NCBI GenBank assembly: GCA_019057795.1
Contig: JAHLWS010000070.1
Span: 96,001 to 160,000, forward strand
Direction: 5' to 3'
DNA: 64,000 bases
Source of the DNA: Promethearchaeota archaeon
Lineage (GTDB): Archaea > Asgardarchaeota > Lokiarchaeia > Sigyniarchaeales > SOKP01
Shown: positions 1 to 64,000 of the stretch, piece by piece
Layout: every line of letters begins with the position of its first letter
Position numbering within the stretch: position 1 is the stretch's first letter
Made by a program: the position numbers and the translations under genes
The notes under the pieces: generated by a model
The model's input: the letters and a program-made list of their open reading frames with translations, nothing else
Told to the model about the DNA's origin: nothing
The model's database searches: none

Positions 1-542
1 CTATCGATTGCTTGTAAAAATGATATAACCGCGCGTTTAATTTCACCAACTTCATGAATATTTGATCTTTCAGAACCAATAGAATCAATTTCATCGAAAA
101 ATAATATAAAAGCACCTCTTTCATTCGCGATTTCAGCTGCTAAATCCACAACATTTCTAATTTGTTTAATTGTATCTCCTAATAATGGTGATACCAATCT
201 ATCAGTTTCTACTACACATATTGGAATTTCATAATGCTTTGCAAATCCTCTCGTAAGGGAAGTTTTACCTGTGCCCGGAGGCCCATATAAAAGAACTGTT
301 AAACTGGGATTAAGTTTTGCTCCTTTTAACTGTTCCATAAATTCATTATATTTTTTTAAAGCTTTGAAAAAATCATGTAATATTTCTTTTTTAACCTCGT
401 TTCCTAAAATATCGTCAATATTATCTTGAATATCGAAAGGAAAATACACTGCTCCATATTTACCTATCCTATTTTTAATTACTTCGTCGGTATATGTTTT
501 TATTACTTCCACTTCTTCATTTGAATTGCTAATTTTTCTCAT
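1..542 (-). CDS. AAA+ ATPase, COG1223/IetA-like; runs off the window edge
   Basis: Manual translation from ATG at 542: MRKISNSNEE...LLYGPPGTGKT (Walker A)...FILFFDEIDS (Walker B)...EVGEIKRAVISFLQAID. Absent from the ORF track because there is no stop in the window. Confidence 0.9.
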   Translation of the reverse strand, partial: MRKISNSNEEVEVIKTYTDEVIKNRIGKYGAVYFPFDIQDNIDDILGNEVKKEILHDFFKALKKYNEFMEQLKGAKLNPSLTVLLYGPPGTGKTSLTRGFAKHYEIPICVVETDRLVSPLLGDTIKQIRNVVDLAAEIANERGAFILFFDEIDSIGSERSNIHEVGEIKRAVISFLQAID

Positions 543-558
543 CTCATTTTATTGTAAT

Positions 559-1875
559 TTATTTATTTTTTCTTTCTTTATCAAATTTTTCACAATAATC
601 TGCTATTTCATTAATAAATTCTTTAAGATTATCAATTTGAGAACCAATAAAGTTAAAAATTTCTTTTCTATATTGAGGGGAATCTCTTATCTTTAGTTTA
701 TCTAAACCTAAATAATTAGGAAAACATATAAGCTTCATTAAATAAGGTAGTACTTTCTCATTTGTTTGTAAATCTTTGAATATTGGATAAAAAATATTTT
801 GATCAGATAATTTCCATTTTAAAATTCCCATGTAAATTAGAAAGGCAAAATTCATTGAAATCCAATTTATAAATTCTTTTGATAAAAATCCTCTTCTTTG
901 TGAAGCTAACGCTAAATAATACAAAATTAATGTTTCATTGCTCAATTGTGGTAATAATCTTATTTTTCCATCGGATTGCTTATTCTCACGTATGAAATTA
1001 TTTTCTAACATTATATCTACTAAATCTTCTTTTGGTGCTAGGAAGATTTCGTCAATAACACGGAGTCCAATGCGTTCGGCAATTTTATTTATAGCTTCTT
1101 CCTCGGCATTAGCGATAGAATCAATATATGGGTTAAAAACTTCAGTCTTTAAAATCATGGGAAGTTCTTGATTCCGTCTTTCAGAGAATTCTCCAAAATT
1201 TGGATCCAAATTGTAAAGAGAAGTTATATTGTTGATTAACTGATAAACTTTTGGAGACATACCCGGAATTTCAAAAAAATCTGATCTTTCTAATTTTTCC
1301 CTGTAATAAGTATGTGGTTGGAGCATATGTCGTTGGCACTCATAAAAATCCGAAGAGTATTCAAGTAATTTATTATAAATAATTTTTATATTTCTTCCTC
1401 GCGAAAATAATCTTTCTTCTATAAACTTCGTTAAAACATATAAAAATGTTTTTTCTAAACTTGATTCGTCTGGATTGGTAATATGTCGTAAAACATTCAA
1501 TGCACCAATGGATTCGTACAAAAATTCAATAATATAATCTTTTATATCAATTATTGGAATGGTTTCCCGATACTTCAATATAAAATCTTTAATTATATCA
1601 TAAATATTTGATCTATACATCGTATAAAATTCTGATAACGCTCTTACTTTTCGGATATTTCTTTTTTCTTCTTCTTGGCGAATTTTATCCAGGATTTCAA
1701 TATCTAGTAGTAGGTCAGCGTCTAATTCGATAATTTTTCTCCTTGTTTCTCGAAGAATTGGGGCCATATGACTTATAAAAGTTAAATATCTAGGTAGAAT
1801 GTCAGTCCACTTCTCCCTTTTTCTACCTGATTTTACCATTCTAGTAGATTTTTTTTTGTAACTCATAGTTTTCAC
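559..1875 (-). CDS. Hypothetical protein (438 aa), mostly helical
   Basis: Long ORF in a tight co-oriented operon; no recognisable motif. Confidence 0.8.
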   Translation of the reverse strand: MKTMSYKKKSTRMVKSGRKREKWTDILPRYLTFISHMAPILRETRRKIIELDADLLLDIEILDKIRQEEEKRNIRKVRALSEFYTMYRSNIYDIIKDFILKYRETIPIIDIKDYIIEFLYESIGALNVLRHITNPDESSLEKTFLYVLTKFIEERLFSRGRNIKIIYNKLLEYSSDFYECQRHMLQPHTYYREKLERSDFFEIPGMSPKVYQLINNITSLYNLDPNFGEFSERRNQELPMILKTEVFNPYIDSIANAEEEAINKIAERIGLRVIDEIFLAPKEDLVDIMLENNFIRENKQSDGKIRLLPQLSNETLILYYLALASQRRGFLSKEFINWISMNFAFLIYMGILKWKLSDQNIFYPIFKDLQTNEKVLPYLMKLICFPNYLGLDKLKIRDSPQYRKEIFNFIGSQIDNLKEFINEIADYCEKFDKERKNK

Positions 1876-1892
1876 TCTTTTTATTAACTATA

Positions 1893-3041
1893 TTAACTTT
1901 CGTCGTATCCTACTACTATTTCTGTGAATATATTAGCGATCTCCACGAAAATTGGTATTTCTACGCGCACCAACTCTCCGAGAATCCACTTGTTTACATC
2001 TTTCAACAAGAAACGTATTTGATTTGTTATTTTTTTATTAATTTCAGAGTCTATTATTTTGGTTAACCATAGACCCCCTCCTAACCTATAAGCAATAATT
2101 TTTATTAATGGTTCAAAAAGAGGTTCTAAGACTTGTCTCATCATCCACGATTTTGGAATGACACTCATATTATCTGCGTCAAAATTAGGATCGTTGAGAA
2201 TTGGGTTTGTCTCATCAACAGATAATTTTGGCATAAAACTTAATAATAGAATTAAGGCAAATATAGCAGAGATGCCGTTTATTGTATAAGAGCCCCCAAT
2301 CTTCTCAATATCGTCTCTATTTATTGAAACATTAGCTAAAAACATACATATAAAAACATTTCTGTCGAAGGCATCAGACACATAGGTATAACCTAATTCC
2401 TCATTAATTATTAAATATTTTTCTTCAAGGATTTCAATAATATCATCGGGAAATGTGTAAAAAGTGTAAACTTTCTCTTCACTTTTTCTAACATCCTTTT
2501 TTACAACTAACTCTTTTGAAACCAAACCAAACATTTTAACCAGTTCTTCAAGTTGGTTTTTTATATAATGACGAGGTTTATTCGGATCGCCAAACATGGC
2601 ATAAAATTGATGATCTATAATATGAAAATCATTTCTTTTACTAAAGGCTTCTACCATCCTATTTATTATGGGTCCTTGTGTTCCTGAAGCGATTGCTTTC
2701 GCTTTTGATGTTACAAATCCATTTAATAATTCATTTATAATAAAATCTTGTTCATGAGTTCTAGATGATAATATTTTATCAAAAGCTTCAGAAAAGTTTT
2801 TTGTATTTGGAAAAAATGCGTTTTGAATTTTTTCATTTATAGATTTTAAAAAAATATCACCATTATTCTTTGGAAAGTGGAGCTTCATATTATTCAGTCT
2901 TTGTACTAGAGCTTCTTTTGCTCCTGGGATGTTTTCCGCATCTCTTTTTTCCAATTCATCGACTGCTTTTTCTAACCCTTTTTTAAATTGCTGAAGTAAT
3001 TCTTTCCATGTAGGATCTTGAATTTCTGCCATTATTTTCAC
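1893..3041 (-). CDS. Hypothetical protein (382 aa), possible winged-helix segment
   Basis: Long ORF, 17 bp from the next gene. Confidence 0.8.
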   Translation of the reverse strand: MKIMAEIQDPTWKELLQQFKKGLEKAVDELEKRDAENIPGAKEALVQRLNNMKLHFPKNNGDIFLKSINEKIQNAFFPNTKNFSEAFDKILSSRTHEQDFIINELLNGFVTSKAKAIASGTQGPIINRMVEAFSKRNDFHIIDHQFYAMFGDPNKPRHYIKNQLEELVKMFGLVSKELVVKKDVRKSEEKVYTFYTFPDDIIEILEEKYLIINEELGYTYVSDAFDRNVFICMFLANVSINRDDIEKIGGSYTINGISAIFALILLLSFMPKLSVDETNPILNDPNFDADNMSVIPKSWMMRQVLEPLFEPLIKIIAYRLGGGLWLTKIIDSEINKKITNQIRFLLKDVNKWILGELVRVEIPIFVEIANIFTEIVVGYDES

Positions 3042-3065
3042 TATAGATTATAATTATTTTATTAT

Positions 3066-4019
3066 TTACCAATTTAATTCGGCTACTATTTTCTTTAAGG
3101 CATCAACTAATGGATTTATAAGCTTTTTATCATAAAGGTTCGGAGAACTTACTCCTCTTTGGGCTTTCCAACCCATTTGTGTTCCTTCCCCCATTTCTCT
3201 TCTTCCATATTTTAAAATATTGCTTAGGTCTCGCATCCACCAATAAAATCTTAACCATTTTTTATTTGGATTATCTTTAGAATGAATAACTGCCAAAGCT
3301 TTCCATTCTCCCATTAGCCACTTTACTGTAATACCACTTACAGGCAAATAATAATTTATGGGAAAATTAGCTTGAAAACTTAAATCAAGATCTTTAGAAA
3401 TTATATTAAAGATTGGCTGGTTAAACCCTTCTAATACGACGATTTCACCACAATATTGGCATTCATAATAAGATTTCATTTTTTTCATTTTTTTTTGACA
3501 TTTTGGGCATGTCCGGTTTTCAATAATTCTATATTTGATAATGTCTAAGTTTTTTTCTTTTTCTAAGGTTTCTTTTGTTTTAGGTTCTCGTTTTCCGTAC
3601 TTCCCCTTCCAAGTCCATATCTCATCGAATGAGTCATTAATTTGTTCTAATGCGATAATAACATTTTTCAGAACATCTTTATCATAAATCTTAAACATCC
3701 CTGCATGTTGATAACTTTTCCACCAAGAAAGTCTTACATATTTCTCATTCTTTAAGTAAGCACTATGACAAATCAAGACAGCGAATAAACGGGTATCACT
3801 CTTATTGAGGATAATCCCTGACTCCGCAACCTCATAAGCTTTATTAAGCGAAACGTTTTTGTGAAACCAATCTCCATCTAAAAAATTTCCTATTAGGGAT
3901 TCTTCTTCTTTTTTTTCTACCTCTATACTCTTTTCCTTAATTATTTTCTTACATTGTGGGCATTGAAAAATCCCTGTAATTAGGGGTTCCATTTCAACAT
4001 TACATGCAGAACATTTCAT
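3066..4019 (-). CDS. Double zinc-ribbon protein with an internally duplicated beta/alpha domain
   Basis: CSAC..CPQC and CPKC..CQYC, each followed by a similar KYVRLSWW / KWLRFYWW ... YDK..L..L unit. Confidence 0.8.
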   Translation of the reverse strand: MKCSACNVEMEPLITGIFQCPQCKKIIKEKSIEVEKKEEESLIGNFLDGDWFHKNVSLNKAYEVAESGIILNKSDTRLFAVLICHSAYLKNEKYVRLSWWKSYQHAGMFKIYDKDVLKNVIIALEQINDSFDEIWTWKGKYGKREPKTKETLEKEKNLDIIKYRIIENRTCPKCQKKMKKMKSYYECQYCGEIVVLEGFNQPIFNIISKDLDLSFQANFPINYYLPVSGITVKWLMGEWKALAVIHSKDNPNKKWLRFYWWMRDLSNILKYGRREMGEGTQMGWKAQRGVSSPNLYDKKLINPLVDALKKIVAELNW

Positions 4020-4021
4020 AT

Positions 4022-5122
4022 TTATTCATCATTACGGGTTATAATATACCTTTCATAATCTAAATTTAATAATTTTAATTCTTTCTTTGTAAATCTTGTA
4101 ATCTTACTATCAATTTTTACCAAATCTTCTCTAAGATCGATTAAAGCGTTTTGAATACTATTTACAATGTCATCTTCGTTAAAAGACACTTTCTCGATGA
4201 ATTCAAGATAATTGTACTTTTTACCTTTTCCTGAATAATATAGCTTAATTTCTAATAATTTAGACTCAATTTGTTTCATATGGAATCTATAGTTTAATAA
4301 AGATAATAAATTAGAATTCCAATTTTTAAAGATTGGATTTTCTTTATCAATTCCATCGTAATTAAATTTATCTGGAAGCTCTACTTTTTCATCTTTAAGA
4401 AATTGGATTATGTCTTTATTTTCTTTAACAGCTTTATTTATTTTTTTTAAAACGTTTTTATTTTTCAATTTAGAGTCAAAAATTTCAATAAATTCATCAA
4501 TTTTGTCCTTTATCTCCAAAAATCTTTGGTAAAACCCTTCAATTGTAATCTCAATTTTGATAGCTTGAAAAATATTTCCATACTGGTCTAAAATATAATA
4601 AAGATCATCTGATATTCTAAAATCATGGGCCCCTATTTCAAAAACAAATGGGTGGATAATGTTACCTGTTTCGCATCTAACTCCTTTTAATTTATTTAAA
4701 GCCAGATTAAAATTCCGCCTAGTTAGAAACTTAAATTTTTTATTTATTAGTAAAAATAATGTATGATCTGGCACTGAAATTGTATTATTTTCTATCGTTA
4801 CTGTCTCTTCTCCTAACCGGATTATAAAATCACCGTCTTTTTGTTCAAATTCTCTTACACTTCGTATATTTTTAATTAAACCTAAATCAATAGCAATTTC
4901 AATAAATTCTTTATTCCAAAAGCTTAAAATATTATCTTTATATATCTCATCTAATATTAGGACCCTCTCATATGATTTTATAAGTTCTTGATTACTTAAA
5001 TCCTTGAATAAATCATTTCTGATGACATATAAAAACAAAATGATATATCTCATATCAATGTCGTCAAGAACTGTTTCTATCAAGTTTTTATCGTAATCCA
5101 TCGACAAACTCGTATGTTCCAT
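4022..5122 (-). CDS. Hypothetical protein (366 aa), C-terminal coiled coil
   Basis: First gene of the operon, 2 bp from the next gene. Confidence 0.8.
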   Translation of the reverse strand: MEHTSLSMDYDKNLIETVLDDIDMRYIILFLYVIRNDLFKDLSNQELIKSYERVLILDEIYKDNILSFWNKEFIEIAIDLGLIKNIRSVREFEQKDGDFIIRLGEETVTIENNTISVPDHTLFLLINKKFKFLTRRNFNLALNKLKGVRCETGNIIHPFVFEIGAHDFRISDDLYYILDQYGNIFQAIKIEITIEGFYQRFLEIKDKIDEFIEIFDSKLKNKNVLKKINKAVKENKDIIQFLKDEKVELPDKFNYDGIDKENPIFKNWNSNLLSLLNYRFHMKQIESKLLEIKLYYSGKGKKYNYLEFIEKVSFNEDDIVNSIQNALIDLREDLVKIDSKITRFTKKELKLLNLDYERYIITRNDE

Positions 5123-5317
5123 GCCTAAAATCCACTTGCTATATTTAAAATGAATAAATTATTTCAGTTAAAAAGAGTAATTAAATAAATTAAACATCCC
5201 TAAAAAATTTTTCGATTTCCGTCATTCTACGCATTGAAAAAGCTAAAATTTTTTAGTTTTAATCTCTTTTTACTTAATAATTAAGAAACTTAATATTTAT
5301 TAATTAGATGGTTTTTT

Positions 5318-5931
5318 ATGGGAAGAAGAAAAAGAAAGCAACAATCTTATAAAAGAGTCAAAACAGTCCCCAAAATTTTTACTTGCCCAAACAGGTAATT
5401 ATGGTTTTCCCATTTACCTTGGATTGTGGGGAAAAAGCAATAAAAGTAGAAAATTTACGAAAAAGTGTTATAGCTACGGTGAAATGTGGTCATTGTGGTT
5501 TAACAAAGGAAGTTCTGGTTAATTCCATATCAGAACCTGTTGATGCTTTTGGAGATTTTATCGATGTTCATTATGCTGATCAAGAACTTCAGAGATTAGA
5601 AAAGCGTATTGGAAAATTAATAAAAGAAAACGAATGGGGAGAACTAGCATTCTCATACTCAATTTTATCGGATATTTGTAAACTTAAAGTTGCTCAAGCT
5701 TTAGAAGACGAAGATAAAGTAGATTTTGATGAGGTAAATAAATGGAAATTTAAAGCTGAAGAATATAAAAGGCGTGAAAAAGATGCTCTACTTCAATTAG
5801 ACACACTTGAATTGGAAAAAGGAATTAGAACAGACGAAGAATCTTTATTTTCAGAGCATGATGAGAGTGATATGAAAAAAGAAAAGAAAATTGAAGATAT
5901 CTTTGACGATCCTGGTTTTCTTGAATTTTAA
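5318..5931 (+). CDS. elf1: Transcription elongation factor Elf1, spliced: join(5318..5392,5425..5931), 193 aa with acidic C-terminal extension
   Basis: Exon 1 MGRRKRKQQSYKRVKTVPKIFTCPN plus exon 2 CGEKAIKV...ATVKCGHCG...SEPVDAFGDFID gives the Elf1 basic N-terminus, the C4 zinc ribbon and an EPVD.Y..FID-like motif. Confidence 0.9.
5393..5424 (+). other. 32-nt bulge-helix-bulge intron in the elf1 mRNA
   Basis: Central helix CCAA(5387-90)/TTGG(5419-22); 3-nt bulges ACA and ATT; inner helix GGTAA/TTACC plus ATGG/CCAT; outer helix TTTTT.CTTGC/GTGGG.AAAAA. Removal restores the frame and CPNC. Confidence 0.85.
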
Positions 5932-5985
5932 ATAAACTGATTTCTTTAATTGAGCACTTTGATTTAAATGTAACAACTCTTTATT

Positions 5986-7716
5986 TCATTTATTTAGGAT
6001 ATGGGATTTAACATTAAGCGGAATATGTTTCCAAATAGGAAGATTTAAGATTAAATTGAAAAAGCGAATTCGATTCAATTTTTTTTTTAAAATAAAGTAA
6101 CTCCAGTTGTAAAATGCTAATTTATTAAAGAGATTCATTAGGTTCACACCAAATAGATTATATCTTGAAGTTAGAAAACTTGCTAAATATGCACCTAATC
6201 GTTTAGTTCGTGGGATTGATTCAGGATATACTGATTCTGATAGAGGTCTATTGAAAATTTCATAAATTGAAAAAATGGGTATAAGAATATCTAAATATTC
6301 ATTTACAATTCTATTGTAATCTGAACTCTCTAACGATAAAGCAGAAAGCTCATTTAATTTTTTTAAGGCAAGATTAAGTTGTTGTTCCTTAAAATAAAAC
6401 CACATAGTTCCCATAGTATCTCTTAATTTCACCAACTCGTCAATAATTTCCTTTTCTTTAAAAGAAAATGAGTTTTTTTTCTCGAAATGTGTTATATAAA
6501 GTAAAAATATTGAGTAAATAGGGGTATTATCAAATTCAGTTAAATTTTTATTTTCCTTGACCTCTTGGAGATCAATTTCTTTATTTGATATATTAAGGAT
6601 AGTATGAGTATATAATGGTGTTGTCCATAACATTCTCAAAATTTTTTCCATAAGTCGAATATGGAGCGTATATTCTTCAATTTTTGAAAATTTTTGAGAT
6701 CGTTTCAAACTAGGAATCGAAAAGGTTTTAGATTGATCGATTCTAAATTTAAATCTATCGATTCTTTTTAATTTATTAATTAATTCTTTTCTTTGTTTTT
6801 TATTTATGAAAATCTTTTCAATTAGCAACTTCTTTATTGATATTAACTCCTTTATGTAGGTATAGAAATCTACATTGTATTTTTTTACAATATAATCGTG
6901 CGTTATTAAAGGAATGCTTATAGTTTGTTTTTGGGTTTTAGTCTCAATACTCATTGCATGGTCCCCTATAGTATATGAAAATGTAATTCTTTCAAGAGTT
7001 TCTTCTAAACTAGAATATACACCTAACTTTTTTGGATCATGGGTGAAATAACCGTGCAAGAGAGTATCGATTCCTTTAAACTTATTATTTTCATATTCTG
7101 AAATTATAACAGATTCAAATTCACCCGGATGATGTCTTTTAATACCGTACCGTTTACCCACAAGAAAGATTGCTTGATTAGCTCTATGACATACAGTATG
7201 AGACCACCTAAACAATGGTTCTAATATTTTTCCAATTGTTAATAAATATCCATAAAATTCTGGTCCAAAATAGATAGGGAATCCAAAACCTCGAGATGTT
7301 GAAAATGTAAATTGGAAAACATTCCTTGTTTTCTCACCTTTTAAAAATCCGGGAAATTTATAGTGTAAAGCTAACCTGGGATAAAGTGCTCCCAAACCCA
7401 AATTCATCCACATTTCAAATAGAATTATGCTGTCAGGAAATTTAAATGAATCTTTTTTGATTAAGAAATCGTCTCTTGATGTGTTTGACGCAGTTGGAAT
7501 AGCATAGAGCCAATCTTTATTGCTTTCTAAAGGTTTTAGCCGGTTTTTATACCTTTTTACCAACAATCGTTTTTTCTGGTTTTGTACTATAGCTTTTTTA
7601 TAATAATAATTATTCAGAACTCTAAAAAGTGAAGTAATTTCTAGTATTTGTCTTTGAAGATCATGAGCTACTTTTACTCGAATAATTCCTGAATTCTTAT
7701 TTGAGGATTGCTGCAC
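5986..7716 (-). CDS. Hypothetical protein (576 aa)
   Basis: Long ORF with no recognised motif; GTG start. Confidence 0.75.
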   Translation of the reverse strand: MQQSSNKNSGIIRVKVAHDLQRQILEITSLFRVLNNYYYKKAIVQNQKKRLLVKRYKNRLKPLESNKDWLYAIPTASNTSRDDFLIKKDSFKFPDSIILFEMWMNLGLGALYPRLALHYKFPGFLKGEKTRNVFQFTFSTSRGFGFPIYFGPEFYGYLLTIGKILEPLFRWSHTVCHRANQAIFLVGKRYGIKRHHPGEFESVIISEYENNKFKGIDTLLHGYFTHDPKKLGVYSSLEETLERITFSYTIGDHAMSIETKTQKQTISIPLITHDYIVKKYNVDFYTYIKELISIKKLLIEKIFINKKQRKELINKLKRIDRFKFRIDQSKTFSIPSLKRSQKFSKIEEYTLHIRLMEKILRMLWTTPLYTHTILNISNKEIDLQEVKENKNLTEFDNTPIYSIFLLYITHFEKKNSFSFKEKEIIDELVKLRDTMGTMWFYFKEQQLNLALKKLNELSALSLESSDYNRIVNEYLDILIPIFSIYEIFNRPLSESVYPESIPRTKRLGAYLASFLTSRYNLFGVNLMNLFNKLAFYNWSYFILKKKLNRIRFFNLILNLPIWKHIPLNVKSHILNK

Positions 7717-7889
7717 TGAATTAACCGAATTAAAAACAATTAATTTCTTACTTTGATATATTTGTTTATCAATTTTAATTTTAATTGATTTTAACTATTC
7801 TTATATTAATTATTAAAAAGTGAAAGTGAGATGTTTTTTTAATCCATATTTCCAAGTAAATTAAATGGATTTAAAGTTAAAATTGATTT

Positions 7890-8312
7890 TCAACTGGTCT
7901 TTCTTTTAGCGAATAAGGATTTTAACTCACCCATAATAGCCCCTCTTAAACTTACAGGGCTGGCTGGACGAGGTCCGCCAGGTCCGCCAGGTCCGTCAGG
8001 TCCTCCAGGTGGCCCTCCAGGTGGCCCTCCAGGCGGTGGTGGGGCGCTACTTGGAGCTGTAGGTGCTGCAATGACAGGAGCTGCCCCAGTTCCTCTCGTT
8101 CTAAGTGCCGAAACATCATTATTTATAGAATTGATTTGCGATTCTAATGTTGAAATTCTTTGACCAACAACCGCTAAAGATTGATCTACTAAATCTGGTA
8201 TTCTTAGAATCATTGACATCATTTTTTCAACAACATCGCCAAATGTATTTAACTTTTCTTCAAGAGGGGCTTTTCTTGTTTCTTGCATGAAATTTGCGAA
8301 TTCTTCGGCCAT
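7890..8312 (-). CDS. Coiled-coil + poly-proline + C-terminal amphipathic/basic helix protein (candidate actin regulator)
   Basis: Heptad region, then APPPPGGPPGGPPGGP, then RGAIMGELKSLFAKRK. The ORF is solid; the function is inferred. Confidence 0.75.
   Translation of the reverse strand: MAEEFANFMQETRKAPLEEKLNTFGDVVEKMMSMILRIPDLVDQSLAVVGQRISTLESQINSINNDVSALRTRGTGAAPVIAAPTAPSSAPPPPGGPPGGPPGGPDGPGGPGGPRPASPVSLRGAIMGELKSLFAKRKTS
7972..8044 (-). repeat. GC-rich 9-12 bp coding tandem repeat (Pro/Gly)
   Basis: ggtccgcca and ggtggccctcca units on the + strand encode PPGG/GPG repeats. Confidence 0.8.
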
Positions 8313-8455
8313 TTTAATCTCTCTAATTTTATTAATAACGAACTTTCTTGTTAATTTTCTAGTAATAATATATTTGAACTATTTAATAAATTTAAGCTCA
8401 TACAAATTATAACTTAATTTAAAAAAAAATTATAAAAAAATATAAGGTTTTTTAC

Positions 8456-9088
8456 TTAACTAGCCTTGTTGACGGAGTTTTTTAAATTAACCCAGAGATC
8501 ATCCACTTCATTCCTAACTTGTAAAAATTGATTAATTTTTTTTAATAGTACATCCCTTGCACGATCAAAATCTCTTTGGGAGTCATTCAATTCAGATTCC
8601 AATATTTTTATCTTTTCTCCTTCGATCAAATCGTTTTTCTTTTTTTCGACAGATAACGCTTTTTTAATAACAACGCTTCTTTTACTGGCTACTTCGGCCA
8701 ACGCTGTAGCAAATTCATATTTTTTTTCTACTAAATAATCTTTTTTTACTGCGAGGTCTTTAATCGAATCTATGTACTTGTTATTTATTTCGATATATTC
8801 ATCATTTTTATGGATGATTTCCTGAAAATATTTTACCTCCTCGTCTTTGATATTTGATCTTCTCTCTCTTACTAGCGTTTGCATTTGCTTTAATACATCT
8901 CTAAACATCCTATTGACCATATCTCGTGTAAGATTTACTTTTCTCAAGTTATCAGCGTATTTTTTTTGAGAATCGATTAATGTAGTCTGATTTTTCGCTA
9001 ATTTTTTTATTTGGCTTACTAATTCTTTTTCCATGCTTGCTAATTCAAGCTCATCTTCATGTGTTATAATTGGGCTCATTTCAATCAA
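8456..9088 (-). CDS. All-helical coiled-coil protein, BAR-domain-like
   Basis: About 205 aa, almost no Pro or Gly, three long helices; alternative ATG at 9079. The fold is inferred. Confidence 0.65.
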   Translation of the reverse strand: MIEMSPIITHEDELELASMEKELVSQIKKLAKNQTTLIDSQKKYADNLRKVNLTRDMVNRMFRDVLKQMQTLVRERRSNIKDEEVKYFQEIIHKNDEYIEINNKYIDSIKDLAVKKDYLVEKKYEFATALAEVASKRSVVIKKALSVEKKKNDLIEGEKIKILESELNDSQRDFDRARDVLLKKINQFLQVRNEVDDLWVNLKNSVNKAS

Positions 9089-9173
9089 ATCAAAATAGTA
9101 TTGATTTATAATAAATTACGATATAATTCTTATGTAAATTCATTATTTTAATTTTTAGTCTTTTTATTTCTTA

Positions 9174-10211
9174 CTATCTATAAGGAAAAAAAGCAGTAAG
9201 AATATTATCTTTATAATTTGCTTTTATCACTTTAGCCTCAATATATTTTCCGATCAGTGCTTCGGAGAAAACGAGTGGTTTGTTCAATAATATTTTAATT
9301 CCGAGAGAATCGTTGATTTTCCCTATACACTCGTTTTTCCATCTTCCCCCGGAAACGATTTTTAATTTAATAAGGTCATCCTTCTTAAATTCTGATGGGG
9401 AGATTTTTGTTCTTTTATGAATACCAAAGTCTCTAGGTCCAAGTTTTAGTTTTATACCGTACTTTTTTTCTAATTTGGATAAGTGTAAATAAAAATAACC
9501 CCATGATTTCGGTCGAATTTTTTTTAATTTTCTACCTGTTTTGTAAATTAAATATTTTTGGATACCGATTTGAATTTGTTTCTCAGAATAACCTTCGCTT
9601 CTTAAATTAACGATCAACTTAATAATATCTTCTATATCTTTGTCATTTTCTCCTGGAAACCAAACTGGTGCAATTAAAACATGGATTTTAGAATCCAAGA
9701 GGGAATAAATATTATTTAAAAATTTACCAACATTAAATTTAGCACAATTGCATAAATAACAAGCCATTTCCTCCTTTAGGCTATTTAAGCTTACATTGAT
9801 TCGCGTCAGGTTGCTTTTTTTCAATTTATTAATAATATTTTTCGAGAGTAATACTCCATTGCTTTGCATTGAGATAGTTGTTACTCCTTCGATATCTGAG
9901 AGATTCTTTATTAAATTAAATAGTTCCCCGTATAACAACATTTCACCGTAGGGTGCCAGATGAATCTCGATGTTATAATTTCCTTTTATCGCTATGGCTT
10001 CTTTAACTTTATCTATTAAATAATTTGAATCTATTACGAAATTAGTGCTGTAATCGCCAGAACTGACGAAACAATACTTACAACGTAAATTACACTGTGT
10101 TAAGGGTTTAAGTTCAAGAATGTTGGTCCCTCTGTCAATTATCCCTAGAAAATCAACTCCAGCTAGTGGAATTTCCGAAGTTGTATCGATATATTTTATA
10201 TTTTCATTCAT
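9174..10211 (-). CDS. Radical SAM protein (archaeal COG2100-like), C-terminal TRAM/OB-like domain
   Basis: CNLRCKYC motif; GIIDRGTNILE N-terminal signature. Confidence 0.85.
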   Translation of the reverse strand: MNENIKYIDTTSEIPLAGVDFLGIIDRGTNILELKPLTQCNLRCKYCFVSSGDYSTNFVIDSNYLIDKVKEAIAIKGNYNIEIHLAPYGEMLLYGELFNLIKNLSDIEGVTTISMQSNGVLLSKNIINKLKKSNLTRINVSLNSLKEEMACYLCNCAKFNVGKFLNNIYSLLDSKIHVLIAPVWFPGENDKDIEDIIKLIVNLRSEGYSEKQIQIGIQKYLIYKTGRKLKKIRPKSWGYFYLHLSKLEKKYGIKLKLGPRDFGIHKRTKISPSEFKKDDLIKLKIVSGGRWKNECIGKINDSLGIKILLNKPLVFSEALIGKYIEAKVIKANYKDNILTAFFPYR

Positions 10212-10229
10212 TGTCGAAATTTTTCTTAT

Positions 10230-11303
10230 TTACATTTTATACCTTAAAATAGCAATCAGAGATCCTAAATCAATAATCTGTTGTCCTGTCGGGTGTTCAC
10301 TGTTTAGAATATGAACTCTACCACCAATTTTTTCAACTCCATTAATAATACTTTCGATTTTTAATTTTTGTTCTTTTGAGGCACCTCTAATTAAAATATC
10401 AGCACAAAATAATTCCTTTACAGCACCTTTTTCTGTTGCATTTGAAATCTCGTCAAAACCAATAGCAATAATATCTGAGTCTGTACTAAATAATTGTAAT
10501 ATTTCTTCAATTTTTTCTGTTTCCTGTAATATTTTTACATTTTTTTTTAAAATTTTTAACTCTTTTGATTTTAAAGTCTCCAAAATAGCACTTTCAGTTC
10601 CGGAGCTGGCTTGAATGTTATAAATTTTTGGTAGATATGTAGACTGTGTTCTTTCTTTAAGAAATTGATTGAAATGAACCTTTGTACTACCAGGCCCACA
10701 TATAACTAATGTATTTATTTTTGTATTCTTTATATTTTCGTCGATAAGCCTAAGGATATCACTATAAAATTCTTCGTACGCTTTATTTCTATAAGATTGT
10801 TCGTATCTTTTACCAGGAATATTTTTTTTTATAGTAGCTATTCTTTTATGACTGAAATTTGTTATTAGAGAGATTGTAGCTAACCCCGTCTCGATTGCAA
10901 TTATTAACATTATAAAATCAGTTTCGAATCTTGACGATTCCTTAAGACGTTTTATTTCGCTCTTTAACCACTTCTCTTTATTTATTGTTAGTTTTTGGTT
11001 AGGTTCAATATTAAAAGTGTGATATGTTCCAAAAGTTACTAAATCCTCCGGACCCTCTATAATAGTACCTTTTACTCTTAATCTATTTGAAAATTCATGA
11101 AAAGCGACAGATTCAACTTTTAATTTCAAGTACATTGGTTTTCTTTCTCCTTTAGAACCTTCCTTTAAAACAACTCTTCTATATGTTCGTGCTAAAATTT
11201 TATCATTTTTAGCTATTATGTTATAGAGAGTCCATAGATCGTTTAAGATCTCTGTTTTAACTGTAATAACTTCCTTCTTTTTATCTATTTCCAGAATTTT
11301 CAT
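10230..11303 (-). CDS. pelA: mRNA surveillance/ribosome rescue protein pelota
   Basis: DLWTLYNII, FHEFSNRLRVKG, GTYHT, IPGK, G.LIAILRY motifs. Confidence 0.95.
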   Translation of the reverse strand: MKILEIDKKKEVITVKTEILNDLWTLYNIIAKNDKILARTYRRVVLKEGSKGERKPMYLKLKVESVAFHEFSNRLRVKGTIIEGPEDLVTFGTYHTFNIEPNQKLTINKEKWLKSEIKRLKESSRFETDFIMLIIAIETGLATISLITNFSHKRIATIKKNIPGKRYEQSYRNKAYEEFYSDILRLIDENIKNTKINTLVICGPGSTKVHFNQFLKERTQSTYLPKIYNIQASSGTESAILETLKSKELKILKKNVKILQETEKIEEILQLFSTDSDIIAIGFDEISNATEKGAVKELFCADILIRGASKEQKLKIESIINGVEKIGGRVHILNSEHPTGQQIIDLGSLIAILRYKM

Positions 11304-11443
11304 TTAAATTATCAAACTCCAAATTATAAATTTAAGATATATAATTAAGTATAGTATAAATCTAAAGACTAACTATCTAAGGTTTGATATATTAGACAAA
11401 ATAAAGAAAAAAATAATAAAATACGACAAAGACAAAAAATTTA

Positions 11444-11596
11444 TTATTTTGCTCCTAAGGCTTCTTTGACCTTTTCTAATTCTTCCATTCGTTTCTTTTT
11501 CTCTTCTTCACGTTTTTTGAGGTCTTCTTCGTCAACCTTTTGGAGCGAAACACCTTTTTTGATTTCTTCTTTTAGTTCTTTACCTACGGGCGTCAT
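11444..11596 (-). CDS. 50-aa microprotein with WH2-like motif and charged helix
   Basis: MTPVGKELKEEIKKGVSLQKVDEEDLKKREEEKKKRMEELEKVKEALGAK*. ATG start, tandem TAA TAA stops, purine-rich coding bias, fills the intergenic gap; below the ORF-track cutoff. Confidence 0.75.
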   Translation of the reverse strand: MTPVGKELKEEIKKGVSLQKVDEEDLKKREEEKKKRMEELEKVKEALGAK

Positions 11597-11704
11597 TGTT
11601 ACTCAACACTTTTTATTTTATTCTCTTTTTTGGGTACAATTACAATACTTTTTATGCACAAATTATGATAGAATTTATTTATAAGTCTTGGTTTTTAGAT
11701 AATG

Positions 11705-12151
11705 TTAAATCTTCAAAATCATTAAATAAGCGCTTTTCTGTTGTCGGTAATAGTTCTCTATTTTCTGTCCAATTTGGAACCCAAATTTTTGATACAACCA
11801 AATGGCAACTTTATTTTTAGAGTTCACATTTAAAACTATTACTTCAATATTGTTCATTTCTTTTATTTTGTTTAAAGTATATTTTAATAGATGAGATCCA
11901 TATCCTTTATTCTGATATTGTTTACTAATAAGCAAATTAATTAAATTTACTCTACCTTCTCGATCTTGAATAACAATAATGAATCCAACAATTTCATTTG
12001 AACCATCATCATTTATCAACTTAAAAAAGAAAGTGTTATTTACGATAAGATTGAGAATTGAATTTTTAGAAAAAGCATCTTTCTTGAAAGTATTACTTTC
12101 CAATTTGAATATTTCATCTAAATCCTTAAGACTAACAGTGTTTATTCTCAT
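11705..12151 (-). CDS. rimI: GNAT N-acetyltransferase, RimI/Ard1 family
   Basis: YQNKGYGS acetyl-CoA motif, LNV..N..A..LY.KFGF, NYY. Confidence 0.85.
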   Translation of the reverse strand: MRINTVSLKDLDEIFKLESNTFKKDAFSKNSILNLIVNNTFFFKLINDDGSNEIVGFIIVIQDREGRVNLINLLISKQYQNKGYGSHLLKYTLNKIKEMNNIEVIVLNVNSKNKVAIWLYQKFGFQIGQKIENYYRQQKSAYLMILKI

Positions 12152-13292
12152 TAAACCCCAACTCTTCTTTAAATACCTTGATTGGTGTTTTTTCCGTTAT
12201 TTGTTGATATTGCTCTTCTCGAAATGGTGTTATTTCTACGATATGTCCTTTTAAATTATTTTGATCAATTAATTTTACCAAATCCTCCTCGATCGCGAAT
12301 GATAAAGGCAATTTTATATTTAACCCATCATAAGATAGAAACTTACGAGGAACTTTTAATTGATTTAATAAAATATTCTTAAACTCTTTTATTCTTATTT
12401 TATCACCTTCTATTTGAGCGAATATTAACAAACCATCCTCATTTATTTCCTCATAAGGTAATTTTATAGTTTTTGCACGCCTTAAGTACCTTTCCCTCAA
12501 TTGCCAATAATCCTTGGCAATAATCGTACAAAAATGAATTTTTATCTTAACTTTTGGAGCGATTTTTTTTATTAAAGTAATTGCAGTTTCATTACTATAC
12601 TCTACAGAAGCTATTGTACCTTCTTTCAATTTAAAACCGCGTTCTTTTAAGCTTTGGCTATTTGGTGAACAATACTCAAATTCGTTCAAATTGATAAAAT
12701 CTGCACCTATTTCATCTAAATAAAATATCAATTCTTCAAGATTTTCAATATATTCCTTTTCTGGAATTACCGGAACCTCAGCGCCTACAGACATACCCTT
12801 ATCCAATGCGTATTTTATAACATTCCAATTTTCTTTTGGTGGGTTGAATCTAATTTCGTCTAACCCTGCTCGAGCAAGACTAATTGCTTTTGATTCGTTA
12901 AAATTAAGACCATTTGTATAAAGATGAACATGAAATTTTTTCCCTTTTTGTGTCTTAACAAATTTAATAAATTCTAAAGTGTTTTCGAAGTTGGGCTCAA
13001 ATAAGGGATCTCCTCCCGTGATACTCATCCCTTTTGCTTTAATTTTGTTAAGCTCGTCTAATAACTGCTCTTTAGAATTAATTTGAATTTCGTTAGCATA
13101 AGTTAATTTTTTATTTTTTCTCTTTTCAGATATCGGACAATACCACCAACAATGTTTTGGATTCTGACAGATTCCGTTTAGAAATAACACGGCTTTTGTG
13201 CCATTTAAACAGTGCTGACACCCTTTGGGAATTCCCCTACTCTTTACGAAAAATGTATGTGATTTAGATTCTACTATTTTAGACTCGTTCAT
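12132..13292 (-). CDS. Radical SAM protein (COG2108-like)
   Basis: PKGCQHC..G.K, CQNPKHCWWYCP, SITGGDP, HLYTNG, GLDEIRF. Confidence 0.85.
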   Translation of the reverse strand: MNESKIVESKSHTFFVKSRGIPKGCQHCLNGTKAVLFLNGICQNPKHCWWYCPISEKRKNKKLTYANEIQINSKEQLLDELNKIKAKGMSITGGDPLFEPNFENTLEFIKFVKTQKGKKFHVHLYTNGLNFNESKAISLARAGLDEIRFNPPKENWNVIKYALDKGMSVGAEVPVIPEKEYIENLEELIFYLDEIGADFINLNEFEYCSPNSQSLKERGFKLKEGTIASVEYSNETAITLIKKIAPKVKIKIHFCTIIAKDYWQLRERYLRRAKTIKLPYEEINEDGLLIFAQIEGDKIRIKEFKNILLNQLKVPRKFLSYDGLNIKLPLSFAIEEDLVKLIDQNNLKGHIVEITPFREEQYQQITEKTPIKVFKEELGFNENKHC

Positions 13293-13996
13293 TTTTGAAA
13301 TAACTTCTTTCTCACAAAGGATTTTTTGTTTGCAAGTTTTTTTAGTACCACTTCGGTAGATTCGTTAAGATCAAGTGACCTTTTTAGAAATACACCAGTT
13401 CTACCGTGTTTTTCTCTTTTTAAAAGAACTCTTTTTCGTTCATTAATTAAATCAATACTTACATTCACTTGTTTTGCTACCAAATGTTCGTTTCCAATTA
13501 TTGAATATTCTTCATGGCCTTCTAAGGTAGGTTTAATTAATACTAATCTCTTGTCTATTCCAGGGACTCTGAGATTATCTTCTAATTGGTTTAAATTGAC
13601 CTTTCCTCCAAAATCATAAAATTCCTCTGATTTTTTATCAAACTTAGATAATGGAATAGTAATACTCTCTAACTCGTTTAAATATATGTACAATTTTAAT
13701 GTATCCGTTGGTGTTGCCATTAAAATTTCTCTAAAGTAATTGTTGATACCATATTTCTCAAGAATAATTTCTATTTGATAAGATGGTATTAATTGCAAAA
13801 AGATAATATCAATATCACTATCCCTATGAACATCCCCACGAGCCACGCTTCCGTAGATAAACGGGTTTAAACCTTCTTTAGCAAACATCTCCAATAATTC
13901 TATGGAACGAGTTCTTTTTTGGTTTAAGAGTTTAAAATGATCTCTAGGGTATACTACGGTATTATAATAATCTCTTAAAATAGTATATTTTTTCAT
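13289..13996 (-). CDS. Nucleotidyltransferase (COG2413-like)
   Basis: YGSVARGDV..SDIDI; RVPGIDKRL; GRTGVF. Confidence 0.85.
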   Translation of the reverse strand: MKKYTILRDYYNTVVYPRDHFKLLNQKRTRSIELLEMFAKEGLNPFIYGSVARGDVHRDSDIDIIFLQLIPSYQIEIILEKYGINNYFREILMATPTDTLKLYIYLNELESITIPLSKFDKKSEEFYDFGGKVNLNQLEDNLRVPGIDKRLVLIKPTLEGHEEYSIIGNEHLVAKQVNVSIDLINERKRVLLKREKHGRTGVFLKRSLDLNESTEVVLKKLANKKSFVRKKLFQK

Positions 13997-14012
13997 CAGA
14001 AATTATTCTTTT

Positions 14013-14840
14013 TTATCTAATTTTATTTTCGATATTTTTTATTATTATGCTTAAAAGTACCGTTTCGTAATATTTGAATGTGCTTTTTGCTTTTTGAATG
14101 GTATGATATTTGAATTTATTTGAATTTTTCAGGGTTTTATCGCTTAAAATCTTCTTGTCTGAATTCCTATTTTTAAGAAATGGATTTAAACGCCCACTAA
14201 AAATAATAAATAACTGAAACTGTGGATTTGAAACGGTTTCTAAAGTTTGTATAATTTTAAGATTGGCCAAATTTAACCGTGGATTAATTGAAATTAGTTT
14301 AGCACTGTTGAAATTTTTTGTAATAATATTATAGGGAAAAAAAAATTTATCAAAATTCATGACAACATATCTCTGACTCAATAAATGAAGATCTTGATTA
14401 TAAATCGAGAGAAATGAGGGTAAAATTTGTTGGATTTCTCTTTCAATATCTTTAATCGTTTTACTTTTTCCTTTATCAGCTTTTATTTTAAGCCAAATGT
14501 TAACTACATTAAAACCATAAGTGCTTAAACCTTCCGTCAATATTTTCAATAACATTTGTTTTCTATGCGTTCTCATTATAAAAATTGATGGTTTAGACGA
14601 GATTTCTTCTTGAATTACTTTGGATTTAGTCAAATTCCACTTTTTTAAGTAAATTGAGGGTCGATCTAAGTTAAAACTTAGAGCCTTAGTCGTTGTTCGC
14701 GTCAAAAATTCGTTTGACAAAGAAAACCTCCATCTATACGCTTCTTTAAATATTTTTACGCTGATTAGAAGTAAAATTAGCAAAATTATTATGATAGTAT
14801 CAACTAAAATCCAATCCACTCGAAAGATATCGAAGGCCAT
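14013..14840 (-). CDS. Hypothetical protein with N-terminal membrane anchor
   Basis: Hydrophobic segment at residues ~10-30. Confidence 0.7.
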   Translation of the reverse strand: MAFDIFRVDWILVDTIIIILLILLLISVKIFKEAYRWRFSLSNEFLTRTTTKALSFNLDRPSIYLKKWNLTKSKVIQEEISSKPSIFIMRTHRKQMLLKILTEGLSTYGFNVVNIWLKIKADKGKSKTIKDIEREIQQILPSFLSIYNQDLHLLSQRYVVMNFDKFFFPYNIITKNFNSAKLISINPRLNLANLKIIQTLETVSNPQFQLFIIFSGRLNPFLKNRNSDKKILSDKTLKNSNKFKYHTIQKAKSTFKYYETVLLSIIIKNIENKIR

Positions 14841-14863
14841 AATATTTATACAACATTTTTTAA

Positions 14864-15178
14864 TTAATCTACAACTTCACTAATCCAATTTAAATATGTT
14901 TCAGAACCCTTAATAATCTTCAAACCAATGCATTCCGGTTCAGAATATGAATGAAGCTCTTTAACTTTCTGAATTATTAATTCTCCTTTACTTTCCTTTG
15001 TTTTAATTATTAATAGATGTTCGTTGTCCTCTTCAATGTTTCCTTTCCACCAATAAATTGATTGTATATTTTGAATTATGTTTACGCATGCGGCTAGCTT
15101 GCTTTCAACCAAAACTCTTGCTATTTTTTTACCTTCTTCAATATTTGGAACCGTAACTAAAAAAACATAAAAATTCAT
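14864..15178 (-). CDS. cutA: Divalent-cation tolerance protein CutA
   Basis: LAACVN, SIYWWKG, LLIIKT, HSY.EPE, YLNW. Confidence 0.95.
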   Translation of the reverse strand: MNFYVFLVTVPNIEEGKKIARVLVESKLAACVNIIQNIQSIYWWKGNIEEDNEHLLIIKTKESKGELIIQKVKELHSYSEPECIGLKIIKGSETYLNWISEVVD

Positions 15179-15420
15179 TTTAATCCCTTAGTTGTTATAT
15201 CTAATAATTTATAATGTACATCTTAATTTCAATTTATTTAAGAAATTAACGCCATTAGAAAATTGATTTATTCTGAAGTATTTAAATACATTATTTAATA
15301 TACATTATAAATGATAATCTCTCTTTTTTTTTGATTTTAAAACCGGTTTTACAAAAAATGAAGATATAAATTATTAAAATTTATATAATAATAAAAAAAA
15401 AATTATTATACTTTGAGGAG

Positions 15421-16152
15421 TTGATTATTATTCTTCACAATGTTTACCTAATATCAAATTTTACGGGCATTTGTTTAGTTCATAGGAAGTATGGTACTAT
15501 AGAGTTTAACCAAGATTTAGTATCTGGTTTTTTAACAGCATTAAAAGATTTTTCAGTGGAGTTCTCGAAAGGATCGGGCGAATTGAAAATCATTGATATG
15601 CAAATATTTTATCTCCTTCTTGTTTTTAAGGAAGGAATCCTGTGCACAGCAGCAGCTGATAAAAATGATGATGCTAAAATCACCCATAAAGTTCTTAGTG
15701 AGATTATCGATAAATTCCTGGAAAAGTATGGAAACCTAATGGACTGGTCAGGAGATGTTAGGATGTTCAAAGGTTTTGATAATGTTATGGATGTTATGCT
15801 AAAGGACGGTCATGTGGCAGAAATTCCCTTAAAGATTCCCATCTTGAAGATATTTGAGAAAGATTTTGTAAAATCACGGAAGCAGATCGCTAAAAAAGGA
15901 CTAGTATTGTCAGAAGAGGATTTAAGGGACGCTCAGAACCAGAAACCAAAGTGGACATCAAAGCGACTTCCCCACCAAGTAATTGCACAAGGATTTCTTG
16001 ACAAAAAGGTCTACAAGATTGCTCATTTAGCCGATGGCTTTCACACTATTTCGGATATCGCGGAGGAAGCAGGGGTACCACAATCAGAGATAAATGTAAT
16101 GATCGATGATCTGGACGATTTAGGGCTTTTAAAGTTTATCGATATTAAATAA
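15421..16152 (+). CDS. Longin-like domain protein with C-terminal winged helix
   Basis: G.CL..R.Y, DLVSGFLTAL..F, F.EKY longin pattern; C-terminal DG..TISDIAEE...L.DLGL HTH. Confidence 0.7.
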   Translation: MIIILHNVYLISNFTGICLVHRKYGTIEFNQDLVSGFLTALKDFSVEFSKGSGELKIIDMQIFYLLLVFKEGILCTAAADKNDDAKITHKVLSEIIDKFLEKYGNLMDWSGDVRMFKGFDNVMDVMLKDGHVAEIPLKIPILKIFEKDFVKSRKQIAKKGLVLSEEDLRDAQNQKPKWTSKRLPHQVIAQGFLDKKVYKIAHLADGFHTISDIAEEAGVPQSEINVMIDDLDDLGLLKFIDIK

Positions 16153-16322
16153 GCAGTATTGTTTTTCTTTTAATCTAATTTCAGGAAAGAAGAAATTGGG
16201 TTTAATTTTAAATTCCTTATCATATTTAAAAAAAAACTTCGATAAGAATTTTTAAACTATATCTTGTTTTTAAAAGTCGTAAACATAAAATTTATGAAAA
16301 TAATTTCACTTATTTAGTTAGT

Positions 16323-17795
16323 ATGAATGTGATTAAGATTGATGAGAACATTTACGAAATACCGCCAAAAACTTTAATGGCGCGTGTAGAAGGCAAAATC
16401 GCGAAGTTTCAAATGAAAGTGCCGGTACATATTTATGCGAACGAGTACATATTGGAAAAGATCAAGAACGACAGAACGCTTGATCAGATTAGCAACGTCG
16501 CTTGCCTTCCAGGAATACAGAAGCATGCAATTGCGCTCTCCGATGCCCATCAAGGATATGGATTTTGTATAGGCGGCGTTGCTGGAACTGACGCCGATTC
16601 GGGTATGATTTCGCCTGGGGGTGTAGGGTACGACATAAATTGCGGCGTAAATTTGTTGAAAACATCATTAAACCTTAAAGACATCAATAGCTCAATTCCC
16701 AGTTTATTAAACGTTATTTTTAAGAATATACCATCAGGTTTAGGAAGTAAAGGTAAATTAAATATAAGTTATTCAGATTTAGATAATGTATTAGATAATG
16801 GTTTGAATTGGGCTTTAGACAATGGTTATGCGATCGAAGAGGATTTAGTACACTGTGAAGAAAACGGTTTTTTAAAGGATGCTAATTCAAAAATGGTTTC
16901 TCAGAAAGCTAAGCAGAGGGGGTTAAAGCAACTTGGTTCTTTAGGAAGTGGTAATCATTTTATAGAAATCCAGAAGGTTGATAAAATCTACAACGATTCT
17001 ATCGCAAAAAAATTAGGAATTTTTGATAAGGATCAAATAACAGTTATGGTTCATACAGGGTCGCGAGCTCTTGGCCATCAAGTATGCACAGATTCCTTAC
17101 GAAATGTCGAACAGGCAATGAAAAAATACAATATCAAAGTTCCTGATCGAGAATTAGCATGTGTACCAGCTGATACTCCCGAAGCACAAAATTACTTAAG
17201 TAGCATGGCGTGTGCTGCAAATTTTGGGTTCAACAACCGTCAATTAATTACCCATTGGTTAAGACAATCTTTTCAAGATTATTTGAGAAAGAGTTTAGAC
17301 GAGCTAGACTTTAAATTAATCTATGGTGTATGTCATAATATTTTAAAAATAGAGGAACACGAAGTTAATGGCAAAAAAATGAAATTAAATGTTCATAGGA
17401 AAGGAGCAACCAGAGCGTTTCCACCAGGACACCAAGATATACCGCAAGACTATAAAAGTATTGGTCAACCCGCTTTGATTCCGGGTACAATGGGATCAGC
17501 TTCCTACTTATGCGTTGGAAGGCCAAAAGCGATGGATCTCTCCTTTGGATCCACCGCTCATGGATCTGGTAGAGTAATGTCAAGATCTAAAGCTAAAAAA
17601 TTATATTGGGGTTCTCAAGTCAAAGAAGATTTAAAAAATAGAGGAATAATTGTAAAAGCTGCTTCACCTAAAATAATTGCCGAGGAAGCTCCAGGAGCAT
17701 ACAAAGATATAGATCAAGTAGTACAAGTAAGTCACGATCTTGGAATCGTAGAAAAAATTGTAAGGTTAGTTCCCATAGGGGTTGTAAAAGGTTAA
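16323..17795 (+). CDS. rtcB: RNA-splicing ligase RtcB
   Basis: DAHQGYGF, GYDINCG, GSGNHF, HTGSR, HRKGAT, HGSGR, EEAPGAYK. Confidence 0.97.
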   Translation: MNVIKIDENIYEIPPKTLMARVEGKIAKFQMKVPVHIYANEYILEKIKNDRTLDQISNVACLPGIQKHAIALSDAHQGYGFCIGGVAGTDADSGMISPGGVGYDINCGVNLLKTSLNLKDINSSIPSLLNVIFKNIPSGLGSKGKLNISYSDLDNVLDNGLNWALDNGYAIEEDLVHCEENGFLKDANSKMVSQKAKQRGLKQLGSLGSGNHFIEIQKVDKIYNDSIAKKLGIFDKDQITVMVHTGSRALGHQVCTDSLRNVEQAMKKYNIKVPDRELACVPADTPEAQNYLSSMACAANFGFNNRQLITHWLRQSFQDYLRKSLDELDFKLIYGVCHNILKIEEHEVNGKKMKLNVHRKGATRAFPPGHQDIPQDYKSIGQPALIPGTMGSASYLCVGRPKAMDLSFGSTAHGSGRVMSRSKAKKLYWGSQVKEDLKNRGIIVKAASPKIIAEEAPGAYKDIDQVVQVSHDLGIVEKIVRLVPIGVVKG

Positions 17796-17862
17796 GTTTT
17801 TATTCTATTTATTTTCAGAATAAAATTTTAAATTATATCATTATTCAAAAATCATTTTAAAG

Positions 17863-18300
17863 TTAAATATCAAATACTATATCAATTATGGTGCTTTTGC
17901 GTTTTTCTTCTATATTCATAAAGGAATAAGTTATAGCCTTAACTTCAATTCCTATTTCGTGCTTATCCGAATCGAATTTTTCACCTTTTAGAATAGCCTG
18001 CAACTTGTAATTATCATTGAATTTTTCAATTTTACTTACATAAATTTGACTAAAAACAAGCTCATCTACATCAAAAATATACAAAAATTCAGAGAGAAAA
18101 TCAAATAGAAGGGCTTCTTTATCCTCAGCCTTAATTGTTATTTTTTTTTCGATTTTAGGAGTTATTTTTTTTAAGTCTGGCGTTATTGTTGCCATTAAAC
18201 TATAAGCGGTTTGCGTAAAGGCTTCTTCTAATGATGGTCCCCAACTTCTTACCTGAACATCGGCAGTATGCTCTCTAAACTCAAATCCGGGTTTTTTCAT
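17863..18300 (-). CDS. Archease (RtcB cofactor)
   Basis: EHTADV, EVKAITY, C-terminal FDI; convergent with rtcB. Confidence 0.95.
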   Translation of the reverse strand: MKKPGFEFREHTADVQVRSWGPSLEEAFTQTAYSLMATITPDLKKITPKIEKKITIKAEDKEALLFDFLSEFLYIFDVDELVFSQIYVSKIEKFNDNYKLQAILKGEKFDSDKHEIGIEVKAITYSFMNIEEKRKSTIIDIVFDI

Positions 18301-18420
18301 ACTAATAAGATTATTTTCAGTATAGATTTACTATAAATAGTCTCGTTTAAAAATAAACCTTTTGTTGTTTGATTTAATTTTCCTAGGAGTTTAAAATAAT
18401 AGGTCTGAAATTGTAATTAT

Positions 18421-18936
18421 ATGTTGAGTACAATTCAAAGTATGTTTATTGATAACTTACTTCTTTATCAAAAATTAGATATGAAAAAAATATTTTCTAA
18501 CAAAGAACTTTTGCTCTTTCACTTCTTCCATGATATAACCAAGATATTTCCCCAAAACATTATTATCGTTAAAGATATTATGTTTTTCTTCCTTGATAAC
18601 CAAAATTATTTTGAAGCGAAAATGAAATTGCCATATCTTAGAAAGAAATTTCAGCACAGAAGAATTGTGCTTGTTCGGGAAGAAAATGTATTAATTAATT
18701 TGATTTATGGTTTTTTTCCTGATCCATATATTCATAAATTAAGAATAGAAAGAAATATTTATTCTGGAAAAATAGAAATTATTGTGGGGTTTCTCTCTTA
18801 CGAAGAACGAGGAATTGCAGTAGGTTGTAATGGCGATTATATTAAAGCTGTGAACGAAATCTTCGATACTCAGATTAAGTTTGGGGAATATCAAGGATTT
18901 CCGGTAAGAATAAAATGTGAAGTAGTAAAATTGTAA
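18421..18936 (+). CDS. Divergent NusA-like KH-domain protein
   Basis: ERGIAVGCNG.YIK KH motif; size matches archaeal NusA. Confidence 0.6.
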   Translation: MLSTIQSMFIDNLLLYQKLDMKKIFSNKELLLFHFFHDITKIFPQNIIIVKDIMFFFLDNQNYFEAKMKLPYLRKKFQHRRIVLVREENVLINLIYGFFPDPYIHKLRIERNIYSGKIEIIVGFLSYEERGIAVGCNGDYIKAVNEIFDTQIKFGEYQGFPVRIKCEVVKL

Positions 18937-18942
18937 ATAAAA

Positions 18943-19716
18943 TTACCAAGGAACATCTTTTAATTTTGTTAGATAAGCAATTGTGTTAGCAATTAGGCTA
19001 ACAGAAGGAGTTAATATAAGAAGGAATATAATAATATTGATGTCCGGGATAATATAAAAACCCGGAAAAAATAAAGCAGGTATTGAGGCAAAAATAATAG
19101 CCCCTACAGCAAAATCTAATTGATCTACAACCCAAAAAGGTGCGCCACTTTTTATATTAAATCTTCTCTTAAGAAAGGATCCTGCTAAGTCTCCAAATGC
19201 AGCACCGTACGAGCAAAAAATTATTCTAAAGCCCAGCATCAATATCCCTATTGGAAAAGGTCCACCTATAAAATAATATTGGTAATAGAAAATGTCAGAG
19301 TACAATTTATAAACCCCTAATGTTGCTCCCGTTATTGGGATCTGTTGTATAGCGGGCCATAGTACTATAAATAGTAAGAACAATGCGCAACTTAATGGAA
19401 TACCAATGAATAACGGTCCTTTAACAAGTCCAGAAACTGTTTTATGATCTCCTAGGATTCGTCGTCCATCACGCCAATTTTTTCCACGATCTAAAGGTTT
19501 TCCGCCGCCAACGATGACCATTCCAGCATTCGAGAAATACGCGGGAACGATAAAAAGCATACTAAATATAAGGGTCGCCACCCAATCGGACCAAGCAAAT
19601 AATACGGAAATAATTAAAAAGTTTAAAAAGAGTAAGCTCATAAAAATTACAGTTAAAATTATTGCAAATTTTATATTTCTTTTCTTGTTATCTCTCTTAT
19701 CATTATGTGTCGACAT
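18943..19716 (-). CDS. carS: CDP-archaeol synthase
   Basis: PAY.SN, P.D.G....DGRR.LGD.KT, GDL.GSF.KRR, DQLDF, C-terminal K.VPW. Confidence 0.93.
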   Translation of the reverse strand: MSTHNDKRDNKKRNIKFAIILTVIFMSLLFLNFLIISVLFAWSDWVATLIFSMLFIVPAYFSNAGMVIVGGGKPLDRGKNWRDGRRILGDHKTVSGLVKGPLFIGIPLSCALFLLFIVLWPAIQQIPITGATLGVYKLYSDIFYYQYYFIGGPFPIGILMLGFRIIFCSYGAAFGDLAGSFLKRRFNIKSGAPFWVVDQLDFAVGAIIFASIPALFFPGFYIIPDINIIIFLLILTPSVSLIANTIAYLTKLKDVPW

Positions 19717-19989
19717 TATTATTCCTACAAATAAAAAATTAGATTGAATAATTTTTAATTAAAATTAAATTTTGGTAAATATAATTGAATATACTAAACC
19801 CTTAATAATATTGCTCCTTAAATAATTATCTTTTAATATTCCGACAATAATATTATAAATTATTGCTTAGATTGTTGCAAATCGAATAAAAAGAGAAAAG
19901 TGTATTAAAGCTTTAACATTTTATCAATAATTTTTCGATTAATAATTAAGTTTAAATAGTGTGGAATCGAAATATTTTATTATGCGATA

Positions 19990-20003
19990 TTTCGAGTGGA
20001 AAC
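19990..20003 (+). promoter_or_regulatory. Mini-ORB-like Orc1/Cdc6 binding site
   Basis: TTTCGAGTGGAAAC is close to the ORB core TTCCAGTGGAAAC and lies 20 bp upstream of cdc6. Confidence 0.5.
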
Positions 20004-20023
20004 TATATACATGGTGTGATTAA

Positions 20024-21346
20024 ATGTTGACGAATCAAAACGATAATAACATTTATTCTTTTAATATTGATAAATTTTATCGAAACTACTTAAAAGGTCC
20101 AAATCTTTTTAGGAAGCGAGAGGCTCTCGAACCTTCATTCATTCCTGATGAATTACCACATCGAAACTCTGAGATTGAAAAGATTGCGGGTATAACTGCG
20201 TGTGCTTTAAAAGGGGATGTTCCACCCAATTTCTTATGTTATGGGATGACTGGAACGGGTAAAACTGCCACTGTTCGTTATGTTTCACAAAAATTAGCTC
20301 AACATTGCGCCAACAATCCTCCATGGTGGATATATATCAATTGTACTGTAGTTTCAACGCCTTATAGAATTCTAGCTCATATCTATAACACAATTGTCGG
20401 AAGAGAAAAAATCCCAGCGACAGGTTTGCCTAAAGATGTTATTCTTAAAAAATTGCTTGGTTTATTGGATCAAAAAGTTAAAAATAGCGTATGTTTTTTT
20501 GTTTTAGATGAAATAGATATCTTAATAGAGAAAAAAGGAGGAAATGAAATTCTTTATACTTTAACTAGACTTAATGAGAGCTTAGATTTATGTAGAACAA
20601 GTGTTATTGGAATCTCAAATAAACTAAAGTTTATGGAATATTTAGATTCAAGAGTTACATCGAATTTAGATCAAGAAGAACCGATTGTTTTTCACCCTTA
20701 TAATGCAAACGAATTGGCAGATATTCTAAAACAAAGAGCAAAGATTGCATTTCATGAAGGTATTATCGAAGAAGGGGTAATAAAGTTGTGTGCAGGGCTC
20801 GCTGCAAGGGAGCATGGGGATGCAAGAAAAGCACTACAATTACTAAGAAAAGCGGGAGAGGTTGCAGAAAGAAATCAAAATAAAAAGATTTTAGAAAAAC
20901 ATGTAGAAAATGCCCAAAAAGATATTGATAAGGATCACATTGTTGAATATATAATATCAATGCCACTTCAAGCTCAATTAACGTTAACAGCTATTTATTT
21001 ATTATCTAAATATACCCGAGAACACATAATAACTTCGGGAGACATTTACGAAGTTCATTCAGAACTTACAAATAAAATTCCGGGCGTGAAACAATTAACT
21101 CATAGAAGAATAAGTGATTATATTAATGAGTTAGCATTATCAGGTTTAATTACTGCCAACACGAGGTCTATGGGACATTATGGGCGTACTAAAATAATAA
21201 ATCTCGATATAGAAAGTGAGTTAGTAGAACGAGTTTTATCTCAAATTAAGAAAATACAGGATTATAAATTGTTAAATTACAAACCTATTTTACTTCAAAC
21301 TGATAAAGTCAAAGTAAAGAATATTGTTTTTAAAAAGTTAATTTAA
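20024..21346 (+). CDS. cdc6: Orc1/Cdc6 replication initiator
   Basis: LPHR, GMTGTGKT, VLDEID, GDARKAL, C-terminal winged helix G..GRT. Confidence 0.96.
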   Translation: MLTNQNDNNIYSFNIDKFYRNYLKGPNLFRKREALEPSFIPDELPHRNSEIEKIAGITACALKGDVPPNFLCYGMTGTGKTATVRYVSQKLAQHCANNPPWWIYINCTVVSTPYRILAHIYNTIVGREKIPATGLPKDVILKKLLGLLDQKVKNSVCFFVLDEIDILIEKKGGNEILYTLTRLNESLDLCRTSVIGISNKLKFMEYLDSRVTSNLDQEEPIVFHPYNANELADILKQRAKIAFHEGIIEEGVIKLCAGLAAREHGDARKALQLLRKAGEVAERNQNKKILEKHVENAQKDIDKDHIVEYIISMPLQAQLTLTAIYLLSKYTREHIITSGDIYEVHSELTNKIPGVKQLTHRRISDYINELALSGLITANTRSMGHYGRTKIINLDIESELVERVLSQIKKIQDYKLLNYKPILLQTDKVKVKNIVFKKLI

Positions 21347-22026
21347 CTTAAAAAATCCCAATTATTAATTTCATTAGTAATACTTTCAAGAAAAAATGAA
21401 GCCGATTTTTCATTTTTTTTCTTTAAAAGTAAAAATAACTTTGCTAAATGTTTACAGAATTTTTTGTTTTTAGCTCTATTAGTTTGGAAATCATGGCAAT
21501 TATGCTTAATGAATTTATCATTTATGGATATTTCAATATTATATGGAGCATCATTAGAGCCTTTAACTTCAGCTTTAATGATCTTACTCTTAGGATCGAA
21601 TTTAATTATATTAAATGCGCTATCTGATACGGTGACTGCTCTGTTTATAGTTCCTTTATCTAAAAACGCTTTTAATAGAGTATTAAACTTATTTAAATTA
21701 TTTTTATCAAAGTTATCTATTTCTTGTGTTTCCTTTTTGGAAGAACCGATTTTTTTTAAAATTTGAGCTTTTCTTTTTATGTGCCAATTCTTTAATTTTT
21801 GTTCTAAATTATGTGATAATTTAAACATATTGTTAGGGATTTCTATTAAAAGTTTGTTGTCAACAACCTTTTGTATGAATTGACTTGCGTCGTTAGGTGA
21901 AAAAAGGAATAATTCAAACGATAATTCGTATAGTAAGTCACTTAGAGATATCGATGGGAGCTCAATAATTTTCCAAATATATAAAACCATCTCAGAATTG
22001 TTATTTCTTGGGATTGCGAAGTTCAC
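21343..22026 (-). CDS. SWIM zinc-finger protein
   Basis: V.GS...PY...I.....I.HNCHDF...FCKH. Confidence 0.75.
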   Translation of the reverse strand: MNFAIPRNNNSEMVLYIWKIIELPSISLSDLLYELSFELFLFSPNDASQFIQKVVDNKLLIEIPNNMFKLSHNLEQKLKNWHIKRKAQILKKIGSSKKETQEIDNFDKNNLNKFNTLLKAFLDKGTINRAVTVSDSAFNIIKFDPKSKIIKAEVKGSNDAPYNIEISINDKFIKHNCHDFQTNRAKNKKFCKHLAKLFLLLKKKNEKSASFFLESITNEINNWDFLS

Positions 22027-22058
22027 TTAAAACTACCTATTTAATTTTTTTTTAATAA

Positions 22059-23846
22059 CTAATCAATTTTTTTAAAATCTAATGGAAAGAAGTTTAATGT
22101 GTCTAATTCAACAATGGGTACTATTCCGGGAGTAGGTGTTATTCCAAAACTTCTCATATAATCAGTTTGAGCTTGAAAGCATCCTGAATTAACCAAAGTC
22201 ACATTCCTATATTTTCCGGCCCCGTTAATATGTACATGACCTGTATGAAAAATATCAGGAATCTTATCTAATAAAAGCAGATCCTTATTAATAGGAGCCA
22301 ATTGGGTTTTTTCTCCAAAAGTTGGCGCGAGATGTCTACAAATAAGAAATTCTTTCATGGTTTCGATAGGGTTGTTGATATCTAAATCGTGGATTAACAT
22401 ATTCATGTCATGCATACTCTCCCCATGATATATAAGTGTATTAACATTATGAGTTTTTATTAAAGAGGGGTTGCCCAAGCATTTTATTCCCAAATTAATT
22501 AAATCTTCACAATATTTTTTTGGTACCGCAGGTAGAGGTAATGCATTTCTTACGGGTTCGTGATTTCCAGATACATAAAAAATTTTAATATAATCTGGAA
22601 TTTCTGAAAGTAAATCTGAAGCTTTTTTAAACTGTTTATAAATATCTGTTATAATCAAATCTTTTTGTTGGTTTGGATAAATTCCGATGCCATCAACTAA
22701 ATCACCGTTAATAACGAGGTATTTTATTTTTCCCGCAATATCTCTTAAATGTTTGTTATTACTTTTACCGTTTAAAAAATTTAGAAATTTTTTAAATAAC
22801 CCTTCTTCAAATTCTTTACTACCAATATGAGTATCCGAAATTAACGCGATAGATAAAGGATCTGGAGATGTGTTTGGTCGAAAATCAGTCGGAATATCGA
22901 TTTTTGAAATGGAATTGGCAAAAATTATCCCCTTTCTACCTTTTTCACCAGGATTAAAGGTTCCCTTGACAAACAACATCTGATCGTTGATAGTTCTTTC
23001 AATAATTTTGATGTAATCTATGTTATCAGAGTTATTTTGAATTAAAACACTAATTATACCGGTTAAATCCTCCAAAGTTAATAGATAATTTCCCTTTTTT
23101 GTTAAATGAATTTTATTTACTAAACCTATTATAGAGATTTCGGCGCTATTCGACAACCTAAAAATATTGTTAATATTAGTTGCTGAATTTACTTCTGGCC
23201 TTCTTCTAATGAGTTTTCGAAGTTGGTTAAATTTATCGAGCGTTAATTCGTAAAATTCATCGTACTTACCATTCGTGTGCATATTACCTGTTGGATCTTT
23301 TAAAATTTCGAAAATAAAATCATAATCCTTTGCTACTGGTTTAAAAATAAAAGTTGATTTGGTGGATTCGTGTGTTTTTGCTTTAATTTTCTTCTTTGTG
23401 GGTATTTTATCTAATTGAGTATATGTTTGAGTTGACTGAGTTTGACCCTCAGATTTCGAAGTTTTGATTAGAGTTTCAGAGGATATTGATGGAACTTCAT
23501 CGTTAAACAATTTAGTTACTGGTTTGCTTGATGACTTGAAAACATCTTTTGTGCCTATGGATTTCACATCCATAGAGAGCGAATTAGATCTGGAGATTAT
23601 TCGCTTTAATGCCCTTTGTATTTCTTCGTTTGATATTTCTTTTAAAACGGTTTCTGTTAAATGATTTTTAAAAGTTGGGATAAAACTAGTTTCTTTAATA
23701 ATAATATTTAAGTTTTTCATGGGATTCTCAAGATTTACTATCCAATCTAGCATTGTAGGAGTAATATTAATTCCTGAGTTTACCAATTTATCTAAGATAA
23801 CCCGTTTCTGCTCAGATATTTCGTTTTTCAAATCCTTTTCTTCCAA
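22059..23846 (-). CDS. polB: DNA polymerase D small subunit DP1 (proofreading exonuclease)
   Basis: OB fold, SDTHIGS, GDLVDGIGIYP.Q, GNHE, RHLAP, HTGHVH. Confidence 0.95.
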   Translation of the reverse strand: MEEKDLKNEISEQKRVILDKLVNSGINITPTMLDWIVNLENPMKNLNIIIKETSFIPTFKNHLTETVLKEISNEEIQRALKRIISRSNSLSMDVKSIGTKDVFKSSSKPVTKLFNDEVPSISSETLIKTSKSEGQTQSTQTYTQLDKIPTKKKIKAKTHESTKSTFIFKPVAKDYDFIFEILKDPTGNMHTNGKYDEFYELTLDKFNQLRKLIRRRPEVNSATNINNIFRLSNSAEISIIGLVNKIHLTKKGNYLLTLEDLTGIISVLIQNNSDNIDYIKIIERTINDQMLFVKGTFNPGEKGRKGIIFANSISKIDIPTDFRPNTSPDPLSIALISDTHIGSKEFEEGLFKKFLNFLNGKSNNKHLRDIAGKIKYLVINGDLVDGIGIYPNQQKDLIITDIYKQFKKASDLLSEIPDYIKIFYVSGNHEPVRNALPLPAVPKKYCEDLINLGIKCLGNPSLIKTHNVNTLIYHGESMHDMNMLIHDLDINNPIETMKEFLICRHLAPTFGEKTQLAPINKDLLLLDKIPDIFHTGHVHINGAGKYRNVTLVNSGCFQAQTDYMRSFGITPTPGIVPIVELDTLNFFPLDFKKID

Positions 23847-24107
23847 AATAGAATTATTATAATTATGATGGGATTAAGTTAAAATGTTTGTTATTAAAGA
23901 AAAAACAAAATTTTTTTTAAATCTTGGGAGGGCTGTATTAATTCTCATAATATCATTATAAATTAGAAATCTCTTCAAATTAAAATAACATAATTCAATA
24001 ATCAGCCTATTAATAAAATAGTTTATTTTGAAAGTGAATATTTAGAATAATGTATCCCATTCTTCTGCATTGAGATTACTAAAGTAATTTTAAGGTGTAT
24101 TTATTTT

Positions 24108-27100
24108 ATGGTAGAAATGAGTAAGGAAATGGAAGCGTATTTTTCACAAATACAAAATGATGTAGATAAATGTTACAAGATTGCAGATAATGCTCGTCAA
24201 AAAGGATTGGACCCTGAACTTTTCGTAGAATCGCCTCAAGCTAAAGATTTAGCGGGAAGGGTTGAGAAGCTCGTAGGGCCAGAGGGTGTTGCTGAATTAA
24301 TAAGAGATCTAAAGAATCAAGGCAAAAATGACGATGAGATAGTGTTTCAAGTAGTTTCTGATATTCTTGACCAGAAAATAGGGGCGATCATATCATTAGA
24401 GGCTAGGGTTGAGAGAGCCATTCGAGTTGGGCTTGCTATAAAAACGATGGGCGTCGTTAGTGCTCCACTTGAAGGAATATCTAAAATTTTAATTCGAGAA
24501 GATCGGCAACATAACAAATATTTGTCGTTATACTTTTCTGGTCCTATTAGAGCAGCAGGAGGAACAACAGCTGCGTTATGTGTGTTAATCGCAGATTATG
24601 TAAGAAAAAAATCAAATATTCCAAAGTATGAAGCGACTGAGGGAGAAATTGGGAGATTTGTAGAAGAAGTCAAGCTTTATGATAGAAGAGTGCATTTACA
24701 ATATCCTTCCTCAAATGATGAAATACGATTTGCTGTAGAACATTTACCAGTGGAAATTAATGGGGATCCTACGGAAGATGAAGAGGTTTCTGCTTTTCGA
24801 AAATTACCTAGAATAGAAACGAATAATATACGGGGGGGTGCTTGTTTAGTTTTAAATGACGGGATACTTCTTAAGGCACCAAAACTCTTAAAAATAGCAA
24901 AAAATATGAACTTAGAAGGTTGGGATTGGTTAGCAAAATTAAAAAAGATTTCTCAAAGGGGTGAGAAAACAGAAAATTTAGATATAAAAAATAAAGATAA
25001 AAATTTCATAATTCCACCTAATTCAAAATATGTTTCTGAAATTATCGCTGGAAGAGCTGTATTTAGTCATCCTTCTAAAATTGGGGGCCACAGAATTCGA
25101 TATGGGAGATCTCGTAATACAGGATTAGCTGCTGCTGGTTTACATCCAGCAACAATGGTGGTATTAGATAATTTTATAGCAATTGGAACACAATTGAGAA
25201 TTGAGAGACCGGGAAAAAGCGCCAGTATATGTCCTGTTAGTTCTATAGAACCACCAATCGTAAAGCTTAAAAATGGAAACGTAATAAGGATTTCAAATGT
25301 AAAAATAGCAAAAGAAGCGTTTCCAAATATTGAAAAAATCTTGTTTTTAGGTGATATTCTCTTTAGTTTTGGTGAGTTTGCCGAAAATAATCATAGGTTG
25401 GTTCCATCGGGTTATGTAGAAGAATGGTGGGCGTTAGAGTTAGAGAAAGCAATAGATGTTGAAGGAAAAATTAATTCGGATATATTTAAGTTTGTAAAAA
25501 ACCCATTTAAAAAGATTCCCTCTGCCAAGGAAGCTTTAACTCTGGCAAAAAACTATAATATACCGTTGCATCCACTTTATACCGATTTTTGGGGAAATCT
25601 CTCAATAAGTGAGTTACAAGTTCTAAGGGAAGCTTTAATTAATGGATTTGATGAAGTCAATAAAACAATCGAATTAAAAAATAATAAAGGATTGAAACAG
25701 ACATTAGAAAAAGCATTTATTCTTCATACTATTAAAGAAAGTAGCATCATTCTAAATAAGACTACAATTGAAATTTTTAAAACAATTTTCAATTTAGAAG
25801 ATAAAAAAATCGTTGATATAGGTAAAGACAAAGATGTATTCTCCTATTTCTCTAAGGTCTCTCCTATAGTTATTAGAAATAAAGCACCCTCTTTCATGGG
25901 TACTCGTATGGGTCGACCTGAAAAATCTGAAAGAAAAAGCATGAAAGGTGTCCATACTTTATTTCCTCTCAGCGATAAAGTTGGAAACACGAGGTTGGTC
26001 GAGAAAGCAATTGAATTTGAAAAAGTTAAAATTGACCTTTGTAGAAAAAAATGCCCCAATTGCGGAACAGTCACTCCCTTTAATCTTTGTCCTAAATGTA
26101 GAACACATACAGAATTTCAGAAGATATGTCTCAACTGTAATAACAAATTATACCCCAAAAATGAAGAAAAATGTTCTCAATGCGGTAGCAAATTAAGATT
26201 TTCTGCAGAAGCTGGTTTTAATATAAAAAATTATGTCCAATCTGTATTAAGCCCATTGAAAATAGCATTACCAAATAAAATTAAGGGTATTTTTGGATTA
26301 ACCAATAAATTTAAAGTTCCAGAACCCCTTGAAAAAGGAATTCTTCGAGCTAAAAATGGTTTACTTGTATATAAAACTGCAGAAATTCGCTACGATGCTA
26401 CTGATATTCCATTAACACATTTTAAGCCAAAAGAAATAAAAACATCAATTAACCGATTAAAAGAATTAGGATATAAAAAAGACTATAAAGGTAAAGATTT
26501 AATTGATAAAAATCAGATTTTAGAACTTAAAGTTCAAGATGTTGTTATCTCTGAAGATTGCGCAGAATATTTCATAAAACTTGCTAAATTTTTAGATGAC
26601 GAATTGGAATTCTTATATGATATGAACCGTTTCTTTAATGTCCTAAGGAGAGAGGATCTTATTGGGCATTCAGTAGTAGGTCTCGCCCCTCATACTAGTG
26701 CGGGAATTGTTGGTAGGATCATTGGTTTTACCGTGGCACGATCTATTTACGCCCATCCCTTTTGGCATGCAGCAAAACGACGCAACTGCGATGGTGATGA
26801 AGATGGTATTATGCTACTTTTGGATCCTTTATTAAATTTTTCGAGATATTATTTACCAAATAAAATTGGAGGTAGAATGGATGCAACTTTAGTAATTTCT
26901 TCAATTTTGGACCCAAATGAAATAGATGGTGAGGCTCATAATATTGATACTCTTTTTAAATATCCTTTAGAGTTTTATATAGCAACCCAAAAATTTGCTA
27001 TACCATCAGAAATAGAAGAAAAAATGGATTTAGTTATAGATCGCTTAGGGACTTCAAACCAATATGAAAATATTGGTTTTAACATACCAACGAAAGATAT

Positions 27101-27545
27101 TAATGAGGGTCCCACGATAACATCATACAAAACTCATAAATCGATGGAAGAAAAAATTAATGCCCAATTACACCTCGCAAAGATCATTCAAGCGGTCGAT
27201 GATAAAAAAGTCGCTGAGAAGATTTTATCTTCACATTTCAATCCAGACATATTAGGAAATTTAAGAAAATTTGCTATGCAGAGTTTTAGATGTGTAAAAT
27301 GTAACGCAAAATTTAGACGGCCACCACTTTCAAATGCAGGTAAGTGTCCAAAATGTGGAAATAAAGTGATATTGACCGTTAATCGAGGAGGTATAGAAAA
27401 ATATATCCCTAGAGCTATAAAACTTTGTAATGATTTTAATTTGGATAATTATACAATTCAACGAATGGAATTAATAGAAGAATATGTTGAAAGCCTTACC
27501 AATAATCCTAAAATTAAGCAACAACAGCTATCTAATTTCTTCTGA
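24108..27545 (+). CDS. polC: DNA polymerase D large subunit DP2
   Basis: GPIRAAGGT, RYGRSRNTG, RMGRPEK, HAAKRRNCDGDED, GGRMDA, zinc fingers; no intein. Confidence 0.98.
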   Translation: MVEMSKEMEAYFSQIQNDVDKCYKIADNARQKGLDPELFVESPQAKDLAGRVEKLVGPEGVAELIRDLKNQGKNDDEIVFQVVSDILDQKIGAIISLEARVERAIRVGLAIKTMGVVSAPLEGISKILIREDRQHNKYLSLYFSGPIRAAGGTTAALCVLIADYVRKKSNIPKYEATEGEIGRFVEEVKLYDRRVHLQYPSSNDEIRFAVEHLPVEINGDPTEDEEVSAFRKLPRIETNNIRGGACLVLNDGILLKAPKLLKIAKNMNLEGWDWLAKLKKISQRGEKTENLDIKNKDKNFIIPPNSKYVSEIIAGRAVFSHPSKIGGHRIRYGRSRNTGLAAAGLHPATMVVLDNFIAIGTQLRIERPGKSASICPVSSIEPPIVKLKNGNVIRISNVKIAKEAFPNIEKILFLGDILFSFGEFAENNHRLVPSGYVEEWWALELEKAIDVEGKINSDIFKFVKNPFKKIPSAKEALTLAKNYNIPLHPLYTDFWGNLSISELQVLREALINGFDEVNKTIELKNNKGLKQTLEKAFILHTIKESSIILNKTTIEIFKTIFNLEDKKIVDIGKDKDVFSYFSKVSPIVIRNKAPSFMGTRMGRPEKSERKSMKGVHTLFPLSDKVGNTRLVEKAIEFEKVKIDLCRKKCPNCGTVTPFNLCPKCRTHTEFQKICLNCNNKLYPKNEEKCSQCGSKLRFSAEAGFNIKNYVQSVLSPLKIALPNKIKGIFGLTNKFKVPEPLEKGILRAKNGLLVYKTAEIRYDATDIPLTHFKPKEIKTSINRLKELGYKKDYKGKDLIDKNQILELKVQDVVISEDCAEYFIKLAKFLDDELEFLYDMNRFFNVLRREDLIGHSVVGLAPHTSAGIVGRIIGFTVARSIYAHPFWHAAKRRNCDGDEDGIMLLLDPLLNFSRYYLPNKIGGRMDATLVISSILDPNEIDGEAHNIDTLFKYPLEFYIATQKFAIPSEIEEKMDLVIDRLGTSNQYENIGFNIPTKDINEGPTITSYKTHKSMEEKINAQLHLAKIIQAVDDKKVAEKILSSHFNPDILGNLRKFAMQSFRCVKCNAKFRRPPLSNAGKCPKCGNKVILTVNRGGIEKYIPRAIKLCNDFNLDNYTIQRMELIEEYVESLTNNPKIKQQQLSNFF

Positions 27546-27596
27546 ATAGAAATTCATTAGCTTTTTTTCCAATAAGAAGATTCACTTAAAATGTAA

Positions 27597-27681
27597 TGCA
27601 GGAGGAGGGATTCGAACCCTCGAACTCCTATGAGACTAGAGCCTCGGTCTAGCACCGTTGACCAGGCTTGGCAACTCCTGC
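27597..27681 (-). tRNA. tRNA-Leu(GAG), long variable arm, no encoded CCA
   Basis: Acceptor stem GCAGGAG/CTCCTGC; anticodon arm CTAGA-CCGAGGC-TCTAG; T arm GAGGG-TTCGAAT-CCCTC. Confidence 0.93.
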
Positions 27682-27949
27682 GAAGTTTTTAAATAAAATC
27701 AGATAATTTTTTACTTTAAATTTCTAGAACTTAATAGCATTAAAGAGTAGAAATATTAAAAAATTTTATTATTTACTTTCCCTATTAATTTATTTGTAAA
27801 ACTAATAGGATTCTAATCATAATAAATTAAATTAATAATTAGATGAAGAGCTTTGTTTTTAATAAAATTTTTATTTAAAAGTTTTAACTATTTTTATATA
27901 ATTTGTTTATTTAAAATTTGATTTATAAAAAAGGAGAAATTGGGAAATA

Positions 27950-28966
27950 TTGTCAGTTGATACAAAAAAGTTAGCGGCATTGCTTCAATGGTATAAACAA
28001 AGCCTTGGTAATGAATTAATCGCAGTTTTAGTGGTAAATAGAGACGGGTTGGTTATGGATTCTTTAATAGGTTCTTCAGAAAAATCGCTAGATGAAGAAA
28101 TTATTAGTGGTGTAAGCGCTTTAGTAGAACCTGTATTAACTAGAATTACCGAAGAATTCAGTTCAGGATCCTTTGGAACGGGAACCTTTGATACTGAAGA
28201 TTATAGATTCATATTTTGTGAAGCTGGACCTGAAGCAATTCTTGTTACGGTTTTGGATGCTATAGCGGGTGTAGATCCTGTTTTTCCTTACGCTTATTTA
28301 GCATCTGAAAAGATTGCCCGAATTTTCGACGGAAGAACCGTAAGTCCCGTTATTCCAAAGTTAATTTCTGAACAAGATGGAAAGCATATCCAACGAAAAG
28401 TGGATAAACTTCAAAAAATTAATATAAAATCTGGAGAATACGCTTTTAAATTAATCCTTGGTGGGGATGGCGCAGTTGGTAAAACAAGCATGGTACACAG
28501 ATATGTTGAAGATAATTTTGCCACTGATTATAAATCTACGATAGGTACTTCAATTATGAAAAAGAAATGTTCATTTGAAGGGCTTGAAAGTGCTGTGAAG
28601 TTTGTAATATGGGATTTAGCAGGGCAAGCTCAATTTAAACGAGTTAGACAATCGTATTTAGTTAATGCAGAAGCAGGAATTTTAGTTTATGATGTAACAA
28701 ATCGAATATCTTTTGAAAATGTCAACAAGAATTGGTACGGTGAAATTAAAAAAGCGTCTCCTAACATTTCGCTTATTTTGGTTGGAAATAAAATAGATTT
28801 AGAAAATGATAGAGTGGTTTCTACTGAAGAGGGGGAAACTCTAGCACAAGAATTAAAGTTATCGTATATAGAAACATCTGCTAAATCAGGAGTAAATATA
28901 AATGATGCTTTTAAAATGCTTGCTTTACAAATAATAAAAAAGTTTATAGTAATGGAGGATGTGTAA
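27950..28966 (+). CDS. Roadblock-domain + Rab-like small GTPase fusion
   Basis: N-terminal VVNRDGLV..S roadblock; GDGAVGKT, STIG, WDLAGQ, NKID, ETSAK. Confidence 0.9.
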   Translation: MSVDTKKLAALLQWYKQSLGNELIAVLVVNRDGLVMDSLIGSSEKSLDEEIISGVSALVEPVLTRITEEFSSGSFGTGTFDTEDYRFIFCEAGPEAILVTVLDAIAGVDPVFPYAYLASEKIARIFDGRTVSPVIPKLISEQDGKHIQRKVDKLQKINIKSGEYAFKLILGGDGAVGKTSMVHRYVEDNFATDYKSTIGTSIMKKKCSFEGLESAVKFVIWDLAGQAQFKRVRQSYLVNAEAGILVYDVTNRISFENVNKNWYGEIKKASPNISLILVGNKIDLENDRVVSTEEGETLAQELKLSYIETSAKSGVNINDAFKMLALQIIKKFIVMEDV

Positions 28967-28970
28967 ATAG

Positions 28971-29071
28971 AGCCTCTGGGGGGAATTGAACCCCCGATCT
29001 ACAGATTACGAATCTTTAGCATGTAATTCTAAATGGCATTAAATGTTGCTCTACCGCTAAGCCACAGAGGC
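28971..29071 (-). tRNA. tRNA-Thr(CGT) with 29-nt intron (29016-29044) at position 28/29
   Basis: Acceptor stem GCCTCTG/CAGAGGC; after intron removal ACAGA-TTCGTAA-TCTGT; central helix AGCA/TGCT with ACA and AAA bulges. Confidence 0.88.
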
Positions 29072-29181
29072 GTAAGATTTAATTTATTTAAAATTACTAT
29101 ATTGAAATTTCCTTTTAAAAAAAATTTTTTCATTTTAATAAAATTCTTCTTAAGATGAATATTTTAAAATGTGTTTTAATT

Positions 29182-30657
29182 CTAATCTTTCTTCATTAAC
29201 GCTTTATCCACAGATGAACCAAGTTTTTTCAAGGTTTCTCTAATATCGACCTTTTTAATCTTCCACTTCATTGGTTCTATGGTAATTATGAAGTTTTTCA
29301 CATCCGTTTTTGCTCGAATAAGAGTTTGATATCCTATTAACAATTTTCCTGTTTTTTTCGAAATTGTTTTTGACATAGTTATTTTACCGCAAGATATTCC
29401 TAAAGAGCGACACATCTCTTTAAAATTCTTAATTAGGGGTAATGACGCATTTCTAAAACCAATACCTATAGATTTGTTTTTTTTATCAACATAAATAGTA
29501 CCATCTGTATCAACTAACCCCTTTAAACCTCTAATTACTAGGGGACTATATTTAAATATCCACTCTTCCTTATTGCGTTCAATCCATTCTTGATCCTTTT
29601 TAATCCATTGAGGAACGCATACTTGGTTTTGTACTTTGTCTCCTGTCATTAATCCTAATCGCTTTAATGTCTCTATCAAACCATCTCCATATAATTTAAT
29701 GTCGACTGATTTAGAATTCTTTCGTGGAACCAAATCTGGAGAAATCTTAAACACCTTTTGCATCAAATTTTTTACATAATGTACATATTCGAGTTCATCC
29801 ACACGATTCAAAGATATGCTTAATAAACTATTTTTGTATTTCTTTTCTCCTTTTTTATGAAGATGTCCATCCCCTAATATTATACATATTAACTCAGCAA
29901 GATCTTCATTCTTTTTTAATTTTAAAGGTTTATTTATTTTTTCTTTGGACTCAATTATTTTATGTGGAATTCTATTTCCATAAAATTCTACTAATTTTTC
30001 AAAACTATTTTGGTTCAGGGTGTATCCATGATATAAAGTATTACCAATGTAGGTTCCTATATTCTTACTTATTTTATTATTTGAAATTCCTCTATCGTTG
30101 AGTTTTGAACATATTTCACTTATTAAAGAAGGTTCTATGTAAATTCGGCCTTTTTTTTCTAAAATTTCAATTTTTTCTGCTCTGCATATTTCCCTTCCAG
30201 CTAGACTTTCAAGCTTTTTTAGAGATTTCTTATTTATTCTATTTCCCCGGTAAAGAGCACCTCTGATATCAACTCCAATTTTTTCTCTTATTTGTTTTAA
30301 AGTAAAACCATTGTTTTTTAATTCGTCCCAAATTTTCTTTAAATCATCATCATCTAATTTAATTTTATCTTCGTCAATTTTTTTTTTATTTTCAAGATTC
30401 TCTTCTTTTAATTCATAAATTGGTTTATAATGTTCATCAAGATCAAGTGGTTCCCAATCATCTCCTATTTCTTGTTCATCGGAATTAATGGGTTCCCAGT
30501 CATCTTCTAATAATTCTTTATTACCTTCATCTTCCTCAAAGGGTTCCCAATTATCCTCTATTTCTTCTAGAAGGTTTTTTTTTAGTTCTTTCTCATCCCC
30601 TGAATTATCTCCAATATAATCAACGATTTCTTCATCATAATCCTTGTTATTCATCAA
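29182..30657 (-). CDS. Free-standing double-motif LAGLIDADG endonuclease-like protein with acidic N-terminal repeats and two HTH-like repeats
   Basis: LAELICIILGDG and LKGLVDTDG motifs; three D[ND]WEP repeats. Confidence 0.8.
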   Translation of the reverse strand: MMNNKDYDEEIVDYIGDNSGDEKELKKNLLEEIEDNWEPFEEDEGNKELLEDDWEPINSDEQEIGDDWEPLDLDEHYKPIYELKEENLENKKKIDEDKIKLDDDDLKKIWDELKNNGFTLKQIREKIGVDIRGALYRGNRINKKSLKKLESLAGREICRAEKIEILEKKGRIYIEPSLISEICSKLNDRGISNNKISKNIGTYIGNTLYHGYTLNQNSFEKLVEFYGNRIPHKIIESKEKINKPLKLKKNEDLAELICIILGDGHLHKKGEKKYKNSLLSISLNRVDELEYVHYVKNLMQKVFKISPDLVPRKNSKSVDIKLYGDGLIETLKRLGLMTGDKVQNQVCVPQWIKKDQEWIERNKEEWIFKYSPLVIRGLKGLVDTDGTIYVDKKNKSIGIGFRNASLPLIKNFKEMCRSLGISCGKITMSKTISKKTGKLLIGYQTLIRAKTDVKNFIITIEPMKWKIKKVDIRETLKKLGSSVDKALMKKD

Positions 30658-30796
30658 CTATTTTTCTTTATCATTGTTTTTATACTCCCCTGAATCTTCT
30701 ACAAGAAAATAAATTAGATGAAAAATAAAATAGTAATATCAGTGCTTAAAAAATTTAAAACCTAATTAAATCATATAGAATTATAAAATTTTACCA

Positions 30797-31813
30797 ATGA
30801 ATAACAACGATTATATTAGTTCAATAGGAGAAATAACATTAATAAGAATTATAGAAGAATTAATTTTTGAAAAAACTGGAAGGAAATTAATTAGAGACGA
30901 TTCTTTTTTTTTTAAAATTATAGAGGAAGATATCCTAAAAGATATCGTTCTTAACTCAGACATGTTCAATGCTGCAACTGATGCTCCAGAACAAATGTCC
31001 TTTTATCAGATGGGACGAAAATCTGTTCTTATGAATATAAGCGATCTTGTTGTTAAGGGCGTAAAACCCCAAGGTGTTATTATTTCTCTAGGACTTCCTG
31101 AAAATTTAAAAGTTATAGATTTTAAATGTTTGATTGAAGGAATTATCGATTATATAAAATTGTGGAATATTAATTATCTGGGAGGAGATATTAATAAATC
31201 TAAAGAAATAATTATAAATCCGACTGTATTTGGTTTTAAGGATCCAAAAAAAATAATTTATCGAAAAGGTTTAAAACCAGACGATTTAATTTTAATAAAC
31301 AATAAATTCGGCTTAACTGGTGTAGGATTTGACATAATTTTAAATAGAAAAGAGAAAATAGAGGATTTTTCTAAATATAGTAGAGCTATCAAAAGTGTAT
31401 TAGAACCAAACGATATAGGAAAGGAAGGTATTGTTTTGGCAGATAACCAATTAGCAACGGCGAGTATTGATTCTTCTGATGGGTTATCTAAATCTTTAAA
31501 AGATTTGCTTTTGTCAAATCCTAATATGGGGTTTGAAATTGAATTTAATGAAAACTTAATTCATCAAGATTCAATAAAATATTCAAAAGAATACAATGCC
31601 TCGTTAGAAAAATTAATCTTTAATGGAGGAGAAGAATTTATTCATCTATTTACAACCAATGCCAAAAATTTTAAAACGGCTCAAAAATTCGTCAATTCGA
31701 TGGGTGGAAAATTGTTTAAGATCGGAAAAGTAATTTCTGAGGAAAAAATCTATTTTTTAAAAGAAGGTAAAAGAATTGAATTAAAGAGTCAAGGTTATGA
31801 ACATTTTAAATAA
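30797..31813 (+). CDS. thiL: Thiamine-monophosphate kinase
   Basis: IGE..LI, DD, NISDL..KG, GGD, IDSSDGL, GGEEF, GYEHF. Confidence 0.93.
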   Translation: MNNNDYISSIGEITLIRIIEELIFEKTGRKLIRDDSFFFKIIEEDILKDIVLNSDMFNAATDAPEQMSFYQMGRKSVLMNISDLVVKGVKPQGVIISLGLPENLKVIDFKCLIEGIIDYIKLWNINYLGGDINKSKEIIINPTVFGFKDPKKIIYRKGLKPDDLILINNKFGLTGVGFDIILNRKEKIEDFSKYSRAIKSVLEPNDIGKEGIVLADNQLATASIDSSDGLSKSLKDLLLSNPNMGFEIEFNENLIHQDSIKYSKEYNASLEKLIFNGGEEFIHLFTTNAKNFKTAQKFVNSMGGKLFKIGKVISEEKIYFLKEGKRIELKSQGYEHFK

Positions 31814-31968
31814 TTTACCTTAATGAAAACATTCAAGGAATATAGAACAGAAACGACTACAGAAAAAGTTATAAATTATTATAGATTTTATCCATTACAA
31901 TTTTACTTTAATTTTAACTTTTTAACAAGAATTAAAACATTTGATCTTATAATTATTCTATTAAAACA

Positions 31969-32072
31969 GGGCCATTAGCGCAGGCAGGTAGCGCAGCAGG
32001 CTTTTAACCTGAAGGTCGTGGGTTCGATATGCTCGTTCGAAAAGATCGGGTGCGAAATTCCCACATGGCCCG
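31969..32072 (+). tRNA. tRNA-Lys(TTT) with 30-nt intron (32029-32058) at position 59/60
   Basis: Acceptor stem GGGCCAT/ATGGCCC; anticodon loop CTTTTAA; BHB GTGGG-TTCG-ATA...CGAA-ATT-CCCAC; splicing gives T loop TTCGATT. Confidence 0.92.
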
Positions 32073-32215
32073 CTAATATTTTACTATTTGTAAAGGCTGA
32101 GTTAAAATTTATTTTTAAAAGAAAAGTTTTGCATGAAATAATTAATCGAGTATGCATTAAAGGTAAATATAAAGATAGTTCGTTAAAACGAATAAGCTCT
32201 CTTACAGCTAAAAAA

Positions 32216-33232
32216 ATGGTTGATATAGAATTTAAATTACCATCTGATGAACCCGAACAATTAATAGTTAAATCCCAAGACACTACTAACGAAGCATATG
32301 GGTGTGAACCGGACAAAAGAGACATAGAGGCCCTCTTAAAATATGGTGTTATAAATTTAAATAAACCCAGTGGTCCAACAAGCCATGAAGTAGTCTCTTG
32401 GGCCCGCAAGATTTTAGGAATTGATAACGCAGGACATGGGGGGACTTTAGATCCAAAGGTTACTGGAATATTACCTTGTGCGCTTGGTAAAGCTACCAGA
32501 GTCTTGTCGGCATTATTGAATGCCGGTAAAGAATATGTAGGAGTTATGTATTTGCACACACCTGAGAAATTAAAAAAAATTGAAAAAGTATTTAAAATAT
32601 TCACAGGTAAAATTTATCAAATGCCTCCTATAAAATCATCAGTAGTTCGAAAATTGAGAATAAGAGAGATATATTATGCTAAAGTGCTTGAGGTAAATAA
32701 GAATCATGTATTATTTAAGGTCGGATGCGAAGCAGGTACTTACATCCGAAAATTATGTTTTGATATAGGTGAAGCTTTATGTTCAGGAGCACATATGCTA
32801 GAATTAAGGCGAACTAGAGTAGGTAATTTTATAGAAGATAAAAGCCATGTAAACCTTCATAATCTAAAAGACGCGTATTCTATATACCGTGAAGAAGGTG
32901 ATGACTATTATTTGAGGAAAGTAATTTCTCCTATGGAAAAAATGGTATCACATTTGCCAAAAATATATGTAAGAGATACTGCTGTTGATGCTTTATGTCA
33001 TGGTGCAGATTTAGCTTCTGCTGGAACGTGTTTTGTAGATGCACGAATCAATAATAATATGCAAATAGTTTACATGACGCTTAAAAAAGAATTAATTGGT
33101 TTTGGTACTGCTAAAATGAATGCAATCAAGATTTACAAGGCAAAATCTGGAATTGTGGCTAGAACCAATAAAATATTTATGGAACGAGGCATTTATCCTC
33201 GGTGGAACGAAATAATCAAAAACAAAAAGTAA
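32216..33232 (+). CDS. cbf5: H/ACA RNA-guided pseudouridine synthase Cbf5
   Basis: KPSGPTSHE, GHGGTLDP, GTYIR, LRR, PUA domain. Start moved to ATG 32216 because the longer ORF overlaps the tRNA. Confidence 0.95.
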   Translation: MVDIEFKLPSDEPEQLIVKSQDTTNEAYGCEPDKRDIEALLKYGVINLNKPSGPTSHEVVSWARKILGIDNAGHGGTLDPKVTGILPCALGKATRVLSALLNAGKEYVGVMYLHTPEKLKKIEKVFKIFTGKIYQMPPIKSSVVRKLRIREIYYAKVLEVNKNHVLFKVGCEAGTYIRKLCFDIGEALCSGAHMLELRRTRVGNFIEDKSHVNLHNLKDAYSIYREEGDDYYLRKVISPMEKMVSHLPKIYVRDTAVDALCHGADLASAGTCFVDARINNNMQIVYMTLKKELIGFGTAKMNAIKIYKAKSGIVARTNKIFMERGIYPRWNEIIKNKK

Positions 33233-33246
33233 GAAAATATAAAAAT

Positions 33247-33885
33247 ATGAAGCAAAAGAACCAACATTATTCTACTCAGTTCCCAGATGTAAAAATTAAA
33301 GTTTATTCCGTTCCAGAAAGTTTAAAACAGCATTTATTCATTTTTAAAACTATCACGGGAGTTTTTTCATTTAAAAAAATAGATTTAGGAACTAAGGTTT
33401 TTATTGAGCACATGACCGTCCCAAAAAAACAGAGCGTTTTACTCGATCTGGGGTGCGGGTATGGTGCGATTGGAATTGTGTTAGCATATATATCACCTCA
33501 AAGCACAGTTTATCTAATTGATATAAATAAAAGAGCAATCTGGTGCACTAGGGAAAATATAAAATATAATTTATTGGATAGGACAAACAAAGTTATTACT
33601 TTATCAGGAAACTATTTTAAACCTATAAAAAATAAAAACATAAAGTTTGATGGAATTTATATGAATCCACCTTTACGCAATGGTAGAAGAGAATTTCTCA
33701 AGCTATGTGAAGAGGTTCCTTATTTTTTAAAGCCAAAAGGACTATTTCAATTCGTGATTAAAAAAAAAATGGGCGCAGAATATGTATTAAAATACATAAA
33801 TAGCAATTTTTCAAAGATATTCGATATCAAGATAATTTGTAAGAGATCTGGATACTGGGTTTTTGATCTAACTATATTAGATTAG
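33247..33885 (+). CDS. Class I SAM-dependent methyltransferase, RsmC-like
   Basis: GVFS...D.GT, LDLGCGYG, NPP. Confidence 0.85.
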   Translation: MKQKNQHYSTQFPDVKIKVYSVPESLKQHLFIFKTITGVFSFKKIDLGTKVFIEHMTVPKKQSVLLDLGCGYGAIGIVLAYISPQSTVYLIDINKRAIWCTRENIKYNLLDRTNKVITLSGNYFKPIKNKNIKFDGIYMNPPLRNGRREFLKLCEEVPYFLKPKGLFQFVIKKKMGAEYVLKYINSNFSKIFDIKIICKRSGYWVFDLTILD

Positions 33886-34003
33886 AGCAATAATTTTGAT
33901 TTTATTAATAATAAAATTCAAGAAAATTTTTTAGTAAAAATGGAAAATTTTTTTACAAATCGAATATTCTTTTAAAAAATACAGCAAGGAAAGAGGATTT
34001 TTT

Positions 34004-34261
34004 TTGACTAAAAAAAGAAAGATAGATGTTCTACTTCATGAGCTGGTTCCCAAACATTACCTTTTAACAAAAGAAGAATCGCAAAATTTGTTAGAAAAAT
34101 ATAAAATACATATTTCTGATTTACCTCAAATGTTTGAAAAAGATCCAGTAGCAATTGCAATTGGTGCAAAAGAAGGTGATATTGTTAAGATTGTTCGAGA
34201 TTCTCGTACAACAGTAAAATTCATAAATTATTATCGTTATGTCAAAAAAGAAAAAGTGTAA
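34004..34261 (+). CDS. rpoH: RNA polymerase subunit Rpo5 (H)
   Basis: HELVPKH, LP....DP, GD.VKI.R.S, YYRYV. Confidence 0.96.
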   Translation: MTKKRKIDVLLHELVPKHYLLTKEESQNLLEKYKIHISDLPQMFEKDPVAIAIGAKEGDIVKIVRDSRTTVKFINYYRYVKKEKV

Positions 34262-34306
34262 TTAATCTCTTTTATTGAAATTAATATTAAATAGGTTAGA
34301 CAAAAA

Positions 34307-37300
34307 TTGAGCGCTGAAAGATTATCTAATAACGATAAGTGGGTCGTTTTAAAAAGTTTATTTGATGAGAAGGGTCTAGTGCGTCAACATCTCGATTCTT
34401 ATAATATTTTTATTGAAGATGAAATGCAAAGTATAGTAGATGAATCGAATGAAGTAGTACCGGATATTCCCGGCTTCAAAATAAGTTTTGGGAAAATTAA
34501 GGTTGGGGTGCCTAAAGTCAGGGAAGCGGACGGTGCCACGATGGAAATCACACCTATTGAGGCTAGAATTCGAGAATTAAGTTATGCTGCGGATATTATA
34601 TTAGAAATGACCCCCATAACTATTGATGAACGAACTCAAAGGGAGGAAATGGAAGAGACACTTGATATATATATTGGTAAAATACCTATAATGCTAAAAA
34701 GTTGTCGTTGCCCTTTGGAAAACTTAACAGAACAAGAGTTAATTAACCGAGGAGAAGACCCACTTGATCCCGGTGGATATTTTATAATAAATGGGACTGA
34801 GCGCGTACTGGTGACGCAAGAAGATTTAGCTCCCAATAGAATTTTAGCGGAAGAGGCAAGTAGAAGTTCAAGTGCTACACATCAAGCAAAAGTATTTTCT
34901 ACGAGAAGTGGTTTTCGGGCACCTGTAACTATCGAAAGAAAGAAAGACGGAAATTTAAGAGTCTCGTTTCCTTCTGTTCCAGGCAAAATTCCGCTTGCGA
35001 TCTTAATGCGTGCCTTAGGGTTACACTCTGATAAAGAAATTTTTGAAGCCATTTCAGAAAATGATGATATTCAGAAAGAATTGATTCCAGTTATAGATGT
35101 TGCTTCGGAAATCCAAGTATTAAAAGATCCTGAAAAATCTCAACAAAATGCTTTAGATTATATAGGAAAGAGAGTCGCAATTGGGCAAACAAAGGATTAC
35201 CGAATTAGAAGAGCGCTTCAAGTTTTAGATAGATACCTTTTACCTCATATTGGAAATGCGGAAGAGGATCGAATAAAGAAAGCTTATTATTTAGGTCAAA
35301 TGGCTCAAAAAGTAATGGAACTCGCCTTAAAATTTCGTGAGTCTGATGATAAAGATCATTATGCCAATAAAAGATTGAAATTAGCTGGTGAATTATTTAC
35401 ATCCCTATTTAGAGTTGCGTTTTTAAATCTTGTAAAAGACATAAAGTACCAACTAGAACGTACCGCTGTTCGAGGGAGAGCTCCTAATATCAAAACTGCT
35501 GTGAGAGCGGATGTAATTACTGAAAGGATAAGACATGCTTTAGCAACAGGCAACTGGGTTGGAGGTAAAGCTGGCGTTAGTCAATTGTTGAATAGAACAA
35601 ATCATGTTGGGACATTAAGTCATTTAAGGAGAGTAATATCGCCATTAAGTAGAAGTCAACCGCATTTTGAAGCGAGAGATTTACATCCCACCCAATGGGG
35701 TAAGATTTGTCCAGCAGAAACCCCAGAGGGGCCAAACTGTGGTTTGGTTAAAAATCTTGGATTAGCTTCTATTATTTCTGTTGGCGCCGATGAGAGAATT
35801 ATTGAAAACATATTAATAGATTTAGGAGTAATTCCAATTAATGAAGTAAAAAGAATAAAAGGGGAAAAGGTAAATGTATTTCTTAATGGCAAATTAGTCG
35901 GTATTCATCAAAAACATAATCCCTTTTTAAATCAACTTAGAGAGAAGAGACGTAAAGGCGAGATTGGTCAACATGTGAATATTGGATATTATAACGATTC
36001 TAAAGAGATTCAAATAAATTGTGATGCAGGGAGAGCGACTAGACCATTATTTATAATTAAGAACAAACAAATCCTCATTACGAAAGAAGATGTAGAGAAA
36101 ATTAAACAAGGTAAGTATGCGTGGACAGATTTGATTGAGAAAGGTGTTATTGAATATCTAGACGCAGAAGAAGAAGAGAATTCTTATATTGCTATGTTTG
36201 AAGAAGATATTACGGCTGAACATACACATTTAGAGATTTCTCCTGCTGCTATTTTAGGAATATGCGCTTCAGTAATTCCATTTCCAGAACATAATCAATC
36301 TCCACGAAATACATACGAAGCGGGGATGGTTAAACAAGCATTAGGACTATTTGCTGCAAATATGCATTTAAAACTTGATACGCGTGGTCATACGCTTCAT
36401 TATCCTCAACTACCATTAGTTATAACGAGCCCAATGAAGATAATTGGAATTAATCGCCGACCAGCGGGACAAAACTTCATAGTTGGCATGATGAGTTTTG
36501 AAGGTTATAATATTGAAGATGCAATTATTATAAACAAATCCTCAATAGAACGCGGTCTCGCACGCAGTCATTTCTTCAGAACTTACGATGCCGAAGAAAG
36601 GAAATATCCCGGAGGAGAATTGGATAAATTTGAAATACCAGAAAGAGGCGTTAGAGGTTTCAAATCCGCTGAATCTTATCGATTATTATCTGAAGAAGAT
36701 GGAATTATCGAACCTGAAACCACTGTAGGGGGGGGCGATGTTTTAATAGGACGCACATCTCCTCCACGATTTATTAAATCTTACGAAGAATTTGAATTGA
36801 TGCAACCAAATAGAAGAGAAACTTCAAAAAATATGCGTCACAATGAGAAAGGAATTGTAGATACTGTAATTATTTCTGAAACTGTTGATGGTAATAAATT
36901 AGTAAAAATTAAAGTAAGAGACCTACGTATTCCTGAATTAGGAGATAAATTCTCTTCACGACATGGACAGAAAGGGGTACTGGGGTTAGTCCAGCCGGCG
37001 GAGGACATGCCTTTCACTTCAAATGGCGTAATTCCAGATATTATTGTAAATCCTCATGCTATGCCATCAAGAATGACCTTAGGACAGCTCTTTGAAGGAA
37101 TTAGTGGTAAAATTGCGTGTACAACCGGAGAATTAGGTGATGCAACAGCGTTCGAATGGAAAGATATTACGAAACTTCAAGATCAATTAGTAGAAGCGGG
37201 ATTTGAATTTAATGGAAGAGAGGTAATGTATAATGGAATTACAGGAGAAAAATATGAGGCAGGAATTTATTGCGCCCCAATTTATTATCAAAAATTGTAT

Positions 37301-37678
37301 CATCTTGTTGCAGACAAACTTCACGCAAGAGCAAGGGGGCCAGTTCAAATTCTAACTAGACAACCAACAGAAGGAAGAGCAAGAGAAGGAGGTTTACGAT
37401 TCGGCGAGATGGAACGAGATTGCTTAGTGGGTCATGGGTCCGCTTTATTATTAAAGGAAAGATTGCTTGATGAGTCTGATAGAACTGTAATTTTAGTTTG
37501 TGAGAAATGTGGGCTTTTAGCAGTTTACGATCGAAACAAAGATAAAAGATATTGTCCTATATGTGGACAAGGAACTGTAATATCAAAAGTAGTATGTTCT
37601 TATGCTTTTAAACTGCTACTCCAAGAAATGATGAGTTTAGGACTTGCGCCACGTCTAAAATTAAAAGAAAAAATTTAA
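34307..37678 (+). CDS. rpoB: RNA polymerase subunit Rpo2 (B), unsplit
   Basis: GGYFIING.ERV, ETPEG, GDKFSSRHGQKG, GGLRFGEMERD, C-terminal zinc finger. Confidence 0.99.
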   Translation: MSAERLSNNDKWVVLKSLFDEKGLVRQHLDSYNIFIEDEMQSIVDESNEVVPDIPGFKISFGKIKVGVPKVREADGATMEITPIEARIRELSYAADIILEMTPITIDERTQREEMEETLDIYIGKIPIMLKSCRCPLENLTEQELINRGEDPLDPGGYFIINGTERVLVTQEDLAPNRILAEEASRSSSATHQAKVFSTRSGFRAPVTIERKKDGNLRVSFPSVPGKIPLAILMRALGLHSDKEIFEAISENDDIQKELIPVIDVASEIQVLKDPEKSQQNALDYIGKRVAIGQTKDYRIRRALQVLDRYLLPHIGNAEEDRIKKAYYLGQMAQKVMELALKFRESDDKDHYANKRLKLAGELFTSLFRVAFLNLVKDIKYQLERTAVRGRAPNIKTAVRADVITERIRHALATGNWVGGKAGVSQLLNRTNHVGTLSHLRRVISPLSRSQPHFEARDLHPTQWGKICPAETPEGPNCGLVKNLGLASIISVGADERIIENILIDLGVIPINEVKRIKGEKVNVFLNGKLVGIHQKHNPFLNQLREKRRKGEIGQHVNIGYYNDSKEIQINCDAGRATRPLFIIKNKQILITKEDVEKIKQGKYAWTDLIEKGVIEYLDAEEEENSYIAMFEEDITAEHTHLEISPAAILGICASVIPFPEHNQSPRNTYEAGMVKQALGLFAANMHLKLDTRGHTLHYPQLPLVITSPMKIIGINRRPAGQNFIVGMMSFEGYNIEDAIIINKSSIERGLARSHFFRTYDAEERKYPGGELDKFEIPERGVRGFKSAESYRLLSEEDGIIEPETTVGGGDVLIGRTSPPRFIKSYEEFELMQPNRRETSKNMRHNEKGIVDTVIISETVDGNKLVKIKVRDLRIPELGDKFSSRHGQKGVLGLVQPAEDMPFTSNGVIPDIIVNPHAMPSRMTLGQLFEGISGKIACTTGELGDATAFEWKDITKLQDQLVEAGFEFNGREVMYNGITGEKYEAGIYCAPIYYQKLYHLVADKLHARARGPVQILTRQPTEGRAREGGLRFGEMERDCLVGHGSALLLKERLLDESDRTVILVCEKCGLLAVYDRNKDKRYCPICGQGTVISKVVCSYAFKLLLQEMMSLGLAPRLKLKEKI

Positions 37679-37761
37679 GCAAATTATCTCATTTTTACTC
37701 TATTTACTATAATTTATCAATTAAATAACCAAACTTCAATTGTAAAATAAAAAAAATAGAT

Positions 37762-38187
37762 TTAAAGGCCAAATCCTAGGAATCCATAAAGCTCTGGTAT
37801 CATAGTATAGAGAAGAAACAAGAAAAACAATGTTAGTAAAGATATCCATACAGCTTGATCCCAAGAAAGGTCGATTAAAAATTTTGTTAAAATCAAAATA
37901 ATTAGAAATCCAATGACAGGCGTTAATTGAGTTAAATAGTTTGAGCCACTAAAAGCTATTAAATTACCAATTGCTCCTAATACTGAATTTATTGCTCCCA
38001 GAATTATTGGTAATATTAAAACGCAAATAAAAGCTAAGAGAATAATTAAAAATTTTTTATCAGAAGCTTTAGTTTTAGAAACAATAAGCAAAACCGAGAT
38101 GTAAATGATTAACGCGACAATTACAGTTGCTAGTATTAACCATAAAATAAAGAATAAAGTGCTTTCCCATTGAAATAACATTTTCAA
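37762..38187 (-). CDS. Four-TM membrane protein
   Basis: Four hydrophobic helices. Confidence 0.75.
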   Translation of the reverse strand: MKMLFQWESTLFFILWLILATVIVALIIYISVLLIVSKTKASDKKFLIILLAFICVLILPIILGAINSVLGAIGNLIAFSGSNYLTQLTPVIGFLIILILTKFLIDLSWDQAVWISLLTLFFLFLLYTMIPELYGFLGFGL

Positions 38188-38387
38188 AACTCCAATTTAA
38201 TTTTTAAGTTTGTTTAAAAAATAATTTATAAGAAAAAATTCTCCTTCTTTTATAAATGTTTATCATATTTACTATTGATTAACATTGAGATTAAACTAAT
38301 TTTAAAATTAGTAATATTATAAGGATTTATGGATAATTATATAAATCTGAAAAAAATTAGAATTAGGTGTTTTTGTTAACGGATTAA

Positions 38388-38618
38388 TTATATACCAAAC
38401 GATATAAGGAAGAAATGGAACGCGAAACCTAGAAATACAGCTGCAAAGCTTATTGAAAGGATCGAGAGTTTAATTGATAATTCCCTTCCATATCTTGTAT
38501 AAACTATTAAAATTGTTAAACTAACCAACCCAACTATTAGAAAAATCCACGCTAATATCCAAATAGTTAATGAAGGAACTTGAAAATCATTAATTTGAAG
38601 GAATGTAAACAACATCAA
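38388..38618 (-). CDS. Small two-TM membrane protein
   Basis: Two hydrophobic helices flanking TRYGRE. Confidence 0.65.
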   Translation of the reverse strand: MMLFTFLQINDFQVPSLTIWILAWIFLIVGLVSLTILIVYTRYGRELSIKLSILSISFAAVFLGFAFHFFLISFGI

Positions 38619-38816
38619 TAATCGCTAAATATTTTTATGATTTAAATTATATGTTATCTTTTATTTTTTTTTAACTTTATTAATGTTCTCAAGAATAGCA
38701 TCTTTTGACTTAATTTTAGTCACTTCTTATTAAATAAATTAAAATTTAAAGTTATATTCTATATATATTATCATTATTTAGATCTATATAATTAAAGGAA
38801 AATTAATGAGATAAAA

Positions 38817-39599
38817 ATGCATTTTTTAAGTAGATTAATTGAAAACCCAATTTTAGAGGATCCTGCAAAAAATCATATGAACATTCATAGACATTTCTAC
38901 AGGTATTCTAAAGGAGATTTTATTGGTCCCGCATTAAAAATCACTAAAACTAAAGCAAAAATAACTTTGAAAGGAACTCATGAATATGAAGATTTAATTT
39001 CAGAAATTATCGCAAAAACTATTTCGGATCCAAAAAAAGGTTTTGAAGTGGAAGGAACACTAATTACTGGCATGGATTTATCAGAGGCCATCACGGATTT
39101 AGGGTTAAATTGGATTTTAAAAAAATCTACGGGTAAAACAAAGAATTACAAAGCAGATATTGTTGATCAAATTAACAAAAATCAGTTACTCCAAGCAATT
39201 AATGTATTTCGAGAAAATAGTTATTTGTTACTCTCCTTTATTATTAACCCAACCAGTAAAGTCACAACCAAAAAAAAGATACCACAGCCATCTAAAAAAA
39301 AGGCTGAAGATGATGATTTAGGTAAAAGAATACAGTTTTGTACTGGAATTATGAGTAATACAGATGCAAATATTAAGATGGTTTTAGATTTAGTTGCTTC
39401 TGATTTTAAAACGGACGTTCCTAATAACTGGAAAACTATTATTTTGCTCAATAACTACAACATAACTGAGATTGTTATTCCAAAAAACATCAAGGACTCT
39501 CGCTTATTAAGGATTATGGCCATTAGGAAAGGGAAAATGTATCGATCAATTAATATAGATGGCGAACTAATAGAAAAACAGTATTCAATCTTTGTTTAA
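38817..39599 (+). CDS. Conserved archaeal hypothetical protein
   Basis: H..F.RYSKG.F.GP, P.P.K, FC and A.RKG...R motifs. Confidence 0.75.
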   Translation: MHFLSRLIENPILEDPAKNHMNIHRHFYRYSKGDFIGPALKITKTKAKITLKGTHEYEDLISEIIAKTISDPKKGFEVEGTLITGMDLSEAITDLGLNWILKKSTGKTKNYKADIVDQINKNQLLQAINVFRENSYLLLSFIINPTSKVTTKKKIPQPSKKKAEDDDLGKRIQFCTGIMSNTDANIKMVLDLVASDFKTDVPNNWKTIILLNNYNITEIVIPKNIKDSRLLRIMAIRKGKMYRSINIDGELIEKQYSIFV

Positions 39600-39701
39600 T
39601 TTTTTTGAAGTTAAATTCCATCATTTAAAAATTCAAAAAATTTAATTTTTAAAAAGGTTTATGTAAATTATTAATAGAAAAAATATGGAATATTACGTAC
39701 T

Positions 39702-40283
39702 ATGAAGGAATTAAATCCTTTGTTAAGATCGTTTTTATATATAATAGGTGGAGATATTGCCACAGAAGTAGGAATTCAATTATTGAACTCGGAAAACCAA
39801 GATATAACTGATGAAGATATAACAGAAAGTATTAAAGAACGAATTAAAAGTGGAGACTATAAAATAGATATTGACCCAGATGACACTGTTATTTTAAAAT
39901 TAAATACAGTAAGAAAAACATTATACATATTATATAGTGCAAAATTAGCTCAATTTAGAAGAATACGTGATAAGTCTACAGGTTGGTTTATATATTACTG
40001 GTGGCATCAATTTGATTTGTTGGAAGAAATCTTAATGGAAAAAAAGAGATTAGTAGAAAGAAAGTTAAGAGAAAGGTTAGAATTTGAAGAAAATAACTAT
40101 TTTTTTATATGTAAGAAGTGTCAAAATTCAATTATTAAGTATAATTTTGACATGGCATTTGAATTGAATTTCAGATGTCCAAATTGTGGAGATCCATTAG
40201 AAGCTCAAGATAATCAAAATTTTATTCAGTTTTTAAAAGAAAAAATAGTTTCAATTGAAAATGCTGATTTATCAATTGACTAA
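39702..40283 (+). CDS. tfe: Transcription initiation factor E alpha
   Basis: TDE, LNTVRK.LY.L, RD..TGW..Y.W, C..C...A.E..F.CP.CG. Confidence 0.95.
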   Translation: MKELNPLLRSFLYIIGGDIATEVGIQLLNSENQDITDEDITESIKERIKSGDYKIDIDPDDTVILKLNTVRKTLYILYSAKLAQFRRIRDKSTGWFIYYWWHQFDLLEEILMEKKRLVERKLRERLEFEENNYFFICKKCQNSIIKYNFDMAFELNFRCPNCGDPLEAQDNQNFIQFLKEKIVSIENADLSID

Positions 40284-40364
40284 GAAATTTAATTACTTCT
40301 TAATTTTGCACCAAAAAAGAATAACTTCTAAAAGAATTATCTAAATTTCCAAGGCGTTTAAACA

Positions 40365-40901
40365 TTAATCTTTCTTTTTTGTAATAAAAGCAATATCACC
40401 AAGAGAGGAACCATGAGATTTTTTCATATACTTGCTTTGTTTGGCACTTGGTTCAATTTCATCTATTTTTTTAAGAAGTGTAATATTGTAGACTTTTTCT
40501 ATTTTTCTTGCCAATTTTATAGTTGGTTCAACTTTTCCGGCTTCAATTCTTCTTAATAAAGAAGGTTTCTCGTTTAATTTTTGAGCAAATTGATCTTGGT
40601 TAAATCCGCGGGAATTTCGAGCGTTTCTAATTCTTTTCGCGTAATCATGAACAATTTCAATATTTTCATCGCCATCTCTTTTAGGCAAAAATTTTTTCAC
40701 GGGTCTCTTAAGTTTAACATATGTCTGCTGTTGAGAATAGGATATTTTAGGTTCATTCCTGATTTTTTTGCCATATTGGGCACAACTTTGACACACAGTA
40801 ATTTTTGCTTCTTCTATTAAAACTTTTTGTCCTTTTCCCCATATTTTACCTCCACATATGGGGCATTCCTTATCAAATTGATTCGATCCTTTTTTTGACA
40901 T
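40365..40901 (-). CDS. mbf1: Archaeal multiprotein bridging factor 1
   Basis: CPICG..VC..C zinc ribbon, HTH ending IEAGK.EP, SLGD. Confidence 0.92.
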   Translation of the reverse strand: MSKKGSNQFDKECPICGGKIWGKGQKVLIEEAKITVCQSCAQYGKKIRNEPKISYSQQQTYVKLKRPVKKFLPKRDGDENIEIVHDYAKRIRNARNSRGFNQDQFAQKLNEKPSLLRRIEAGKVEPTIKLARKIEKVYNITLLKKIDEIEPSAKQSKYMKKSHGSSLGDIAFITKKKD

Positions 40902-41144
40902 AATACAATCTTATATACAATAATTTCTAAGGAAAAGTACTATATATAATGAATTGGATGTAGAACTCTTAAAATTTTCTGTTTAAAGCTAAAAATCGTT
41001 ATAAAATATAACCAATAAATTTTTTAGAAATCGATATTTTTATCATATGAGTGTATTACCTTAAATTTAAATGAATAAATTGTTATTAATAAATTAGAAA
41101 ATTTACTTGAAATTTAAATAAATAAAAGATGGGGTATTTTCTTT

Positions 41145-42353
41145 TTGACTACAACCAAAGAAAGGAGAAAAAAGGAAGAAACTAAAGATGAAGAGTATTT
41201 AATTACTTATACAAGGCACCTGGAAAAGAGATTAAGAAATTTAGAGACTGAAAAACAGTTGTTAGATGCTGAACGTCTAAGATTGGAACAAGAACTACAT
41301 AGTTTAAGAAATGAAATTGATCGGTTAAGAGAACCTCCTTTAGTATCTGCTACTGTAATTGACATGTTAGATGAAACAGGTAAAGTTATTGTAAAAAGCT
41401 CTACTGGCCCTAGTTTCGTTGTTAACCCTAGTAGGAAGGTTAAAAACGAAAATCTAGCTCCAGGAATGAGAGTTGCTCTAAACCAGAGAACTTTCGCAAT
41501 AATGGAAATCTTACCAACAAAATTAGATCCTTTTGTAAAAGGAATGGAAGTTATCGATACAATTCCCAATATTAGTTACGAAGATGTCGGTGGTTTAGAT
41601 GAACAAATACTAGAAGTAAGAGAAACAGTTGAATTACCTCTGTTAAAACCAGAATTGTTTAAAAGAATAGGGATTGATCCGCCTAACGGTGTTTTACTTT
41701 TTGGACCTCCAGGGACCGGTAAAACATTAGTTGCGAAAGCGGTTGCTCATGAAACAAGCGCTACATTCATTAGAATAATAGGATCGGAGTTAGTTCAAAA
41801 GTTTATTGGTGAAGGTGCTCGTTTGGTCAGAGAGATATTTAATTTAGCAAAACAAAAAGCCCCCACTATATTATTTATAGATGAATTAGATGCTATCGGG
41901 TCTCAAAGATTAAAAATTGCTACATCTGGCGATAGAGAAGTACAAAGGACTTTAATGCAATTATTAAGTGAATTAGATGGTTTTGAAGAAAGAGGAGATG
42001 TAAAAATAATTGGCGCAACAAATAGAATTGACATTTTAGATCCGGCTTTATTAAGACCAGGTAGATTTGACAGAATGATTGATTTTCCAATGCCAAATGG
42101 GGAAGCTAGAACTTCAATCTTTAAAATCCATACAAGAAATTTAAGAATTGATGGAGTATTAAACTTTAAAAAGTTGGTTGAGTTAACTGAAGGAGCGACG
42201 GGTGCAGACATAAAAGCAATCTGCACTGAAGCTGGAATGTTTGCAATAAGAAAAGAAGCTGAAGCAATTGTTAAAAACGATTTTATTGAAGCAATAAATA
42301 AAGTTATGAATAAAATGAAAGATAAAGCTATTGAATCTAAGTTATATTCTTAA
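41145..42353 (+). CDS. pan: Proteasome-activating nucleotidase
   Basis: Coiled coil, OB fold, GPPGTGKT, DELD, EVQRT, DPALLRPGRFDR, C-terminal HbYX (LYS). Confidence 0.97.
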   Translation: MTTTKERRKKEETKDEEYLITYTRHLEKRLRNLETEKQLLDAERLRLEQELHSLRNEIDRLREPPLVSATVIDMLDETGKVIVKSSTGPSFVVNPSRKVKNENLAPGMRVALNQRTFAIMEILPTKLDPFVKGMEVIDTIPNISYEDVGGLDEQILEVRETVELPLLKPELFKRIGIDPPNGVLLFGPPGTGKTLVAKAVAHETSATFIRIIGSELVQKFIGEGARLVREIFNLAKQKAPTILFIDELDAIGSQRLKIATSGDREVQRTLMQLLSELDGFEERGDVKIIGATNRIDILDPALLRPGRFDRMIDFPMPNGEARTSIFKIHTRNLRIDGVLNFKKLVELTEGATGADIKAICTEAGMFAIRKEAEAIVKNDFIEAINKVMNKMKDKAIESKLYS

Positions 42354-42426
42354 TCTTCCTTTTTACAAACATATTAAATATTAATAACTTTATTTTTATG
42401 TAAATAGTTGTAGTAATTAATTTAAA

Positions 42427-42918
42427 ATGGAAAACAAACTATTCTTTGCTTTAAGAAAAGTAAAGGCTATTTCTGATTACCAATTTGGACAAACAGTAAC
42501 AAATATTCTATTTGAAAATGATAATAATATCCATATTGAATTTTCTAAAAAGACGGATAAAATAAAGCATATATATTACGATGAGAAACTTTTGCTAAAT
42601 TTGAGACCAACTAATGGATTCTTTACATTAAGTTTATTTGCAGCTAATAAAATAATTAAAAACATTTCAACACCGAGATTGAGAGCAGTCGTGTTGAATG
42701 ACATATCTGACTTTATTAAAAAAGGTCGTAACGTGTTTTGTAAACATGTTTTGGATATAGACGATAATTTAAGACCCTTAGATGAGATTATTGTTGTTAA
42801 TCAAAAGAATAACCTTTTAGCAATTGGAAAACTAGCGATCCCCATCCCTTATGTTCGAAGTTTTAAAACTGGAATCGCAATAAAAGTTCGGAAAGGAATC
42901 GATAAATCAAAATTATAA
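42427..42918 (+). CDS. PUA-domain protein (resembles C-terminal domains of archaeosine tRNA-guanine transglycosylase)
   Basis: DYQFG, G.NVF.KHV, A.KVRKG. Confidence 0.85.
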   Translation: MENKLFFALRKVKAISDYQFGQTVTNILFENDNNIHIEFSKKTDKIKHIYYDEKLLLNLRPTNGFFTLSLFAANKIIKNISTPRLRAVVLNDISDFIKKGRNVFCKHVLDIDDNLRPLDEIIVVNQKNNLLAIGKLAIPIPYVRSFKTGIAIKVRKGIDKSKL

Positions 42919-42968
42919 GCCTTAATAAATTTTAATAATATATATAGTTAGGAGTTATTGAGAAAAAA

Positions 42969-43448
42969 ATGGTAAAATTACCAAAAGAGATGCAAAAAAG
43001 AGAAAACAGCAAACCTAAGCGCCCTCAAGCAACAAAAAAGAGAGAAGGGCAACAAATTGCTTCAAGACAAATGCGTCGCCGAATGCAACAGCAAGGAGTT
43101 GAAATGGATCAAATTAACGCTACTCGAGTAATAATAGAAGGAGTAGAAAAGACGCTCATAATTGATCAACCAGAGGTTGTTTTATTGAAGCAAATGGGAC
43201 AAGAAATCTATCAAATAATTGGTGAAGCACAAGAGTATTCTCCAGGGGATATTTTAATTGGAGAAAAGGAAGATGTTGAGACTACGGAACTTGTTGAAGA
43301 ATCTGAAACAAAACCAATTATTACTGAAAATGATATAATGCTAGTAGCAGCTCAAGCAAATGTCAATAAAGAAGAGGCGAACGCAGCATTAATTGATAGT
43401 GAAGGAGATATAGCAAAAGCTATTTTATTTCTGAAAAATAGACCTTAA
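42969..43448 (+). CDS. nac: Nascent polypeptide-associated complex protein
   Basis: MRR.MQQ.G, GQ..YQI.G, UBA-like GDIA.AI. Confidence 0.93.
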   Translation: MVKLPKEMQKRENSKPKRPQATKKREGQQIASRQMRRRMQQQGVEMDQINATRVIIEGVEKTLIIDQPEVVLLKQMGQEIYQIIGEAQEYSPGDILIGEKEDVETTELVEESETKPIITENDIMLVAAQANVNKEEANAALIDSEGDIAKAILFLKNRP

Positions 43449-43533
43449 TTTACTATCAAATAAAATTAGTAAAAAAAAAGAATTAAGAATCATAAATCAT
43501 TCACTATTTTATAAACAATTTGGTAAGAATTAT

Positions 43534-43887
43534 ATGTCAAAAGTAAAGAAAAAACCTACTGGGCTACATGGAGGCTTATCCGAAGAAGAAGTAAAATTCG
43601 AAAAAATTATGCAATTTTCAGGTTGGATATTTTTAATCGCTCTAATTTTAGTAATGGGGGCGTTGATTATTTTCGATTCTGTATTAGGGTTAATTGAATT
43701 AGAATTAAATGCATCAACATTTACGTTAATTATTTTTTTCGGGACTAATTCTGCAATTAGTTTTGGATTAGCTACAAGAATTAAAAAAAATAGAGATCAA
43801 AAGAAGAAATTGTACTTTGATTGGTTAAAAGGCGAATTTCTATTTGGCATAATTGCTATTTTTGCTGTAGCTGTTTACCAATGGTAA
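43534..43887 (+). CDS. Three-TM membrane protein
   Basis: Hydrophobic helices. Confidence 0.7.
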   Translation: MSKVKKKPTGLHGGLSEEEVKFEKIMQFSGWIFLIALILVMGALIIFDSVLGLIELELNASTFTLIIFFGTNSAISFGLATRIKKNRDQKKKLYFDWLKGEFLFGIIAIFAVAVYQW

Positions 43888-43921
43888 TCATTTTTTATTA
43901 CATTTCGATTACCAACTATAT

Positions 43922-44251
43922 TTATTTATAATCTTCTCTTGCTGGACTAAATACATCTATAACATCCGTATCTTCCAAAATTATCGCCCCGTGTTTTTCG
44001 TTAGAATCAAAAACATAACTATCTCCTTCTTTTGCTATAAATTCTTCATTTTCAGTAATAAATTTTAATTTGCCCTTTAACACATATCCAATTTGATGTT
44101 CTTTATGTGAATGTAAGGGAATTTGTGAGCCCTTAATTAGATTAAAATGGCATAACATCATATTCTTGTTATAGGCTAAAGTTTTTCTATATATTCCGTG
44201 TAAATTTTCTACTGAATCAACAGAATTTTTGCTTACGAGGTTTTTTCTCAT
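43922..44251 (-). CDS. Cupin-domain protein
   Basis: PLHSH.EHQ.GY, GD, H, D.FSPAREDY. Confidence 0.9.
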   Translation of the reverse strand: MRKNLVSKNSVDSVENLHGIYRKTLAYNKNMMLCHFNLIKGSQIPLHSHKEHQIGYVLKGKLKFITENEEFIAKEGDSYVFDSNEKHGAIILEDTDVIDVFSPAREDYK

Positions 44252-44675
44252 CTAAATAACACTTTTAATTTGATTTCATCGATTTTTTATTTAAATATAC
44301 TCATAGTCTTTAATTTTTAAATTTTATATATTCAATTGAAAATTACAAAATCAGTAAAGACGACATTAATTTATTTAAGGATAAAATAACGAGATTAAAT
44401 ATGGTTCTTTCGAATTTTTCTGAAAAAGTATGGTGTTTTCTGCGGTTTAGTTAACTGGTGTTTTAAATTTCAAATCAAGAGTTAATAAATTAAGTTTATA
44501 TTAGAAAAAAAAATACATTTTTATATCAAAAGAGGTAAAATATAAACGATAACAAATAATTATTAAGGGTATTGTTTCAGTTCATGGTGCCGACAAAAAC
44601 ATTTAGTTTTTAACCTGATAGTATACCTTTATCTCTTATTAGAATATTATAAATTAAAATTTGTGATGGATTGCT

Positions 44676-46805
44676 ATGGTCTTGATTCCAAAATCTGAAA
44701 CAACTGTTGTTAATAAAGGTTTAAGAAGTGGTTTTTTAAAAAATTTATTACCAAGAGTTTCCCGAACTGAAGGTGATGTAGTCCCTTTTGATCCTCTAAA
44801 AATAAAACAGAGTATTGTTAAAGAAACAGGGTTAAACGATAAAGTCGCTGATAGCATTACTGAATTAGCGGTTAGAAGAATTATATCCTCCGGTATAATG
44901 TTTCTTTCTGGTCCACACATTAGGGAAATAGTCTGTTCAATATTATCTGAACAACATTTTGAAGATGAACGAAAGCTATATACCAGAATAGGTATGCCGT
45001 TGATGGATTACGAAGCAATTTTAGAGAAGGGTGTGAATGAAAATGCTAATCAAGATATGAATCCTGAGAGCATCCATCATTGGGCTGCTAATAGAATATC
45101 TGACGAATATGCACTTTTAAGAATTTTAGATTCAGAAGAAGCACACGCTCATCTATATGGAGATATTCATGTACATATGCTCAGGTATTTTGATTTACGG
45201 CCTTTCTGCCAAGAATGGGACCCTCGTATGATTCTTGAGCATGGTCTTCCCCCTGTCGATAGTTGGGCTCATTGTAGCAAATCTGGTCCTGCAGGAAGTT
45301 TGCGAGTAGCTGTGACTCATCTTGCTAAATGGCTTGGGATTATTCAGGGCGAATTTAGTGGAGGACAGGGATATGATTATATAACCACTTTTTTAGCACC
45401 ATATGCTCGGGGCATTTCTAATAGAGAGATTGAGCAATCAATGCAATGCTTAATTTTTGAAACAAATCAAATTTTTGCTGCTCGGGGAGGACAGGTACCA
45501 TTTACATCAATATCGTGTACCCCAACTATACCTGATGGTTTATTAAATATTCCTGCTATTGGCCCTCATGGAAAAAATATTGGGATATATGGAGATTATA
45601 GAGAAGAATGTCTTAAACTTTTTGATGCTTTAACAGAAGTTTATATACAAGGAGATTATAACGGAAAACTATTTGCATTTCCAAAACATGAGGTAAAAAT
45701 AAAAAAAGAGTGGCTTAAAGAATTCGAACCATCTTACATTAAAATAATGGAAGAAGTAGCTACGATGGGGACTCCATATTTTCTAAACATGTGCCCAGAT
45801 TGGATGCCAGACGAAATTCATAGTCAATGTTGTAGAAAATTTCTAAGTGGCAATCAAATTATAAGTCAATGTATTGTAGATCCTGAAAAAAGGAAAAACT
45901 TCAACATATGGGAAAATTACGTTACCATTGGCTCACTTCAAAGTGTTAGTCTAAATTTACCTAGATATGCATATATGTCCAACAATGAAGACGATTACAT
46001 TAGGATTTTAGGGGAAAAAATGGAGCTTTCAGCTAGAATCCTAAAAAAAAAATGGGATTTAATGGAAAGGCGATTAAAAACAGGGCATCTACCCTTATGT
46101 AGTGGCAAAATTAATGGTGACCCAATTTTTAAATTGCGAGAGCAAAATCTTTCAATAGGTTTTACTGGCCTGAATGAAGCCGTAAAAAGTATGAGCGGCT
46201 TTGAATTGCATGAAAATGATACGGCATATAACCTCGGAAGAAGAATATTAGAATACATGGTTGCTAAGTGTAATACCATGACAGAAAGAGATGGGATTTC
46301 CTATTCACTTTGGGAACAGCCCTCAGAATCCAGTTCTGGGCGCTTTGCTAAATTAGATTTGAAACATTTCCCAAAGAAAGCCATACCTCAGTCATCAGGT
46401 AAATCTGCTTATTATACAAACTCAGGTCATTTTCGGTATGATGCAGATATACCGTTATCTGAAAGAATTCGAAAACAGGGAGATTATCATCCTATTGTAA
46501 ATGGAGGAGTAATTACACACATTTGGTTAGGAGAACAAAAACCGGACATTCATGCTCTTTGGGAACTCACGAAAAATATTTGTCTTAATACAAATACTGC
46601 ATATTTTGCATATACTACAGATTTTATATATTGTCCATCCTGTCGTAAGATGTATCGAGGAAGTCAATTTACGTGTCCTCAATGTTATTCTGAAGATGTG
46701 AAAGTATATTCAAGAGTTACGGGATATTACAGTGAAGTAAATAGATATAATTTAGGAAAAAGAGCAGAATGGGAAGCAAGAAAACGAGAAAATTTATTTA
46801 TATAA
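44676..46805 (+). CDS. nrdD: Anaerobic (class III) ribonucleotide reductase with ATP cone
   Basis: ATP cone, H..GDIH.H, SGGQ, QCCR, C..C/CP.C, glycyl-radical motif YSRVTGY. Confidence 0.96.
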   Translation: MVLIPKSETTVVNKGLRSGFLKNLLPRVSRTEGDVVPFDPLKIKQSIVKETGLNDKVADSITELAVRRIISSGIMFLSGPHIREIVCSILSEQHFEDERKLYTRIGMPLMDYEAILEKGVNENANQDMNPESIHHWAANRISDEYALLRILDSEEAHAHLYGDIHVHMLRYFDLRPFCQEWDPRMILEHGLPPVDSWAHCSKSGPAGSLRVAVTHLAKWLGIIQGEFSGGQGYDYITTFLAPYARGISNREIEQSMQCLIFETNQIFAARGGQVPFTSISCTPTIPDGLLNIPAIGPHGKNIGIYGDYREECLKLFDALTEVYIQGDYNGKLFAFPKHEVKIKKEWLKEFEPSYIKIMEEVATMGTPYFLNMCPDWMPDEIHSQCCRKFLSGNQIISQCIVDPEKRKNFNIWENYVTIGSLQSVSLNLPRYAYMSNNEDDYIRILGEKMELSARILKKKWDLMERRLKTGHLPLCSGKINGDPIFKLREQNLSIGFTGLNEAVKSMSGFELHENDTAYNLGRRILEYMVAKCNTMTERDGISYSLWEQPSESSSGRFAKLDLKHFPKKAIPQSSGKSAYYTNSGHFRYDADIPLSERIRKQGDYHPIVNGGVITHIWLGEQKPDIHALWELTKNICLNTNTAYFAYTTDFIYCPSCRKMYRGSQFTCPQCYSEDVKVYSRVTGYYSEVNRYNLGKRAEWEARKRENLFI

Positions 46806-46851
46806 TTTTTCTTTTTTAATTTCTTAAATATTTTTGAATCTTACTAAATAT

Positions 46852-47169
46852 ATGAACAAAAAATTATCGCTTAAAGAATTTCAACAACAAATTGACGAGT
46901 GGATTCTCAATCACGGTGGTTATTGGCCTCCTCTTTCTATGCTCGGTGCAATTATAGAAGAAGTAGGAGAATTAGCAAAAGAAATCAACCATCTTGAAGG
47001 GTTCAAACCAAAGAAGTCTGACGACGCAAAATTAGATATTGGTGAAGAGCTCGCAGATGTCATTTTTGCGACAATCTGTGTTGCTAACCATTACAAAGTA
47101 AATATGAATTGGGAATTAGCTAAGGTTATTGAAAAATATGCAACAAGAGATTCAAAGAGATTTTTATAA
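46852..47169 (+). CDS. MazG-like nucleotide pyrophosphohydrolase
   Basis: EEVGELA, EELADV, K...RD..R. Confidence 0.9.
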   Translation: MNKKLSLKEFQQQIDEWILNHGGYWPPLSMLGAIIEEVGELAKEINHLEGFKPKKSDDAKLDIGEELADVIFATICVANHYKVNMNWELAKVIEKYATRDSKRFL

Positions 47170-47307
47170 TAAAAAAGAAGAGCACAAATTTTTAAACAAT
47201 TTTATTGAGAAAACTCTTTCAATTTGAAAAATTTTAATCCTTTTATGCGTTTTATTTTTTTAAAACATCGGTAATGATAATAATAACTATTAATTTATAA
47301 TAAAAAG

Positions 47308-48483
47308 ATGCTAGAAGAAGGATTAGAGAAACAAGAAATACTCAAATTACTTGAGAAAAAGTTAGAGAAAGATCTTTCGTACGATTCAGGCTTTATTTTA
47401 GGGTCTATGTGCACAGAACCTTTAGATTTCGCTAAGGAAATTTATATTAAATATATTTCTAAAAATTTAGGAGATCCCGGATTATTTTTAGGGACTGCAA
47501 CCTTAGAAGACGAATTAGTACTTGAAATTGGTGAGTTATTTGGAAATAAAGATATAATCGGAACATTTACTACTGGGGGTTCAGAAGCTAATTTAATCGC
47601 CATGAGGATTGCTAAAAAATTACGACCTGAAATAAAAAATCCCGAAGTTGTAGTTTCGACTTCAGCTCATATTTCTTTCGATAAAGCAGCCGATATATTG
47701 GACATTAAACTTAGGAAGGTACAATTAAGAGAGAATTTTGAATTAGATTTAAACCATTTCGAATCTCTTATCAATAAAAATACTTGCGGAGTTGTTGGAA
47801 TTGCAGGTACAACCTCGTTAGGTTTAATTGACCCAATCGAAGATATGGGTAAAATTATCGAAGGAGAGAATATTTTCTATCATATTGATGCCGCTTTTGG
47901 GGGATTTGTGTTACCATTTCTAAAAAAACTAAAGTATAAAATTCCTCCATGGGATTTCTCAGTAAAGCCTGTAAGTTCAATTACAGCGGATCCCCATAAA
48001 ATGGGTTTAGGTGTAATACCTTCCGGGGGATATTTCGTTAAAGATGCGTCTATATTACAAAAAATTGGTTTTGAGATTCCTTATTTAGCAGGAGGAAATT
48101 TTAAGCACTTTCATATGGTTGGAACTAGACCAGGAGGTCCAATTATCGCATTTTGGGTAATTTTGAGAGCTTTAGGTATTAACGGTTTTATTGAGATGGT
48201 AAAAAAATGTATGGATAATACTAAATATTTAGTAAAAAGAATATCTGAAATTAATGGGATAACATTAGCGGCTAACCCCGTTATGAACGTAGTAGGGATA
48301 ACAACAGAGAATGGAGAAAGTATATGTGAAATTGATGATGCATTACGTAATAATAAGTGGATGTTAGGTAAATTTATAGATTTTAATTTAATTAGAGTTG
48401 TTCTAATGCCACATGTAAAAAGAGACCATATATCTAATTTTACTTCTGATTTAGAAAAAATAGTAAAAAAACTAAATTTATAA
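47308..48483 (+). CDS. mfnA: PLP-dependent tyrosine/aspartate decarboxylase
   Basis: ILGSMCT.P, NLGDPGLF, GGSEAN, HIDAAFGG, DPHKMG, GTRPG. Confidence 0.92.
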   Translation: MLEEGLEKQEILKLLEKKLEKDLSYDSGFILGSMCTEPLDFAKEIYIKYISKNLGDPGLFLGTATLEDELVLEIGELFGNKDIIGTFTTGGSEANLIAMRIAKKLRPEIKNPEVVVSTSAHISFDKAADILDIKLRKVQLRENFELDLNHFESLINKNTCGVVGIAGTTSLGLIDPIEDMGKIIEGENIFYHIDAAFGGFVLPFLKKLKYKIPPWDFSVKPVSSITADPHKMGLGVIPSGGYFVKDASILQKIGFEIPYLAGGNFKHFHMVGTRPGGPIIAFWVILRALGINGFIEMVKKCMDNTKYLVKRISEINGITLAANPVMNVVGITTENGESICEIDDALRNNKWMLGKFIDFNLIRVVLMPHVKRDHISNFTSDLEKIVKKLNL

Positions 48484-48604
48484 TAAATTTAGTTAAATAA
48501 AAATTTTATAATATCCATCAGAAATATATTTATAAACCAAAAAGTAATTTAATAATTTATATAGATTTATTAGGGTTTAATCTCTCTTAAGAAATGAAAT
48601 AGGA

Positions 48605-49477
48605 ATGGGAAAAGAAAAAAAAAAATCACTTGGAATAAAGACAACAAGATATTTTACTAAAACTTGTACTAAATGTAAGTTTGAATACCCAAATTGGTTT
48701 ACGAATTGCCCTAAATGTGGTGCTGCTTGGGATTCTGTAGAAGCAGAAAAGACTACTGGTGCAAAGGAGGCGCTAAAGAAAACAATAAAAATTGTTGTTA
48801 AAATAACAGAAGAAGATTTTAATAATACATTAGAGAGAGTTAAATTAATTTTTAGCGCTGATCAAGGCCGATCTTGGTATCAAATGGAAATGGAGAACCA
48901 ATTGGACTTTTTTATAGCAGAAATCACTGATGTTCCTGTTGGATCTGTTATTATTTATTACATTGAAGTTATATTAATTCATGGTGAGCAAGTTATTGAA
49001 AATAATGAGGGCAATTATTTTCATTATAAAGTTGGCGTACCTATCGAAGATTTAGAAAAAGATCAACAAATTTCTAAAGGAAAAATCGTAAATCATGCGA
49101 AAAAACAACTAAATAAAGCTGTAAATGAATATAACGAGGTTTTAGAAGATTTTACTATAGCGAAAACACAAAACACAAATGATTTAGTCCAAAAACCACC
49201 GAAACCACAACCTGAATATTTTAAACCTAAATCAGAATCGAATGCAAATTCAAAAAAGGAAATGATTGACAACTCAACTGGAATCTCTCAAATTTTTATT
49301 AATAAACCTAGTATGCAACCATCTCAGCATCCAAAAGAATATAGAGCTGAAGATAATATTACTATCTTTGGAAAACTTCAGACTAAAATTGATCCAGATT
49401 TAAAAATATGTCCTCATTGTAATTCTAGAATCAAAATAATATGGAGCACATGCCCCATCTGTGGTAAGAATCTTTAA
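48605..49477 (+). CDS. Protein with terminal zinc ribbons and a central beta-sandwich-like domain
   Basis: CTKC..CPKC and CPHC..CPIC. Confidence 0.75.
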   Translation: MGKEKKKSLGIKTTRYFTKTCTKCKFEYPNWFTNCPKCGAAWDSVEAEKTTGAKEALKKTIKIVVKITEEDFNNTLERVKLIFSADQGRSWYQMEMENQLDFFIAEITDVPVGSVIIYYIEVILIHGEQVIENNEGNYFHYKVGVPIEDLEKDQQISKGKIVNHAKKQLNKAVNEYNEVLEDFTIAKTQNTNDLVQKPPKPQPEYFKPKSESNANSKKEMIDNSTGISQIFINKPSMQPSQHPKEYRAEDNITIFGKLQTKIDPDLKICPHCNSRIKIIWSTCPICGKNL

Positions 49478-49503
49478 AATATTATTTTAAAATTAAATAA
49501 AAA

Positions 49504-51267
49504 TTACAATTTACTACCACACTTATTACAAAACGCATAATCAGAGGATAAAATTGCCCCACATTGTTCGCAAACTAAGAGATCTTTAGATTTTGGCTCT
49601 TTTTTCTCTTCTTGAACAGTTTGGGTAGAAGTAATAGTTGTAAACTTACTATGTTCGCTTTCAATATCCGCAACATTAGGGATTATTCTCAGTTTAGATT
49701 TTTCTTCTTCTTCAGATTTTTTGGTTGCACTAAATAGTATGAAGGGAGTACTTTGATCAATAGAATTTTCTTCAAATTTTTGAGTGAGTGTTTGAAATAG
49801 TGAACTTGCTTCAGGTGTCGTGTCTAAAGGAGGAGTGGGAGGGATTGATTTTGAAGTTTTATGTTCAATTTGTTTTTCTTTCTTTTCCTTCTTTTCTTTC
49901 TTTAATGTTTTCATATCCTCAAGTAATTTTTCTTGCTTCTCCCGAGCTTCGAGGATTTTCTTTTCTTTTTCTTGTTTCTTTTTTTCTTTAGCAAGTTTTT
50001 TCATATCTTTTTTAGATAAAATAGTTTGAGGCATATAATCGATTAGTGATTCTGAAGAGGGTTGAGTAAGTGAAGTTTGAAAAAGTGGAGTTACGCTTGT
50101 TGGTTCTGCTTTTGATTCCGGAGTAGGCTCAAATGTCATAGAAGCAGGTTGAGGTTTGGGTGGTTCCTCTCTTTTCATTACGCGAAATGGTGTCTGAGTT
50201 GAAGGAACTACTTCCGATTTTTCAGATTTAATTGTTTGAAATTCCTTGGGTGGAGTTGCCGGCACTGGAATATTTGACGAAAATGGTATTGTTTGGGGTT
50301 TATAAACTTCACTTTCAACAGTTGAGGATTCTGGAAATATTGAAGGAAGTATTTCAGGTTCTGATTTCTCAGTTTTTTGAAGCAAAATTTCATCAGGCGT
50401 TTTAAATTCAATTTCTGTTGGTTCGGGCATTGATATTTCTGGTTCTGGTTGAGGTTCAAATGTTGGAAAAGGTTCGGGAACGGGGGGCGCCTCATATTCA
50501 ACCTCTGGTTCTGATTCGAAGGATGACATTTGTTCTGTCGATTTTATAGAGGGGGGTTCTGGAACAGGTGGAGCCTCAAATTCAATTTCAGGCTCGGGTT
50601 TAAAAGATTGTATTGGCTCAGGAACGGGTGGTGCTAAATATGCGTCTGTAGGTTCAGAAGGAGTTTCGCTAGGCGGAGGTGAGGGGGCGTCTCCTGGTGT
50701 AAAGACAGTTGCATTGGCGAGAAATTGTTCAGGTACACCTTGTCCTATCATTAGACAAGCAAGAATATAAAAACAATCTCCAACTCCATCACCTGTTTTA
50801 GCTGAAGTCTCCATATAATACAAGTTAAAATCTCTTGTAAACTTACTAATTTCTTCAATTGAAACTGCTCTTTGATCAATCAAATCACTCTTATTCCCAA
50901 CAAGTAATATAGGGATGTCAGTTTTGATATTAGCTCTAACTTCTTCAATCCATTGAGGTAAATGTTCAAAACTTGCAGAATTAGTAAGATCAAAAACTAA
51001 TACCGTACCTAATGAACCTCGATAATACATTGGTCTTATGGAACTAAAACGTTCTTGACCGCCTGTATCCCAAAGTTGAAGTTTACACTTAATAAGCCCT
51101 TCCGCCGTCTCTATTGCTATTGTTTTGACATGAAAATCAACACCAATCGTCATCTTGTAATCTTCTGTAAAGAATCCCTTTGAAAATCGAAGAGTTAGAG
51201 CAGTTTTACCAACTCCACCATCTCCTACCACGATTGATTTAAAAAGATAATCATACTCTTCAACCAT
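49504..51267 (-). CDS. Rab-like small GTPase with long Pro/Glu-rich tail and C-terminal zinc ribbon
   Basis: YDYLFK, GDGGVGKT, TIGVDF, LQLWDTGGQERF, YYRG, NKSD, ETSAK; three APPVPEP repeats; CEQC..CNKC. Confidence 0.92.
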   Translation of the reverse strand: MVEEYDYLFKSIVVGDGGVGKTALTLRFSKGFFTEDYKMTIGVDFHVKTIAIETAEGLIKCKLQLWDTGGQERFSSIRPMYYRGSLGTVLVFDLTNSASFEHLPQWIEEVRANIKTDIPILLVGNKSDLIDQRAVSIEEISKFTRDFNLYYMETSAKTGDGVGDCFYILACLMIGQGVPEQFLANATVFTPGDAPSPPPSETPSEPTDAYLAPPVPEPIQSFKPEPEIEFEAPPVPEPPSIKSTEQMSSFESEPEVEYEAPPVPEPFPTFEPQPEPEISMPEPTEIEFKTPDEILLQKTEKSEPEILPSIFPESSTVESEVYKPQTIPFSSNIPVPATPPKEFQTIKSEKSEVVPSTQTPFRVMKREEPPKPQPASMTFEPTPESKAEPTSVTPLFQTSLTQPSSESLIDYMPQTILSKKDMKKLAKEKKKQEKEKKILEAREKQEKLLEDMKTLKKEKKEKKEKQIEHKTSKSIPPTPPLDTTPEASSLFQTLTQKFEENSIDQSTPFILFSATKKSEEEEKSKLRIIPNVADIESEHSKFTTITSTQTVQEEKKEPKSKDLLVCEQCGAILSSDYAFCNKCGSKL

Positions 51268-51506
51268 ATCAGTCTACCATAACTATAATTAATAATTATT
51301 TCTTTATCCTATTGTTATTTATTCAAATTTCAGTGTATTATTATAATTAATAAAAATTTAATTAATTATACTTTTGGAAAAATTTCAAATATTCAGTTAA
51401 ATTTACTATAGAATTAGTGTTGGTTAATAGATTGATCTGAATAAGGATTTATTAGATATAATATTCTAAACATAAAAAATTAGGTATTTACCTAAAAAAT
51501 AAATAA

Positions 51507-52394
51507 TTATTCCTGTATTTTATTAGATTCTTCTTCGATTTCAACACTTTCAAACCATTTATTAATCTCATCCAAGTTTTGCTGCGGAAAGTCGTAAGAG
51601 TGTTCTATATCGGGGTATAATCCCTTTTCTACCTCATTTTTATAACTTTCTAAAGCATTTCGGACTGAGCTTCCAATATCAGCAAAGTATTTGAGAAATT
51701 TTGGCTTAAAGTCAGTAAAAAGCCCTAACATATCATTTATAACTAAGATTTGACCATCACAATAAGACCCCGCACCAATACCAATAGTAGGGACATTCAC
51801 AGTTTTTGTTATTAATTTGGCAATTTGCCAAGGAATGCTCTCTAACACTATAGAAAAAACACCCGTTTTTTCTAAATTTTTAGCATCAATTATTAACTTT
51901 TTTGCGGTTTCTACTGTTTTTCCTTGAACTAAGAAACCGCCAAATTCATATATAGCTTGAGGAGTAAGCCCAATATGCCCCATCACTTGTATATCTGCAT
52001 CAATAATTGCTTTTATCGTAGGACAAATCTTTGTTCCGCCCTCAACTTTGACGGCTTCAGCGCCACCTTCTTGAATAAACCTTCCAGCGTTTTTCACAGC
52101 TTCTATAATATCAATCTTATACGATAAAAAAGGCATATCCGCAACTATCATAGCATTCGAAACTCCACGTGCCACTGCTTTAGTATGGTGAATCATTTCG
52201 TCCATCGTAACTGATAATGTATTCTTATACCCAAGCACTACCATGGAAAGAGAATCGCCTACGAGAATTAAGTCAATTCCGCAATCATCAACGATTTTGG
52301 CAAATGAATAATCATATGATGTAATAGTTACTATTTTTTCCCCGCTTTTTTTTTTTTCAATTATTTTTTTAGCAGTTATTTTTTGTAGCGCCAT
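51507..52394 (-). CDS. panB: 3-methyl-2-oxobutanoate hydroxymethyltransferase
   Basis: LVGDSL, ADMPF, VKVEGG, GHIGLTPQ, IGIGAG..CDGQ. Confidence 0.97.
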   Translation of the reverse strand: MALQKITAKKIIEKKKSGEKIVTITSYDYSFAKIVDDCGIDLILVGDSLSMVVLGYKNTLSVTMDEMIHHTKAVARGVSNAMIVADMPFLSYKIDIIEAVKNAGRFIQEGGAEAVKVEGGTKICPTIKAIIDADIQVMGHIGLTPQAIYEFGGFLVQGKTVETAKKLIIDAKNLEKTGVFSIVLESIPWQIAKLITKTVNVPTIGIGAGSYCDGQILVINDMLGLFTDFKPKFLKYFADIGSSVRNALESYKNEVEKGLYPDIEHSYDFPQQNLDEINKWFESVEIEEESNKIQE

Positions 52395-52615
52395 ATATGA
52401 AGTAACCCCATAATTTAGAAAAATGTTTTGTTTATTTATAAGCATATGATTAGAAAGTATAAAAATATTAGGGACAGAGGGGAGTTTTGAATGCCTAATA
52501 ACAACTGTACGGGATGTCGCTCCATCATTCTACAACTCAAACAATTTAAAAATTAAAAAGGAGCAAAAAAAGGGTTTATTTGAAATAAGATAAAGTTATA
52601 ATATCTTCTTTTAAA

Positions 52616-53560
52616 CTACATGAAAGTAGATTGTAGGATCTTACGAAATTTTTCTAATTCTATCTTGATTTCATTAATTTTACTTGTTGGAGTACTTATT
52701 CCTATATAAAATGTATTTTCTATATTACCAGAGATTATTGAATACCTTTTTACATATTCCGTTCTATCCTCGGACAACGCTACTCTATCGTCTATTTTAA
52801 CATCTTCATCTTTTAATCTCTGAAAAAATTCAAGATCTTCGTTAATTCTATTACTAATTTTCTCTTCAAAAGCTCTTATATCCATAACATCCATGTAATG
52901 ATCAGATATGATAAGTCCTGATGCGGTGTATAAAATTGCATAACTACAACTAAACTGATTAACAATTTTACTTAATCCTATATCAATTACATCTAAATTT
53001 AATAATTTATCCAAAGAATAAGAAATTGCTTTCGAAATTGACGAAATGTCGTAGTAAGATGTGTCAAAGAATTTAAATTTCATATCTTTATTTTGGGATA
53101 AAATTAAATTTTTAATCATTTCTGCTCGATCGAAAAAATCTTCACTATTTTTAAATTTTGGATCATATTTATTGAAACATATTATCACTTCGTTGGAATA
53201 ATCTAAATCTCTATAAATATCTAACAAATCATGAAGATATTTTACAGATTCTTCGAATTTGATTTCATCCTGAATATCTATAAGATAATAAATATAATTT
53301 GTTTCAGTAAAATATATGGGATTACTTACGTATATTTTTCTGAATTTCTTCTGACCACCCATATCCCAAAGATTAATTCGATAGGTTTCTAGGAATTTAA
53401 AAGAACTATAATCTATTTTTATTGTAGGCTTTAGATTTTTCACCCGTTCGTAAAAGTTATATTTTTTTCTTAAAGCAATTAACGCACTACTTTTTCCGGC
53501 ATTGTCTAAACCAGCGATAACTAATTTAAATTCATTTTTTTCGCGCTTATCTATCGTCAT
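52616..53560 (-). CDS. Arf/Rag-like small GTPase with C-terminal roadblock/longin-like domain
   Basis: GLDNAGKS, PT, WDMGGQ, NKYD, TS; C-terminal AILYTASGLIIS. Confidence 0.85.
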   Translation of the reverse strand: MTIDKREKNEFKLVIAGLDNAGKSSALIALRKKYNFYERVKNLKPTIKIDYSSFKFLETYRINLWDMGGQKKFRKIYVSNPIYFTETNYIYYLIDIQDEIKFEESVKYLHDLLDIYRDLDYSNEVIICFNKYDPKFKNSEDFFDRAEMIKNLILSQNKDMKFKFFDTSYYDISSISKAISYSLDKLLNLDVIDIGLSKIVNQFSCSYAILYTASGLIISDHYMDVMDIRAFEEKISNRINEDLEFFQRLKDEDVKIDDRVALSEDRTEYVKRYSIISGNIENTFYIGISTPTSKINEIKIELEKFRKILQSTFM

Positions 53561-53746
53561 ATTTACTAAATTTTTAATATTTTTTTATTAATTAACAATC
53601 TCTAAAATTAAATTATAAATCTTATTTTTTTTATTTATTTTTATGCTAATTGTAAAAAAACTCAAATTTGAAATTACAATTATATTTTCAATAAAATTTT
53701 TTAATAAACAAATCATTAAATAAATCTGATAAAAACTAACTAGTAT

Positions 53747-54781
53747 ATGATGTATATGGACGCTAAAGATATAGATTATTATTCTCTAGGTTTTGAATAT
53801 ATTGAAACTAAAACTATGTTTGTTTCAGATTACAACGACGGAAAATGGGACGAAGGAAAATTAGTCCCGTTCGGAAAATTTGAAATTTCACCTGCTGCTT
53901 GTGTATTGAATTATGGACAGGGAATATTTGAGGGTATGAAAGCGTTAAGAACTAAAAATGGAGAAAAAGTCCTCTTTAGACCAAAGGAAAACGCGAAAAG
54001 ATTTAACGAAAGTGCTAGTAGAATGTTAATGCCAAATTATGACGTAAGCAAATTTGTTGATGCGGTTAAAGATGTGGTGAGAGCAAATGAAGAATATATA
54101 CCACCTTATGATAGTGCTGGAGCACTTTACCTTCGTCCTTTAATGATTGGAAATGGACCGATAGTTGGTGTAAAACCAGCAAAAAGTTATAAATTTATAA
54201 TTTTTGCGATTCCGGTAGGACCGTATTTCCCAGAAGGATTTAGGGGTATTGATTTAGAGATTACGAAGAAGTATACAAGAGCCGCTCCAGGTGGGACTGG
54301 TGCAACCAAAACATGTTGCAATTATGCCGGATCTATGTTAGCTGGAAAGGAAGCTAAAGAAAAGGGCTTTGCTCAAGTCATTTTTTTAGACGCAGTTCAT
54401 ATGGAATTTATTGAGGAGGTTGGAGCGGCAAATTTTTTTGCTGTGATTAACGGAACCCTTGCAACTCCAAAAACAACTGGAACAATTTTGCCCGGTATTA
54501 CGCGTAAATCAATTTTAGAATTAGCTTCAAAGAAAATGGGAATAAAAATTGAAGAGCGAGATATTTCCTATAAAGAATTGTTTGAAAATTCTTGTTCTGA
54601 AGCTTTTTGTGCAGGAACTGCTGCAGTTATTACTCCGATTAAATCTATTGTCCTTGAGGATAAAAAAAGGATTTTTAGTGAAGGTGAACCTGGCGAAATT
54701 ACAAGAAAGATTTATGAATTGCTGGTGGGTATTCAGCGTTTAGATATTGATGATGAATTTGGTTGGGTTGTAAAGATTTGA
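53747..54781 (+). CDS. ilvE: Branched-chain amino acid aminotransferase
   Basis: YGQGIFEGMKA, LYLRP, K...NY, EEVG..N, ILPGITR, GTAAVITP. Confidence 0.95.
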   Translation: MMYMDAKDIDYYSLGFEYIETKTMFVSDYNDGKWDEGKLVPFGKFEISPAACVLNYGQGIFEGMKALRTKNGEKVLFRPKENAKRFNESASRMLMPNYDVSKFVDAVKDVVRANEEYIPPYDSAGALYLRPLMIGNGPIVGVKPAKSYKFIIFAIPVGPYFPEGFRGIDLEITKKYTRAAPGGTGATKTCCNYAGSMLAGKEAKEKGFAQVIFLDAVHMEFIEEVGAANFFAVINGTLATPKTTGTILPGITRKSILELASKKMGIKIEERDISYKELFENSCSEAFCAGTAAVITPIKSIVLEDKKRIFSEGEPGEITRKIYELLVGIQRLDIDDEFGWVVKI

Positions 54782-54834
54782 AAAAAATAAAGTCTAGCAA
54801 TAGAATTTAATTAAACTCTTTTTTTATGTGTTTT

Positions 54835-56025
54835 TTAATTAACCAATAACATTAAAGAAAAAACTGCATACAGAATTCCAAAACAGATAAGTGTTGGTAT
54901 AACTATATGTTTAAACGATTTTATATAATTAGTTTTAAAATAATTAATATTATAGGCTAAACAAGGATGAAGTGGGGTAATTAAATATCCTAAGTAAATT
55001 GCAAAATAAAGAAAAACAAAATCGATTATGGGCATTGATAGGACTAAGTTTTGAATCAAATAAATCGGGATTAGAATTGAACTCGGTAATTGTACTCTAC
55101 CAGTAGTAAATCCAAGGATAAACCCAATACTGATGAATAAAGCAAAGTGTAGATTTAAAGCGCCAATCTGTTCAGGCACTCCAGATTCTAAGAAAATACT
55201 CAGAAACAAAAACATTGAGATGATTAGTAGAGGAAATCTCCATACTTTCATTTTTCGCGAAATTTCTTTTATATTAAATACATTCATTTTAGCAAACTTT
55301 AATGCGATGGAAATGCTTATGATTAAACCTATAAAAACAAACAATTCAGGAAAACTTATTGGGAAAAAGAGTCTTCCTAAGAAATCTATAATGGGAGCGA
55401 TGATGAGGGGAATCAAATTATGGAAAACTAGTTTTAAGTTTCGGTTTGTTGATTCTTTTGATTTATCTACTGGTTTAAGTAAAGTAAAATATCCTACAAA
55501 AACCATTAAAATAAATGGAATTAATAAAGCTAAAACAATTAAATAAAGTGATATCCCAGATAGGACACTTGCCACGAGAATAGCAGATGAGAGAGGATAA
55601 ATTAAAAGTAAAACATGTCGATACCAGACATTAATTGCGACTTTTCGATTAGAATCTAAAGCCGGATCTATTTGGTCTACTATTGGTGCCGACATTAATG
55701 CCCCTCCTGCCACAGGTAATAAGCCAAATAATGCTGGACTGACCATTAAAGCAACTTTCTTAGAAACTTTCATATTTTGAATTAATTCAAGCATGAGTCC
55801 CGATTCTTCCATTATACCGCCTAAAATTGGTATTAACAAAACTGAAAGCGCTAATAAAACAATTGAAGGATTAATAATAACTTCAATCATGGAATTAATA
55901 ATGTTTACTTGAGTTAAAAGTCCAAAAATGATTGCGCTAATGCCTAAAACAACACTTAGCTCTTTCTTTGAGAAAATTAAGATCAAAGCAATAATAAGAA
56001 GAAAGCTTAATAACGGGGGAATCAC
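54835..56025 (-). CDS. DUF401-like multi-pass membrane protein (putative transporter)
   Basis: GLLP..GGALMSAP, N.WYRH, P.HPCL. Confidence 0.8.
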   Translation of the reverse strand: MIPPLLSFLLIIALILIFSKKELSVVLGISAIIFGLLTQVNIINSMIEVIINPSIVLLALSVLLIPILGGIMEESGLMLELIQNMKVSKKVALMVSPALFGLLPVAGGALMSAPIVDQIDPALDSNRKVAINVWYRHVLLLIYPLSSAILVASVLSGISLYLIVLALLIPFILMVFVGYFTLLKPVDKSKESTNRNLKLVFHNLIPLIIAPIIDFLGRLFFPISFPELFVFIGLIISISIALKFAKMNVFNIKEISRKMKVWRFPLLIISMFLFLSIFLESGVPEQIGALNLHFALFISIGFILGFTTGRVQLPSSILIPIYLIQNLVLSMPIIDFVFLYFAIYLGYLITPLHPCLAYNINYFKTNYIKSFKHIVIPTLICFGILYAVFSLMLLVN

Positions 56026-56125
56026 ATTAAAGAAAATATTTAATTCCTTAAAAATTACGCTATAGCATCTTTGTGGGAGAATAGAAGATCATTTAAAAAT
56101 TTCGCAAAGTCATTAAAAAATAGAA

Positions 56126-56635
56126 TTAAAAGGATAGTTTTTCTATCAAAATTTCGAAAGCTGTTTTGATGTTTTCCCCTGTCTTTGACGAGATCTTTAC
56201 ATAACTTATAATATTTTCATATTCTTTCTTAATTTCTGAGATAAATTCATCTATAGAGAGGGATTCATAAGGATTAACCAAATCTTTTTTAGTTCCTATC
56301 AATAATATAGGAATATTTCCAAATTCTTTTAATGTAACTATCCATTCTTGAACATTTTCAATTGTATTTATTCTCGTTAAATCAAAAAGAATAAAAGCTG
56401 CGAGAGAACCGTCAACAAAACCATTCAAAAATGTTTTGAATTGATCTTGTCCAGCAAAGTCCCACATTATAAAATTAAATTCAGTTCCATTAACAGCAAT
56501 AATTTTTGAGTAAAAATCAACGCCTCTGGTTAATCTACGATTAGCTTCAAAACTATCATGAACAAGCCGATTTAGAAATGAGGTTTTTCCTACTCCGCCA
56601 TCACCGGAAACAATGATTTTTATCGTTTTCTTCAT
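56126..56635 (-). CDS. Rab/Roc-like small GTPase
   Basis: GDGGVGKT, T.GVDF, WDFAGQ, TKKD, SSK. Confidence 0.9.
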   Translation of the reverse strand: MKKTIKIIVSGDGGVGKTSFLNRLVHDSFEANRRLTRGVDFYSKIIAVNGTEFNFIMWDFAGQDQFKTFLNGFVDGSLAAFILFDLTRINTIENVQEWIVTLKEFGNIPILLIGTKKDLVNPYESLSIDEFISEIKKEYENIISYVKISSKTGENIKTAFEILIEKLSF

Positions 56636-56780
56636 GATTATTAATATCTGTTTAGCTAAAGATTTAAAAACTTATATTTAAAATTAAATTTTGTAATATT
56701 AGAACATAAAAAAAAATTATTAGAGCATTTAATATGCTTTTACAAAAATGTCCAGGTAAACTAACGGTAAAACAAAAAAT

Positions 56781-57293
56781 ATGTCAGTTAAAATAATAAT
56801 TATAGGTGATACACACTTAAATTCTTTTAAAAAATTGCCAAAAGAAATGGCCCAAGCTATAAAAGAAGGGGAGTGGATTATTCATGTAGGGGACTATACG
56901 TCAATAGATACGGTAGAAGGTTTAATAAGGTGGAAAGGCGATAAATTTAAAGGAGTGTTTGGTAATGCCGATCCTTTGAGTATTAGGAAGATATTACCAG
57001 ATAAGATTATATTAGAGATAAAGGGTAAAAAAATAGGGATTACGCATCCATTCTGTGGAGGCCCTGAAACATTTATTAAGGCAAGGGTGAAAAGAGAGTT
57101 TAAGGACTATGATGTTGATGCAATTGTATTTGGGCATACTCATGAACCTGAAATAATAGAGGTGAATAAAATTTTACTGATAAACCCCGGGAAAGGGTAT
57201 TTAGAAAAAAATTCTTTTGGAACTACAACTTCTTTTGCAATTTTAACAGTAACTGAAACGTTACAAGCAGAAATTATTAAAATTGCCCTTTAA
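56781..57293 (+). CDS. Metallophosphoesterase, YfcE/MJ0936/Vps29 family
   Basis: GDTH, HVGD, GNAD, TH, FGHTH, INPG. Confidence 0.9.
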   Translation: MSVKIIIIGDTHLNSFKKLPKEMAQAIKEGEWIIHVGDYTSIDTVEGLIRWKGDKFKGVFGNADPLSIRKILPDKIILEIKGKKIGITHPFCGGPETFIKARVKREFKDYDVDAIVFGHTHEPEIIEVNKILLINPGKGYLEKNSFGTTTSFAILTVTETLQAEIIKIAL

Positions 57294-57602
57294 AATCATA
57301 ATCAATAATTTTCAACAAATTTAGAAGATGTGTGTAAAGATATTAAGCAGCATGGGGGATTCAAGAGGGTTTAATACTATTTTTACCATCCTATTGAGCA
57401 CTCATAATTTCTACTCACATTTCGACACTCTTTGATACAAAATTCATCCTTGCTAAAATTCTTTTTAAGTTTAATTCAGAATAAAATACATAAAAAAAAA
57501 TAGGGTTTAAAAATCAATTTTATAAAATAATGATTAGAATAGATAAATAATTTCAATTAAAATTAAATTTGAAATTGAATTGAACTTTAAAGGTAATGAA
57601 AA

Positions 57603-58442
57603 TTGGAAGGAAAAAAGAGAACCTATTTGTATGGCATTCTAATAGTTATTTTAGCTTTAATAATATCGTTTACTATGTTGTTTACTTTTTACTGGTCTGT
57701 TTTGGTTTGGACTCTTGCTGCTAACGAAGACTTTTTGTTAGGTTTGGTTGTTATTATTAGCAGAATCTTGATATTAGGAATTATGTCGTTCTTTCTCTAT
57801 CGCAAATGGTTAAAGCAAGAAGCAATATATACTTCAGATGCTTATTTTTTATTCGGATCCTTTTTCGGTATACTATCATTTGGAAAAATCTACGACATCT
57901 TTTATAACCTAGCGTTTATGTCCATGGAGTTTGATGCGGAATTTATTTTACTTTTGTTAAAAATACGGTTTTTTATAATAGTTGTAAATGTAATGCCAAT
58001 TTTATATATAGGATTAGAAGTAATCATTACATTTTTTAACATGTATAAGAATAAAGAGATGAATAAGAAGCAATTTAACAAGTTAAGATTGAGGATCATT
58101 TTAATTTTTATCTTGATATTAGTATTAATCATAAGCTTGGCTCCAACACCTGATTTTCTCAGCAAAATTCTTCCGTTCATCACACTGGTAATGTTTTTAG
58201 GAATTGCTATCATGTTCTTGTTTATGTACAAAAATGAACGTTTATCCCAAGCAAATGGTTTAATTATTGGAATCGCTTTTATTTGTTTTATCGCTTCTAA
58301 TTTGCTTCGAGCAATTCTACTAAGCACAGAGCTCTACTACATTGTTTTCGTTGAATTAATTGACATTGGTGTTACTCTACTTATATTTATTGGATTTGTT
58401 ACTAAACCTAAATATGCTAAAATAAAAAGCAAATCTAAATGA
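57603..58442 (+). CDS. Multi-pass membrane protein (about 8 TM)
   Basis: Hydrophobic helices. Confidence 0.75.
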   Translation: MEGKKRTYLYGILIVILALIISFTMLFTFYWSVLVWTLAANEDFLLGLVVIISRILILGIMSFFLYRKWLKQEAIYTSDAYFLFGSFFGILSFGKIYDIFYNLAFMSMEFDAEFILLLLKIRFFIIVVNVMPILYIGLEVIITFFNMYKNKEMNKKQFNKLRLRIILIFILILVLIISLAPTPDFLSKILPFITLVMFLGIAIMFLFMYKNERLSQANGLIIGIAFICFIASNLLRAILLSTELYYIVFVELIDIGVTLLIFIGFVTKPKYAKIKSKSK

Positions 58443-58569
58443 TTTGTATTTTTTAATATTCCTATTATTTTTTTTTCATGAGTTTTTACGATTAATTTCG
58501 AGCTTTAAAAACTTTAATTTAAATAAATTGTTAGAAATTATATAATTGAAATATTATTTAGTGGTTTTA

Positions 58570-59256
58570 ATGAAGATTTCTAAAAATTGGAAAAATTTTG
58601 CCTCATTATTTATAATATTTGGTCCGGTTCAATATGTAATATTTACCGCAGTAGCTATGATATATTACGCTGGAGGAACAATTGTAAATCCTCTTAGTTT
58701 AGGATATAATTTTTGGGGTAATTTTTTTAGTGATTTAGGTCGTGTTACGGCACTTTCAGGGGCTTCGAATGTTATTTCCTTTACCATATTTACAATAACT
58801 GCGTTAATACTAAGTTTTTCCTTTATTCCTTTTGCTTTTGCTCTTCCGACATTTTTTAAAAATGACAAAAATCAATATCTTATCGCCAGAATTGGTTCTT
58901 TAACTTGTTTAATTTCTATCTTCTTTTTAATTACTACTATTTTAACGCCATGGGATATTTTTTCTACAACCCATTTGATGTTTGCTAATTTGTTCAACAT
59001 CACCGGAGCTATAGGAGTAATATTTTTTGCCGTTGCTGTTTTATACAACAAAAATTACCCAAATATTTACGCTTTCACATATGGAGTGCTGTTGATCATC
59101 GCTATTGTTTATACTGTAGTGTTGGTATTTTTACCAAAATCTATAACACCAGAGGGTTTAATAATACAAGCGTCCATGCAAAAGATTTCTCAATATTCGT
59201 TTCTATTTTGTTTCTTAATCCAAGGTTACGGTGCTTGGAAACTCCAAAAAAGCTAA
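58570..59256 (+). CDS. DUF998-like membrane protein
   Basis: Y.GG, Y.FW.NFFSDLG, P.D...H. Confidence 0.7.
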   Translation: MKISKNWKNFASLFIIFGPVQYVIFTAVAMIYYAGGTIVNPLSLGYNFWGNFFSDLGRVTALSGASNVISFTIFTITALILSFSFIPFAFALPTFFKNDKNQYLIARIGSLTCLISIFFLITTILTPWDIFSTTHLMFANLFNITGAIGVIFFAVAVLYNKNYPNIYAFTYGVLLIIAIVYTVVLVFLPKSITPEGLIIQASMQKISQYSFLFCFLIQGYGAWKLQKS

Positions 59257-59305
59257 GTAAAAGCAGTAAATTCTATCTAAAACTTTATTTTTATTTTAAA
59301 TAAGA

Positions 59306-60778
59306 TTAAAACTTATTGTTTGACTCTTGTACTAAAATGCTAAAATTTTTGACCATTTCTTCCAAACTGGGAAAATCTGGAAGATTATTCTCGCCTAATA
59401 CTTTTGAAACTCTACGAACTTCCTTGTCTTCACCAACTAACCAAAAGAATATTGGTTTTGAAGAGTGTTTAACATTATCTATTATTTGATCTATATCGTT
59501 CATAGCCCTAAATTGTCTCGAACAGAACATCATATTAAAAATTCCTTCGACATTGGGCTCACTTAATAATGTTTTATAAACATGGGTTGTTACAACATCA
59601 GGTCTTACTTTGTTCATCATAGCTTTTTCCATTGCAGGCCAAATATCTATAAAAGCAAACCTATTCGGAGGCATCCAATCAGGAAACACATCTACGAGTG
59701 CATCGTACGCTTTATTTCCTAAAATAGGATAATTTAAACCATATTTCATAGTTAGATCTGCCGTTATTGTACCAGCACCTCCCGAACCGGCTACGAATGA
59801 AACGTTACCTTTTTTTGGTAGAATTTTACCCGTCTCATAAATAATTGAAAATGTCCGAGCAAATTGAAATAACTCGTAAAAGCTATTGGCGTAGATTACT
59901 CCTGATTGTTTGATGATTCCATTGATCAAACGCGAGTTTTCAGCTAAGGAACCTGTATGACTAAGGGACGCCTTCTGACCTTGTGGAGTTGTCCCACCTC
60001 TTAATAAGATTATTGTCTTATTAGGCATAGATCTTACCTTCCTACAAAGTTCAATAAATTTTCTCGAATTTTTAAACGATTCTAGATATATTGCAATAAC
60101 ATTAACGGAATTATCTTTTATTAAGTACTCTAAGAATTCTATTTCGCTCAAATCCATTTTGTTCCCAATAGAACACGCATATCTAAATCCTAGATTGGGA
60201 TATTTTGTCATAACATGCATTAGATATCCGCCATTTAACATCCCCGATTGGCTAATTATTGCAATATTGCCCCTTTTAAAATTAGAGAAAACACCAAAAC
60301 CAGAAAAAAAGCCTTCTTTTTCCTCACCATCGCTATCTCCATCAATAGTACTAAGACCCATGCAATTAGGTCCAACAATTCTTATTTTGGAAAAATTTTC
60401 GGTAATTTCGACGATTTTATTTTTTAATTCAATACCTTTTTCACCGACTTCTTCGAATCCAGATGCTTCAATAATCGCCCCTTTTACGCCTTTTTTAATG
60501 CAATCCTTTAAAATGTCAGGAATAAATCGATTTGGAATGTAAAAAATCGCAATTTCGACATCATCTTCAACATCCAAGATGCTTTTTTTGAATTCTAAAT
60601 TATATAGTTTACCTTCTGCATTAGGGTTAATAAGATGAACTTTTCCTTTAAAATTGTTTGTTATAAGATTAGTAGCGATCCGAAATCCACCTTTAGTTAA
60701 CTTTTTTGAGGCACCTATAACAGCTACAGATTTTGGATGTAAAAACACATCTATTATGTCCGTATTTACCAATACCAT
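59306..60778 (-). CDS. ADP-forming acyl-CoA synthetase alpha-subunit-like protein
   Basis: P.SVAVIGAS, GF.E.G, GPNC.G, SQSG, S.GN..D, SHTGSLA (phospho-His). Confidence 0.9.
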   Translation of the reverse strand: MVLVNTDIIDVFLHPKSVAVIGASKKLTKGGFRIATNLITNNFKGKVHLINPNAEGKLYNLEFKKSILDVEDDVEIAIFYIPNRFIPDILKDCIKKGVKGAIIEASGFEEVGEKGIELKNKIVEITENFSKIRIVGPNCMGLSTIDGDSDGEEKEGFFSGFGVFSNFKRGNIAIISQSGMLNGGYLMHVMTKYPNLGFRYACSIGNKMDLSEIEFLEYLIKDNSVNVIAIYLESFKNSRKFIELCRKVRSMPNKTIILLRGGTTPQGQKASLSHTGSLAENSRLINGIIKQSGVIYANSFYELFQFARTFSIIYETGKILPKKGNVSFVAGSGGAGTITADLTMKYGLNYPILGNKAYDALVDVFPDWMPPNRFAFIDIWPAMEKAMMNKVRPDVVTTHVYKTLLSEPNVEGIFNMMFCSRQFRAMNDIDQIIDNVKHSSKPIFFWLVGEDKEVRRVSKVLGENNLPDFPSLEEMVKNFSILVQESNNKF

Positions 60779-60984
60779 ACCACTCTTTTTTTTTGTTTAA
60801 GCTAGAATCTTATTAATTAACTCTGAGTAAACTTGTTGCTAAAGTAAAATCAATTTTGTTAGAAAAGGTATAGGAAAAGTTAAACTATTCGAAATTAAAC
60901 TATAATTTATTTATTAATTCGTATAAATAATAGAAAACTCTCATAGTCATCTGTTATATATTCAAGATAAAATATTCCAAAAGT

Positions 60985-61209
60985 ATGATGCAAAATATCG
61001 ATTGGCAAAATTATAGACATCCCAAATTTCTACAATCGTTAAACTTAACATTAGACGAGCTTAAGCTTTTAAACTTATTTTTAAAGCAAAGAAAGCTTGA
61101 TAAGGTTGATGAGATAGAAAATAGGGAAATTTCAAGGCTTCTTACCACTAGTAATAACCCAAATTCTTCAAAATATTACGCTAAAGAAAAAGTTGGTATA
61201 GATATATAA
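60985..61209 (+). CDS. Small hypothetical protein
   Basis: 74-aa ATG ORF in an intergenic gap. Confidence 0.4.
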   Translation: MMQNIDWQNYRHPKFLQSLNLTLDELKLLNLFLKQRKLDKVDEIENREISRLLTTSNNPNSSKYYAKEKVGIDI

Positions 61210-61362
61210 TAAAAACTCACGGTTCTTAATAATTAAATTATCCTATCTTTAAATTGGGTATTGTTTTTATCTTATTAATTGTACGAGAAATAGAGAACAT
61301 TTATATCTATGTTTATTTATTATGTTTTCAGTGTTTAAAATAATCCTTATAAATTTAATAAA

Positions 61363-61614
61363 ATGACTGAAAGCAACGAAAAGATAAGGGAAAGGATTAA
61401 TATCGCAGCTTACTATTTAACCCAAAAGAAACACCCTTACGACACGCTCTGTTGGATGCTTGCTGAAAGACAACTGTATTTTCAGCAAAATTTTCAGACA
61501 CCTGAAAAAAATTTAATTAAAAAAAAGGCTGCTGAAATTTTTTTCTCAACCCCACCATACGATATTCTATGCTGGTTGATATCAGAATTTGATATAATCC
61601 TGAAGACTAAATGA
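61363..61614 (+). CDS. Small protein with tandem AA.....PYD.LCW..[AS]E repeat (DUF2934-like)
   Basis: HPYDTLCWMLAE / PPYDILCWLISE duplication. Confidence 0.7.
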   Translation: MTESNEKIRERINIAAYYLTQKKHPYDTLCWMLAERQLYFQQNFQTPEKNLIKKKAAEIFFSTPPYDILCWLISEFDIILKTK

Positions 61615-61837
61615 ACTAAGAAGACTTCTAAACCGTATTTTTTAATATAGGTTTCAAATTTAAAATTAATTTAAAAATAAATTTTTAGGGTAGATACCTA
61701 ATATTCTTCTTTTTGCTCAAAATTAGTTAATAATAAGTTATAAAAAGTCAATTTTCAATACAAGCATTTAAATAGAAAAAGTAATAATTGTTTTTATAGT
61801 AAAAAGGATTTTTACAGTAAAAATATTGTGATTTTTT

Positions 61838-62254
61838 ATGCCTGAAAAAAAAGAAAAAAAAAAGCCAATCTTTGAAAAGGTGGGTCTTGTGTTTCGAAAT
61901 CCTATGAGAGTAGAAATACTTAGGGAGCTTTCCTTAAGTTCTCAACGACCTGTAGATTTAGCAAATAAATTGGAAGTTGAACGCCAAAACATTAATTATC
62001 ACATAGGTGCGCTAAAGAGAGGAGGAATAATTAAGACACAGAAAATGGAAGTCTCAAAAGAGGAAGCGTCAAAAATGAAAGGTGCTATAGTTAATAAAGT
62101 GACTGAGAATGGAAAATTAAAAATCTCTTATGGGGTTGAACTTACAAAAAACGGCAAAGAGATAGCTAACCAATTTATAGACCCTCTTTATGAAGAAGAA
62201 AATTTGGAAGAAGAGCATAAAAATGAACGCACAATAAAAAAAGGAGGAAAGTAA
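61838..62254 (+). CDS. ArsR-family winged-helix regulator
   Basis: P.R.EIL..L, LA..L....Q.INYH...L...G.I, LT..G. Confidence 0.85.
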   Translation: MPEKKEKKKPIFEKVGLVFRNPMRVEILRELSLSSQRPVDLANKLEVERQNINYHIGALKRGGIIKTQKMEVSKEEASKMKGAIVNKVTENGKLKISYGVELTKNGKEIANQFIDPLYEEENLEEEHKNERTIKKGGK

Positions 62255-62257
62255 ATT

Positions 62258-63289
62258 ATGAAGAATGTAAGCGTTCAAATTGTAGAAATGTTGTTCGAAA
62301 ATCCGTTAGAAATTTTGGAATTTGAAAAACCTCAATCTCACGGTAATATGACAATTATCCCGATTATCTATAAGGGTAAAACCTTAGAATTTATTAGTGT
62401 ACAAGAAGCCGAAGAACTTGGCTTAATAAGTATAAATGAAACAGATACGGTTAGCCAATTGGAAGTTATAAACAATAGCGATAAACAAGTCTTAATCCCT
62501 TTTGGTGTAACCGTTCACGGTGGAAAACAAGATAGAACTATATGGGAACCGATCCTTTTGGCAGCAGGAGGAAAACAAAATATTTCTGGTACCAATAAAG
62601 GAGCACTGGAACAAAAATACACGATCCCAGCGAAATGCGTAGAACAATCGAGATGGAACTATCGCAAGGGAAAAGGGTTTAAATCTTCCAGTACAAGGCT
62701 ACATCCCAATGTTGCTTACGAAGCCATATCTTCTGCGGGTCAAGGCTCAGTTTGGAACGAAATCCAAGCTTATAGAACAGAAATGATATACAACAGTAAT
62801 ATTGCCCCAACTCAGAGTTACCTAGAAATGACCGAGAATATTGAAAAAGAAACGGAAAAAATTGTAAAATCGTTTAAAAATCTAGAAGATCAGTGCGGTA
62901 TAGCTACTTTTATCAATGGCGAGTTTATAGGTATAGAATTTTACGCAAACGCACAAGTATGGGAAGCAATGAGTAAAGATATCCTGAAAGCGTTTACCAT
63001 CGAATCGTTGAGATTTAAAGATAAACCCTTTAATAAGAAATCAGAAATAAATAAGGCGCAATTGATTACGGCTTTGCAGAGTTTAAAATTAAAATTCACT
63101 ACAAGAAAGGGCATTGGTCTTGGCGAAGTGGTCGAATTTGAATCGCAAGATAAAAAATGGCGAGGCAATACTCTTGTGCACGAGAACTCGTTAGTTCAGT
63201 TTTATATCGTGTCGAAAAGAGGAGGAAGCAGCAGTTCTGATAGGCAAGAACAACTTTTTCAAACAAATATAAGCCAAAGATATATATAA
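62258..63289 (+). CDS. ARPP-1/DUF6569-like protein
   Basis: I.E...V..L...N, GGKQDR, CVEQ.RW, Q..VW motifs; 3 bp after the regulator. Confidence 0.7.
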   Translation: MKNVSVQIVEMLFENPLEILEFEKPQSHGNMTIIPIIYKGKTLEFISVQEAEELGLISINETDTVSQLEVINNSDKQVLIPFGVTVHGGKQDRTIWEPILLAAGGKQNISGTNKGALEQKYTIPAKCVEQSRWNYRKGKGFKSSSTRLHPNVAYEAISSAGQGSVWNEIQAYRTEMIYNSNIAPTQSYLEMTENIEKETEKIVKSFKNLEDQCGIATFINGEFIGIEFYANAQVWEAMSKDILKAFTIESLRFKDKPFNKKSEINKAQLITALQSLKLKFTTRKGIGLGEVVEFESQDKKWRGNTLVHENSLVQFYIVSKRGGSSSSDRQEQLFQTNISQRYI

Positions 63290-63468
63290 TATCCTAAAAG
63301 TAAGCATTAGATGTATTGAAACACAATATTTCAATTTTAATTATTTTTTTTATTTTTCTTCTCATTTTTCACTCTACAAATTTGTAAAAACTTAAATAGA
63401 ATCTGATAAAATTATAAATTACTACGAAATCTAAAAGTAAAAATTGAAAGAATAAGGAGGTATAGAGC

Positions 63469-63792
63469 ATGCCATATATTATTGTACAAATTTGGTATCC
63501 TACTGACATAAATACTGAGGTTACCGAAAAATTTTTAGAAGTTGTAAAAGAATTTCCCTTTGATAGATCACTTGGTAAAGAAACGATAACAGTTGCTTCA
63601 AATACTAATAAAAATGGAACAGAAGTTATGAGCGTAATGGAAGTTAAACAAGGGAAATTAGAAGAAGCTTGGGCTTGGGGCCGTAATAGAATGGGGCCTT
63701 TCCAGAGCATTAAAGGATTAGAATATGATATGAGGCTCTGGACAACGCTAGCTGAAGCCTTCGAGGGAAGTGAGTATTCTCTTCCAGAGTAA
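63469..63792 (+). CDS. Small hypothetical alpha/beta protein
   Basis: ATG preceded by a strong AGGAGGT Shine-Dalgarno. Confidence 0.8.
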   Translation: MPYIIVQIWYPTDINTEVTEKFLEVVKEFPFDRSLGKETITVASNTNKNGTEVMSVMEVKQGKLEEAWAWGRNRMGPFQSIKGLEYDMRLWTTLAEAFEGSEYSLPE

Positions 63793-64000
63793 GTTAAACA
63801 AAATTATTTCTTTTTTTTTTTTAATTCTATTTATTAAAAAAGTGTTAACTTTATAATCCGGAACACAACCCCCAACCTAATTACTTATCATCTCGCTTCT
63901 TAACTCTCAATTTCCCTAAAGGAAACTAGGAATTTTTTCTTGTAAAATGAAAAAAAAGAAGGTATAATTTGAAATTTGCTAAGTAGTCTTGCGTCTATTC

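What the first reader, a model, noticed from the sequence alone, without database searches (positions are those of the whole stretch)
5318..5440. tRNA-type (bulge-helix-bulge) intron inside the protein-coding gene elf1
Seen: ATG 5318 reads the Elf1 N-terminus MGRRKRK...KIFTCPN, then hits AGG TAA. The rest of Elf1 (CGEKAIKV...CGHCG...EPVD) resumes in another frame at 5425. The intervening 32 nt form a canonical BHB: a 4-bp helix CCAA/UUGG, two 3-nt bulges (AC^A, AU^U), an intron hairpin GGUAA..AUGG-UUUUC-CCAU..UUACC and an exon-exon helix UUUUU.CUUGC/GUGGG.AAAAA. Cutting after the second nucleotide of each bulge, which is the rule for the archaeal splicing endonuclease EndA, gives TGC CCA AAC|TGT GGG = CPNCG and rebuilds the first zinc knuckle. 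Established: BHB introns are common in archaeal tRNA and rRNA, while the well-known mRNA case is crenarchaeal cbf5. Inference: this Asgard lineage splices the mRNA of a transcription factor. The unspliced RNA yields only a 26-aa peptide, so Elf1 output would depend on EndA/RtcB activity, loosely analogous to HAC1/XBP1 non-spliceosomal splicing. Gene callers would annotate a truncated protein.
Basis: partly seen in the sequence, partly recalled or inferred. Interest (0 to 1): 0.95.

Follow-up and report, generated by a model that had tools for sequence, protein, structure and literature searches.

The report
tRNA-type mini-intron splitting Asgard elf1
The only gene for the transcription elongation factor Elf1 in this Loki-type Asgard archaeon is interrupted, inside its first zinc-binding motif, by a 32-base insert shaped like a tRNA intron. 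Comparison with dozens of relatives indicates the insert must be cut out of the mRNA by the tRNA-splicing enzymes, but no RNA data could be checked.

Summary
Exon 1 (5318-5392) and exon 2 (5425-5931) match positions 1-27 and 28-76 of the Pfam Elf1 profile, so they abut exactly. The 32 nt between them can form an hBHBh' motif as described.

Twenty distinct intron-bearing alleles carry a 28, 30 or 32-nt insert at this codon boundary, and three alleles each from two sister genera carry 30-32 nt. The motif core pairs in 90% of cells, against 45% or less when slid, with compensatory changes. Intron-less relatives, one at 95% identity inside the intron-bearing clade, read CPN|CG at exactly the predicted junction.

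Intron-bearing genes are under strong purifying selection (dN/dS about 0.05, dS above 1). This is the genome's only elf1. The genome encodes a two-subunit EndA and RtcB.

Public gene calls are truncated to 176 aa and start at an ATG inside the intron.

The motif is not the minimum-energy fold of this allele, and it is relaxed in most relatives.

The kind is known from crenarchaeal cbf5. I found no paper reporting it for elf1 or for Asgard coding genes. This scan has noted similar mRNA introns in other genomes and in this genome's rpl11.

The parts
5318..5392 (+). elf1 exon 1, 25 codons (MGRRKRK...KIFTCPN). It ends after the first Cys of the first CxxC knuckle.
   Evidence: Translation. It matches Pfam PF05129 profile positions 1-27. 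The peptide is nearly invariant across alleles, with synonymous changes.
5393..5424 (+). 32-nt BHB-type intron. Read through in the exon 1 frame it gives AGG TAA. It contains an ATG at 5401 that is in frame with exon 2.
   Evidence: It is precisely absent from intron-less orthologues. It is present as 28, 30 or 32-nt variants in 20 distinct alleles.
5425..5931 (+). elf1 exon 2 (CGEKAIKV...CGHCG...EPVD... plus a C-terminal extension of about 115 aa, with the stop at 5929-5931).
   Evidence: PF05129 profile positions 28-76, 36.3 bits, above the 29.8-bit cut-off.
5387..5390 (+). 5' strand (CCAA, exonic) of the 4-bp central helix H. It pairs with 5419-5422.
   Evidence: Pair 5389/5420 occurs as A-U, G-C and G-U among alleles.
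5419..5422 (+). 3' strand (UUGG, intronic) of the central helix H.
5391..5393 (+). 5' bulge ACA, with the predicted cut between 5392 and 5393.
   Evidence: Geometry. The cut rule (between the 2nd and 3rd bulge nucleotides) is as stated in PMC2738675. The junction agrees with intron-less alleles.
5423..5425 (+). 3' bulge AUU, with the predicted cut between 5424 and 5425.
   Evidence: Same as for the 5' bulge.
5394..5418 (+). Intron hairpin h'. GGUAA/UUACC and AUGG/CCAU are separated by a 2-nt bulge (UU, 5399-5400), with loop UUUUC at 5405-5409.
   Evidence: 91% of cells pair, with compensatory changes at two pairs and a variable loop.
5376..5386 (+). 5' strand of the exon-exon helix h (codons for I-F-T-C). 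It pairs with 5426-5436.
   Evidence: The same helix appears in the MFE folds of alleles from the sister genera.
5426..5436 (+). 3' strand of the exon-exon helix h (codons for C-G-E-K).
16485..17792 (+). RtcB RNA ligase gene. It is the presumed exon-joining enzyme, and it is the genome's only RtcB match.
   Evidence: PF01139, 561.5 bits, at G000:C70:112485-113792, converted to window coordinates.

Best explanation

The transcript folds so that exonic CCAA pairs with intronic UUGG. Two 3-nt bulges flank this helix, an intron hairpin lies on one side and an exon-exon helix on the other. The archaeal splicing endonuclease cuts after the second nucleotide of each bulge, at 5392/5393 and 5424/5425. 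In this genome the enzyme is a two-subunit, probably (alpha-beta)2, EndA. RtcB then joins the exons to give ...UGC CCA AAC|UGU GGG..., which encodes a 193-aa Elf1 with an intact CPNC...CGHC zinc ribbon.

Shown here: the anatomy; the exact junction, from the Pfam profile and from intron-less orthologues; conservation and covariation of the structure; purifying selection on the split gene; and the presence of the enzymes.

Inferred: that cleavage and ligation actually occur on this mRNA.

The intron probably arose once in an ancestor within this Promethearchaeia family. It sits in the loop of a hairpin that the FTC/CGE codons already form, and it has since been lost precisely several times.
For: 1. 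Junction. Pfam Elf1 profile positions 1-27 fall on exon 1 and 28-76 on exon 2. The intron-less orthologue P0178, which equals the L002 product (L002 is 95% identical to exon 2), matches positions 1-76 contiguously at 65.5 bits. The 176-aa gene call matches only 28-76.
2. Intron-less alleles in the same genus, and in other genera of the order, read TGC CCx AAY|TGY GG exactly where the cuts are predicted.
3. Recurrence. Twenty distinct alleles carry an insert of 28, 30 or 32 nt at this boundary. Three alleles each from two sister genera carry 30-32 nt with different sequences. The lengths cover all three phases and every variant breaks the frame or adds a stop.
4. Structure. The BHB core pairs in 90.3% of cells, against 44.8% or less when the partners are slid. 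Three pairs show changes on both sides, including A-U to G-C in the central helix between an exonic Pro codon and the intron.
5. Exon constraint. Intron-bearing alleles use TGC for Cys23 in 23 of 23 cases, and only CCA or CCG for Pro24. Intron-less alleles use TGC in 14 of 27 and CCT in 12 of 27.
6. Selection. Median dN/dS is 0.047 between intron-bearing alleles with dS above 1. This is the only Elf1 above cut-off in a MAG estimated 100% complete.
7. Phylogeny. Intron-less L002 lies inside a 100/100-supported clade of five intron-bearers.
8. Enzymes. There are two EndA paralogues of 200 and 201 aa. One keeps Tyr/His/Lys-like catalytic positions, by my reading of the ORFs. There is one RtcB. 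PMC5829648 reports (alpha-beta)2 EndA with the L1 loop in Asgard archaea.
9. Chance. The rate of the strict motif at a given cut pair is about 1e-4.
Against: No public 193-aa protein equals the spliced product of an intron-bearing allele.

The BHB is not the MFE of this allele: it scores -12.6 against -18.4 kcal/mol, and a competing helix can sequester the 3' site.

The exon-exon helix has three G-U pairs. In 12 of 19 alleles with letters at that pair the fourth pair of H is an A.A mismatch, and alleles from the sister genera have one mismatch inside H. Most relatives therefore carry only relaxed motifs.

The covariation rests on few events among related sequences.
Confidence: 0.85

Rival explanations
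1. Translational bypassing, a ribosome hop like that of phage T4 gene 60. The ribosome takes off at the Asn codon, skips the 32-nt hairpin and lands before UGU, so no RNA splicing is needed.
For: A stable hairpin sits in the gap and stop codons lie near the take-off site. In one sister genus the boundaries carry a direct repeat, GAAUG...GAAUG, with UGA directly after the take-off GAA. That resembles the matched take-off and landing codons of gene 60 (from established knowledge).
Against: In this allele the take-off codon AAC and the codon before the landing site, GAU, do not match, and the stop is not adjacent. The same holds for the 28/30-nt class and for the other sister genus. Bypassing does not explain the conserved 4-bp helix with two 3-nt bulges, its compensatory changes, or the constraint on the exonic CCA/TGC codons.
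Confidence: 0.04
2. The gene is expressed unspliced as an N-terminally truncated 176 to 182-aa protein from the ATG or TTG in or near the insert, as gene callers annotate it. Exon 1 would then be a separate micropeptide or untranslated.
For: ATG 5401 is in frame with exon 2 in the 32-nt and 30-nt variants. Public databases hold many 176-aa calls.
Against: The truncated product lacks the first Cys of the CxxC knuckle and one third of the Elf1 domain. In the 28-nt variant (L006) the ATG is out of frame. The exon 1 peptide is almost invariant with synonymous changes, and it joins exon 2 seamlessly in the intron-less relatives.
Confidence: 0.05
3. The locus is a pseudogene or an assembly or sequencing artefact.
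For: The frame is broken and this is a MAG with 7.5% estimated contamination.
Against: An insert identical to this allele's, or closely related to it, occurs in more than 20 independent assemblies and metagenome contigs from different projects. dN/dS is about 0.05. It is the single elf1 copy.
Confidence: 0.02
4. The insert is removed from the RNA, but by a route other than EndA/RtcB, such as another endonuclease or a self-cleaving element.
For: The BHB is relaxed in most relatives and is not the MFE here.
Against: At 28-32 nt the insert is far too small for a group I or II intron. No Rfam family matches. The geometry fits the EndA cut rule exactly. Heteromeric EndA is known to accept relaxed motifs (PMC5829648; PMC2738675).
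Confidence: 0.04

Closest known systems
BHB intron in the cbf5 (pseudouridine synthase) pre-mRNA of Crenarchaeota (Watanabe 2002; Yoshinari 2006; Yokobori 2009, PMC2738675)
   Same: Both are short inserts inside a coding sequence at a functionally essential motif. Both are BHB or relaxed-BHB structures with cuts between the 2nd and 3rd bulge nucleotides. Both occur in hosts with a heteromeric EndA. Both show a patchy distribution with apparent precise losses, and both are miscalled by gene finders.
   Different: The gene differs (elf1, a transcription elongation factor) and so does the lineage (Promethearchaeia, Asgard). The elf1 intron lies in the loop of a pre-existing exon hairpin. Splicing of cbf5 is confirmed by cDNA, whereas this case is not.
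Archaeal tRNA and rRNA BHB introns (Marck and Grosjean 2003; Asgard tRNA intron census, bioRxiv 10.64898/2026.10.13.758758)
   Same: The hBHBh' geometry is the same, with the central helix formed by exon 1 and the 3' end of the intron, as at tRNA position 37/38. The size is similar: ARAGORN called introns in 16 of 29 tRNAs in this genome, most of them 5-30 nt. The enzymes are the same.
   Different: The substrate is an mRNA being read by ribosomes, and the exon halves of the motif are also constrained by codons.
IRE1-dependent HAC1/XBP1 mRNA splicing in eukaryotes
   Same: Both are non-spliceosomal cut-and-ligate removal of a short intron that changes the reading frame of a transcription-related factor. 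RtcB is the ligase in metazoans (established knowledge).
   Different: The endonuclease (IRE1) and the recognition motif are different. HAC1/XBP1 splicing is a regulated stress response. No regulation is shown here, so this is an analogy only.
BHB element in a Haloferax volcanii mRNA 5' UTR (PMC7714728)
   Same: EndA acts on an mRNA.
   Different: According to the scan's later check, that element lies in the untranslated region and does not restore a coding frame. I did not read the paper's details.

Membership tests
Archaeal BHB (EndA-spliced) intron | [quoted passage not shown] | tested here: met
   This allele has CCAA/UUGG, bulges ACA and AUU, a 5+4-bp intron hairpin and a 5+5-bp exon helix. 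It is not the MFE fold. In most relatives H has one mismatch, which makes the motif relaxed.
Archaeal BHB (EndA-spliced) intron | Cutting after the 2nd nucleotide of each bulge gives the functional mature sequence | tested here: met
   The junction joins Pfam Elf1 profile positions 27 and 28 and equals the sequence of the intron-less orthologues.
Archaeal BHB (EndA-spliced) intron | Structure conserved with compensatory change across homologues | tested here: met
   90.3% of cells pair, against 44.8% or less when slid. Three pairs change on both sides. The events are few and the sequences are related.
Archaeal BHB (EndA-spliced) intron | The host encodes the splicing endonuclease and RtcB ligase | tested here: met
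   Two PF01974 genes score 97.7 and 70.5 bits, and one PF01139 gene scores 561.5 bits.
Archaeal BHB (EndA-spliced) intron | The intron is absent from mature RNA and the excised intron is detectable (often circular) | not testable with these tools
Elf1 transcription elongation factor (Pfam PF05129) | Match to the family profile above the curated cut-off | tested here: met
   Exon 2 alone scores 36.3 bits against the 29.8-bit cut-off. Exon 1 covers profile positions 1-27. The intron-less orthologue scores 65.5 bits over positions 1-76.
Elf1 transcription elongation factor (Pfam PF05129) | Four-cysteine zinc ribbon CxxC...CxxC | tested here: met
   CPN|CG ... CGHCG is complete only after the 32 nt are removed.
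Programmed translational bypass (T4 gene 60 type) | Matched take-off and landing codons, with a stop directly after take-off | tested here: not met
   In this allele AAC is followed by AGG UAA, and the codon before the landing site is GAU. The feature is met only in one sister genus.
Self-splicing group I/II introns or other known RNA families | Match to a curated RNA family, with adequate size | tested here: not met
   No Rfam match at E of 1 or less in 5200-5600. The insert is only 32 nt.

The most novel reading that the evidence does not exclude
In this Promethearchaeia family, EndA/RtcB splicing of protein-coding mRNAs is a routine and ancient layer of gene expression. The elf1 intron has persisted since before the genera diverged. 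It may couple production of a eukaryote-like transcription elongation factor to the cell's tRNA-splicing capacity, so it could act as a regulatory gate rather than a neutral passenger.
Probability: 0.25. Interest if true: 0.85.

Novelty: new member of a known kind. Interest (0 to 1): 0.62.

Why it matters
In the papers I could search, endonuclease-mediated splicing inside an archaeal coding sequence is documented for one gene, cbf5, and only in Crenarchaeota. Here a second, unrelated gene, a eukaryote-type transcription factor, needs the same treatment in Asgard archaea, the closest prokaryotic relatives of eukaryotes. The comparative evidence is unusually clean:

- intron-present and intron-absent alleles exist at 95-98% identity;
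- the insert lengths cover all three phases;
- an exon codon covaries with the intron.

This gives a ready natural experiment on how such introns are gained, constrained and lost. Practically, public annotations of this gene in dozens of MAGs are truncated to 176 aa. The same error probably affects other genes, such as rpl11 in this genome.

Tried and rejected
- **RNA evidence.** I looked for RNA-derived spliced products among public proteins. No 193-aa protein equals the spliced product of an intron-bearing allele. The 193-aa member of a cluster that is otherwise 176 aa (P0164) lies on contigs with neighbouring genes, so it looks like a genomic intron-less allele.
- **Thermodynamics.** The MFE and z-score of this allele do not single out the BHB. 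This is uninformative rather than negative, because the 28/30-nt variants and the sister-genus alleles do show the outer helix and hairpin in their MFE folds.
- **Genome-wide scan.** I combined the strict BHB motif with an ORF-joining filter, with and without a codon-usage score. It showed no enrichment over shifted controls: 3676 against about 3660, 1866 against about 1810, and 148 against about 159. The background is too high, and the filters exclude elf1 itself because exon 1 is short and basic and the exon 2 frame stays open upstream. The scan therefore says nothing about how many mRNA introns the genome has.
- **Mobility.** blastn-short found no second copy of the intron in the genome.
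- **One sister genus, g14.** Its weak Pfam E-values are not due to an intron. Those genes carry a duplicated zinc ribbon.
- **Rejected readings.** Pseudogene, assembly artefact, frameshifting and truncated-protein readings were considered and rejected, as set out under the rival explanations.

Full report
**What is in the sequence.** An ATG at 5318 opens a 25-codon reading, MGRRKRKQQSYKRVKTVPKIFTCPN, that runs into AGG TAA. From 5425, in a different frame, the sequence reads CGEKAIKVENLRKSVIATVKCGHCG...EPVD... through to a stop at 5929-5931. Pfam's Elf1 profile (PF05129) matches exon 1 at profile positions 1-27. It matches exon 2 at positions 28-76, at 36.3 bits against a 29.8-bit cut-off. The two pieces are therefore adjacent in the profile, with nothing missing and nothing duplicated. 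The 32 nt between them, 5393-5424, are extra.

**The proposed structure.**
- Exonic CCAA (5387-5390) pairs with intronic UUGG (5419-5422).
- The bulges are ACA (5391-5393) and AUU (5423-5425).
- The intron hairpin is GGUAA-UU-AUGG / loop UUUUC / CCAU-UUACC.
- The exon-exon helix pairs 5376-5386 with 5426-5436.

This is the orientation of a canonical tRNA intron: exon helix, then central helix, then bulge, then intron hairpin. Cuts after the second nucleotide of each bulge follow the rule stated for cbf5 in PMC2738675. They give UGC CCA AAC|UGU GGG, which encodes CPN|CG.

In this genome a strict version of the motif hits about 1e-4 of all candidate cut pairs of 14-80 nt (69,437 hits). Finding one on the single frame-restoring pair is therefore not a chance event.

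Two weaknesses remain. The motif scores -12.6 kcal/mol, against -18.4 for an alternative fold of the same 78 nt, and the local z-score is unremarkable. The exon helix also contains three G-U pairs.

**Comparative evidence.** The organism is a Promethearchaeota (Loki-type Asgard) MAG, judging by the record titles of near-identical loci. I collected elf1 loci from 40 relatives, from a species-level genome collection and from metagenome contigs.

Intron-less alleles read ...TGC CCx AAY|TGY GGx... with nothing between the two halves. They occur in the same genus and in other genera of the order. One of them, L002, is 95% identical to this gene. Its 193-aa product, P0178, matches the Elf1 profile contiguously over positions 1-76 at 65.5 bits.

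Twenty distinct alleles carry an insert at exactly this boundary, of 32, 30 or 28 nt. Each variant introduces a stop or a frameshift. Because the lengths fall in all three phases, no single frameshifting mechanism could rescue them all.

Over the BHB core, 90.3% of cells form standard pairs, against 27-45% when the 3' partners are slid by one to three columns. Three pairs change on both sides:
- Two are in the intron hairpin (G-C to A-U, and G-C to U-A).
- One is in the central helix. There a synonymous CCA to CCG change in the exonic proline codon is matched by U to C in the intron. A third state, G-U, also occurs at this pair.

The hairpin loop varies freely.

Exonic positions that take part in the helices are frozen in intron-bearing alleles but free in intron-less ones. 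Cys23 is TGC in 23 of 23 against 14 of 27. Pro24 is only CCA or CCG, against CCT in 12 of 27. These counts are descriptive, because the sequences are related.

**The split gene is alive.** Between intron-bearing alleles, synonymous divergence is saturating (dS 1-3) while dN/dS has a median of 0.047. Intron-less pairs give a similar 0.056. The genome is estimated 100% complete and has no other Elf1 above the Pfam cut-off. An insert identical to this allele's, or closely related to it, appears in more than twenty independent assemblies. That excludes an assembly artefact.

**History.** On a maximum-likelihood tree of the spliced coding sequences, the intron occupies three clades of the genus whose mutual order is unresolved. 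Intron-less L002 sits inside a 100/100-supported clade with five intron-bearers. Further intron-less alleles lie 92-98% from intron-bearing ones.

The 32-nt and 30-nt introns share the core AUGGUUUUCCCAUUUA, so they are homologous. Absence inside these clades is therefore precise loss, as argued for cbf5.

A Pfam census of 301 genomes of the phylum showed the "half-domain" signature, meaning weak E-values, only in the window's own family. I fetched loci from nine genomes in three other genera of that family:
- Three alleles from one sister genus carry inserts of 31, 31 and 32 nt at the same codon boundary, with different sequences.
- Three alleles from a second sister genus carry 30-nt inserts at the same boundary.
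- All six have a central hairpin, the same exon-exon helix (present in their MFE folds) and a central helix with three of four pairs formed.
- The third genus looked split only because its gene carries a duplicated zinc ribbon.

The exon helix is formed by the codons for FTC and CGE, which are nearly reverse-complementary even in intron-less genes. The intron therefore sits in the loop of a pre-existing mRNA hairpin. This fits the view that such introns persist where the exons can supply their half of the motif (bioRxiv 10.64898/2026.10.13.758758).

**Machinery.** The genome has two EndA-family genes, of 200 and 201 aa. By my reading of the ORFs, one keeps Tyr/His/Lys-like residues in the C-terminal catalytic region and the other lacks the His. 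That is the pattern of a catalytic alpha plus a structural beta subunit. PMC5829648 reports that Asgard archaea have (alpha-beta)2 EndA with the L1 loop that confers tolerance of relaxed motifs. This matters because most relatives carry relaxed motifs. The single RtcB ligase gene lies in this window at 16485-17792. ARAGORN called introns in 16 of the 29 tRNAs it found, so the pathway is in heavy use.

**Rivals.**
- Translational bypassing is the only recoding mechanism that could cope with all the insert lengths. Take-off and landing codons do not match in this allele or in most relatives, and bypassing would not explain the conserved bulge-helix-bulge geometry. One sister genus does have a GAAUG direct repeat with UGA after the take-off codon, which I note as a curiosity.
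- Expression of a truncated 176-aa protein from the ATG inside the intron is what gene callers annotate. That product lacks a third of the domain and one zinc ligand, the ATG is out of frame in the 28-nt variant, and exon 1 is conserved as coding sequence.
- Self-splicing is excluded by size and by the absence of any Rfam match.

**What is missing.** There is no RNA evidence. No public protein equals a spliced product. Whether splicing is constitutive or regulated is unknown. The HAC1/XBP1 comparison is an analogy only.

**Comparison with what is known.** The mechanism is that of the cbf5 pre-mRNA intron of Crenarchaeota (PMC2738675). That paper states that splicing of other archaeal protein genes had been predicted but not confirmed. 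Full-text searches found no paper combining BHB with Elf1 and none describing BHB introns in Asgard coding genes.

This scan has noted the same kind of intron before on other DNA, in other Asgard and DPANN genomes and in several genes of this genome. I treated those notes as leads. I looked at one of them, rpl11. Its N-terminal uL11 motif is visibly split by two hairpin-forming inserts around a micro-exon. A quick look at hppA showed a single open 738-aa frame, so I did not reproduce that note.

**Verdict.** This is a new member of a known kind, and RNA-level confirmation is outstanding.

Noticed in passing
L081:1590-1760 (-) = G000:C73 about 108810-108980: The genome's rpl11 (uL11) is split. 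MSKTNKIIVKALVTGGSASGGPP... stops, a 29-nt micro-exon encoding about GPAVGPTGIN follows a hairpin insert of about 30 nt, and a second hairpin insert (GGAAAU...AUUUCC) precedes the rest of the gene. Pfam L11_N matches only profile positions 26-58 in the main ORF. This agrees with scan note e1-5564950.
   Followed up: partly
L080 (G000:C56:31605-33584, -): The only H+-pyrophosphatase match in the genome lies in a single open frame of 738 aa with no stops. On this quick look, the scan note that hppA carries two BHB introns (e1-5564650) was not reproduced.
   Followed up: partly
window 5650-5931: Elf1 of this family and its sister family is 190-210 aa long. It has a C-terminal extension of about 115 aa, helical and acidic by composition, that ends in DIFDDPGFLEF. 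In the census, Elf1 of most other Asgard families lies in open frames of only about 77-134 aa. The function of the extension is unknown.
   Followed up: no
L086, L089, L090 (genus g14 of the same family): The Elf1 homologues here are 261-aa open frames with two tandem Elf1-like zinc ribbons (CPEC...CVDCG, then CSICGGK...). This is a duplicated architecture, not an intron.
   Followed up: no
window 5376-5436, and intron-less loci such as L024 and L008: The codons for FTC and CGE(K) are nearly reverse-complementary (UUCACYUGC / GYGGUGAA). Even intron-less elf1 mRNAs can therefore form a hairpin whose loop is the Pro-Asn codons, which is exactly where the intron sits.
   Followed up: partly
L083, L085, L088 (sister genus g12): The intron boundaries carry a 5-nt direct repeat, GAAUG...GAAUG, with UGA right after the first GAA. 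The exact cut positions therefore cannot be read from the DNA, and the arrangement superficially resembles a translational-bypass site.
   Followed up: no
window 16485-17792 (+): The single RtcB gene of the genome lies 11 kb downstream of elf1, in an open frame of 521 aa. I saw no evidence of functional linkage.
   Followed up: no
whole genome (G000): ARAGORN finds only 29 tRNA genes in a MAG estimated 100% complete, and 16 of them have introns. Some calls are odd, such as a 1653-nt 'intron' and a tRNA-Stop. This suggests that many multi-intron or non-canonical tRNA genes are missed.
   Followed up: no

Follow-up and report, generated by a model that had tools for sequence, protein, structure and literature searches.

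Two conserved gene blocks, encoding a WH2-like microprotein and a BAR-fold-like protein, are neighbours in one Lokiarchaeial family

Introduction

The established regulators of Asgard actin in the literature searched are profilins and gelsolins only. WH2-type motifs are described in that literature only inside gelsolin linkers, where they are of the LKKT type (PMC9433394). Loki profilins did not bind the polyproline of VASP (PMC8410842).

We analysed a window of 64,000 nucleotides (the whole stretch of DNA presented here) from a Promethearchaeota archaeon. A sequence-only reading had proposed that three co-oriented genes within 3.7 kb of it encode an actin-membrane remodelling module made of a BAR-like protein, a polyproline protein and a WH2-like microprotein. 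The ORF coordinates bear out this layout: the polyproline (polyPro) and BAR-like genes are adjacent, and the microprotein gene lies beyond the radical SAM and pelota genes.

Results

Gene content of the locus

In the ORF list, polyPro, BAR-like, radical SAM, pelota and microprotein form five co-oriented genes, all on the minus strand. The features of the locus are:

7890..8312, minus strand: 140-aa coiled-coil/polyproline/docking-helix protein (polyPro); ORF with a heptad region, the PPPPGGPPGGPPGG tract and a C-terminal SLRGAIMGELKSLFAKRK
8456..9088, minus strand: 210-aa three-helix BAR-fold-like protein; all-helix ORF
9174..10211, minus strand: radical SAM enzyme (PF04055, 76 bits)
10230..11303, minus strand: pelota, ribosome rescue (TIGR00111, 241.7 bits)
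11444..11596, minus strand: 50-aa WH2-like microprotein; ORF containing LKEEIKKGVSLQKV
11705..12151, minus strand: RimI-like GNAT acetyltransferase (TIGR01575, 78 bits, below the cut-off of 86.4; PF00583, 55 bits)
15421..18300, no strand assigned: longin/wHTH-like protein, RtcB and archease (Pfam)

All three candidates are real, conserved genes, present in 40/41, 37/41 and 40/41 related genomes. Orthologue alignment indicates that the true start of the 210-aa BAR-like gene is probably the ATG at 9079. The 50-aa microprotein is a real coding gene: differences fall mainly at third codon positions (e.g., 4/3/25 and 10/2/27), and 19 codons differ only synonymously, compared with 9-11 that are changed. 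TATA-like hexamers occur 22-30 nt upstream of the polyPro, BAR-like, radical SAM, pelota and GNAT genes, but are weak evidence of separate promoters because the DNA is ~29% GC. The genome encodes Lokiactin (PF00022, 441.7 bits). No actin, profilin or gelsolin gene was identified in the locus. Housekeeping genes (pelota, RtcB, archease and elf1) flank it.

Gene order in related genomes

The order GNAT-microprotein-pelota-radical SAM is kept in the family of this genome (f1) and in genera g5 and g10 of a second family (f2). The pelota-microprotein adjacency is lost in family f4 and in genera g2 and g9. The radical SAM gene adjoins pelota in other families too, and belongs to the microprotein block, not to any actin module. 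PolyPro and the BAR-like gene are adjacent in four families, apart in Harpocratesius, Promethearchaeum and L. ossiferum, and convergent in genome G026. The two blocks adjoin only in f1; there, at least nine genera have the three genes on the same strand, inside 3.7 kb. In genus g17, one genome is well assembled and carries the full trio; the contigs of the remaining genomes break at the locus. The distance from the microprotein to the polyPro/BAR-like pair is 55-110 kb in three f2 genomes and 240 kb in L. ossiferum, where the three genes are at 2.63, 2.87 and 3.02 Mb. Longin/wHTH-like, RtcB and archease genes directly flank the pair in other families (L084, L085, L090, L091). Thus, the microprotein block was inserted between them in this family.

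Because the two separate blocks are neighbours in one family only, the trio is not shown to be one machine, and the closeness of the three genes in f1 should not be taken for a system. Conserved linkage, which the sequence-only reading had proposed to look for across Asgard genomes, was found for the polyPro/BAR-like pair; the microprotein is linked to that pair in f1 alone. The idea of one module of separately encoded parts of a nucleation-promoting factor (NPF) thus finds no support in linkage, the genes being scattered in L. ossiferum.

The WH2-like unit

The microprotein is one copy of a unit of ~44-50 residues with a WH2-like front half. It is laid out as a short helix, G15-x-x-L18-x-K20-V21, and a charged helix (E32, K33, K35, R36, E39, L40, K42). 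Across 14 orthologues K20 and V21 never vary, and G15 and L18 hardly do. The best-conserved half of the unit is the charged helix, which has no WH2 counterpart. In LKEEIKKGVSLQKV an amphipathic helix is followed at fixed spacing by a motif of the LKKV/LKKT type, and in the profile alignment it matches N-WASP LLDQIREGAQLKKV column for column. The microprotein is confined to one Lokiarchaeial order: it occurs in 63/68 f1 genomes and 7/7 f2 genomes, and is almost absent from the rest of the phylum.

Searched against the PDB, the 14-orthologue profile gave the N-WASP tandem WH2 structure 3m3n_W as its best match (E=0.0011), followed by 2vcp_D and MIM (2d1k_C). A profile of 48 units again found 3m3n_W, together with 2vcp_D and Spire (3ue5_B). 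The single-domain scores are non-significant alone (i-E 6-25), and unrelated aEF-1beta, Alba and designed TIM barrels score similarly. The sole Pfam match of a tandem protein from Harpocratesius is WH2 (E=0.07), and WH2 is the second commonest Pfam match across the 48 units (5/48). An exhaustive search of 1.84 billion proteins with the unit profile gave 88 matches. Two of these, P0087 (E=9.2e-5; Pfam WH2 5e-18) and P0089, are genuine WH2/VCA proteins, and another (P0090) is a clear false positive with an E-value equal to theirs.

The microprotein is unmatched by the WH2 family model (PF02205). The best of the archaeal proteins scanned, a tandem one, reaches 13.3 bits (E 0.07) against a gathering cut-off of 23.1, and the best single unit among the archaeal units scanned (E 0.043) is also below the cut-off. 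The beta-thymosin model (PF01290) left the microprotein unmatched in a genome-wide scan and matched 0/14 orthologues. TMA7 (PF09072) was considered as an identity and rejected, with zero matches in the genome at E<=10. Taken alone, a WH2 regular expression does not exceed chance, with 59 matches in the 16,304 six-frame ORFs of the genome. Thus, we place weight on conservation, profiles, fusions and co-immunoprecipitation (co-IP), not on the motif.

Link of the unit to actin

Asgard profilins occur fused to one, two or four copies of the unit (L104, L105, P0028, P0041, P0018), and the profilin domain of these fusions was confirmed against 5zza, 5yed, 5zzb and 7pbh. Other fusion partners are RHH, LRR, a Ras-like GTPase, a RING-type zinc finger and a hexapeptide-repeat transferase; given this variety, the unit is possibly a general docking module. 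Word-indexed homologue searches found only a handful of tandem proteins, every one named 'hypothetical'.

In Lokiarchaeum ossiferum the ten-repeat unit protein is GNAMCCOK_04085, as indicated by computed mass (56.414 kDa versus 56.41 in the table), interpolation of the gene index (4085.7) and a consistent neighbour (04082). Its AF2 model has helices with short linkers exactly at G-x-x-L-x-K-(V/I)-D and no compact fold. In the published Lokiactin co-IP it is the second-best protein (log2 Actin/IgG 4.53, adjusted p 0.0021, 44 peptides), above Lokiactin itself (4.44), and is not discussed in the main text of that paper. The single-unit orthologue (GNAMCCOK_02436) has a weak, non-significant enrichment (log2 0.57, adjusted p 0.105). 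As a candidate actin partner the WH2-like microprotein thus has good, though indirect, support, from the fusions to profilin and from the enrichment of its tandem relative.

The BAR-like protein

The AF2 model of the 210-aa protein (pLDDT 92.2) has three long antiparallel helices (10-75, 82-152 and 157-209) over about 200 aa, as in BAR domains. In a structure search of 48,161 chains, BAR domains hold the top six ranks (Z 13.6-11.3), with designed bundles close behind at Z ~11. The top match is arfaptin (Z 13.6, rmsd 5.0, 186 aligned), and the further best matches are SNX1, Lsp1, SNX5, ACAP4 and APPL1. Among the 25 Pfam families most frequently matched by 15 orthologues, no BAR family was found at E<=10, and the PDB profile search reached SNX1 only at E=5.5. 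The confident model thus supports a predicted BAR-like fold, without membership of a BAR sequence family. An ESCRT-III-like reading was rejected; among the best 50 fold matches, a partial one to Shrub (Z 9.6, 109 residues, rank 31) is the only one of that kind.

The L. ossiferum orthologue (GNAMCCOK_02568) is ~46th in the abundance-sorted proteome sheet and weakly enriched in the Lokiactin co-IP (log2 0.71, adjusted p 0.053). The gene is distinct from both Bar1 and Bar2 as described in the L. ossiferum paper.

The polyPro protein

No Pfam or NCBIfam family was identified for the 140-aa polyPro protein. Its N-terminal part matches only generic coiled coils, mostly trimeric. A PPPP/GPPGG tract is present, and NCBIfam BimA matches weakly over the proline-rich part (E=0.11). 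The invariant residues of the alignment (A6) are P116, P119, S121, L122, I126, M127, E129, L130, K131, L133, K136 and R137, and the tail has about ten invariant positions over four families. The likeness of this tail to the WH2-like unit is limited to the helix half; it aligns with the N-helix of extended units over 12 columns (hhalign P=1.2e-4, probability 55%). Neither EVH1/WH1 nor another N-terminal NPF domain was found (Pfam, NCBIfam), and the C-terminus lacks an acidic/Trp Arp2/3-binding element, its end being basic (KRK). Long forms of polyPro are fused to Arf/RagA-like GTPases. The genome's own Arf-like GTPase (414 aa) closes with the same tail, and BLASTP similarity outside the tail is non-significant.

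Discussion

The three resemblances pointed out in the sequence-only reading hold to different degrees. That of the microprotein to WH2 shows in profile matches, although all WH2 scores are below cut-off, and the unit is linked to actin by profilin fusions and the tandem co-IP. BAR domains are the best structural matches to the confident model of the 210-aa protein, but no BAR sequence family joins them. PolyPro has a coiled coil, a proline-rich arm and a docking helix, but no domain that defines an NPF or VASP.

We hold with roughly even confidence that the 3.7-kb stretch is not one system but two independent conserved blocks brought together in a single Lokiarchaeial family, with the roles proposed here. 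One block comprises the genes for the RimI-like GNAT, the microprotein of 50 aa, pelota and the radical SAM enzyme. Most likely the unit holds monomers of Lokiactin in WH2/beta-thymosin fashion, with its short amphipathic helix in the barbed-face cleft, G-x-x-L-x-K-V along the Lokiactin surface and the charged helix next. As a single low-affinity unit, the microprotein would be a monomer-binding or buffering factor, and relatives deploy the unit multivalently, as ten tandem copies or fused to profilin. The other block is polyPro and the BAR-like protein. The latter, with its predicted three-helix BAR fold, is probably an abundant membrane-associated scaffold. PolyPro may form an oligomeric coiled coil with a flexible proline-rich arm. 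Its invariant end helix (S-L-R-x-x-I-M-x-E-L-K-x-L-F-x-K-R) is similar to the N-helix of extended units and is found at the end of Arf/RagA-like GTPases as well. Most likely polyPro acts as a tether and offers this helix to a shared partner, for which actin is the best guess. The reality and conservation of the genes, the modelled fold, the fusions and the tandem co-IP are observations; the binding mode, the membrane role and any joint action of the trio are inferred.

The unit and the polyPro tail could instead be generic short helices that serve for docking or as linkers and have a different partner, or they could bind membranes, in which case the tandem co-IP would reflect a sticky, highly charged repeat. 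The tail, for example, may be an amphipathic helix for membrane targeting at the C-terminus, or a MIM of the ESCRT type, a ligand of MIT domains. It is amphipathic and basic-ended and follows a flexible linker, as do MinD/FtsA-type anchors and MIM1 helices; the varied fusion partners of the unit and the sub-threshold WH2 scores fit as well. However, about ten invariant tail positions over four families exceed what is usual for simple lipid-binding helices, the repeated profilin fusions indicate actin specifically, and the tandem protein gave 44 peptides and a ratio above that of actin itself. We regard this explanation as unlikely. Less probable still is that the microprotein works with pelota as a K/E-rich peptide associated with translation or the ribosome (TMA7-like or similar) and resembles WH2 by coincidence. 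Its neighbours are translation-related and their order is kept in two families, its composition is highly charged with a K/R/E helix as the best-kept half, and the enrichment of the single-unit orthologue with Lokiactin is weak and non-significant. Against this, the TMA7 model matches nothing in the genome, the pelota adjacency is lost in f4, g2 and g9, and the unit is fused to profilin and, in tandem form, is a top match in the Lokiactin co-IP.

We consider it equally improbable that the trio forms one physical assembly, a split machine for nucleation promotion or elongation, with the BAR-like protein on the membrane, polyPro as a VASP/WASP-like core and a WH2 part supplied by the microprotein. 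Besides the shared strand and 3.7-kb spacing in at least nine f1 genera and the polyPro/BAR-like adjacency in four families, a motif common to the polyPro tail and the N-helix of the unit favours such a machine. So do the best BAR matches, arfaptins, which bind Arf/Arl GTPases, given that polyPro paralogues carry Arf-like GTPases. However, linkage of the microprotein to the pair is confined to f1, the pair itself is separated or convergent in the genomes named above, and the flanks are housekeeping genes with no actin, profilin or gelsolin gene in the locus.

Unlikely, too, is a farther-reaching view, in which the unit is a true relative or functional forerunner of WH2/beta-thymosin and defines a third class of Lokiarchaeial actin regulators, polyPro is a VASP-like elongation tether, and the abundant BAR-fold protein couples polyPro to the membranes of actin-filled protrusions. 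If true, free monomer binders, profilin-WH2 hybrids and ten-repeat nucleator-like proteins would stand beside profilins and gelsolins. A WH2-like module that stands alone, in repeats and fused to profilin would mean that the origin of a central actin-assembly element predates eukaryotes. The proteins that carry the unit would be concrete candidates for protrusion building in cultured Lokiarchaeia; they are small, and in vitro tests of them would be inexpensive.

Comparison with known systems

Like BAR domains (arfaptin, SNX1/SNX5, Lsp1/Pil1, ACAP, APPL), the BAR-like protein has ~200 residues in three long antiparallel helices, and it aligns with them over 165-190 residues (Z 11-13.6). Unlike them, it has no sequence-family match, and the likeness is one of a predicted monomer fold.

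PolyPro shares with Ena/VASP and its bacterial mimic BimA a coiled coil for oligomerisation, PPPPPG tracts of the FH1/VASP type and, as its last element, an amphipathic helix that finishes in basic residues. It differs from Ena/VASP and NPFs in the absence of EVH1, WH1 and an acidic/Arp2/3-binding element, and its tail has no LKKV element. Compared with VASP, the order of parts is reversed, and VASP polyproline is the ligand that Loki profilins did not bind (PMC8410842). The C-terminal extensions of Asgard Arf/RagA-like GTPases have the same coiled coil, linker and docking helix (L098, L099, L101; phmmer 6e-11 to 4e-8), whereas polyPro has no GTPase domain and a linker far richer in proline. 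Pairwise similarity to the genome's own Arf-like GTPase is limited to the tail.

The unit resembles WH2/beta-thymosin (PF02205, PF01290; N-WASP, WAVE, MIM, Spire; thymosin beta4, ciboulot) in its amphipathic helix followed by G-x-x-L-x-K-V. It also occurs as they do, as a free peptide of ~50 residues, in tandem arrays or beside proline-rich/profilin modules; it has no predicted fold alone, and its profiles cross-match true WH2 domains. Unlike these families, it is under every family cut-off, longer (~44-50 aa) and found in one archaeal order, and its best-kept part, the charged C-terminal helix, is absent in WH2. Asgard two-domain gelsolin (PMC9433394) provides a precedent for LKKT-like contacts in Asgard actin regulators, and trypanosomatid profilin (PMC10907219) one for a profilin and a WH2-like helix that act from one polypeptide on one actin monomer. 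In both, the motifs are embedded in folded domains, whereas the Loki unit is free-standing, repeated or appended after profilin.

Gene content of the locus

We identified five genes on the minus strand between positions 7890 and 11596 of the window, which lies on contig C70 of the 4.95 Mb genome of a Loki-type Asgard archaeon. Lokiactin (PF00022, 441.7 bits) and three more actin-family genes are also encoded in this genome. The five genes are:

7890-8312, minus strand: polyPro protein, 140 aa, heptad region at the N-terminus, PPPP/GGPP tract, C-terminal sequence SLRGAIMGELKSLFAKRK
8456-9088, minus strand: BAR-like protein, 210 aa, all-helical
within 7890-11596, minus strand: radical SAM enzyme
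within 7890-11596, minus strand: pelota (TIGR00111, 241.7 bits)
11444-11596, minus strand: microprotein, 50 aa, K/E-rich, containing LKEEIKKGVSLQKV

The polyPro, BAR-like and microprotein genes, which the sequence-only reading had singled out as a co-oriented set, are all real. Their ORFs on one strand are borne out by conservation across relatives (40, 37 and 40 of 41 related genomes), and substitutions in the microprotein gene are concentrated at third codon positions, as in a reading frame kept by purifying selection. No Pfam or NCBIfam family was matched by any of the three.

A 576-aa protein without a family match (5986-7716, minus strand) is encoded between elf1 and the polyPro gene. Because polyPro directly adjoins elf1 in Harpocratesius and Promethearchaeum, we consider the gene an insertion confined to the lineage of the window. 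A 243-aa protein (15421-16149, plus strand) that weakly matches longin-like (E=1.9e-4) and winged-helix (MarR-like) models keeps its place beside archease and RtcB across four families. A 227-aa protein (21343-22026, minus strand), encoded between Orc1/Cdc6 and the PolD small subunit, is the one in the genome that best matches the thymosin model, below its cut-off (E=0.045, 16.6 bits; at EIDNFDKNNLNKF) and probably by chance. By eye, its Cys/His cluster is like a SWIM-type zinc finger.

Linkage of the three genes

The three genes belong to two separate blocks. The microprotein block, GNAT (RimI-like)-microprotein-pelota-radical SAM, is kept in the window's family (f1) and, within the sister family (f2), in two genera. 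In other families, the block of polyPro and BAR-like genes is bordered directly by archease, the longin/wHTH-like gene and RtcB, and on its other flank by elf1 plus the neighbouring eight-gene operon. Both blocks adjoin in f1 only, where the distance from microprotein to polyPro is mostly 3.1-3.6 kb (up to ~5 kb) in at least nine genera. Outside f1, the microprotein and polyPro/BAR-like genes are 55-110 kb apart or more; in Lokiarchaeum ossiferum, for example, the three genes are at 2.63, 2.87 and 3.02 Mb. The polyPro and BAR-like genes are apart from each other in Harpocratesius, Promethearchaeum and L. ossiferum, and convergent in one genome of another family (G026). Linkage of all three genes is thus not conserved beyond f1, and the proposal that the three genes form a single actin-membrane remodelling module is not supported. 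The observation behind this proposal is confirmed and its interpretation is partly supported, in that the three likenesses hold in part. A looser common involvement of the three genes in actin/membrane biology is possible.

The WH2-like unit

The microprotein holds one copy of a ~44-50-residue unit, for which no description was found in the literature searched. In a profile of 14 microprotein orthologues, K20, V21, E32, R36 and K42 are invariant and G15, L18, K33, K35, E39 and L40 almost invariant. Searched against 177,635 PDB sequences, this profile ranks a tandem WH2 construct of N-WASP first (3m3n_W, E=0.0011), with N-WASP 2vcp_D and MIM 2d1k_C next; a profile of 48 units lists 3m3n_W and 2vcp_D once more, together with Spire 3ue5_B. 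WH2 is the sole Pfam match of the Harpocratesius tandem protein (see below) and ranks second by frequency among the Pfam matches of the 48 units. When 1.84 billion representative proteins were searched exhaustively with the profile, 88 members in all came up at E<=1e-3, and two proteins recovered are true WH2/VCA proteins (Pfam 5e-18 and 9e-9), at library-wide E-values of 9e-5 and 1.4e-4.

Several results bear on how far this likeness can be taken. Single-domain scores against the PDB are not significant alone, and aEF-1beta, Alba and designed TIM barrels score close to WH2 structures in the PDB searches. One obvious false positive in the exhaustive search has the same E-value as the WH2 proteins, and a loose WH2 regular expression matches 59 of 16,304 six-frame ORFs in the window's genome. 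On the unit, WH2 and thymosin models all score below their cut-offs, and none of them matches the window's microprotein at all, so formal WH2 membership fails. Judged from the profiles, however, the WH2 likeness is specific and recurs across independent libraries. Of the suggestion that the microprotein is WH2-like, what stands is the profile likeness to the WH2 of N-WASP, MIM and Spire, not family membership.

The unit is present in 63/68 genomes of f1 and 7/7 of f2, and is nearly absent elsewhere in the phylum (one weak match in 76 genomes of family f11, none in the other families searched). In the sister family it is repeated ~10 times in tandem in proteins of ~480-500 aa, whose carriers include Ca. 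Harpocratesius repetitus, Promethearchaeum syntrophicum MK-D1 and L. ossiferum; this long form is missing from the window's genome. The tandem-repeat gene is flanked consistently, in four genera, by genes for a thermosome subunit and a large methyltransferase-like protein (L042, L043, L044, L118). AlphaFold2 predicts no compact fold for the tandem protein (pLDDT 53); the 9-residue linkers between its predicted ~36-residue helices coincide exactly with G-x-x-L-x-K-(V/I)-D. An array of binding motifs would be compatible with this model, which is no proof of one.

The unit is also fused, in 1, 2 or 4 copies, to Asgard profilin (loci L104 and L105; proteins P0028, P0041 and P0018), and the profilin domain is genuine (PDB matches 5zza, 5yed/5yee, 5zzb and 7pbh, E 2e-9 to 7e-5). 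Further fusion partners are LRR, Ras-like GTPases, RHH, a RING-type zinc finger and a hexapeptide-repeat transferase. Very often, a ribbon-helix-helix (RHH; CopG/NikA-like) domain and a short coiled coil come after the unit, and architectures include LRR-unit-RHH, Ras-like-GTPase-unit-RHH and RHH-unit (loci L107, L108, L112, L050 and L114; proteins P0059, P0070, P0072 and P0078). This pairing could represent an actin-sensing DNA-binding module; alternatively, it could speak for a general docking role of the unit.

Co-purification with Lokiactin

Published Lokiactin co-immunoprecipitation data are listed in Supplemental Table 2 of a preprint (bioRxiv 10.1101/2025.11.30.690169) of a Nature 2026 paper (PMC13716822). 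Masses in the table are monoisotopic (2DGel2, computed 29.894 kDa, is given as 29.89). In L. ossiferum the tandem protein has 488 aa (56.414 kDa) and is encoded at 4.726 Mb of CP104013.1; its gene index, interpolated between the two two-domain gelsolin genes, is 4085.7, and GNAMCCOK_04085 is given in the table as 56.41 kDa. The third gene away, GNAMCCOK_04082 (47.31 kDa), is likewise consistent with this assignment. By mass, gene index and neighbour, the tandem protein is GNAMCCOK_04085.

As tabulated, GNAMCCOK_04085 was detected with 44 peptides (70.5% coverage) at a log2 Actin/IgG of 4.53 (adjusted p 0.0021), second among non-contaminants and above Lokiactin itself (4.44). It is not mentioned in the main text of PMC13716822. 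GNAMCCOK_02436, the orthologue with a single unit (annotated with 69 aa and 8.24 kDa), has 5 peptides and is only weakly enriched in the same table (log2 0.57, adjusted p 0.105). This difference agrees with weak binding by a single unit and avidity in an array of ten, but is no positive evidence for the window's own microprotein gene. The top non-contaminant in the table is GNAMCCOK_04250 (20.61 kDa, log2 5.11, adjusted p 0.0015), which is missing from the preprint's named-protein table (Supplemental Table 3).

The BAR-like and polyPro proteins

With 15 orthologues, AlphaFold2 gave a confident model of the BAR-like protein (pLDDT 92.2, pTM 0.77) with three long helices (10-75, 82-152 and 157-209). 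BAR domains dominate its Foldseek list, none at E<=1e-3. VIA-align, applied to these Foldseek hits and in an independent search to 48,161 representative chains, ranks arfaptin first (Z 13.6, rmsd 5.0, 186 aligned), followed by SNX1, Lsp1, SNX5, ACAP4 and APPL1 (Z 12.3-11.3). Designed bundles and SipB are close behind (Z ~11), and in this Z range helical bundles can match through common arrangement. Sequence-family and profile searches matched no BAR family. The BAR-like assignment is supported by the three-helix fold and its top structural matches, but not by sequence-family membership.

The L. ossiferum orthologue, GNAMCCOK_02568 (23.9 kDa), is among the most abundant proteins (~46th) in the preprint's abundance-sorted proteome sheet, and its tabulated enrichment with Lokiactin is marginal (log2 0.71, adjusted p 0.053; bioRxiv 10.1101/2025.11.30.690169). 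Its gene (C1:3020645-3021262) is ~20 kb (~20 genes) from the profilin-2/two-domain gelsolin-2 pair (GNAMCCOK_02587 and 02589, at 3040124-3040639).

Across four families, strong conservation of polyPro is confined to the N-terminal helical region, which matches generic, mostly trimeric coiled coils and nothing else, and to the tail, P-x-S-L-(R/K)-x-x-I-M-x-E-L-K-x-L-(F/L)-x-K-R (~10 invariant positions). An Arf/RagA-like GTPase domain precedes the same arrangement of coiled coil, Pro-rich linker and tail in three genomes (G026, G027 and G029), which belong to two other families. The window's genome encodes a 414-aa Arf/RagA-like GTPase (PF00025, 74 bits; contig C75, 73886-75130; L133) whose N-extension is long and helical. 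Towards the C-terminus this GTPase has a coiled coil and, at its end, the docking tail of polyPro (RSTVLNELKQLFEKKRK) without the proline tract; outside the tail there is no detectable similarity to polyPro. The tail also aligns with the longer N-terminal helix of fusion-type units (L-R-x-x-I-M-x-E-L-K; hhalign P=1.2e-4, 12 columns, probability 55%), tying polyPro loosely to the unit's motif class.

Comparison with known systems

The valuable core of the locus is the WH2-like unit: it is fused naturally to profilin, and published data place its tandem form among the top interactors of Lokiactin. For the BAR-fold protein and the polyproline tether with its coiled coil, a role as companions of the unit is plausible but unproven. 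Unlike WH2, the unit has a charged helix, its best-conserved half, without a WH2 counterpart. The BAR-like orthologue GNAMCCOK_02568 is distinct from Bar1 and Bar2 of the L. ossiferum paper. In its layout polyPro recalls Ena/VASP or BimA, yet all the domains that define these families are absent from it. VASP polyproline is reportedly not bound by Loki profilins (PMC8410842).

What the first reader, a model, noticed from the sequence alone, without database searches (positions are those of the whole stretch)
11444..11596. Unannotated 50-aa microprotein with a WH2-like actin-binding motif
Seen: an ORF below the size cutoff encodes ELKEEIKKGVSLQKVDEEDLKKREEEK. Established (recalled sequences): WH2 motifs are an amphipathic helix followed by LKK[TV], for example WASP ALLDQIRQGIQLNKT and WAVE1 [22 protein letters not shown]. 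The spacing L-x3-I-x2-G-x2-L-x-K-V is identical and the charged stretch after it resembles WAVE. One normally hydrophobic position is Lys. Inference: a stand-alone thymosin-sized Lokiactin monomer binder. The Asgard actin regulators I know as characterised are profilins and gelsolin/cofilin-like proteins.
Basis: partly seen in the sequence, partly recalled or inferred. Interest (0 to 1): 0.85.

Follow-up and report, generated by a model that had tools for sequence, protein, structure and literature searches.

The report
WH2-like actin-linked microprotein of Lokiarchaeia
A real, very strongly conserved 50-residue protein of one order of Asgard archaea is built like the WH2/beta-thymosin peptides that hold actin monomers in eukaryotes. 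A ten-copy relative co-purifies with Asgard actin, so it is probably an undescribed actin regulator, although its own binding to actin is untested.

Summary
The ORF exists exactly as described (window 11444-11596, minus strand, 50 aa). It is a genuine gene. It was found in 63 of 63 near-complete genomes of its family, dN/dS is about 0.10, and it is more conserved than both neighbours. Its Lokiarchaeum ossiferum ortholog is seen by mass spectrometry.

The WH2 reading is partly supported. Pfam WH2 does not match the protein. However, profiles of the family and of its tandem-repeat relatives both rank the N-WASP tandem WH2 construct first in the whole PDB (E 2.6e-4 to 4e-3). AlphaFold2 predicts helix 4-14, an extended 15-22 and helix 23-49, the WH2/beta-thymosin layout.

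The module is also fused to Asgard profilin-like domains. It is repeated ten times in a 56.41 kDa L. ossiferum protein that I traced by mass and gene order to the published Lokiactin co-IP (log2 4.53; Lokiactin itself 4.44). The single-module ortholog was not significantly enriched there (log2 0.57).

The family is confined to one order, so it gives no support for a pre-eukaryotic origin of WH2.

This scan had flagged the same family before on other genomes. No paper in the searched library describes it.

The parts
11444..11596 (-). Microprotein gene: 50 codons plus a TAA stop (11444-11446), followed by a second in-frame TAA
   Evidence: conservation; dN/dS about 0.10
11555..11587 (-). Residues 4-14: N-terminal amphipathic helix with a hydrophobic stripe V4/L8/I12. 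Proposed actin-cleft helix.
   Evidence: AlphaFold2 helix 4-14. Position 4 is always V/I/L, L8 is at least 90% conserved and I12 is invariant. The function is inferred.
11531..11554 (-). Residues 15-22: non-helical segment G-V-S-L-Q-K-V-D, the LKKV-like core of the WH2-like motif
   Evidence: G15, V16, L18 and K20 are invariant. It is non-helical in the model. It aligns to the N-WASP 'G-x-Q-L-K-K-V'.
11450..11530 (-). Residues 23-49: long charged C-terminal helix with the family signature R29, E32, K33, K35, R36, E39, L40. It is not part of canonical WH2.
   Evidence: AlphaFold2 helix 23-49. R36 and E39 are invariant across the wide family, and the matching R is invariant in the tandem repeats.
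11601..11607 (-). GTTGAGT, a Shine-Dalgarno-like element 5-11 nt upstream of the ATG
   Evidence: GTTGAGG or GTTGAGT stands at the same place in most of 17 orthologous loci. The role is inferred.
11657..11670 (-). Conserved TATAAT-like stretch about 65 nt upstream of the ATG, a candidate archaeal TATA box of a separate transcription unit
   Evidence: Conserved position in orthologous loci. Inferred, with no transcript data.
11401..11440 (-). T-rich runs (T6, T7) just after the stop, an archaeal oligo-T terminator-like signal
   Evidence: T-runs after the stop in 16 of 17 loci; inferred
11705..12151 (-). Upstream neighbour: GNAT acetyltransferase (148 aa). This adjacency is kept in both families of the order.
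10230..11303 (-). Downstream neighbour: Pelota (357 aa). The adjacency is kept in family f1 and lost in L. ossiferum.

Best explanation
The gene encodes a stand-alone, roughly 46-residue actin-binding module of the WH2/beta-thymosin type. [quoted passage not shown] The extended G-V-S-L-Q-K-V-D segment would run up the actin face, with L18 in a pocket and K20 on the acidic patch. The long conserved C-terminal helix would make a second contact. The free 50-residue protein would thus hold or escort Lokiactin monomers. The same module delivers actin when fused to profilin-like domains, and organises several actin subunits in the ten-repeat paralog. Shown: the gene is real, under strong purifying selection and translated in a relative; it has the WH2-like sequence and predicted layout; the fusions exist; the ten-repeat paralog co-purifies with Lokiactin. 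Inferred: direct binding by the single module, the binding site, and monomer rather than filament binding.
For: (1) Constraint: the gene is found in 63 of 63 genomes of at least 95% completeness. dN/dS is about 0.10. It is 75-96% identical where Pelota is 62-78% (95% in the nearest genome) and the GNAT is 43-70% (85% there), which fits a peptide whose whole length is an interface with a very conserved partner. (2) Unbiased profile searches of 177,635 PDB sequences rank the N-WASP tandem WH2 construct 3m3n_W first: E 3.1e-3 with A1 and 2.6e-4 with the wider A2. N-WASP 2vcp_D and the MIM WH2 2d1k_C also appear. A separate profile built only from the tandem repeats again ranks 3m3n_W first (E 4.1e-3), with N-WASP and two Spire chains among nine hits. 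(3) AlphaFold2 gives helix 4-14, coil 15-22, helix 23-49, pLDDT 87.6. (4) Fusions: the N-termini of P0144, P0151, L049 and L052 have Pfam Profilin as their best or second-best hit (E 2.5e-4 to 8.5e-3, below cut-off). P0151:1-140 hits the solved Asgard profilins 5zzb, 5yed and 5zza at E 1e-4 to 3e-4. In these fusions and in the repeats the 'missing' second hydrophobic position is hydrophobic. A profilin carrying a WH2-like helix that contacts the actin cleft is established in Leishmania (PMC10907219). (5) Experiment in a relative: the ten-repeat protein of G327 (L034:1501-2964:-, 488 aa) has a monoisotopic mass of 56.414 kDa and lies 56.5 kb, about 50 genes, from 2DGel1. It is therefore GNAMCCOK_04085 (56.41 kDa) of the L. 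ossiferum Lokiactin co-IP: log2 ratio 4.53, adjusted p 0.0021, 44 peptides, against 4.44 for Lokiactin (Supplementary Table 2 of bioRxiv 10.1101/2025.11.30.690169). (6) The ortholog GNAMCCOK_02436 (8.24 kDa; predicted gene index 2437) is detected with 5 peptides and 43.5% coverage, and in all 16 proteomes. (7) The actin cleft residues named in PMC10907219 (Tyr143, Ile345, Leu346, Leu349) and the acidic pair at 24/25 appear conserved in this genome's Lokiactin. This is my reading of the sequence, with rabbit numbering from my own knowledge.
Against: Pfam WH2 does not match the protein, even at E 10 in a six-frame search of the genome. Only 3 of 48 family members give WH2 hits (best E 0.007), while 24 of 48 weakly hit DUF3006 (best E 4e-4). 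The PDB E-values rest on summing three repeats of an engineered construct, and single-repeat scores are not significant. The motif has K/Q where WH2 has its second Leu, and only one basic residue in L-Q-K-V. The best conserved part of the wide family is the C-terminal helix, not the WH2-like part. The single-module ortholog was not significantly enriched with Lokiactin (log2 0.57, adjusted p 0.105), though that ortholog has a degenerate motif. Many fusions pair the module with LRR, Ras-like GTPase, RING-like and ribbon-helix-helix domains, which is not specifically actin-related. A co-IP after formaldehyde cross-linking does not prove direct contact. The gene's conserved neighbours (GNAT, Pelota, radical SAM) are not cytoskeletal.
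Confidence: 0.5

Rival explanations
1. The module binds actin filaments along their side rather than monomers. One roughly 46-residue helical module would lie on one subunit, as in nebulin-type repeats, so the ten-repeat protein would be a filament stabiliser or ruler and the 50-residue protein a single-subunit decorator.
For: The ten repeats are packed head to tail with a 46-48 residue period and no linkers. Most of each module is a long helix. The co-IP cannot tell F-actin from G-actin. The single module is poorly retained in the co-IP, as expected for a weak single-site side binder.
Against: The sequence likeness is to the WH2 cleft-binding motif. Fusion to profilin-like domains points to monomers. 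There is no sequence match to nebulin or tropomyosin families.
Confidence: 0.15
2. The module is a general charged helical interaction or oligomerisation unit with no direct link to actin. The 50-residue protein would serve some other conserved partner, for example in translation quality control next to Pelota, or as a partner or substrate of the adjacent acetyltransferase. The WH2 likeness would be a chance or compositional effect, and the co-IP of the repeat protein indirect or due to antibody cross-reaction.
For: Pfam WH2 is not met. The motif alone is within chance. The GNAT-microprotein-Pelota synteny is conserved. There are fusions to LRR, GTPase, RING-like and ribbon-helix-helix domains. 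The ortholog is not significantly enriched with Lokiactin. Half of the members weakly hit DUF3006.
Against: Two independent profiles put WH2 proteins first among 177,635 PDB sequences. The profilin-like fusions exist. The repeat paralog is enriched as strongly as Lokiactin itself, with 44 peptides. The Pelota adjacency is lost in L. ossiferum, so that link is not obligatory.
Confidence: 0.25
3. The ORF is not a protein-coding gene but a conserved non-coding or regulatory stretch between the acetyltransferase and Pelota genes.
For: It is short, lies in an AT-rich genome and is rich in K and E.
Against: Substitutions pile up at third codon positions (785:258:2290), with pS 0.69 against pN 0.093. 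The frame is open in every genome searched. Peptides covering 43.5% of the ortholog were detected.
Confidence: 0.01

Closest known systems
WH2 (WASP-homology 2) domain, Pfam PF02205 (N-WASP, WAVE, WIP, MIM, Spire)
   Same: A short amphipathic helix, then a G-x-x-L-(K/Q)-K-V segment with identical spacing. It is the best PDB match of the family profiles. It also occurs singly, in tandem and next to profilin-related functions.
   Different: It is below every Pfam threshold. K/Q replaces the second Leu in the single-module form. An obligatory, highly conserved 25-residue C-terminal helix has no WH2 counterpart. It is restricted to one archaeal order, so common descent is unproven.
Beta-thymosin family (thymosin beta-4, ciboulot, actobindin, tetrathymosin), Pfam PF01290
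   Same: A stand-alone 43-50 residue peptide with the layout N-helix, LKKT-like segment, C-helix. Single and multi-repeat forms exist. The proposed role is monomer sequestering or escorting.
   Different: There is no Pfam hit. The C-terminal helix is longer and has its own KxxRxxEL signature. No LKKTET motif.
Tandem-WH2 nucleators (Spire, Cordon-bleu, VopL/VopF)
   Same: The ten-repeat paralog of family f2 (488-497 aa) is an array of the module and co-purifies with Lokiactin. Spire chains appear among the profile's PDB hits.
   Different: There are ten repeats with a 46-48 residue period and no linkers. Nucleation is untested. The paralog is absent from the window's own family (0 of 134 genomes).
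WH2-like LKKT-type linker of Asgard gelsolins (2DGel; PMC9433394, PMC7444086)
   Same: It is the only WH2-like element so far described in Asgard archaea, and it was shown by crystallography to lie on actin.
   Different: There it is a four-residue motif between two gelsolin domains, not an independent module with its own helices. It has no sequence relation to this family.
Trypanosomatid profilin with a WH2-like helical insertion (PMC10907219)
   Same: Profilin and a WH2-like cleft-binding helix sit in one polypeptide, as in the profilin-like fusions P0144, P0151, L049 and L052.
   Different: There the helix is an insertion inside the profilin fold. Here one to four full modules follow the profilin-like domain, and a further C-terminal domain is present.
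Arcadin-2 of Crenarchaeota (own knowledge; also named in earlier scan note e1-2380584)
   Same: An archaeal short helix that occupies the actin-homolog groove and sequesters monomers.
   Different: It acts on crenactin, comes from another lineage and has no sequence likeness. Not tested here.

Membership tests
WH2 domain (Pfam PF02205) | Match to the family HMM at or above the gathering score (23.1 bits) | tested here: not met
   There is no WH2 hit for the protein at E up to 10. A six-frame search of the whole genome with PF02205 does not list this ORF. Three of 48 family members give sub-threshold hits, best E 0.007.
WH2 domain (Pfam PF02205) | N-terminal amphipathic helix, a short linker with Gly, then an L-K/R-K/R-V/T motif at fixed spacing | tested here: met
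   The spacing L8-x3-I12-x2-G15-x2-L18-x-K20-V21 has I12, G15, L18 and K20 invariant. The model has helix 4-14 followed by a non-helical 15-22. It aligns residue for residue with N-WASP WH2 repeats.
WH2 domain (Pfam PF02205) | Paired hydrophobic residues (LL-x-x-I) on the helix and two basic residues in LKKV | tested here: not met
   Position 9 is K or Q, and the motif is L-Q-K-V in the single-module proteins. The hydrophobic pair is present in the tandem repeats and in the profilin fusions.
WH2 domain (Pfam PF02205) | Statistically supported sequence relation to solved WH2 domains | tested here: inconclusive
   3m3n_W (N-WASP tandem WH2) is the top hit of three profiles (E 3.1e-3, 2.6e-4, 4.1e-3). 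The scores are sums over three repeats, and single repeats are not significant.
WH2 domain (Pfam PF02205) | Binds the actin monomer in the cleft between subdomains 1 and 3 | not testable with these tools
   The only related experiment is the Lokiactin co-IP in L. ossiferum. The ten-repeat paralog has log2 4.53, and the single-module ortholog log2 0.57, not significant.
Beta-thymosin (Pfam PF01290) | Match to the family HMM; LKKTET motif | tested here: not met
   No Thymosin hit. The motif is L-Q-K-V-D-E.
Beta-thymosin (Pfam PF01290) | Free peptide of about 40-50 residues with N-helix, extended motif and C-helix | tested here: met
   50 aa with helices 4-14 and 23-49. It stands alone with its own SD-like element and terminator-like T-runs.
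Profilin (Pfam PF00235), for the fusion partners only | Profilin fold or HMM match in the N-terminal domain of P0144, P0151, L049 and L052 | tested here: inconclusive
   Profilin is the best or second-best Pfam hit but lies below the cut-off (16.6-21.6 bits against 25). phmmer hits the solved Asgard profilins at E 1e-4. The AlphaFold2 model is poor (pLDDT 47.8). The top Foldseek hits are Asgard profilins, but at E 0.16-1.7.

The most novel reading that the evidence does not exclude
Lokiarchaeia of one order, including both cultured genera, own a third class of actin regulators beside profilins and gelsolins. It is a roughly 46-residue WH2/beta-thymosin-like module that evolved, or was kept, independently of eukaryotic WH2. 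The module is used as a free monomer-binding peptide, as a profilin-fused delivery device, and as a ten-repeat protein that nucleates or templates Lokiactin filaments.
Probability: 0.45. Interest if true: 0.85.

Novelty: new variant of a known kind. Interest (0 to 1): 0.7.

Why it matters
Asgard actin regulation is currently explained by profilins and gelsolins only. That is how the 2026 Nature paper on L. ossiferum motility reads its co-IP. A conserved WH2/beta-thymosin-like module would add a monomer-pool or nucleation layer to the archaeal cytoskeleton. It would also explain one of the strongest hits of that co-IP, which the paper's main text does not mention. It would further give a clean case of either convergence on, or deep ancestry of, the commonest actin-binding peptide motif. 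The question is directly testable, because both cultured Lokiarchaeia carry the family and the peptide can be synthesised.

Tried and rejected
Complex prediction (Lokiactin alignment A3 with ATP and Mg, plus microprotein alignment A2): the first try did not complete. It gives no information about binding, and I did not attempt co-folding by any other route.

Foldseek of the 50-residue model against the PDB gave no hit at all, as expected for two helices.

The profilin-fusion model had too shallow an alignment (6 sequences, pLDDT 47.8). Its fold search was not significant.

P0165 is a 169-aa metagenomic protein with three LKKT-type repeats that the family profile hits at E 6e-5. I hoped it would prove to be an annotated eukaryotic WH2 protein. 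It has only weak WH2 and WIP matches and no annotated relatives, so that bridge is unproven.

GNAMCCOK_03900 (6.54 kDa, log2 2.53) looked like the ortholog but fits neither the mass nor the gene index. The ortholog is GNAMCCOK_02436.

I could not trace the L. ossiferum ortholog of the neighbouring poly-proline protein in the co-IP sheet.

A resemblance to eukaryotic TMA7 that I recalled from memory has no support in Pfam and was dropped.

Full report
OBSERVATION. Window 11444-11596 (minus strand) holds an ATG-started ORF of 50 codons ending in TAA. Its product contains the quoted stretch. The spacing L8-x3-I12-x2-G15-x2-L18-x-K20-V21 is there, with Lys at the position where WH2 domains have a second Leu. 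By itself this is not remarkable.

IS IT A GENE. Yes.
- A word-indexed search found 229 proteins of 48-51 residues at 74-98% identity, all from Asgard MAGs.
- In an alignment of 53, I12, K14, G15, V16, L18, K20, R29, R36, E39, L40, K42, L47 and G48 are invariant.
- Seventeen orthologous loci give mean pS 0.69 against pN 0.093, median dN/dS 0.10, and differences by codon position of 785:258:2290.
- The protein is more conserved (75-96%) than its neighbours in the same genomes: Pelota 62-78% (95% in the nearest genome) and the GNAT acetyltransferase 43-70% (85% there).
- A conserved GTTGAG(G/T) lies 5-11 nt before the start, a TATAAT-like stretch lies about 65 nt upstream, and T-runs follow the stop in 16 of 17 loci. 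This suggests a separate transcription unit, which is inferred.
- AlphaFold2 with the family alignment predicts helix 4-14, a non-helical 15-22 and helix 23-49 (pLDDT 87.6).

DISTRIBUTION.
- In 301 genomes sampled over the phylum, the family was found in 63 of 68 genomes of the window's family (f1) and 7 of 7 of the sister family (f2).
- It was found in none of the other 28 families, apart from weak partial hits in 4 of 76 genomes of f9.
- Among genomes of at least 95% completeness in the order it was found in 63 of 63.
- It is thus a near-universal gene of one order of Lokiarchaeia, not of Asgard archaea as a whole. This agrees with an earlier check recorded in the scan (e1-2380584).
- Synteny in f1 is CutA1, unknown, nucleotidyltransferase, radical SAM, GNAT, microprotein, Pelota, radical SAM.
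- In G327 (f2) only the GNAT adjacency remains.

WH2 LIKENESS, TESTED.
- Pfam WH2 does not match the protein. It is not listed when PF02205 is searched over the whole genome at E up to 10.
- Scanning 48 family members one by one gives WH2 for 3 (best E 0.007), and weak DUF3006 hits for 24 (best E 4e-4), which I take as helix composition. Formal membership is therefore not met.
- On the other hand, a profile of the family searched against all 177,635 distinct PDB sequences puts the N-WASP tandem WH2 construct 3m3n_W first. E is 3.1e-3 with the narrow alignment and 2.6e-4 with the wide one. N-WASP 2vcp_D and the MIM WH2 2d1k_C are also listed.
- A profile made only from 27 repeats of the tandem paralogs again ranks 3m3n_W first (E 4.1e-3) and lists N-WASP and two Spire chains.
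- These E-values sum three repeats of an engineered chain. The evidence is consistent but modest.

RELATIVES WITH OTHER ARCHITECTURES. An exhaustive profile search of 1.84 billion representatives gave 54 hits.
(a) Proteins of 251-387 aa have an N-terminal domain whose best or second-best Pfam hit is Profilin (E 2.5e-4 to 8.5e-3, below cut-off). That domain hits the solved Loki and Odin profilins 5zzb, 5yed and 5zza at E 1e-4 to 3e-4. It is followed by one to four modules. The fold model was too poor to confirm the fold. A profilin carrying a WH2-like cleft-binding helix is known in Leishmania (PMC10907219).
(b) Other fusions carry LRR, Ras-like GTPase, RING-like zinc and ribbon-helix-helix domains. 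These are not specifically actin-related.
(c) Proteins of 488-497 aa consist of ten head-to-tail modules. They were found in 8 of 14 f2 genomes and 0 of 134 f1 genomes. In these repeats and in the profilin fusions, the helix carries the hydrophobic pair that the single-module protein lacks.

EXPERIMENTAL LINK TO ACTIN. An earlier scan note (e1-5569924) pointed to a published pull-down, and I checked it independently.
- G327 is a 6.0 Mb single-contig genome of f2.
- Its actin ORF from the second ATG (377 aa) has a monoisotopic mass of 42.747 kDa. This matches GNAMCCOK_03343 (Lokiactin, 42.75 kDa) in Supplementary Table 2 of Radler et al. (bioRxiv 10.1101/2025.11.30.690169, published as PMC13716822). 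G327 is therefore L. ossiferum B35 or a near-identical strain.
- Its two 2DGel genes fix a scale of about 887 genes per Mb.
- The ten-repeat protein (L034:1501-2964:-, 488 aa) weighs 56.414 kDa and lies 56.5 kb from 2DGel1 (GNAMCCOK_04136). That predicts gene index 4086. GNAMCCOK_04085 is listed at 56.41 kDa.
- In the Lokiactin co-IP it has 44 peptides, 70.5% coverage, log2 ratio 4.53 and adjusted p 0.0021. That is slightly above Lokiactin itself (4.44) and above every gelsolin. It is present in all 16 proteomes.
- Neither version of the paper mentions it in the main text.
- The single-module ortholog (L038:1456-1665:+, annotated from a GTG as 69 aa, 8.239 kDa, predicted index 2437) is GNAMCCOK_02436 (8.24 kDa). 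It has 5 peptides and 43.5% coverage, and is detected in all 16 proteomes. Its co-IP log2 ratio is only 0.57, with p 0.042 and adjusted p 0.105.
- So the ortholog is translated but not shown to associate with Lokiactin. Its WH2-like motif is degenerate, with no Gly and Met for Leu, and it is only 48% identical to the window's protein.

INTERPRETATION. The most economical reading is an actin-binding module of WH2/beta-thymosin type (confidence 0.5 for direct monomer-type binding by the 50-mer, and about 0.65 for actin binding of any mode). The binding geometry is inferred by analogy only. The Lokiactin of this genome (L003:1474-2616:+, 381 aa) appears to keep the cleft residues named in PMC10907219 and the acidic pair that meets the LKKT motif in PMC9433394; the numbering is from my own knowledge. 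There are two live rivals: filament side binding of a nebulin-like kind, and a generic helical interaction module with an indirect co-IP. Because the family is confined to one order, and not found in the other Asgard lineages searched, it does not support a pre-eukaryotic origin of WH2. Convergence is at least as likely.

LITERATURE. Full-text searches for WH2 or thymosin together with Asgard, and for Lokiactin, returned only the four-residue WH2-like linkers inside Asgard gelsolins (PMC9433394, PMC7444086) and the papers above. I found no description of this family. The scan itself has flagged it on several other genomes.

LIMITS. There are no transcript or peptide data for this genome itself.

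Noticed in passing
window 7890-8312 (-): A 140-aa protein with a coiled-coil N-half, a poly-Pro/Gly tract of about 27 residues, and a C-terminal helix 'P-V-S-L-R-x-x-I-M-x-E-L-K' plus a basic tail. The same P-[IV]-S-L-R-x-x-I-M-x-E-L-K helix precedes the module in the LRR fusions (L050, L055, P0171). It has no Pfam hit. It is conserved in f1 and f2. It lies 3-3.5 kb from the microprotein in three f1 genera but is unlinked in G327 and G213. Poly-proline followed by an amphipathic helix is the layout of profilin-actin recruiting proteins.
   Followed up: partly
L059:749-1522:+, L060:654-1586:+, L061:684-1616:+ (family f9, genus g57): Helical proteins of 258-311 aa from another Asgard family carry an internal stretch with a canonical L-K-K-V motif and the same spacing (E-L-K-x-S-I-L-x-G-V-S-L-K-K-V). 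It matches only the N-terminal half of the family profile (E 3e-5 to 1e-4 per genome).
   Followed up: partly
L051:727-1782:-, L057:789-1739:- (family f1): Ras/Arf-like small GTPase fused to the module and a ribbon-helix-helix domain. LRR-module-RHH and RING-like variants also exist. An Arf GTPase is among the significant Lokiactin co-IP hits of the published study.
   Followed up: partly
Supplementary Table 2 of bioRxiv 10.1101/2025.11.30.690169 (L. ossiferum): Other strong Lokiactin co-IP hits that the paper's main text does not name: GNAMCCOK_00333 (37.5 kDa, log2 9.2), 02751 (67.05 kDa, log2 7.7), 04250 (20.6 kDa, log2 5.1), and the small proteins 03085 (4.41 kDa) and 03900 (6.54 kDa). I did not identify them.
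   Followed up: no
window 11705-12151 (-) and L038:882-1367:+: The GNAT acetyltransferase stays directly upstream of the microprotein in both families of the order. After Met removal the microprotein would start with Thr, Ala or Ser, typical N-terminal acetylation substrates (own knowledge). A substrate relation is speculation.
   Followed up: no
window 8456-9088 (-): A 210-aa all-helical protein with no Pfam hit, lying between the radical SAM gene and the poly-proline protein. Another first-stage note called it BAR-like. I did not test that.
   Followed up: no
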